The notes under the pieces are model-generated. The model had not been told where the DNA came from. It was given only the letters and a program-made list of their open reading frames with translations, and did no database searches. Shown here one piece after another: positions 1-12,757 of a stretch of 12,757 nucleotides of DNA. The stretch is taken from contig CAXBPH010000204.1 of assembly GCA_963977445.1 (NCBI GenBank), positions 1-12,757 on the forward strand. The letters run 5' to 3'. The stretch comes from an uncultured bacterium. Its GTDB lineage: Bacteria > Hydrogenedentota > Hydrogenedentia > Hydrogenedentales > JAEUWI01. Position 1 is the first letter of the stretch, and every line of letters starts with the position of its first letter. The position numbers were made by a program, and so were the translations under genes.

Positions 1-201
1 ATCTCTTTCGCTTCGTTTCCCCACGCCCCGCGACACGATAATGTTTCTTGATAGTACCTGATTGAGGGGGATCGACGCTATTTCGTTCCCCGGTCGGAAA
101 GGGGTATACTCTTGCGTAGAACAAGCGCCCGCCCGGCGCGCCCCGCTGCCTGAATCCTCACCCTGCACAAATTAAAAATCCATTGTTGGAGTTGCCGTTA
201 G

Positions 202-786
202 ATGAGTACCCCTGAAAAACTGGATGTCCCTGTTGTTGTTGTTTCCGGATTGCCCCGTTCCGGCACCTCCATGATGATGAAAATGCTGGATGCCGGCGGT
301 ATCCCCGTGTTAACCGACAAGATTCGTACCGCCGATGAAGACAACCCCAAGGGCTACTACGAGTTTGAGCGGGTCAAGCAGATCGCGACCGACCAGGCAT
401 GGCTCCCCGAGGCCCGGGGCAAGGTCGTGAAAATCATTTCCTTCCTGCTCCTGAAGGCCCCCCCCACCTACCGCTACAAGGTGATATTCATGCGCCGGGC
501 GCTGCCGGAAGTGCTCGCCTCCCAGCAGCAAATGCTGCTACGTCGGGGCGACACCTCCCCACAAGATGATGTACGCATGGCCGAACTCTACGAGAAGCAT
601 TTGACCATGGCCCATGCCTGGCTGGAGAAGCAGCCCAACGTCGAGGTGCTGTATGTCGACCACCGGCAGGCGGTGGAATCCCCCCTGGAAACCGCACAAC
701 GTGTGGCAGCCTTTCTCGGCGGGGACATGGATCCCACCGTGATGGCCGCCGAAGTCGACGCCAAACTCCACCGTCAGAAAACCTAG
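202..786 (+). CDS. Sulfotransferase-family protein (194 aa)
   Basis: N-terminal 5'-PSB/P-loop-like motif VVSGLPRSGTSMMM, followed by NPKGYYE and KVIFMRR...EVLASQ (3'-PB-like), typical of small bacterial sulfotransferase-family proteins. GGAG lies upstream of ATG 202. Confidence 0.85.
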   Translation: MSTPEKLDVPVVVVSGLPRSGTSMMMKMLDAGGIPVLTDKIRTADEDNPKGYYEFERVKQIATDQAWLPEARGKVVKIISFLLLKAPPTYRYKVIFMRRALPEVLASQQQMLLRRGDTSPQDDVRMAELYEKHLTMAHAWLEKQPNVEVLYVDHRQAVESPLETAQRVAAFLGGDMDPTVMAAEVDAKLHRQKT

Positions 787-795
787 GAGGGACGG

Positions 796-1146
796 TCAGG
801 GCGTCGAGTCTGCCCGCTCCTTCACGGCAACCCGCATGACGGTCACTTTGGCCCGATGGTGGTGCCCCTCCTTGCAGCAGCCCCGAGACTTTTCGTGCCC
901 GCAATGGCAGCGAATTTGCGCGAGACAGTCCATCGTTGCGTCATCATGATAATAGACCGTCGCCATGGGAAACTTACTGCACAGCTCCTCCATGACATGA
1001 CCGACCTCGCGGGTCGAACAAATCCGACTCTCCAGCTTCCCCCGTGCGTAGAGGGTAACCTCCAACTCGCCATCCGGCAAGTCACTGTGCAGCCCGCTGG
1101 CAATGTAGGCGGCACCTTTCCATGATTCGCGAAACTTTTCGTGCAT
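796..1146 (-). CDS. Hypothetical protein with Cys/His-rich C-terminal part (116 aa)
   Basis: ATG at 1146 has a GAGGTG Shine-Dalgarno (complement of 1155-1160) 8 nt upstream. The ORF ends 9 nt from the stop of the convergent sulfotransferase without overlap. No family recognised. Confidence 0.55.
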   Translation of the reverse strand: MHEKFRESWKGAAYIASGLHSDLPDGELEVTLYARGKLESRICSTREVGHVMEELCSKFPMATVYYHDDATMDCLAQIRCHCGHEKSRGCCKEGHHHRAKVTVMRVAVKERADSTP

Positions 1147-1356
1147 AACAAGTACACCTCATGCGTTTCGCCCATTCTCCCAAAGCCCAAGTAAACCTCT
1201 ACCTATTCTATGCCTAAATTGCTATTTTAGGTTCAAAAAAATGGCCCATTGGACGGGAAACATTGCGATTGTCGCACCTTGGAACACATTCGACGCGTGC
1301 AGCCCGGTAATTACTTGACGAATACGAGGAATAGGGAGAGGAATGGCCTGCGGAAC

Positions 1357-1386
1357 TTGCACCACTCGACCCCGCTGCGCTATAGT
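1357..1386 (+). promoter_or_regulatory. Candidate sigma70 promoter for tRNA-Leu
   Basis: TTGCAC (1357-1362), 18-nt spacer, TATAGT (1381-1386), about 90 nt upstream of the tRNA. Confidence 0.45.
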
Positions 1387-1476
1387 TCAGCCGCTTTGAC
1401 GCACCAATTCAGTTAGACCTTTTTCCGCACACGACGACACCAACACCCCCAACAACGTCGTGGCGACACCCTACTC

Positions 1477-1563
1477 GGGCGAGTGGTGAAATCGGCAGAC
1501 ACGACGGACTTAAAATCCGTTTCCAGCAATGGAGTGCGGGTTCGATTCCCGCCTCGCCCACCA
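1477..1563 (+). tRNA. tRNA-Leu, anticodon TAA (UAA), 87 nt, CCA encoded
   Basis: Acceptor stem GGGCGAG/CTCGCCC. Anticodon stem ACGGA/TCCGT with loop CT-TAA-AA (anticodon 1511-1513). Long variable arm. T arm GCGGG-TTCGATT-CCCGC. Discriminator A1560 and CCA 1561-1563. Confidence 0.97.
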
Positions 1564-1571
1564 TAGTAAAT

Positions 1572-1610
1572 AAAGGCGATCCTCGATACACGGGGATCGC
1601 CTTTTTTGTT
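1572..1610 (+). terminator. Rho-independent terminator after tRNA-Leu
   Basis: 14-bp stem AAAGGCGATCCTCG (1572-1585) / CGGGGATCGCCTTT (1591-1604) with one G-U pair, loop ATACA, running into a T-tract (TTTTTTGTT, 1602-1610). Confidence 0.85.
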
Positions 1611-1621
1611 CGCCTGGATTG

Positions 1622-1642
1622 ATGAAGCACGCATGAAGCACG
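1622..1642. repeat. Tandem 10-bp direct repeat ATGAAGCACG x2 (11-bp period)
   Basis: ATGAAGCACG at 1622-1631 and 1633-1642, about 60 nt after the tRNA 3' end. Confidence 0.7.
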
Positions 1643-1660
1643 GGGGCGCGTCCACCGATG

Positions 1661-1690
1661 TTGTCGGTTCTGGGGTCCTGCTGGTACTAT
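1661..1690 (+). promoter_or_regulatory. Candidate sigma70 promoter (extended -10) for the nuclease array
   Basis: TTGTCG (1661-1666), 18-nt spacer, TACTAT (1685-1690) preceded by TG-n. It lies downstream of the tRNA terminator and upstream of the RBS at 1721-1726. Confidence 0.4.
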
Positions 1691-1732
1691 CTGAGCTGGC
1701 ATTCTGGACAACAACCTTCGGGGGGACATTTT

Positions 1733-1840
1733 GTGTTACTGCTTTCGCTTAAAGGGTTTCGGCGTCGTCTGAGTCTTGCCCAACATGTACTGCGTCATTG
1801 CACACCGGCCCCTCGGGTGGTCAGCGGGGTTGCTTCATGA
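1733..1840 (+). CDS. Leader micro-ORF 1 (35 aa, MLLLSLKGFRRRLSLAQHVLRHCTPAPRVVSGVAS), probable diverged homologue of the two downstream micro-ORFs
   Basis: GTG 1733 with GGGGGA 6 nt upstream. The stop TGA overlaps the next ATG (ATGA 1837-1840). Aligns without gaps over the first 21 codons to micro-ORF 3 (L4, L6, R11, L13, A16, L20, R21), then PAxRxV. Confidence 0.4.
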   Translation: MLLLSLKGFRRRLSLAQHVLRHCTPAPRVVSGVAS

Positions 1841-2760
1841 GTACACACGGTAAGACGGTACGTATTTATCTCGCCGATGGCTCGCCTACGGGCATCCGTC
1901 ACGCCGAGGTGGTCAACTGGACCGGGCAGGCCATTGTGTGTCCACGCGCACGCATTGGAGAGTTGTCGAATTGGGCGGAATCGCAGCGTCCGGGGATCTA
2001 CATCCTCTTTGGGGAAGACCCGGAGAATTCGCGTCCCTTGGCCTACATCGGTGAGGCGGAGAATGTGTTTGTCCGCCTGAAGCAGCACGCTAAGGGTGAG
2101 AAAGATTTCTGGGATCAGGCCGTCTTTTTTACGAGCAAGGACGACAATCTCACCAAGGGGCATGTCAAATACCTTGAGGCTCGTGTGGTAACCCTCGCCA
2201 CCGAGGCCAATCGATTTGCATTGGCGAACGGAGCTGCACCGACACAGTCAACATTGCCCCGCCCTGACCGAGACGCTATGGAAGAGTTTCTGGAGCCTGC
2301 ACGCATCCTCTTGGGCGCCCTCGGATTCACCTTGTTAGAGCCTGTTCGACGCAAGAAAGTTGATGAAACGAGCAACGATAGCGACGGACCGCTGTCCCAT
2401 GTCACCCTTTACCTGAACAAGCCGAAGTACGGTGTTGAAGCCGAGGGAATCTGGACGGACCAAGGTTTTGTCGTGTCAAAGGGCTCCATTGGTGCCCACA
2501 AACTCAACGGACAGCTCAGCTCAGGCTGGATCAAGCGGCGCGAAGAATTGATAGCTGAGGGATCGATAGAAGTTTTGGGAGAGCAAATTCGATTTACCAA
2601 GGATGTACTCTTCAACAGTCCTACCGCCGCTTCATGCACGGTGTCAGGCGGTGGAAGAAATGGCCGCATGTCATGGAAAGATCAACATGGTACGCCGCTG
2701 CGCGACTTGGAGAATGCTTTCTTAGGCAATGATTCCCCCGAAGACGAAGGAACCAACTAA
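1837..2760 (+). CDS. GIY-YIG nuclease family protein with C-terminal DUF4357-type domain, copy 1 (307 aa)
   Basis: GIYIL...AYIGEAE...RLKQH...YLE...NG, the GIY-YIG catalytic pattern. C-terminal FVVSKGS...DVLFNSPTAAS...GRNG..SWK is the DUF4357-type pattern. Start moved from 1798 to ATG 1837 by alignment with copies 2 and 3. Confidence 0.88.
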   Translation: MSTHGKTVRIYLADGSPTGIRHAEVVNWTGQAIVCPRARIGELSNWAESQRPGIYILFGEDPENSRPLAYIGEAENVFVRLKQHAKGEKDFWDQAVFFTSKDDNLTKGHVKYLEARVVTLATEANRFALANGAAPTQSTLPRPDRDAMEEFLEPARILLGALGFTLLEPVRRKKVDETSNDSDGPLSHVTLYLNKPKYGVEAEGIWTDQGFVVSKGSIGAHKLNGQLSSGWIKRREELIAEGSIEVLGEQIRFTKDVLFNSPTAASCTVSGGGRNGRMSWKDQHGTPLRDLENAFLGNDSPEDEGTN

Positions 2761-2763
2761 CCT

Positions 2764-2859
2764 ATGTCCCATTTGCTCCTGGCAGAACTCCAATATCATT
2801 TCTGGCGAGCGGCGTATTTTCTCCGTGGTCCCGCCGACCGCAACGTGGTGTCTCCATGA
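2764..2859 (+). CDS. Micro-ORF 2 (31 aa, MSHLLLAELQYHFWRAAYFLRGPADRNVVSP), HsdM N-terminus-like
   Basis: ATG 3 nt after the stop of copy 1. TGA overlaps the ATG of copy 2 (ATGA). 18/31 residues identical to micro-ORF 3, with the same length. Confidence 0.55.
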   Translation: MSHLLLAELQYHFWRAAYFLRGPADRNVVSP

Positions 2860-3770
2860 GTGGTCACGGAAAAGTTGTTCGTATCCTACTGGCCGATGGT
2901 TCACCGGCGGGCATCCGGCACGCAGAAATTGGAAACTGGACGGGACAAGCGATTGTTTGTCCACGCAGTCGCATTGGGGAACTGTCGGAATGGCCTGAGT
3001 CGCAGCGCCCAGGGCTCTACGTGCTCCATGGGGAAGATCCGGAGAGTTACCGACCGATGGCCTACATCGGTGAGGCGGAAAATGTGTTGGTGCGCCTGAA
3101 GCAGCATGTAAAGGAGAAGGACTTCTGGGACCAGGTCGTTTTTTTCACCAGCAAGGACGACAATCTCACCAAGGTTCACGTAAAATATTTGGAGTCGCGG
3201 GTGGTAGAACTCGCTAGCGTCGCAGAGCGCATTCGACTGGAAAATGGCAACATTCCGGTCCGCCCCATGCTTCCTCGGACAGATTTGGCGGCCACAGAAG
3301 AATTCATCGAGCTAGCACGAATTCTGCTGGGTGCCCTGGGTTTTCATTTTCTGGAAGCACTCCCGAGCCGAACGGAAGGCGAAGTGTCAATGGGACTCAA
3401 TGGACCGCTGTCACACATCACCTTGTACTTCAACATTCCCAAGCACGGTGTCAAAGCCGAGGGCATATGGACGGATGAGGGATTCATCGTCGCTGAAGGC
3501 GCAATTGGCTTGAAAGAGATTAAGGGTATCCTCAGTCCAGGTTGGGTTAAGAGGCGCATGGACCTGATTCAAGAGGGCACATTCGTTGAATCGGGCGAAC
3601 ACAGACGGTTGACCAAGGACGTACTCTTTAGTAGTCCGTCTGCCGCCACTGATATTATCAGTGGTCTTGGGAGAAATGGCCGAATAAGTTGGAAAGACAA
3701 GAACGGCACCACGTTGGCCGAGCTGGAAGAAGCCCTATTGAATACCACCGACAACGAAGGACATGTATAA
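2856..3770 (+). CDS. GIY-YIG nuclease family protein with C-terminal DUF4357-type domain, copy 2 (304 aa)
   Basis: GLYVL...AYIGEAE...RLKQH...YLE...NG; C-terminal DVLFSSPSAAT...GRNGRISWK. Paralogue of the flanking genes. Confidence 0.88.
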   Translation: MSGHGKVVRILLADGSPAGIRHAEIGNWTGQAIVCPRSRIGELSEWPESQRPGLYVLHGEDPESYRPMAYIGEAENVLVRLKQHVKEKDFWDQVVFFTSKDDNLTKVHVKYLESRVVELASVAERIRLENGNIPVRPMLPRTDLAATEEFIELARILLGALGFHFLEALPSRTEGEVSMGLNGPLSHITLYFNIPKHGVKAEGIWTDEGFIVAEGAIGLKEIKGILSPGWVKRRMDLIQEGTFVESGEHRRLTKDVLFSSPSAATDIISGLGRNGRISWKDKNGTTLAELEEALLNTTDNEGHV

Positions 3771-3773
3771 CCC

Positions 3774-3869
3774 ATGCCCCAACTGACCCTACCCGAACTT
3801 GAACGCCATCTGTGGAAGGCCGCTGACCTGCTCCGTGACCCCGCCAACCGTATCGTGGTGTCTCCATGA
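3774..3869 (+). CDS. Micro-ORF 3 (31 aa, MPQLTLPELERHLWKAADLLRDPANRIVVSP), HsdM N-terminus-like
   Basis: ATG 3 nt after the stop of copy 2, with an ATGA overlap into copy 3. LTLPELERHLWKAADLLR matches the familiar start of type I R-M methyltransferase subunits (LE.HLW.AAD.LRG). Confidence 0.65.
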   Translation: MPQLTLPELERHLWKAADLLRDPANRIVVSP

Positions 3870-4822
3870 GTGGTCACGGCAAGACGGTACGTATTTATCT
3901 CGCAGACGGCTCTCCCACCGGTATTCGGCATGTCGAGGTGGACAACTGGACCGGGCAGGCGATTGTCTGCCCCCGCGCACGGATTGGAGAGCTTTCGAGG
4001 TGGACCGAGTCCCAACGGCCTGGGCTCTACATGCTTCTGGGGGAAGACCCTGAGTTTTCCCGCCCCATGGTCTATATCGGCGAAGCCGAGAATGTGCTCA
4101 CGCGCTTGAAGCAACATGTAGCCAAGAAGGAGTTCTGGGACCAAGTGATTTTCTTCACCAGCAAGGACGACAACCTCACCAAGGCTCACGTCAAATACCT
4201 GGAATCGCGAACCGTGGAACTGGCTACCAAATCCATGCGCCGGGCACTGGACAATGGAACCGCTCCTCCGCCGTCAGCCCTCCCGCGTCCCGACCAAAAC
4301 GCCATGGAGGTGTTTTTGAATACGGTCCGCATGCTCCTCGAAACACTCGGCGTATCCCTGCTGGAGCCCATCTCCCACAGGCAGCCCGATGCTACGACTG
4401 GTCCAGCTCCTGACAACGCTCACGATAACGGAAAAGGCCCTCTTTCCAACATACCGCTATATTATCGACTCCCTCGTTTTGGTGTCGAAGCGACGGGTTA
4501 CGTAACCGACGAGGGTTTCGTAGTAGCCGAAGGTTCCATCGGCTCAAAAAAAGTCTGGCCATCGTTGAGTCCTAGCCACGAACAACTTCGTAACGACTTG
4601 CTCACGCGCGGCGATATCGAGGAATCTAGTAAGCACATTCGCTTCCCCCGCGATGTACTGTTTACCACGCCCTCTATCGCATGCAGAGTGATCTCTGGCG
4701 CCGGTGCAGGCGGTCGCACCAGTTGGAAAAATCAGCGCGGCACGACGCTACGTGACCTGGAAAACGAACTCGCAGGCGTTACGTCCGAAGCCGACACACC
4801 GGAAGAAAATGGGGACGACTAG
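3866..4822 (+). CDS. GIY-YIG nuclease family protein with C-terminal DUF4357-type domain, copy 3 (318 aa)
   Basis: GLYML...VYIGEAE...RLKQH...YLE...NG. Longer interdomain linker. C-terminal DVLFTTPSIAC...GAGGRTSWK, the most divergent of the three. Confidence 0.88.
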   Translation: MSGHGKTVRIYLADGSPTGIRHVEVDNWTGQAIVCPRARIGELSRWTESQRPGLYMLLGEDPEFSRPMVYIGEAENVLTRLKQHVAKKEFWDQVIFFTSKDDNLTKAHVKYLESRTVELATKSMRRALDNGTAPPPSALPRPDQNAMEVFLNTVRMLLETLGVSLLEPISHRQPDATTGPAPDNAHDNGKGPLSNIPLYYRLPRFGVEATGYVTDEGFVVAEGSIGSKKVWPSLSPSHEQLRNDLLTRGDIEESSKHIRFPRDVLFTTPSIACRVISGAGAGGRTSWKNQRGTTLRDLENELAGVTSEADTPEENGDD

Positions 4823-4824
4823 AC

Positions 4825-4990
4825 TTGCCACACTTATGGCGGATGTTTCCTGAGGCGAAGGCAACGTTGAAGCTGTGGAAGGTCGACCATTGAGTAGTGC
4901 AGTCGTACGGGGCATATCGGAAGTGCTTACGGTGCTGGTCCAACACGAAAAACTCTATGCGTCAGCACAGCGCCCGGGCTTGTATTTCTT
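4825..4990 (+). pseudogene. Probable eroded fourth [micro-ORF + GIY-YIG] unit
   Basis: TTG 4825..TGA 4893 gives LPHLWRMFPEAKATLKLWKVDH and shares CTGTGGAAGG with micro-ORF 3. Its stop overlaps TTG 4890 (TTGA), whose frame reads LSSAVVRGISEVL...SAQRPGLYFF. QRPGLY (4968-4985) is the motif leading into the GIY element of copies 2 and 3. Confidence 0.45.
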
Positions 4991-5117
4991 TCGGCCCGAA
5001 GGGTCAACGCAGCGTAGCCCAGGGCAACGCCCTGGGAAAATAAGGTAACGTATTTTATCGCCCTGAAGGGGCAACGCAGTTCCTCTTTCTCACTTACTGC
5101 ACTGCACTTTCAGGGCG
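4991..5117. repeat. REP/REPIN-like composite palindromic element
   Basis: Direct repeats TCGGCCCGAAGGGTCAACGCAG (4991-5012) and TCGCCCTGAAGGGGCAACGCAG (5058-5079), 19/22 identical. Perfect hairpin CCCAGGGC-AAC-GCCCTGGG (5018-5036). Inverted copy at 5097-5117 (17/21 identical to 5059-5079). Confidence 0.6.
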
Positions 5118-5167
5118 GGCTGACTGCCCCGGGATAAAGGCACGTTGTTTTTACGTCTTCGACGTAA

Positions 5168-5192
5168 TGCCGGCGGGCCGCCGGCGCTCCCA
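5168..5192 (-). repeat. Single REP-like palindrome of a second type (TGGGAGCGCCGGCGGCCCGCCGGCA on the minus strand)
   Basis: 7-bp GC stem GCCGGCG/CGCCGGC (5169-5185) with a GGAG-containing foot on the minus strand. Intergenic, between convergent genes, with no U-tract. Confidence 0.4.
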
Positions 5193-5427
5193 ATTTCCAA
5201 TTTTGGAAGCTGGCAACCGCAAGCCTTGGAAATTGTCCGAGATGAATCAGGGCTTATCTGCGTGATGCAACTCTCACCCATAAAGCCGTTCGTTTTACTC
5301 ACGTCTGTATAGGTGGCACCCAAAACGTTTCTTGAAATGACCGAAGAATGCGAGGCCAATAAAAAATTCTGGAGATGCCAAAATCAGGCGCTGTCGAATG
5401 CCTATGGATGCATTACGCACCCCGTTC

Positions 5428-6321
5428 CTACGATACTTCATCATTTCGGCTGGCTGAGCGCACTGACCGTATATACCACCAGCCCAATCCCAGTGACAGG
5501 GCACAGAGAACATGCCAGAAGGCGTGGCCCTGGTACCAGGCATCGGGTCCGCTGAATTGCCCGGCCACGTCGCGTTGACGGCAGATTACCCCGGCGACGA
5601 GGGCGAGGAAAGAGGCTACCAGCCAGCCGATTCGGGCATGGGGTCGGAAGTACAGGCGGTCCAATGCGTAGAAGAGGACGAGGACGAGTATGTGCAGGGG
5701 CAGGACCCGCCCGGAGGACATGGACCATTTGTATACGTAGAAGTAGATGGCCGCCACGCACACGGCCGCAATAAGCAGCAAGGTCAGGAAGGCCTCGGTG
5801 CGCAGTGCATGTAGATTGAAGGCCTTCAACCCGTTTCGGTGGAGCAGCATGGTCATGAGGGCCAGCATGGGGGGATACATGGATGCCACGTCGAGTTGTT
5901 GTCCCCAGCGCGTGAGGGAGGCGTGGAAAATGCCGCTGCCGATTCCCAGATAGCAGCAGGCAACGCCGAAGAGGAGGGTCAGGGCCGGGGGCGTGTTGCC
6001 TACGTGGGCCGAGAGCCAGGCGAAGCCCTTGCGGCGGTCCCGTTCGCCCAGGGCCAGGGCATACAACCCCACGAGCACAAAGGCGAGATTGGACCAGGTA
6101 TTCGCACGGGTCCGGAAGATACTTTCGATGTAAACGGTCTCGCTGTAGTGGGCTTTTCGTAATTCCCCACTTTCGCGCAGGTGCTCCCATACATTCACAT
6201 CGGCGTAAAAATAGAAGGCCGCCGCCAGCAGGAAAATCAGCAGCAGGAAGGCACCCAGTACACGCAGGTGAAGGGCGATGGTGGTCCGCCGACCGCAATC
6301 TCCTTGGGACGTGCTTTCCAC
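5428..6321 (-). CDS. Ceramidase-like integral membrane hydrolase (CREST superfamily), 297 aa
   Basis: Several hydrophobic segments plus the CREST/alkaline-ceramidase motifs NTWSN, SGIFH (SxxxH), QQLD and GHAFWH (HxxWH). GTG start directly after the upstream TAA, with GGAG just before it. Confidence 0.8.
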   Translation of the reverse strand: MESTSQGDCGRRTTIALHLRVLGAFLLLIFLLAAAFYFYADVNVWEHLRESGELRKAHYSETVYIESIFRTRANTWSNLAFVLVGLYALALGERDRRKGFAWLSAHVGNTPPALTLLFGVACCYLGIGSGIFHASLTRWGQQLDVASMYPPMLALMTMLLHRNGLKAFNLHALRTEAFLTLLLIAAVCVAAIYFYVYKWSMSSGRVLPLHILVLVLFYALDRLYFRPHARIGWLVASFLALVAGVICRQRDVAGQFSGPDAWYQGHAFWHVLCALSLGLGWWYIRSVRSASRNDEVS

Positions 6322-7305
6322 TTAGTTCTCCACCGCAAGGAAGGATTGGTACATGCCGTCGAAGTCGGGTTCCTTATCCGCTGCGACGTCGAATACGTAG
6401 AGCCCAAAGCGCACGGGGAGGACACGGCCCTTTTCCACGGGCGTGCTGTCTGGCGCTACGGCGTCATCCTTGGGCCCGGTCATGGCTTTCTTGCCGAAGG
6501 GGTTGGCCACGATGAGTCCATAGTCCCGGGAATGAAACCAGGCGGGACGGAAGTTCTTGGGCGATGCCATGACGTTGATACCAACCCAACGATCATCGAG
6601 CTTTCCGAAACCGGCACACCAATCGGCGTTTTTGCCCCAGGTACCTGCTTCCTGTTTGCCGCCCGCACTGTTGCGGATCAGGCCACCACCGTGACGCACG
6701 CTGAGGGGCGTGGCCACCCGTACGCCGAAGCCCATTTCTTCCTGGTCCCCAAAGGCAAAGGGGCCCTCCGGGGAACGAAAGATACTGGTGGCGACCATGA
6801 GATAGCCATTTTCCTCGGCTTTGATGCTATAGAGGCACTGCTCTTCACACACAACCGTCGCAGGCTCGGTGGGCGCTTCGTAGGCATTCTGCACCGTGAA
6901 CATGAGGGTTCCATCGACCAACACGGGCTCCATGGCAAATCGAATATGGCGAACCCGGGCGTTGTTGCGCCAGAAGTCCGCTCCATTGATATCGCCAAAG
7001 GCCAGCCAGGCACCGGGGTGGAAATCGGGGTGGTCTACGTTGTCTTTGTCGATGACCGGATCGGTGGGATGATTGCGGGATACGGGGACGCCATCGGGCG
7101 TCATGAGTCCTTCGAAATAGGGGCGGGGCAACGTCGCATCTTCCCAGACATAGGTGACGATGGGTTGGGTGCCCATACGTATTTCCAGACTGCTCTCCCC
7201 TTTTTCAAAGCTGATTGCCGGGGCAGCAGCAACCGCTCCCATGGGAATGGCAAGCGCTACCGACAGGGCCACTGCCACACGGGTTGCCCATAATTTTCGT
7301 GCCAT
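6322..7305 (-). CDS. Secreted DUF6807 / 'PmoA-family' (PF14100-type) protein, 327 aa; not methane monooxygenase
   Basis: Signal-peptide-like N-terminus. Motifs DHPDFHPGAWLAFGDINGADFW, GDQEEMGFGVRVA, TWGKNADW and WFHSRDYGLIVANPFG. GGGAG RBS upstream of ATG 7305. Confidence 0.75.
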   Translation of the reverse strand: MARKLWATRVAVALSVALAIPMGAVAAAPAISFEKGESSLEIRMGTQPIVTYVWEDATLPRPYFEGLMTPDGVPVSRNHPTDPVIDKDNVDHPDFHPGAWLAFGDINGADFWRNNARVRHIRFAMEPVLVDGTLMFTVQNAYEAPTEPATVVCEEQCLYSIKAEENGYLMVATSIFRSPEGPFAFGDQEEMGFGVRVATPLSVRHGGGLIRNSAGGKQEAGTWGKNADWCAGFGKLDDRWVGINVMASPKNFRPAWFHSRDYGLIVANPFGKKAMTGPKDDAVAPDSTPVEKGRVLPVRFGLYVFDVAADKEPDFDGMYQSFLAVEN

Positions 7306-7347
7306 CGTCGTACTCCCTTTCCTGCCACCCTGCGGGCGGTCGTCTAT

Positions 7348-8529
7348 TTAGTTGCGACCAATGCCAAATTGCGTATCGATCCAGGTGTAGGCCAAGTCCC
7401 GGCCTTCCTTTGGAAATCGATGCTTACCGGGAACGAGTTCCCCGTGAAATTTGTCTGCTGCACCATAGAGGCCATACACGTTCGTGAGCTGGGTGTAAAT
7501 ATCGGCCAGGTTGTCGGTATTCGGAAAAATATCGTCTTCCAGGGTCGCCCAATTGAAATAGGGACGTGGTGCGATGGCGGCGATGATCTCGTGCCAGTCC
7601 AGGGGGGCTTCCTTGATGTCTTCGACGTAAAACCCGAGTCGGGGCATGAGGGCAGTGAGATTGCTCCAACGATCAGGACGATTATCGGTCCGGAGAGTGT
7701 TGAAACCACAACTGGCCACGGCAAAGTTTATTCTGGGCTCGAAAATTGTCCCCATGATTGAGCCATAGGCCCCGTGGGAGTGGCCAATGACACCAATCGC
7801 CTTGGCGTCCACCTCCGGACGGGTTTCAAGGTAGTCGACAATGCAGGCTAGGTCATAGCTCATCTTTCCGAAGAAGGACCACTGGGGATGGCGCGCATAA
7901 AAGGCGAGGGCATCGTGGTAGGGCTGGGTACCTTCGGGAATTCGTTCTCCAAAACCAATTACGTCGGGCACGATGCAGATGTATCCCCGTTTGGCCAGTT
8001 CGTCGGCAAAGGCCATATCGGGATTGCCCACCATACCGCAGGCTTCCTGCTTGCCCGGTGCCTGGGTCTGGTGCAACACGATCATGGCGGGCGTGGGGCC
8101 GGCTGCGGGGTGCCCTGACTGGTGAACGGGCTCCTTGGGCAGCAAGAGATAGGCAGGAATCGGGTCCCCCGCCTCCCCGGGCACACGCAGGTGAATCCGG
8201 GTGTATTCGGGCAGTTTTTCCTCACCCAATATCTCGACCGCCCCCGTGTCCCGCACGATATCGGTCGGTGTACCCAGAATGGTCGAGAGGGTCTGCTTGA
8301 TGCCGTCCCGCTTCGCTTCCCACGCGGCCACCGTGGTGATGGGGCCCTCGGCACCATCGAGTAAGGGCAGCAACGCGGGGTTACCTGCCTGTCGCGTCGA
8401 AAGTTCAGGAGCTTGCACGCCCGTGCTCTCCTGCCAGGCCTCCCAGGTAAAACCCGGCCAGGCCCAGGCCGTTGAGCCGGAAATCCCAATTAGGAATGCG
8501 CTTATCACGCGCGTGACGGTGAACTGCAT
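7348..8529 (-). CDS. Secreted alpha/beta-fold hydrolase (dienelactone hydrolase/esterase-like), 393 aa
   Basis: Nucleophile elbow IGHSHG, IPAYLLLP, FGER, APRP, DDIFP and terminal GKHRF. Start moved to ATG 8529, which has a GGAGG RBS and is followed by a signal peptide MQFTVTRVISAFLIGISGSTAWA. Confidence 0.85.
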   Translation of the reverse strand: MQFTVTRVISAFLIGISGSTAWAWPGFTWEAWQESTGVQAPELSTRQAGNPALLPLLDGAEGPITTVAAWEAKRDGIKQTLSTILGTPTDIVRDTGAVEILGEEKLPEYTRIHLRVPGEAGDPIPAYLLLPKEPVHQSGHPAAGPTPAMIVLHQTQAPGKQEACGMVGNPDMAFADELAKRGYICIVPDVIGFGERIPEGTQPYHDALAFYARHPQWSFFGKMSYDLACIVDYLETRPEVDAKAIGVIGHSHGAYGSIMGTIFEPRINFAVASCGFNTLRTDNRPDRWSNLTALMPRLGFYVEDIKEAPLDWHEIIAAIAPRPYFNWATLEDDIFPNTDNLADIYTQLTNVYGLYGAADKFHGELVPGKHRFPKEGRDLAYTWIDTQFGIGRN

Positions 8530-8553
8530 GGTGTGATTCCTCCGGTGCATGGT

Positions 8554-8582
8554 TTGCGCATCGCTCCCGCGTCGGATAGTAT
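8554..8582 (+). promoter_or_regulatory. Candidate sigma70 promoter in the 93-bp divergent intergenic region
   Basis: TTGCGC (8554-8559), 17-nt spacer, TAGTAT (8577-8582). An overlapping minus-strand TATACT (8578-8583) could serve the hydrolase operon. Confidence 0.35.
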
Positions 8583-8622
8583 AGGCCCTTCGCAAACGCA
8601 GTATAGTTAAAAGGAAAATAGC

Positions 8623-9660
8623 ATGGTAGCACAAGACAGTCCTCCCCTTGGCATCGGTATTGTAGGGGCCGGATTCATGGGACAGACCTACGCCCGAACC
8701 ATCGTTACCCAGACTACGGGCGCCACGCTAAAAGCGGTGGCCGTCGGCAGTCGTGCCGGGGAATTGGCCAAGGAGTACGGTATCGATTGTGAGGATAGCC
8801 TGGAAGCCCTCCTGGCCCGGGACGATATCGACCTCGTCTGTATCGCCACCCCCCACGCCCTCCACGGCCCCCAGGGATTGGCTGCGGCGAAGGCGGGAAA
8901 GCACCTTCTCATTGATAAGCCCATGGCCTGTAGCGCGGCGGAATGCGACGCCATCCTCGCGGCCTGCACCGCCAGCAATCTTCGGTGTGACATTACCTAT
9001 ACCCAGCGCGACCGGGTCTGCAACACGGAAATGAAACGTATCATTGATAGTGGCACCCTCGGCAAGGTGCGGCACATCCACAACGTGCAAGTGGTACCCG
9101 ATGGCATGAAGAGTACCCCCGCCTGGCAGTTGGAAAAAGAAAACGTCGGCATACTCATGGGGCACGGCATCCACAACATCGACCAGGTCCGGTGGCTGAC
9201 CGGCCTCGAGGTCACCCAGGTTTTCGGCAAGGTCCGCGCCTTTGATGATGCCTACGCAGTAGACAGCACGGCCGACCTGATTCTCACCCTGGAAGACGGC
9301 ACGGTCTGCACGATTTTCTGCTCCTTTGAAGTGCCGGCCCCGGGGATTCCGCGAACGGGTGGTGCAACACAGGTTACGCTGGAAAAGGGCCTCATCGACG
9401 CCGACTGGTATGGCGAACTGCGGGTGGCCGAGGCCGGCGCGGATTGGCAGGTCGTGGCCCAACAGGAAAAAATCGATTGGGCCGGCAAAGGCTTTCTCGA
9501 TCCTGTGCGCCTTTCGACCTACGCCAAGGCCCTGCAGCGCCTGATTGATGGCGTTCATCGGGGAGATATGCAGGGCACCGGATGGGATGGGCGCCAGGCC
9601 GTCGCTATCGCCGAAGCCGCCTATGCGTCCAGCCGAAGTGGCACCGAGATTACGCTGTAA
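8623..9660 (+). CDS. Gfo/Idh/MocA family NAD(P)-dependent oxidoreductase (345 aa)
   Basis: GIGIVGAGFMG Rossmann motif, DIDLVCIATPHALH, AGKHLLIDKPMA (EKP-type motif), GILMGHGIHNID, and a C-terminal GRQAVAIAEAAYAS helix. AAGGA RBS. Confidence 0.92.
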   Translation: MVAQDSPPLGIGIVGAGFMGQTYARTIVTQTTGATLKAVAVGSRAGELAKEYGIDCEDSLEALLARDDIDLVCIATPHALHGPQGLAAAKAGKHLLIDKPMACSAAECDAILAACTASNLRCDITYTQRDRVCNTEMKRIIDSGTLGKVRHIHNVQVVPDGMKSTPAWQLEKENVGILMGHGIHNIDQVRWLTGLEVTQVFGKVRAFDDAYAVDSTADLILTLEDGTVCTIFCSFEVPAPGIPRTGGATQVTLEKGLIDADWYGELRVAEAGADWQVVAQQEKIDWAGKGFLDPVRLSTYAKALQRLIDGVHRGDMQGTGWDGRQAVAIAEAAYASSRSGTEITL

Positions 9661-9757
9661 ACCTGGGAAAATCGGTGGCTGGCCCAATCGTAAAAAGACG
9701 CCGAGGCCGGTGAATAGAACCGGCCGTCGCGGTGTATACTTGGCAGTACGACGGGAA

Positions 9758-9786
9758 TAGCAGTTCCCCTGGGAACATGCTACACT
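9758..9786 (+). promoter_or_regulatory. Palindrome overlapping an extended -10 element upstream of the PspA-like gene
   Basis: TAGCA-GTTCCC-CT-GGGAAC-A-TGCTA (9758-9782) overlaps TG-C-TACACT (9778-9786). Confidence 0.35.
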
Positions 9787-9844
9787 GGACGAACCTACAC
9801 ATAGCCCCACCGATTAACGGTACCTTGCAGGAGGATTGAGACGA

Positions 9845-10678
9845 ATGATGCGCGCAATTGGACGATGGTTTAAATCCATTGGATATTTCTTTTCTGGCAA
9901 TATTGATGCGAACCGCCGTAATTTGGACACCAATCCCCATGTTATGGCGGCCCGCTATGACGATATCGTTCGTGATAAGACCGGCCGATTCCATCAATAT
10001 AAGCAGGCCGTGGCCGCCTTGATCGCCCAACAGGAGGGCAAGATTCATACGGCGAAGACCCTCACCGAAGAAACACGCAAGTTGGAGACCCTCAAAGCAG
10101 GTGCTCTGGCCAAGGCCAAGAAGAAGGTGGAAGAATTAAAGGGACAGGGCGTAGCCCAGGACCAGATTCGCAATAACGACGACTACATGAAGTGTCTGTC
10201 GGCCTACAACGATTTCACCTCTACGCTGACCGAGAAGAACCAGCGCATTGAAGAGCTCGAAAAGGATATCGACGACTACGGTGCCCGCATCAATGAGCAC
10301 AAGCTTCAGATGCAGGGACTCATGCGTGAGATCGACGAAATACGTGAAGAGTCGAAGGACGCCGTTGCCGATGTGATTTCCGCAAAAGAAGAAAAAGAAA
10401 TCTCTGACGCGTTGGCGGGACTTTCCCAGGATGGCAGCGATGCCGACCTCCAGGAATTGCGCAAACTCCGCACCGAGGTGAAGGCGGAAGCCCGTATCTC
10501 GAAAGAATTGAGCGGCACGAAAGAATTGGCCCTCGAACAAGAATTCCTGGCCTATGCCCAGCAATCGGAGCATAGCGATGAATTCGATGCCCTCATCGGT
10601 CTGGCAGAGTCCGCCGAAACGAGTGCCCCGGCAGCCGAAACCACCGAAGCGGAGCGCCTGCCCGGACTTCCCGAATAG
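9845..10678 (+). CDS. PspA/IM30/Vipp1-like (ESCRT-III superfamily) coiled-coil protein, 277 aa
   Basis: N-terminal amphipathic helix MRAIGRWFKSIGYFFSG, then LDTNPHVM (cf. the PspA E-D/N-P turn) and long heptad helices (YKQAVAALIAQ..., LEKDIDDY...LMREIDEIREE). Ends with LEQEF...DEFDAL and a flexible tail. ATG 9845 chosen because GGAGGA lies 9 nt upstream. Confidence 0.7.
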   Translation: MMRAIGRWFKSIGYFFSGNIDANRRNLDTNPHVMAARYDDIVRDKTGRFHQYKQAVAALIAQQEGKIHTAKTLTEETRKLETLKAGALAKAKKKVEELKGQGVAQDQIRNNDDYMKCLSAYNDFTSTLTEKNQRIEELEKDIDDYGARINEHKLQMQGLMREIDEIREESKDAVADVISAKEEKEISDALAGLSQDGSDADLQELRKLRTEVKAEARISKELSGTKELALEQEFLAYAQQSEHSDEFDALIGLAESAETSAPAAETTEAERLPGLPE

Positions 10679-10682
10679 CGTG

Positions 10683-12518
10683 ATGGAGTCAGCATCTTCC
10701 TTGGAATCACCCCACTATCCCTTCCTGCGTAAGGCGGGGCGCATCCTCAATTCGGGTCAATCCCGTACCCTCACGCTGACTGGAAATATTTACGACCTTT
10801 TTTGTCGGAAGAATGATGGGGCGGGGGAATATGTTCCGCTTATCGATTTCCTACTGGCCCACTGGTCTATCCCCAACCACATTGTTATCGTCTACGAGCT
10901 GAATGGACCCATTCGTTTTGTAAACGAAGGCGATCAGGCGCTTCTCCGCGATGCATGGCTGCGTTGGCGCACCGGGTTGAACCCCGACGACCTCGCCATA
11001 AAACGCATGCTGTCCCGTGGGAAAATCGACGCGGAAACCGCGTTGCACCAGAAGGACTTTGACCAGCAACTCCACCAGGCGATTGGTCAACCCACCGTCG
11101 CGCTGGAGCTACTGCGCCAGTTTTGCCTCTGTTCGCGCAGCGCGATAAACGGCGTGCCCCTATTGTCCCAGAATCTCATTGTCCTCGTCGAGGGGGCAGA
11201 TTTGATCCTGCCCGAGGGCGAAGTCACCCGCCTCTCTGATCGGGACCGTCATCGCCTCCATATTTGCTACGACTGGTTTTCCGACCCCGGCTTCGTCAAC
11301 GGCAATGACTCGGTCATCCTCATCGCCGAATCCCGCAGTCAACTCAACCAGCGGGTCGGGCGACTCCCCCACCTTCTCGATGTCGCCATCCCGGCTCCCG
11401 ACGAGTCGGTGCGGGCCCACTTCATTGCCACCTATCGTGCGTCCCTGGGCGACGGCCCCTCCCTCAATCTATGGGGAACCGATGCCGACCTCGCACGGGC
11501 CACGGCCGGCCTGTCCATCCATGCCCTCATGCAACTCCTGAAGGGGGCAATCCACGATGGGACCCCCCTCCGCCAGGAGCGCGTCGTAGAAAAGGTCGCC
11601 GACTACATTGCCAGTCAGTTGGGCGAAGACATGGTGGAGTTCAAACGCCCGGCCCACACCCTGGACGATGTGGTGGGCTTTGCTCGTCTTAAAGAGTTTT
11701 TGCGTGAAGAGTTTATGCCCCGGGTGTCTGCCGAAGGGGACGATGCCCTGCCCGGTGCCGCCGTGGGTGGGGCGATCGGCAGCGGGAAGACCTTCATTTT
11801 CGAAGCGGTCGCTGCGGAACTCGATATGGTCGTCCTGGTGCTGAAAAACATTCGCAGCCAGTGGTACGGTCAGACCGACGTGCTTTTTGAGCGCCTCCGC
11901 CGCGTGTTGGAAGCCCTGAACAAGGTGCTCATCTTCGTCGATGAGGCCGATACCCAGTTTGGCGGTGTCGGCGCCGAGGAACATGCTACCGAACGACGCC
12001 TCACGGGAAAAATCCAGGCCATGATGTCGGACCCACGTCTCCGGGGTCAGGTCACCTGGCTGCTCATGACCGCACGCATCCATCTGCTCTCGCCGGACAT
12101 TCGACGTCCGGGACGGGTAGGGGATCTCATCATTCCCGTGCTCGACCCGGAAGGCGACGACCGAAAGGCCTTTATTCATTGGATGGTGAAACCCGTCCTG
12201 GGCGACACGATTGACGAAGCCACCATTGCAGCCCTCACGCTGGCAACGAAGGGCTTTGCTGCGGCCAACTTCGCGGCCATGCGCTCCGAACTGAAAGCCC
12301 GCCATCGCCTCGTCGGCCACCTGAGCCTCGAAGGTGCCCTGGAAGCCATCCACGATCATCTTCCGCCGCCCATTGAAGATACGCGACGCTATCAGACCTT
12401 GCAGGCCCTGGTGAATTGTACCCGACGCAGCCTGCTGCCCGATCCCGGCGCGACCGACGAGGAACGAGCCGCCTGGGGCGATGAAATTCGTGCACTTGAG
12501 GCACGGGGAATTCGGTAA
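10683..12518 (+). CDS. Classical-clade AAA+ ATPase with a degenerate N-terminal AAA-like module (611 aa)
   Basis: TLDDVVGFARLKEFL, Walker A GAIGSGKT, pore loop RSQWYGQ, Walker B LIFVDEAD, SRH with RRPGR. The N-terminal half has remnants TLTGNIYD and IVLVEGAD. Start at ATG 10683 (or GTG 10680), 4 nt after the upstream stop; the track start at 10554 overlaps the previous gene. Confidence 0.9.
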   Translation: MESASSLESPHYPFLRKAGRILNSGQSRTLTLTGNIYDLFCRKNDGAGEYVPLIDFLLAHWSIPNHIVIVYELNGPIRFVNEGDQALLRDAWLRWRTGLNPDDLAIKRMLSRGKIDAETALHQKDFDQQLHQAIGQPTVALELLRQFCLCSRSAINGVPLLSQNLIVLVEGADLILPEGEVTRLSDRDRHRLHICYDWFSDPGFVNGNDSVILIAESRSQLNQRVGRLPHLLDVAIPAPDESVRAHFIATYRASLGDGPSLNLWGTDADLARATAGLSIHALMQLLKGAIHDGTPLRQERVVEKVADYIASQLGEDMVEFKRPAHTLDDVVGFARLKEFLREEFMPRVSAEGDDALPGAAVGGAIGSGKTFIFEAVAAELDMVVLVLKNIRSQWYGQTDVLFERLRRVLEALNKVLIFVDEADTQFGGVGAEEHATERRLTGKIQAMMSDPRLRGQVTWLLMTARIHLLSPDIRRPGRVGDLIIPVLDPEGDDRKAFIHWMVKPVLGDTIDEATIAALTLATKGFAAANFAAMRSELKARHRLVGHLSLEGALEAIHDHLPPPIEDTRRYQTLQALVNCTRRSLLPDPGATDEERAAWGDEIRALEARGIR

Positions 12519-12647
12519 CACGTAGCTGCACCCCGAACACAGATTCTCTCGATAACTGGCCCCCACCAACAAGTTGTGCTACCGAAAAGCTGCCCTGCAT
12601 TCTGCAGACCTTCACAGGGCAATCGCATTAAAATGGTTCAGGGGGAA

Positions 12648-12757
12648 TTAATGGGTGCCAAGAGAGACTCGCTCCGCCAAAACAAACTGAACCCACCAAT
12701 CGAGCCGCGCGATCCGGTATTTCCGGTCGAAGATGCGCCGTAGGAGGATTCGTGCGC
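12648..12757 (-). CDS. Possible 3' end of a convergent gene entering from the right edge (...ARILLRRIFDRKYRIARLDWWVQFVLAERVSLGTH*)
   Basis: Open minus-strand frame from the window edge to TAA at 12648-12650 with protein-like composition. Too short to assign, and the other two minus frames are also open here. Confidence 0.3.
   Translation of the reverse strand, partial: ARILLRRIFDRKYRIARLDWWVQFVLAERVSLGTH

Follow-up and report, generated by a model that had tools for sequence, protein, structure and literature searches.

PDC-S14 is a single-gene 'phage defence candidate', one of 145 predicted in the 2024 preprint of Payne et al. (10.1101/2024.01.29.577857), whose candidates were chosen by guilt-by-embedding in restriction-modification (R-M), BREX or DISARM loci. 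The terms 'PDC-S' and 'GIY-YIG' are absent from the main text of that preprint, and no experimental test of any PDC-S14 member was found in the accessible portions of the literature on PDC-S14 and DUF4357. At NCBI, proteins of the family carry the name 'GIY-YIG nuclease family protein'. Fusions of a URI (GIY-YIG) domain to a RAMA domain were described by Iyer, Zhang and Aravind (2016, PMC4738411) and again by Helbrecht et al. (2024, PMC11037411), who call the GIY-YIG-RAMA fusion uncharacterised. In the accessible parts of both papers, RAMA is proposed as an adenine-methylation discriminator in R-M contexts; as cited in the second, it could not be confirmed that MPND prefers 6mA, and the reading of modified DNA by RAMA is a literature proposal. 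By analogy of layout, the closest tested analogue is CMoRE (PD-T4-3), a GIY-YIG type IV restriction endonuclease that consists of one protein and acts specifically on 5hmC- and 5ghmC-DNA (PMC12923530; PDB 9u75).

The window analysed here, that is, the whole stretch of DNA, is a short complete contig of a metagenome-assembled genome (12,757 bp). Three co-oriented, intact open reading frames lie in tandem on its forward strand, as do all features described below, and the first starts 273 bp past a tRNA-Leu with anticodon taa (1477-1563; ARAGORN; Rfam RF00005, 62 bits). The sequence-only reading had reported three intact tandem paralogues directly after this tRNA, and the frames at 1837-2760 (copy 1, P0001, 307 aa), 2856-3770 (copy 2, P0002, 304 aa) and 3866-4822 (copy 3, P0003, 318 aa, with an 8-residue insertion in the linker) agree with it; its proposed start at 1733 coincides with no feature boundary. 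Copy 1 was called from a TTG at 1798, but a start at the ATG at 1837 agrees with where copies 2 and 3, and the family, have their N-termini, and copy 1 is therefore taken as 1837-2760. Between the tRNA and the array lie a terminator-like hairpin (1572-1604; an inverted repeat with a 14-bp stem, 8 GC pairs and a T-run) and a 181-bp leader (1656-1836), which has no Rfam match and an RNA fold no better than shuffled sequences (z +2.08). The copies are separated by two spacers (2764-2859 and 3774-3869), giving a repeat unit of 1010-1019 bp. Each spacer holds a 31-codon remnant of the 5' end of hsdM whose TGA overlaps the ATG of the following copy (ATGA). No terminator was called between the copies, which, together with these overlapping small frames, suggests that the three genes are probably co-transcribed and translationally coupled. 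The openness of the two stub frames may be fortuitous, as the chance for 31 random codons was estimated at about 0.2 for each stub.

The three proteins are expected to share a nuclease domain at the N-terminus and, at the C-terminus, a DNA-binding domain. PADLOC profile PDLC04923 (PDC-S14) matches copies 1, 2 and 3 with E-values of 2e-105, 1.9e-99 and 2.4e-100, each match spanning approximately residues 1-295 of the protein and 21-313 of the 320 profile positions. DUF4357 (PF14267) is recognised in all three copies (56.6, 60.5 and 46.8 bits; E 2e-15, 2e-16 and 3e-12; gathering cut-off 38.4) and in 119/119 family members. The Pfam GIY-YIG model (PF01541) reaches 13.3-15.9 bits, under its gathering cut-off of 22.6, and is found at E <= 0.01 in 30/119 members. 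RAMA (PF18755) scores 13.9 bits in copy 1 and 12.3 bits in copy 3, under its cut-off of 35.2, with no match at E <= 1 in copy 2; across the family it is found at E <= 0.01 in 35/119 members (best 1.9e-5). In the AlphaFold model of copy 1 (pLDDT 92.7), a GIY-YIG fold is predicted at the N-terminus and a RAMA/SAND-like fold, corresponding to DUF4357, at the C-terminus. Comparison of this model by VIA-align matched residues 23-133 to GIY-YIG structures, including 2lwf (Z 8.1; 95 residues aligned, rmsd 2.8), UvrC 1ycz (Z 6.2), T4 EndoII (Z 5.0), I-TevI (Z 4.5), Eco29kI (Z 4.3), PD-T4-3 9u75 (Z 4.1) and Slx1, and Foldseek assigned the UvrC GIY-YIG domain a probability of 0.89-0.96. Membership of the GIY-YIG superfamily thus rests on fold and motifs, not on the PF01541 model. 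Over residues 184-299 the model resembles mouse MPND 7ydt (Z 8.0 over 72 aligned residues, with 25% identity), a structure that we take to cover the RAMA domain of MPND, as well as the C-terminal domain of CcrM (6pbd, Z 7.0) and SAND domains. The GIY-YIG/DUF4357 identity and the RAMA-type C-terminal domain assigned from sequence alone are both borne out.

Canonical GIY-YIG residues, assigned by motif order, are also retained. All three copies have G53, Y55, Y70, G72, E75, R80, H84, E114 and N131, in line with the earlier claim for the GIY, YIG, R, E and N residues, and these positions are invariant or nearly so in the 116 other family members; the motif residues G53-[IL]-Y55, Y70-I-G72, R80, E114 and N131 are each present in 114-116 of those 116. 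The other members define 106 columns with conservation of 90% or more, and at these copies 1, 2 and 3 deviate 3, 6 and 4 times. The changes noted earlier in copy 3 (SP to TP, GRNG to GAGG and GW to SH) are real: S261T falls at a column with serine in 116/116 others, and R274A, N275G, G230S and W231H fall at columns that vary within the family. Given the full-length PDC-S14 matches (E 1e-99 to 1e-105), candidacy for defence is upheld, and we lean towards regarding the array proteins as predicted defence nucleases. Each would be a self-contained DNA endonuclease in which the RAMA domain picks the DNA, possibly by a modified base or some other sign that it is foreign, and the GIY-YIG domain cuts it.

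The spacers bear on how the array arose. They translate to two 31-residue peptides (P0121 and P0122) with an HsdM-like N-terminus and the common end VVSP before the stop codon. In tblastn, spacer 1 matches residues 1-25 of an HsdM_N protein of congener G006 with 56% identity (E 8e-4) and spacer 2 matches residues 1-21 with 90% identity (E 2e-7); the first residues of the G006 protein are almost those of spacer 2. The gene is a real one in G006 (HsdM_N, Pfam residues 9-132, E 4e-25) and lies directly 3' of the PDC-S14 gene there, congener G008 carries a decayed stub at the equivalent position, and the spacer DNA aligns with the congeners' 3' flanks. The two spacers share 68% nucleotide identity over 95 bp, are of equal length and break at the same codon. 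These observations indicate that the ancestral gene belonged to a type I R-M operon, directly upstream of hsdM, and that the array grew from it by unequal crossing-over. On this model, a single illegitimate junction fused hsdM codon ~22 to the ~25 bp preceding the nuclease start codon, and unequal crossing-over then duplicated this junction, giving gene-stub-gene-stub-gene. The R-M genes were lost afterwards, leaving the array in its present slot beside tRNA-Leu(taa). We assign a probability of about 85% to the reading that the locus is a tandem array of three old PDC-S14 paralogues arisen from a gene of a type I R-M operon.

The slot itself is variable, as the sequence-only reading had proposed. 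Different cargo follows the same tRNA-Leu in 5/5 congeners examined: a DRT RT_UG36 gene (E 3e-161) in G004, a PDC-S45 protease in G006, an RHS-repeat protein in G003, an HSDR_N protein in G005 and a phage-like island with an integrase in G008. None of these five has PDC-S14 at the slot. On its left side the cassette begins somewhere between 1644 and 1656, as homology to the tRNA flank of the congeners stops at or before 1644. Window positions 1656-1928 recur with 81% identity on contig C136 of the array's own genome (G000), in which an island with an integrase, at a tRNA-Pro, carries a 272-bp remnant. A tRNA-integrated genomic island was considered for the array and rejected: no integrase was found among the ORFs of the window, and a search tolerating up to 3 mismatches found the 25-mer at the tRNA 3' end a single time, so that no tRNA-derived direct repeat bounds the array. 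G008 does carry an integrase-bearing island at this same tRNA-Leu. No other defence gene or methyltransferase was found in the window. The earlier view of a stand-alone set kept without a methyltransferase therefore holds for the present locus, but not for its ancestor, which the hsdM stubs place in a type I R-M operon.

The copies are old. They are 65% (copies 1 and 2), 61% (copies 1 and 3) and 59% (copies 2 and 3) identical in amino acids and 68-76% identical in DNA, with pN of 0.22-0.29 versus pS of 0.73-0.80. Where computable, dN/dS is 0.06-0.21, although with dS saturated this ratio is no means of revealing positive selection. Copy 3 is sister to P0037, a protein from another source (support 100/100), and a tree in which the three copies are monophyletic is rejected (AU test, p 9e-15). 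Identity is 79-81% over residues 1-125, in line with the ~80% counted earlier for copies 1 and 2, 40-54% in the linker and 49-59% in the C-terminal 100 residues. However, this conserved N-terminal half and diverged C-terminal half, previously taken as a sign of diversification in the array, proved to be a family-wide pattern. Among 393 non-array family pairs with a matched N-half identity of 0.77-0.83, the median C-domain identity is 0.57 (5-95%: 0.44-0.70), and the array pairs (0.59, 0.50 and 0.50) fall within this range; the linker alone lies in the low tail, with 0.10, 0.06 and 0.00 of family pairs at or below the array values. The divergence between domains is thus ordinary for the family and lends no specific support to new specificities.

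These results would also fit redundant duplicates, copies identical in role and targets that are kept for dosage or by chance and that diverge by the faster drift normal for the family. Positive selection is not measurable, and trees from each half of the protein revealed no supported conflict between halves, hence no sign of directed reshuffling. On the other hand, the reading frames remain intact at pS of 0.73-0.80 with 3-6 conservative deviations at the conserved columns, whereas redundant copies seldom survive so long, and the copy 3 lineage is present outside the array's genome. Moreover, a second PDC-S14 copy is present at 0/160 related loci and in 0/4 other carrier genomes of the phylum. 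Tandem arrays are therefore rare, and simple dosage duplication is no habit of the family. We consider redundancy unlikely on balance. That all three copies are intact under purifying selection despite saturated synonymous sites suggests, from the sequences, that they are not redundant. The likeliest difference between them would lie in which targets they prefer, as determined by the linker and RAMA domain, and we propose different putative specificities for the three copies tentatively, as a possibility.

Instead of acting alone, the nucleases could be accessories orphaned from a type I R-M system, needing a methyltransferase or restriction complex that now acts in trans or has been lost; examples would be a back-up nuclease freed when R-M is blocked, or a nuclease that the system's methylation prevents from attacking self DNA. 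Such dependence would suit an ancestor directly upstream of hsdM and a family defined by embedding in R-M, BREX or DISARM loci. HsdM- or HsdR-like genes were detected near 25/160 family loci (12/80 from genomes and 13/80 from metagenomes), a lower bound given that many contigs are short and only fetched flanks were covered, but went undetected in the fetched flanks of the other 135. Counting against a defence role in general, most relatives have no recognised defence gene adjacent, and of the 38 loci with Pfam-scanned neighbours most are flanked by housekeeping genes or genes of unknown function. A complete hsdM does persist in the array's genome, on contig C89; however, the N-terminus of its product differs from the stubs, and it was rejected as the old partner. 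In addition, the three copies remained intact after the local R-M system was lost. Continued dependence on such a system is accordingly judged improbable.

It is very improbable that the copies are selfish mobile nuclease genes, spreading like homing endonucleases for their own sake and not for host defence. Their layout of GIY-YIG domain, linker and DNA-binding domain does resemble that of I-TevI (fold Z 4.5), their distribution is patchy (3/8 congeners and 5/135 genomes of the phylum, the array's own included), relatives occur in 130/72,556 plasmid records, and the remnant on the tRNA-Pro island would fit past mobility. But patchiness and plasmid carriage are just as typical of defence genes, relatives occur in only 3/50,697 phage records, there was no sign of an intron, an intein or a repeated target-site context, and the junctions are hsdM stubs from unequal recombination, not homing footprints. 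Inflation of one gene to three by misassembly, for which no favouring point was found and which had already been called unlikely, has a negligible probability, given the DNA divergence, the distinct lengths with an 8-codon insertion in copy 3, and the record of each protein on two contigs, the longer of 128,610 bp.

With the predicted defence nucleases as the working reading, a more speculative and rather doubtful extension is a gene-level 'reader repertoire': three co-expressed nucleases on one catalytic chassis, whose linker and RAMA modules may have settled on different DNA marks or sequences, expressed from one transcript by way of small frames recycled from a lost hsdM. Elsewhere in the family, multiplication affects only the C-terminal domain, up to six times per protein, and some members carry 3-6 DUF4357 modules after one GIY-YIG domain. 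If the repertoire is real, the array would be a multi-gene counterpart of those single proteins with 3-6 RAMA modules behind one GIY-YIG domain, and a single-gene restriction-like system could widen its target range by tandem duplication after decay of the parent R-M system. If the copies are redundant or inactive, the locus would reduce to an ordinary case of passenger-gene duplication. The PDC-S14 family is large: a profile search found 1,966 representative clusters at E <= 1e-30, rising to 10,070 at E <= 1e-3. The role of its RAMA domain is a proposed one. The locus offers a natural panel for asking what RAMA targets, with three variants of one catalytic chassis and graded differences in linker and RAMA domain, and its hsdM stubs are a rare datable record of a restriction-operon gene that outlived its operon and expanded by unequal crossing-over.

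Compared with described systems, the array proteins resemble PDC-S14 in matching its HMMs end to end, and the ancestral adjacency to hsdM fits the guilt-by-embedding rule; they differ in forming three diverged tandem copies from which the R-M system is gone. Their two-domain architecture is that of the URI-RAMA fusions, for which the parts of PMC4738411 and PMC11037411 that were available describe the architecture alone and do not mention tandem arrays. The GIY-YIG domain superposes on that of CMoRE/PD-T4-3 (Z 4.1), although model residues 38-133 alone were aligned and the sensing domain is another one. Membership of the PD-T4-3 family was rejected, as none of the three proteins has a PADLOC PD-T4-3 match at E <= 1. 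The catalytic fold is shared with the type II enzyme Eco29kI (3mx4, Z 4.3) and the homing endonuclease I-TevI (1ln0, Z 4.5), and the modular order of catalytic domain, linker and DNA-binding domain with the latter. In contrast to both, the array lacks an adjacent cognate methyltransferase and an intron or phage context, and its C-terminal domain is RAMA-like. Thus, the locus represents a known candidate family in an unusual arrangement, with a putative function.

The window is the entire 12,757-bp contig G000:C204 of a 7.1-Mb MAG, the source genome (G000), whose closest named relatives are Candidatus Hydrogenedentota MAGs. tRNA-Leu(taa), identified by tRNA calling and Rfam, lies at 1477–1563 with a strong terminator-like hairpin just 3' of it (1572–1604), and is followed by three tandem forward-strand ORFs of PDC-S14, a single-gene phage defence candidate family: copy 1 (1837–2760), copy 2 (2856–3770) and copy 3 (3866–4822). 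For copy 1, the ATG at 1837 agrees with the other copies and with the family; the listed TTG at 1798 disagrees. The array repeats with a unit of 1010–1019 bp, 95-bp spacers included, and no terminators were called between the copies. All three proteins are also encoded on a 128,610-bp contig. No sigma-70-type promoter was found 5' of copy 1, the + strand carrying none before 3157, although promoters of this phylum may differ. A structured RNA in the leader (1656–1850) was ruled out by the absence of an Rfam match and by a fold weaker than that of shuffled sequences (z +2.08).

The spacers were compared with each other and with related loci. Spacer 1 (between copies 1 and 2) and spacer 2 (between copies 2 and 3) are homologous, with 68% identity over 95 bp, and both are homologous to the DNA just 3' of the single PDC-S14 gene in congeners G006 and G008. 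In G006, a gene whose product has a Pfam HsdM_N domain (residues 9–132, E 4e-25) begins here. Each spacer holds a stub ORF of 31 codons (P0121, 2764–2859; P0122, 3774–3869), and a tblastn search with the G006 HsdM_N protein gave 90% identity to spacer 2 over residues 1–21 (E 2e-7) and 56% to spacer 1 over residues 1–25 (E 8e-4). Past approximately codon 22, both stubs change to a common short tail, ending in ...VVSP and the stop, that is homologous to ~25 bp 5' of the copy 1 start codon. At both junctions the TGA that ends the stub shares bases with the start codon of the nuclease gene that follows (ATGA), and the recycled hsdM starts may act as coupling sORFs. Since break point and length are identical in both spacers, they represent one junction that was made once and later copied, the outcome of unequal crossing-over between tandem units. 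Spacers made of hsdM stubs with a single copied junction therefore indicate that the ancestral PDC-S14 gene lay immediately 5' of hsdM, within the operon of a type I R-M system. At the sequence level, a tandem origin from an R-M-embedded ancestor is thus evident.

One fetched locus, L013, retains this ancestral arrangement, in the order hsdR, PDC-S14, hsdM, hsdS. In G008, hsdM has shrunk to a ~45-codon stub, that of G006 is a truncated form joined to a YgjP-like domain, and no hsdM remnant was detected by tblastn 3' of copy 3; thus, the R-M partner is decaying across the genus. The G008 gene and its decayed stub are followed by a PDC-M25 A+B pair (L009 11372–13267; E 2e-122 and 1e-67), so that the PDC-S14 gene and the PDC-M25 pair share one small defence cluster. 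G000 has one complete hsdM, on another contig and with an N-terminus unlike the stubs. In the region L176 2558–8512 (G000:C89), this gene, the only complete hsdM of the genome, is accompanied by an HsdS-like ORF and by several ORFs that lack annotation and seem related to defence.

In a careful tree of 32 family members, copies 1, 2 and 3 belong to a clade of six (support 94/96) that also takes in P0004 from congener G005, P0005 and P0037. Copy 3 and P0037, 69% identical to each other, are sisters (100/100). Forcing the three copies to be monophyletic costs 63 log-likelihood units (AU p 9e-15), and a quick tree of 119 rows agrees with the 32-member tree. Given the shared junction, copy 3 and P0037 parted after the duplications, or else P0037 was exported from an array. 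Gene conversion or half-swapping among the copies found no support, since N-half and C-half trees show no supported conflict. Copy 3 pairs with P0037 in both (support 86 and 99, respectively), and monophyly of the copies is not rejected for the N-half (p 0.28) and rejected for the C-half (p 0.008). Elsewhere in the family, the N-half tree places P0014 as sister to P0028 (support 97), but the trees of the full length and of the C-half separate the two widely, a placement that hints at recombination between halves.

PDC-S14 HMMs (PADLOC) span copies 1, 2 and 3 end to end (E 2e-105, 2e-99 and 2e-100). Pfam DUF4357 is above cut-off in all three, and matches to the Pfam profiles for GIY-YIG and RAMA fall short of threshold; across the family, E <= 0.01 is reached by 30 of 119 members for GIY-YIG and by 35 of 119 for RAMA. 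NCBIfam gave nothing near any cut-off for the three copies, the PDB searched by sequence gave a single match (E 0.45), and Foldseek with the whole copy 1 model gave no match at E <= 0.001. From an alignment of 119 sequences, AlphaFold gave a confident model of copy 1 (pLDDT 92.7, pTM 0.85), from which domain-level structure matches were obtained with VIA-align. Modelled residues 23–133 superpose on the GIY-YIG domains of 2lwf (Z 8.1) and UvrC (Z 6.2), and also on T4 EndoII, I-TevI, Eco29kI and PD-T4-3. Residues 184–299 of the model superpose on mouse MPND (Z 8.0, 25% identity), the CcrM C-terminal domain (Z 7.0) and SAND domains. Between the two domains, a long helix (142–161) and a low-confidence linker are predicted. 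The GIY-YIG motif residues are kept in all three copies and are near-invariant across the family. Together, the superposed folds, the DUF4357 match and the motif residues indicate that the sequence-only reading was right in its domain calls, including the resemblance to RAMA. The three proteins are new members of a catalogued candidate family whose architecture was described years ago, and the novelty lies in arrangement and history.

Pairwise amino-acid identity between the copies is 65%, 61% and 59%. Synonymous differences are saturated (pS 0.73–0.80; pN 0.22–0.29), and dN/dS, calculated by Nei-Gojobori with our own script, is 0.06–0.21 where computable, dS being saturated or undefined for most regions. 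Relative to 106 columns at least 90% conserved in 116 other family members, copies 1, 2 and 3 deviate at 3, 6 and 4 positions, and every change is conservative. The most prominent is S261T in copy 3, the SP-to-TP change already noted in the sequence-only reading, at a column that is S in 116 of 116 others. These comparisons show three old, intact and constrained genes.

A conserved N-half and a diversified C-half had been read as the mark of a candidate multi-specificity cassette. The asymmetry is real (79–81% identity between copies in the N-half, 50–59% in the C-terminal domain), but it is not special to the array, and the same gradient is seen family-wide. Among 393 non-array pairs with N-half identity of 0.77–0.83, median C-domain identity is 0.57 (5–95%: 0.44–0.70), and the array pairs (0.59, 0.50 and 0.50) are within this range. 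Only the linker of the array stands out by its divergence, partly because copy 3 carries an 8-residue insertion: family pairs with linker values as low as those of the array, or lower, make up fractions of 0.10, 0.06 and 0.00. The domain asymmetry is compatible with a fast-evolving recognition module, and it is no evidence for special diversification of this array. The key functional claim of the sequence-only reading rests on divergence of a kind that is ordinary for PDC-S14.

Further tandem multi-copy loci were found neither at 160 sampled loci nor in other genomes of the phylum. The gene is single at all 80 genome loci sampled in other species (<= 10 kb of flank per side) and at 80 of 80 metagenome loci, 63 of which extend for 1 kb or more on one side. 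PDC-S14 occurs in 5 of 135 genomes of the phylum, with more than one copy only in G000; within the genus, three of eight other species have one copy each, at loci without flanking DNA in common with the window. Plasmid pHRM2a has two family matches and was ruled out as a paralogue array, the matches coming from a 5.7-kb segmental duplication with one truncated copy. We found no printed description of such tandem arrays in the literature on DUF4357, PDC-S14 or GIY-YIG with a RAMA domain, and the main text of Payne et al. (10.1101/2024.01.29.577857) does not contain 'PDC-S', 'GIY-YIG', 'DUF4357' or 'tandem'. A rare triple array with recycled hsdM starts as its junctions is new here.

A profile search of 1.84 billion representatives yielded 10,070 family members at E <= 1e-3, and 17 of the best 150 profile matches had several matched stretches. 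Twelve of 14 long multi-stretch members, when aligned, consist of one full unit followed by 1–3 extra C-terminal domains only, and Pfam found 3–6 DUF4357 modules in four of five multi-stretch proteins scanned. Thus, the family repeatedly multiplies its putative reader module. Four such polypeptides (P0129, P0143, P0221 and P0175; 560–1207 aa) each have one GIY-YIG and then 3–6 DUF4357/RAMA modules, an architecture for which no description was found in literature on the family. This array multiplied the whole gene, whereas elsewhere in the family the reader module alone was multiplied, and the parallel between the triple array and the multi-RAMA proteins is also new.

The slot 3' of tRNA-Leu(taa) holds different cargo in all five congeners examined: an RHS-repeat protein with DUF5958 (G003), a DRT-class reverse transcriptase (G004; RT_UG36, E 3e-161 by PADLOC; L090 8244–10933, G004:C16), an HSDR_N-domain protein (G005), a PDC-S45 trypsin-like protease (G006), and a 9.3-kb island with a partial tRNA repeat (G008; L092, G008:C1:1652500-1665000). 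The slot is thus variable and partly defence-laden. In G004, a 321-aa ORF upstream of the reverse transcriptase has no Pfam or PADLOC match. The G008 island contains an integrase, D5_N primase, small terminase, portal and capsid, and looks like a phage satellite or prophage remnant.

The window shares homology with the congeners' tRNA flanks no further than 1644, and a 272-bp remnant of 1656–1928 (leader and first 31 codons, 81% identity) is present on G000:C136; the left edge of the cassette is therefore at ~1650. Because the remnant lies beside a tRNA-Pro/integrase island, the nuclease gene has travelled with integrative elements in G000. That contig carries a second mobile defence locus of the genome (L174 3884–10890; remnant L004 1321–1592), in the order tRNA-Pro(cgg), tyrosine integrase, Prim-Pol, small HTH ORF, remnant and, in convergent orientation, a Type ISP/IIG restriction-methylase gene with its 3' end 15 bp from the remnant. 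A tRNA-bounded island was rejected for the array itself, as the window has no direct repeat of the tRNA 3' end and no integrase, and the array is not bordered by long repeats of either orientation.

The remaining window genes are housekeeping-like (sulfotransferase, ceramidase-like membrane protein, DUF6807, alpha/beta hydrolase, GFO/IDH/MocA oxidoreductase and AAA ATPase) and have no PADLOC match. No methyltransferase is among them, as the sequence-only reading had noted. A 280-aa ORF without a Pfam match (9836–10678) overlaps the 5' end of the 654-aa AAA ATPase ORF (10554–12518) by 125 bp, and the pair (9836–12518) is kept at 73–74% DNA identity in five of five congeners searched. Short interspersed repeats occur at 4980–5255, just after copy 3, and at 12630–12727 and look like REP- or MITE-type elements. 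A ~136-nt element (~5113–5248) has 46 matches within its own genome, and ~95-nt elements (~4985–5081 and 12630–12727) have dozens of copies in congeners, frequently as inverted pairs.

At the 160 relatives' loci, tblastn with HsdM and HsdR queries detected HsdM-/HsdR-like genes within the retrieved flanks at 12 of the 80 genome loci and at 13 of the 80 metagenome loci. A Pfam scan of the two nearest ORFs per side at 38 loci (122 of 268 neighbour ORFs) found type I components at six loci, ResIII-only helicases at two and AAA_15/AAA_21 ATPases at two, neighbours being otherwise mostly housekeeping or unknown. Plasmid records contain relatives more often than phage records do (130 of 72,556 versus only 3 of 50,697).

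The domain folds are shown in the predicted model, and the gene sequences show intact catalytic motifs and purifying selection on all three copies. We infer that each protein would be a self-sufficient endonuclease, in which RAMA would pick the DNA and GIY-YIG would cut it. A lone GIY-YIG site cannot by itself produce a double-strand break. Other GIY-YIG restriction enzymes act as oligomers, and by analogy each of these proteins may do so; heteromers formed by different copies would alter this picture. That three constrained copies were retained over a long time argues against redundancy, and differing target preferences would be the simplest reading of it. Most relatives, like the array, have no methyltransferase next to them, which makes it unlikely that a cognate methylase provides self-protection. 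This favours dependence on a foreign-DNA mark, or some other control; the former would make the three nucleases type IV-like enzymes.

RAMA has been proposed as an adenine-methylation discriminator (Iyer et al. 2016, PMC4738411). Helbrecht et al. (2024, PMC11037411) report that MPND could not be confirmed to prefer 6mA, and state that GIY-YIG-RAMA fusions await characterisation. The architecturally similar CMoRE/PD-T4-3 has been shown to act as a type IV-like enzyme (PMC12923530).

Follow-up and report, generated by a model that had tools for sequence, protein, structure and literature searches.

hsdM relics as probable ribosome relays between tandem PDC-S14 nuclease genes

Gene content of the locus

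The stretch of DNA analysed here (the window) is 12,757 nt long. Three predicted nuclease genes, i.e., g1, g2, and g3, were found in tandem, and each of the two spacers between them was occupied by a micro-ORF, named stub1 and stub2. The features of the array and its surroundings are as follows.

1477..1563, + strand: tRNA-Leu, anticodon taa (ARAGORN; Rfam tRNA, 62 bits)
1733..1840, + strand: leader ORF before g1, 35 codons from the GTG at 1733, open from the ATG at 1658; its TGA overlaps the g1 ATG (ATGA)
1837..2760, + strand: predicted nuclease gene g1, 307 aa (DUF4357, E 2.4e-15; PDC-S14, E 2e-105)
2764..2859, + strand: micro-ORF 1 (stub1), hsdM codons 1-25 and a 6-codon junction, stop overlapping the g2 start
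2821..2869, + strand: 49-nt block, copy 1, covering stub codon 20 through nuclease codon 5, with a short inverted repeat around ATGA
2856..3770, + strand: predicted nuclease gene g2, 304 aa (DUF4357, E 1.5e-16; PDC-S14, E 1.9e-99)
3774..3869, + strand: micro-ORF 2 (stub2), hsdM codons 1-25 and a junction as in stub1, stop overlapping the g3 start
3831..3879, + strand: 49-nt block, copy 2, near-identical to 2821-2869
3866..4822, + strand: predicted nuclease gene g3, 318 aa (DUF4357 above the cut-off; PDC-S14, E 2.4e-100)
4823..4895, + strand: possible third, decayed hsdM remnant after g3 (not established), with no ATG and no nuclease gene next

The tRNA-Leu gene is followed by a terminator-like hairpin at 1572-1604, and the nuclease array starts approximately 170 nt downstream of the tRNA. 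The three nuclease genes are diverged paralogues with 60-66% amino acid identity. They matched the PDC-S14 models of PADLOC over the full length (E 1e-99 to 1e-105) and DUF4357 of Pfam with 46.8-60.5 bits (cut-off, 38.4), and were assigned as probable GIY-YIG/DUF4357 nucleases of the PADLOC candidate family PDC-S14. The Pfam GIY-YIG model scored 13.3-15.9 bits in these proteins, against a cut-off of 22.6. The Y-x-G-E and R-x-x-x-H columns were invariant across 23 sequences. The structure model of g3 had a mean pLDDT of 85. In the fold search, the GIY-YIG domain of UvrC appeared weakly (E 0.1, prob 0.9, TM 0.55-0.58 on target); there was no match at E ≤ 0.001, and the sequence search of the PDB returned none.

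The three genes do not form a clade. The g1 protein showed 74.8% identity to the product of a single-copy gene at a related locus, L001, versus 65.5% and 61.4% to its neighbours in the window, and g3 was grouped with P0007 in the tree (support 100). P0007, P0008, and P0010 are the nearest relatives of g3 and g2. More than one nuclease copy was found in none of 80 related loci, and the three-copy array was seen only in the window. No stub-separated tandem array was detected in the plasmid search (134 records, all below 60% identity) or in pHRM2a. An integron-like cassette array was considered and rejected: no integrase domain was found in the 13 other window ORFs scanned, and neither of the inverted repeats of at least 14 nt in 1400-5500, i.e., the tRNA terminator (I1) and a 14-nt pair 2250 nt apart (I2), was attC-like. 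On the + strand, no promoter-like site or convincing terminator was recognized between the nuclease genes. The spacers matched no Rfam family, and the leader ORF before g1 matched no protein family. A tRNA-like 3' end suspected upstream in L001 was also rejected, as it was confirmed by neither ARAGORN nor Rfam.

Layout and hsdM origin of the spacer micro-ORFs

The translations are MSHLLLAELQYHFWRAAYFLRGPADRNVVSP for stub1 and MPQLTLPELERHLWKAADLLRDPANRIVVSP for stub2, each followed by a stop. Each stub ATG is placed 3 nt beyond the TAA that closes the nuclease gene before it (2758-2760 and 3768-3770), and each stub TGA overlaps the next nuclease ATG as ATGA (2856-2859 and 3866-3869). This layout, i.e., two 31-codon ORFs that start 3 nt past a stop and end in ATGA, had been described in an earlier reading of the DNA from its letters (the sequence-only reading), and every detail was borne out by the ORF coordinates. 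A per-codon table reproduced its count as well: 18 of the 31 residues are identical between the stubs, and six of these use different synonymous codons (L4, L6, L9, A16, A17, R26). The core common to both is L-x-L-x-E-L-x-x-H-x-W-x-A-A. Dinucleotide shuffles of the upstream 150 nt produced an overlap-terminated ORF of 30 codons or more in 307 of 2000 cases for g2 and 184 of 2000 for g3. The openness of each stub frame, taken alone, is within chance expectation. The likeness of the stubs to HsdM, judged from the alignments, exceeds chance.

By BLASTP, stub2 was aligned to the HsdM of locus L002 with 19/21 identities (E 2e-11) and stub1 with 14/25 (E 3e-7). When the full-length HsdM P0126 was searched against the whole window by tblastn, only the two stubs were matched, at residues 1-21 (E 5e-7) and 1-25 (E 3e-3); no HsdM sequence past residue 25 was found anywhere in the window. 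The stubs are gene fragments and not methyltransferase enzymes, as the N6_Mtase catalytic domain is absent. The PADLOC profile MTase_I was matched by stub2 at positions 2-21 (E 0.0011). The similarity to HsdM_N (PF12161) expected from the sequence-only reading fell short in stub2 (13.1 bits, E 0.16, profile positions 1-15), under the cut-off of 24.5 bits, and stub1 gave no match. With only 22-25 residues, a sequence cannot attain this cut-off; the Pfam test alone is too weak to decide.

Gene order was compared in related loci. A full hsdM was found directly 3' of the nuclease gene in L012, where it overlaps the nuclease stop, and in L043. In L002, the nuclease gene is followed by an ORF starting MSQLTLPELERHLW (HsdM_N, E 4e-25), an hsdM that is cut after approximately 165 codons, with a YgjP-like C-terminus attached. 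In L007, an hsdM remnant lies behind the nuclease gene with the TAA-CCC-start spacing seen in the window; its start codon has changed from ATG to ATA, it is cut after approximately 41 codons, and no nuclease gene follows it. The question of the sequence-only reading, whether homologues of the nuclease adjoin hsdM, was thus answered with full genes at L012 and L043 and truncated or remnant ones at L002 and L007. In the scanned sets, an HsdM_N-bearing ORF was directly downstream of the nuclease gene in 3 of 73 cases (L002, L012, L043), and hsdR was directly upstream in 5 of 21 upstream ORFs (L004, L012, L014, L027, L038). The native operon order is probably hsdR - nuclease - hsdM, with the hsdM start at or just past the nuclease stop.

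BLASTP, tblastn, and the gene order in relatives confirmed the hsdM origin proposed in the sequence-only reading, in which the unit was probably copied from a type I restriction-modification (R-M) locus together with the first ~22 hsdM codons. On these comparisons, both stubs are the first ~25 codons of the type I R-M hsdM gene that is natively located 3' of the PDC-S14 nuclease gene. The region after g3 gave one match to stub2, of 13 nt, which was reached by 12 of 1000 shuffles, and no significant match to stub1 or to the hsdM of L002.

A profile of both stubs was searched against 1.84 billion representative proteins. There were 38 matches at E ≤ 0.001, most of them 35-300 aa long, and 37 spanned only profile positions ~1-27. 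All 31 positions were matched by the window's own protein alone, and no sibling peptide with the stub junction was found among these representatives; the absence is weak evidence, because ORFs of 31 aa are seldom called. Truncated N-terminal fragments of HsdM are common in public protein sets, and they are cut at other points than the stubs.

Substitution patterns in the stub peptides

Synonymous differences between the stubs could be taken as a sign that the peptide was selected after truncation. This was not borne out, as the dead hsdM remnant of L007 has the same pattern (pS 0.32 and pN 0.012 against the hsdM of L002). The synonymous-only signature, which this remnant has in common with stub2, can therefore predate the truncation.

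Against real hsdM, stub1 gave pN/pS of approximately 0.7-0.9 (Fisher p 0.36 and 1.0), with 5.5 synonymous and 11.5 non-synonymous differences from the hsdM of L002 (p 0.36). Its evolution is indistinguishable from neutral in this comparison. Residues L5, Y11, F13, Y18, and F19 of stub1 were found in none of 113 HsdM N-termini, and the near-invariant HsdM residues T5, E10, R11, L13, D18, and L/I19 have been lost. Its replacement rate (pN 0.23-0.27) was about ten times that between the real hsdM heads of L002 and L007 (0.012-0.024). In stub2, 20 of the first 22 residues match the consensus of the 113 N-termini and 2 deviate. Its differences from real hsdM were 10.3 synonymous and 4.7 non-synonymous (Fisher p 1.5e-4), and selection on the stub2 peptide is possible.

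Common junction and mosaic structure of the array

The stubs have P23, A24, R26, and VVSP in common, and these are absent at those positions in the 113 real HsdM N-termini. Nucleotide identity between the stubs was 27/30 in the last 30 nt versus 40/66 in the first 66 nt (Fisher p 0.004). Between the copies of the 49-nt block, 5/49 positions differ inside versus 44/107 outside (Fisher p 7.6e-5). The silent sites of stub1 track the L002/L007 hsdM allele (pS 0.31-0.34), whereas those of stub2 depart from it (pS 0.61-0.74). The stub heads derive from two different hsdM alleles but have one junction. Because a common junction, different hsdM heads, and a near-identical block across the junction occur together, the array is a recombinant mosaic rather than a simple recent duplication. 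An ancient triplication in place, followed by gene conversion, would equally yield a mosaic. The 5' ends of g1 and g3 are unusually alike (pS 0.53 in the first 120 columns versus 0.75 overall), which indicates that short conversion tracts occur in the array.

An 8-bp inverted repeat flanks the ATGA, and in each of the two predicted folds the AUG lies within an inner stem. Two differences in the 5' arm of the repeat in stub1 retain pairing as G-U. The spacer folds had z-scores of -1.85 and -1.17, and 10 and 27 of 200 shuffles folded as well.

Leader ORFs in related loci and the proposed ribosome relay

The close clade comprises g1, g2, g3, and the genes of L001, L002, and L007. In all six (6/6), a leader ORF was found upstream that has a start codon and is 31-39 codons long (for g1, 60 when counted from its first ATG), with an NTGA stop that overlaps the nuclease start. 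The leader frames contain no stops despite differing peptides. The layout at g1, L001, and L007 is as in the window stubs, and the overlap at L002 is GTGA. In shuffles, the chance of an open overlapped leader was 0.09-0.35 per locus. The six cases are not independent: the stubs have their common junction, the 3' part of the leader before g1 is homologous to the L001 leader (orthologous; 0/2000 shuffles reach the score), and the L002 and L007 leaders are related (15/2000). In comparison with hsdM DNA, the L007 leader was significant (3/2000), and those of L001 and L002 were not (850/2000 and 1623/2000). A resemblance of the L001 leader to hsdM noticed by eye (SELEYH versus AELQYH) is unproven, given its DNA result. 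In the wider set of 83 genes, 12 are preceded by an overlapping ORF with 25 codons or more; among these upstream ORFs are hsdR (L004, L027) and hsdM (L005), whose 4-nt overlap with the nuclease gene is the layout of the window.

The ATG of every stub or leader is preceded, at a distance of 9-13 nt, by a purine-rich motif (GAAGGA, GGGGAG, or AAGGGG), which is kept in L002 and L007 though the nuclease tail it once encoded is gone. No GGAG or AGGA was found within 12 nt before the ATG of g2 and g3. Before the nuclease start, Shine-Dalgarno-like motifs were found in L002 (GGGAG) and L007 (GGTGA), so the nuclease gene may not always need coupling. The hsdM remnants with no nuclease gene behind them have lost the ATG, i.e., ATA in L007 and none in the region after g3.

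What these relatives conserve is the leader layout, with its start codon, its uninterrupted frame, and its stop on the nuclease start, and not the peptide. Between the two uses that the sequence-only reading had offered for the stub, i.e., a ribosome-relay leader or a functional peptide, the former is best supported by the relatives and the latter is not. The stubs are probably hsdM relics that have turned into a ribosome relay between the nuclease genes, and we infer translational coupling through them.

The array probably arose by recombination of the 5' end of hsdM with the sequence immediately preceding another copy of the nuclease gene, which brought nuclease genes into tandem. The head of hsdM was thereby joined to a short junction leading into the start of the following nuclease gene. 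A ribosome ending one nuclease gene would reinitiate on the stub 3 nt further on, reach the stub stop at the ATG of the following nuclease gene, and begin anew from that ATG. The relay would substitute for the native coupling of the nuclease gene to hsdR, hsdM, or brxL, and the stubs would persist by retaining the hsdM translation start and the ATGA overlap.

Alternative explanations

The stubs could also be purely neutral junction debris of hsdM, open by recency or luck, with the nucleases using their own start signals. Such debris would fit the neutral evolution of stub1 (p 0.36) with five residues unseen in HsdM, the appearance of overlap-terminated ORFs of 30 codons or more in 9-35% of shuffles, the many truncated HsdM heads in public sets (37/38 matches at positions ~1-27), and the dead L007 remnant, which looks just as 'conserved'. 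However, all six close-clade leaders retain the start, open frame, and overlapping stop, despite changes in length (31-39 codons; 35 or 60 before g1) and a near-complete turnover of the peptide. Loss of the ATG in hsdM remnants that precede no nuclease gene, and retention of the purine-rich motif in L002 and L007 after loss of the nuclease tail, also speak against mere debris, and we consider this neutral reading unlikely. A different possibility is that the 49-nt block is the functional unit at the nucleotide level, as an RNA hairpin hiding the nuclease start or as a recombination handle for cassette exchange. Its 44/49 identity between spacers with flanks approximately 59% identical (p 7.6e-5), the 8-bp inverted repeat around ATGA with G-U pairing kept and the inner stem over AUG in the predicted folds, and the conversion tract seen in g1 and g3 would agree with it. 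Yet the fold energies are ordinary (z -1.85, -1.17), the sequence ahead of g1 is less stably folded than its shuffles (z +1.74), and the block is conserved neither before g1 nor in L001, L002, and L007, with no Rfam match in the spacers. A recent conversion tract without function would give near-identity too, which leaves this reading quite improbable.

Lastly, the stubs could act as micro-peptides that imitate the first helix of HsdM, or that bind the nuclease or a type I R-M component as its inhibitor or antitoxin; a nuclease inhibitor, an antitoxin, and a mimic of the HsdM surface had been raised in the sequence-only reading. The consensus fit of stub2 at 20/22 first residues, its mostly synonymous differences from real hsdM (Fisher p 1.5e-4), and the L-x-L-x-E-L-x-x-H-x-W-x-A-A core in both stubs could be so explained, but the dead L007 remnant bears the same signature. 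In addition, stub1 is without six near-invariant HsdM residues and has a replacement rate ~10x that of real hsdM heads. The leaders that take this position in L001, L002, and L007 and ahead of g1 encode unrelated peptides, and no same-junction sibling was found among the 1.84 billion representative proteins. The complex prediction of stub2 with the g3 nuclease (score 0.01, mark 0.32) carries no weight for or against binding. Nothing positive was found for an inhibitor, antitoxin, or mimic, and a functional peptide is regarded as very improbable; the stub peptide itself is most likely a by-product.

Comparison with known systems

Overlapping stop and start codons are known from textbooks for the trp operon. 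Translational coupling inside a type I R-M operon is documented for hsdM-hsdS of EcoKI in an excerpt of PMC3510504. The likeness of the window to ATGA coupling such as that described in this excerpt is that an upstream stop overlaps the next start. In the window, however, the upstream frame is a 31-codon relic of a neighbouring gene instead of a full gene, and the stub itself starts 3 nt past the previous stop, so that a two-step relay would result.

Attenuation and arrest leader peptides are short upstream ORFs linked to the regulated gene, and they depend on conserved peptide or codon content. The stubs resemble them as short, probably translationally linked upstream ORFs; unlike theirs, the stub peptide is not conserved among relatives. 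A short ORF with a 4-nt overlap of a nuclease gene in a defence context also recalls type II toxin-antitoxin layouts, from which the stubs differ in having no conserved peptide, no DNA-binding fold or family match, and a demonstrable hsdM origin. Truncated 5' remnants of hsdM, left behind by deletions, occur in decaying type I R-M loci, and the remnants of L002 and L007 behind the same nuclease gene are comparable. The window's remnants differ from these in that they sit between nucleases, have one junction, keep the ATG, and end exactly on the next start.

The g1-g3 proteins match PDC-S14, a PADLOC phage-defence candidate with GIY-YIG and a C-terminal DUF4357, and differ in being three diverged tandem copies. 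Co-occurrence of DUF4357 with GIY-YIG is in print (excerpt of PMC4619093). No demonstration of defence activity of the PDC-S14 family was found in the literature consulted.

Biological meaning of the array

A broader reading is that the hsdM head serves as a portable adaptor that makes PDC-S14 nuclease genes cassettes moved by homologous recombination. HsdM N-termini of the stub-related family show 70-98% identity over 165 residues across phyla, and therefore an excised unit of junction, nuclease, and hsdM head could recombine into any such hsdM head. If so, the unit would arrive with a ready translation start and stop/start relay, and arrays would be assembled from diverged cassettes of different origin. 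This would account for each nuclease copy having closer relatives elsewhere, for stub heads of different alleles with one junction, for the remnant of a nuclease tail and hsdM start before the single-copy genes of L007 and L002, and for the survival of the nuclease after R-M deletion in L002, L007, and the window. We hold this cassette reading to be unlikely; most likely, the stubs are an ordinary by-product of gene rearrangement.

For annotation, the stubs are a warning that open, synonymously 'conserved' micro-ORFs need not encode functional peptides, and the dead L007 remnant serves as the control. For the biology of defence islands, a rare three-copy array of diverged PDC-S14 paralogues is recorded, from a family whose habitual place is between the hsdR and hsdM genes of type I R-M operons. 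The relay reading would mean that part of an adjacent gene can be turned into an adaptor for expression, with a 25-codon hsdM head as a private upstream ORF. A defence-type nuclease gene that is usually carried along by the translation of hsdR or hsdM may keep the hsdM head once it stands outside the operon or is stacked in an array.

Nuclease array and spacer ORFs

Three tandem GIY-YIG/DUF4357 nuclease genes (g1, g2 and g3) are encoded in the window, and each of the two spacers between them holds a micro-ORF (stub1 and stub2).

1477-1607: tRNA-Leu(taa) with its own terminator (tRNA 1477-1563), array about 170 nt downstream
1837-2760, same strand as g2 and g3: g1, nuclease gene, 307 codons
2764-2859: stub1, ORF of 31 codons
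2856-3770, same strand as g1 and g3: g2, nuclease gene, 304 codons
3774-3869: stub2, ORF of 31 codons
3866-4822, same strand as g1 and g2: g3, nuclease gene, 318 codons

As described in the sequence-only reading, each stub ATG lies 3 nt past the preceding TAA, and each stub TGA overlaps the next ATG. The stubs share 18/31 residues, six of which use different synonymous codons (L4, L6, L9, A16, A17, R26). No promoter-like site and no convincing terminator was found on the + strand between the array genes, so the three genes and both micro-ORFs look like a single transcription unit.

tRNA-Leu(taa) and its strong terminator hairpin, directly 5' of the array, form the kind of site where islands typically insert. 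Within 1400-5500, the tRNA 3' end had no direct repeat downstream. Past the array (4955-5100), two similar short segments lie around 4998-5015 and 5060-5078, and the Rfam sRNA Acido-Lenti-1 was weakly matched at 4992-5036 on the minus strand (25.3 bits, gathering score 37; E 0.009).

Nuclease family and age of the copies

The Pfam domain DUF4357 scored above cut-off in all three proteins, GIY-YIG was weak (13-16 bits vs a 22.6-bit cut-off), and the PADLOC candidate family PDC-S14 matched at full length (E 1e-99 to 1e-105). A structure model of g3 built from 23 sequences reached a mean pLDDT of 85. Its fold search gave no match at E<=0.001 and a weak partial match to the UvrC GIY-YIG domain (E 0.1, prob 0.9), and no relative was found in the PDB by sequence. 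A passage of PMC4619093 mentions DUF4357 occurring together with GIY-YIG, and a passage of PMC11090510 places DUF4357 among the domains fused to McrB homologues.

Pairwise amino acid identity among g1, g2 and g3 is 59.5-65.5%, with saturated synonymous sites (pS 0.73-0.80) and pN of 0.22-0.29. The copies are old. A quick maximum-likelihood tree (118 rows) did not place them in one clade; in it, g3 grouped with the protein P0007 (support 100). The closest sequence to g1 was the gene of the related locus L001 (74.8%), and that to g2 was the protein P0008 (69%). Multi-copy nuclease loci numbered 0/80 among related genome-contig loci, and the window array is the sole one in the data reached. Plasmid pHRM2a (L081, NC_012109.1) carries a GIY-YIG nuclease gene and a shorter DUF4357-only gene 6 kb apart (5998-6885 and 12084-12632), each followed by a copy of the hypothetical protein WP_012663339.1; in this layout a two-gene unit is duplicated in dispersed form, unlike a stub-separated array.

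The 5' ends of g1 (1837-1960) and g3 (3866-3990) are unusually similar, i.e., 87-93% nucleotide identity in 30-nt windows, with a run of about 23 identical nucleotides counted by eye and pS of 0.53 vs 0.75 over the full genes. Copies that are not adjacent thus seem to have exchanged short gene-conversion tracts.

Origin of the stubs from hsdM

The stubs had been proposed to derive from hsdM, the type I R-M methylase gene, and both homology searches and gene adjacency in relatives bear this out. In a Hydrogenedentales MAG (L002), the ORF behind the nuclease gene begins MSQLTLPELERHLWGAADLLRG and matches HsdM_N (E 4e-25). By BLASTP, this ORF shares 19/21 residues with stub2 (E 2e-11) and 14/25 with stub1 (E 3e-7). 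When a full-length HsdM (P0126, source name 'type I restriction enzyme M protein') was searched against the whole window by tblastn, the stubs were the sole matches, covering residues 1-21 and 1-25, and nothing beyond residue 25 was matched anywhere in the window. The HsdM_N profile was not decisive alone: stub2 scored below cut-off (13.1 bits, E 0.16) and stub1 gave no match. PADLOC MTase_I matched stub2 at E 0.0011. The stubs were rejected as HsdM enzymes, having no catalytic domain in the window tblastn and scores below the Pfam cut-off, and as antitoxins, being members of no antitoxin family.

The expected neighbourhood of nuclease homologues beside a full hsdM was found in L012 and L043, where hsdM lies directly downstream. 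HsdM_N was present in 3/73 downstream ORFs scanned (L002, L012, L043). That scan covered the 73 of 77 loci with such an ORF, omitting L034, L036, L046 and L076 as near-repeats of listed contexts, and took the adjacent ORF instead of the longest in L002. Upstream, the scan covered 21 same-strand ORFs out of 75. Five encode EcoEI-type HsdR (L004, L012, L014, L027, L038), and others encode another HsdR (L032), HsdM (L005) and BrxL (L055). Because hsdR upstream and hsdM downstream recur in relatives, the nuclease natively belongs, by gene order, to type I R-M operons, typically as hsdR - nuclease - hsdM. In L055 (4803-7004, a Paraglaciecola genome), the gene overlapping the nuclease with its end is not hsdR or hsdM but brxL, a BREX Lon-like protease gene; defence operons of other kinds can thus also precede this family.

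Truncated hsdM genes are not peculiar to the array. In the L002 ORF (2864-3637), hsdM is broken: after about 165 codons, which include HsdM_N (residues 9-132), the frame continues into the last 80 residues of a YgjP-like metallopeptidase, as if part of a type I R-M locus had been deleted internally. A tRNA-Lys follows directly (L002:3738-3813, minus strand). In the public sets (P0246-P0282), many proteins of 35-300 aa have an intact HsdM head and then unrelated sequence, with varied break points. Genome and metagenome data thus commonly contain hsdM 5' ends that are truncated or frameshifted, and the stubs share this ordinary origin.

Shared junction and mosaic structure

The extent of the hsdM segment had been put at about 22 codons, and this was refined with N-termini of 113 of 121 proteins (P0125-P0245), i.e., those with the motif and at least 13 residues before W. 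Up to residue 30 these hardly vary. Stub2 agrees with the consensus as far as residue 21, K15 (3/113) excepted, and stub1 retains G22 and D25. P23, A24, R26 and VVSP occur in both stubs and in 0/113 HsdMs, so past about codon 25 the stubs have one junction in common.

Between stub1 and stub2, identity is 27/30 over the final 30 nt and 40/66 over the 66 nt before them (p 0.004). The two copies of a 49-nt block (2821-2869 and 3831-3879), which reaches from stub codon 20 to nuclease codon 5, are separated by 5 differences, vs 44 in 107 flanking positions (p 7.6e-5). It was not conserved before g1 or in L001, L002 and the related locus L007. It is very unlikely that the block is a nucleotide-level element; we read it as a recombination or conversion tract and no universally constrained element.

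Histories of the two stubs

Over the first 22 codons, stub1 and stub2 differ with pS 0.79 and pN 0.27 (Fisher p 5e-4), a divergence like that of the nuclease genes and, at first sight, a mark of purifying selection. Polarisation by real hsdM DNA shows very different histories. Stub2 differs from the L002 hsdM by 10.3 synonymous and 4.7 non-synonymous changes (p 1.5e-4), and stub1 by 5.5 and 11.5 (p 0.36). Silent-site states of stub1 are common to the L002/L007 hsdM allele (pS 0.31-0.34), whereas stub2 has a different background (pS 0.61-0.74). Replacements in stub1 run about 10x those between the real L002/L007 heads (pN 0.23-0.27 vs 0.012-0.024), and its L5, Y11, F13, Y18 and F19 are each found in 0/113 HsdMs.

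Unequal recombination, joining a real hsdM head to another module's older leader of hsdM origin, fits these two-allele heads on one junction and copies that are not mutually closest. The array may also go back to an ancient triplication with later conversion.

L007 has one nuclease copy and, behind it at the TAA-CCC-start spacing also seen in the window, a dead hsdM remnant (L007:7922-8110). The remnant starts with ATA instead of ATG and is intact for about 41 codons with one replacement (A17T), then runs into unrelated sequence with no nuclease gene behind. As a control, it differs from the L002 hsdM with pS 0.32 and pN 0.012 (p 9e-6). Since this dead remnant has the same signature, synonymous differences at identical residues are inherited from the time of a working hsdM and are uninformative on whether the stub peptide is under selection.

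Leader frames and proposed translational coupling

In the close clade (g1, g2, g3, L001, L002, L007), the frame stopping on the nuclease start is open for 31-39 codons in 6/6 cases, through ATGA, or GTGA in L002. Before g1, the leader ORF (pre-g1) has 35 codons from GTG 1733, or 60 from ATG 1658. Over the final 31 codons, stops number 0 in the leader frame and 0-3 in the other two. This supports the proposed ribosome-relay leader in part: the six cases are not independent, given the orthology of pre-g1 with L001 (0/2000), the relatedness of L002 to L007 (15/2000) and the junction common to the stubs, and per locus 9-35% of shuffles also yield an ORF of this kind. The leader peptides are unrelated save stub1 and stub2; the frame is conserved and the peptide is not. 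The L007 start context significantly resembles the L002 nuclease tail and hsdM start (3/2000), so at least the L007 leader is also an old hsdM head; leaders of L001 and L002 showed no significant similarity to hsdM. Upstream of the L001 nuclease locus (262-305), an 11-nt unit is repeated four times in tandem, as judged by eye.

In the full set of 83 genes, a stop occupies the overlapping position in 35, and 12 are overlapped by an upstream ORF of 25 codons or more; hsdR (L004, L027) and hsdM (L005) are among these ORFs. In L012 it is hsdM that overlaps the end of the nuclease gene, with 4 nt shared at the nuclease stop. Every stub or leader ATG has a purine-rich motif 9-13 nt upstream. No GGAG or AGGA occurs in the 12 nt before the g2 and g3 ATGs. 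SD-like motifs precede the nuclease start in L002 and L007, so dependence on coupling may be partial. A hairpin burying the AUG was predicted in both spacers, without statistical support.

That the stubs are pure relics with no role is unlikely but plausible, truncated hsdM heads being common. In the close clade the frames before nuclease genes stay open, and hsdM remnants with no nuclease gene behind lost the ATG, as in L007 and probably in the region after g3, a possible third remnant. A functional HsdM mimic or inhibitor peptide, the other role suggested from sequence alone, is highly improbable given peptides that vary between leaders. It is distinctly unlikely that the conserved hsdM head serves as homology handle and expression adaptor, with nuclease genes moving as cassettes into hsdM heads.

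EcoKI hsdM-hsdS is a documented case of coupling within a type I operon (PMC3510504). Among the papers listed on DUF4357, PDC-S14, hsdM coupling and GIY-YIG/hsdM/defence islands (10 of 45 for the last), no title or abstract opening describes a leader ORF derived from hsdM. We infer that the stubs would work as a relay in the manner of overlapping-gene coupling. A ribosome ending g1 would restart 3 nt on at the hsdM start of stub1, terminate at its ATGA and restart on g2, and both steps would be repeated at stub2 to reach g3. Expression of the three paralogues would thus be linked without a separate initiation region for each.
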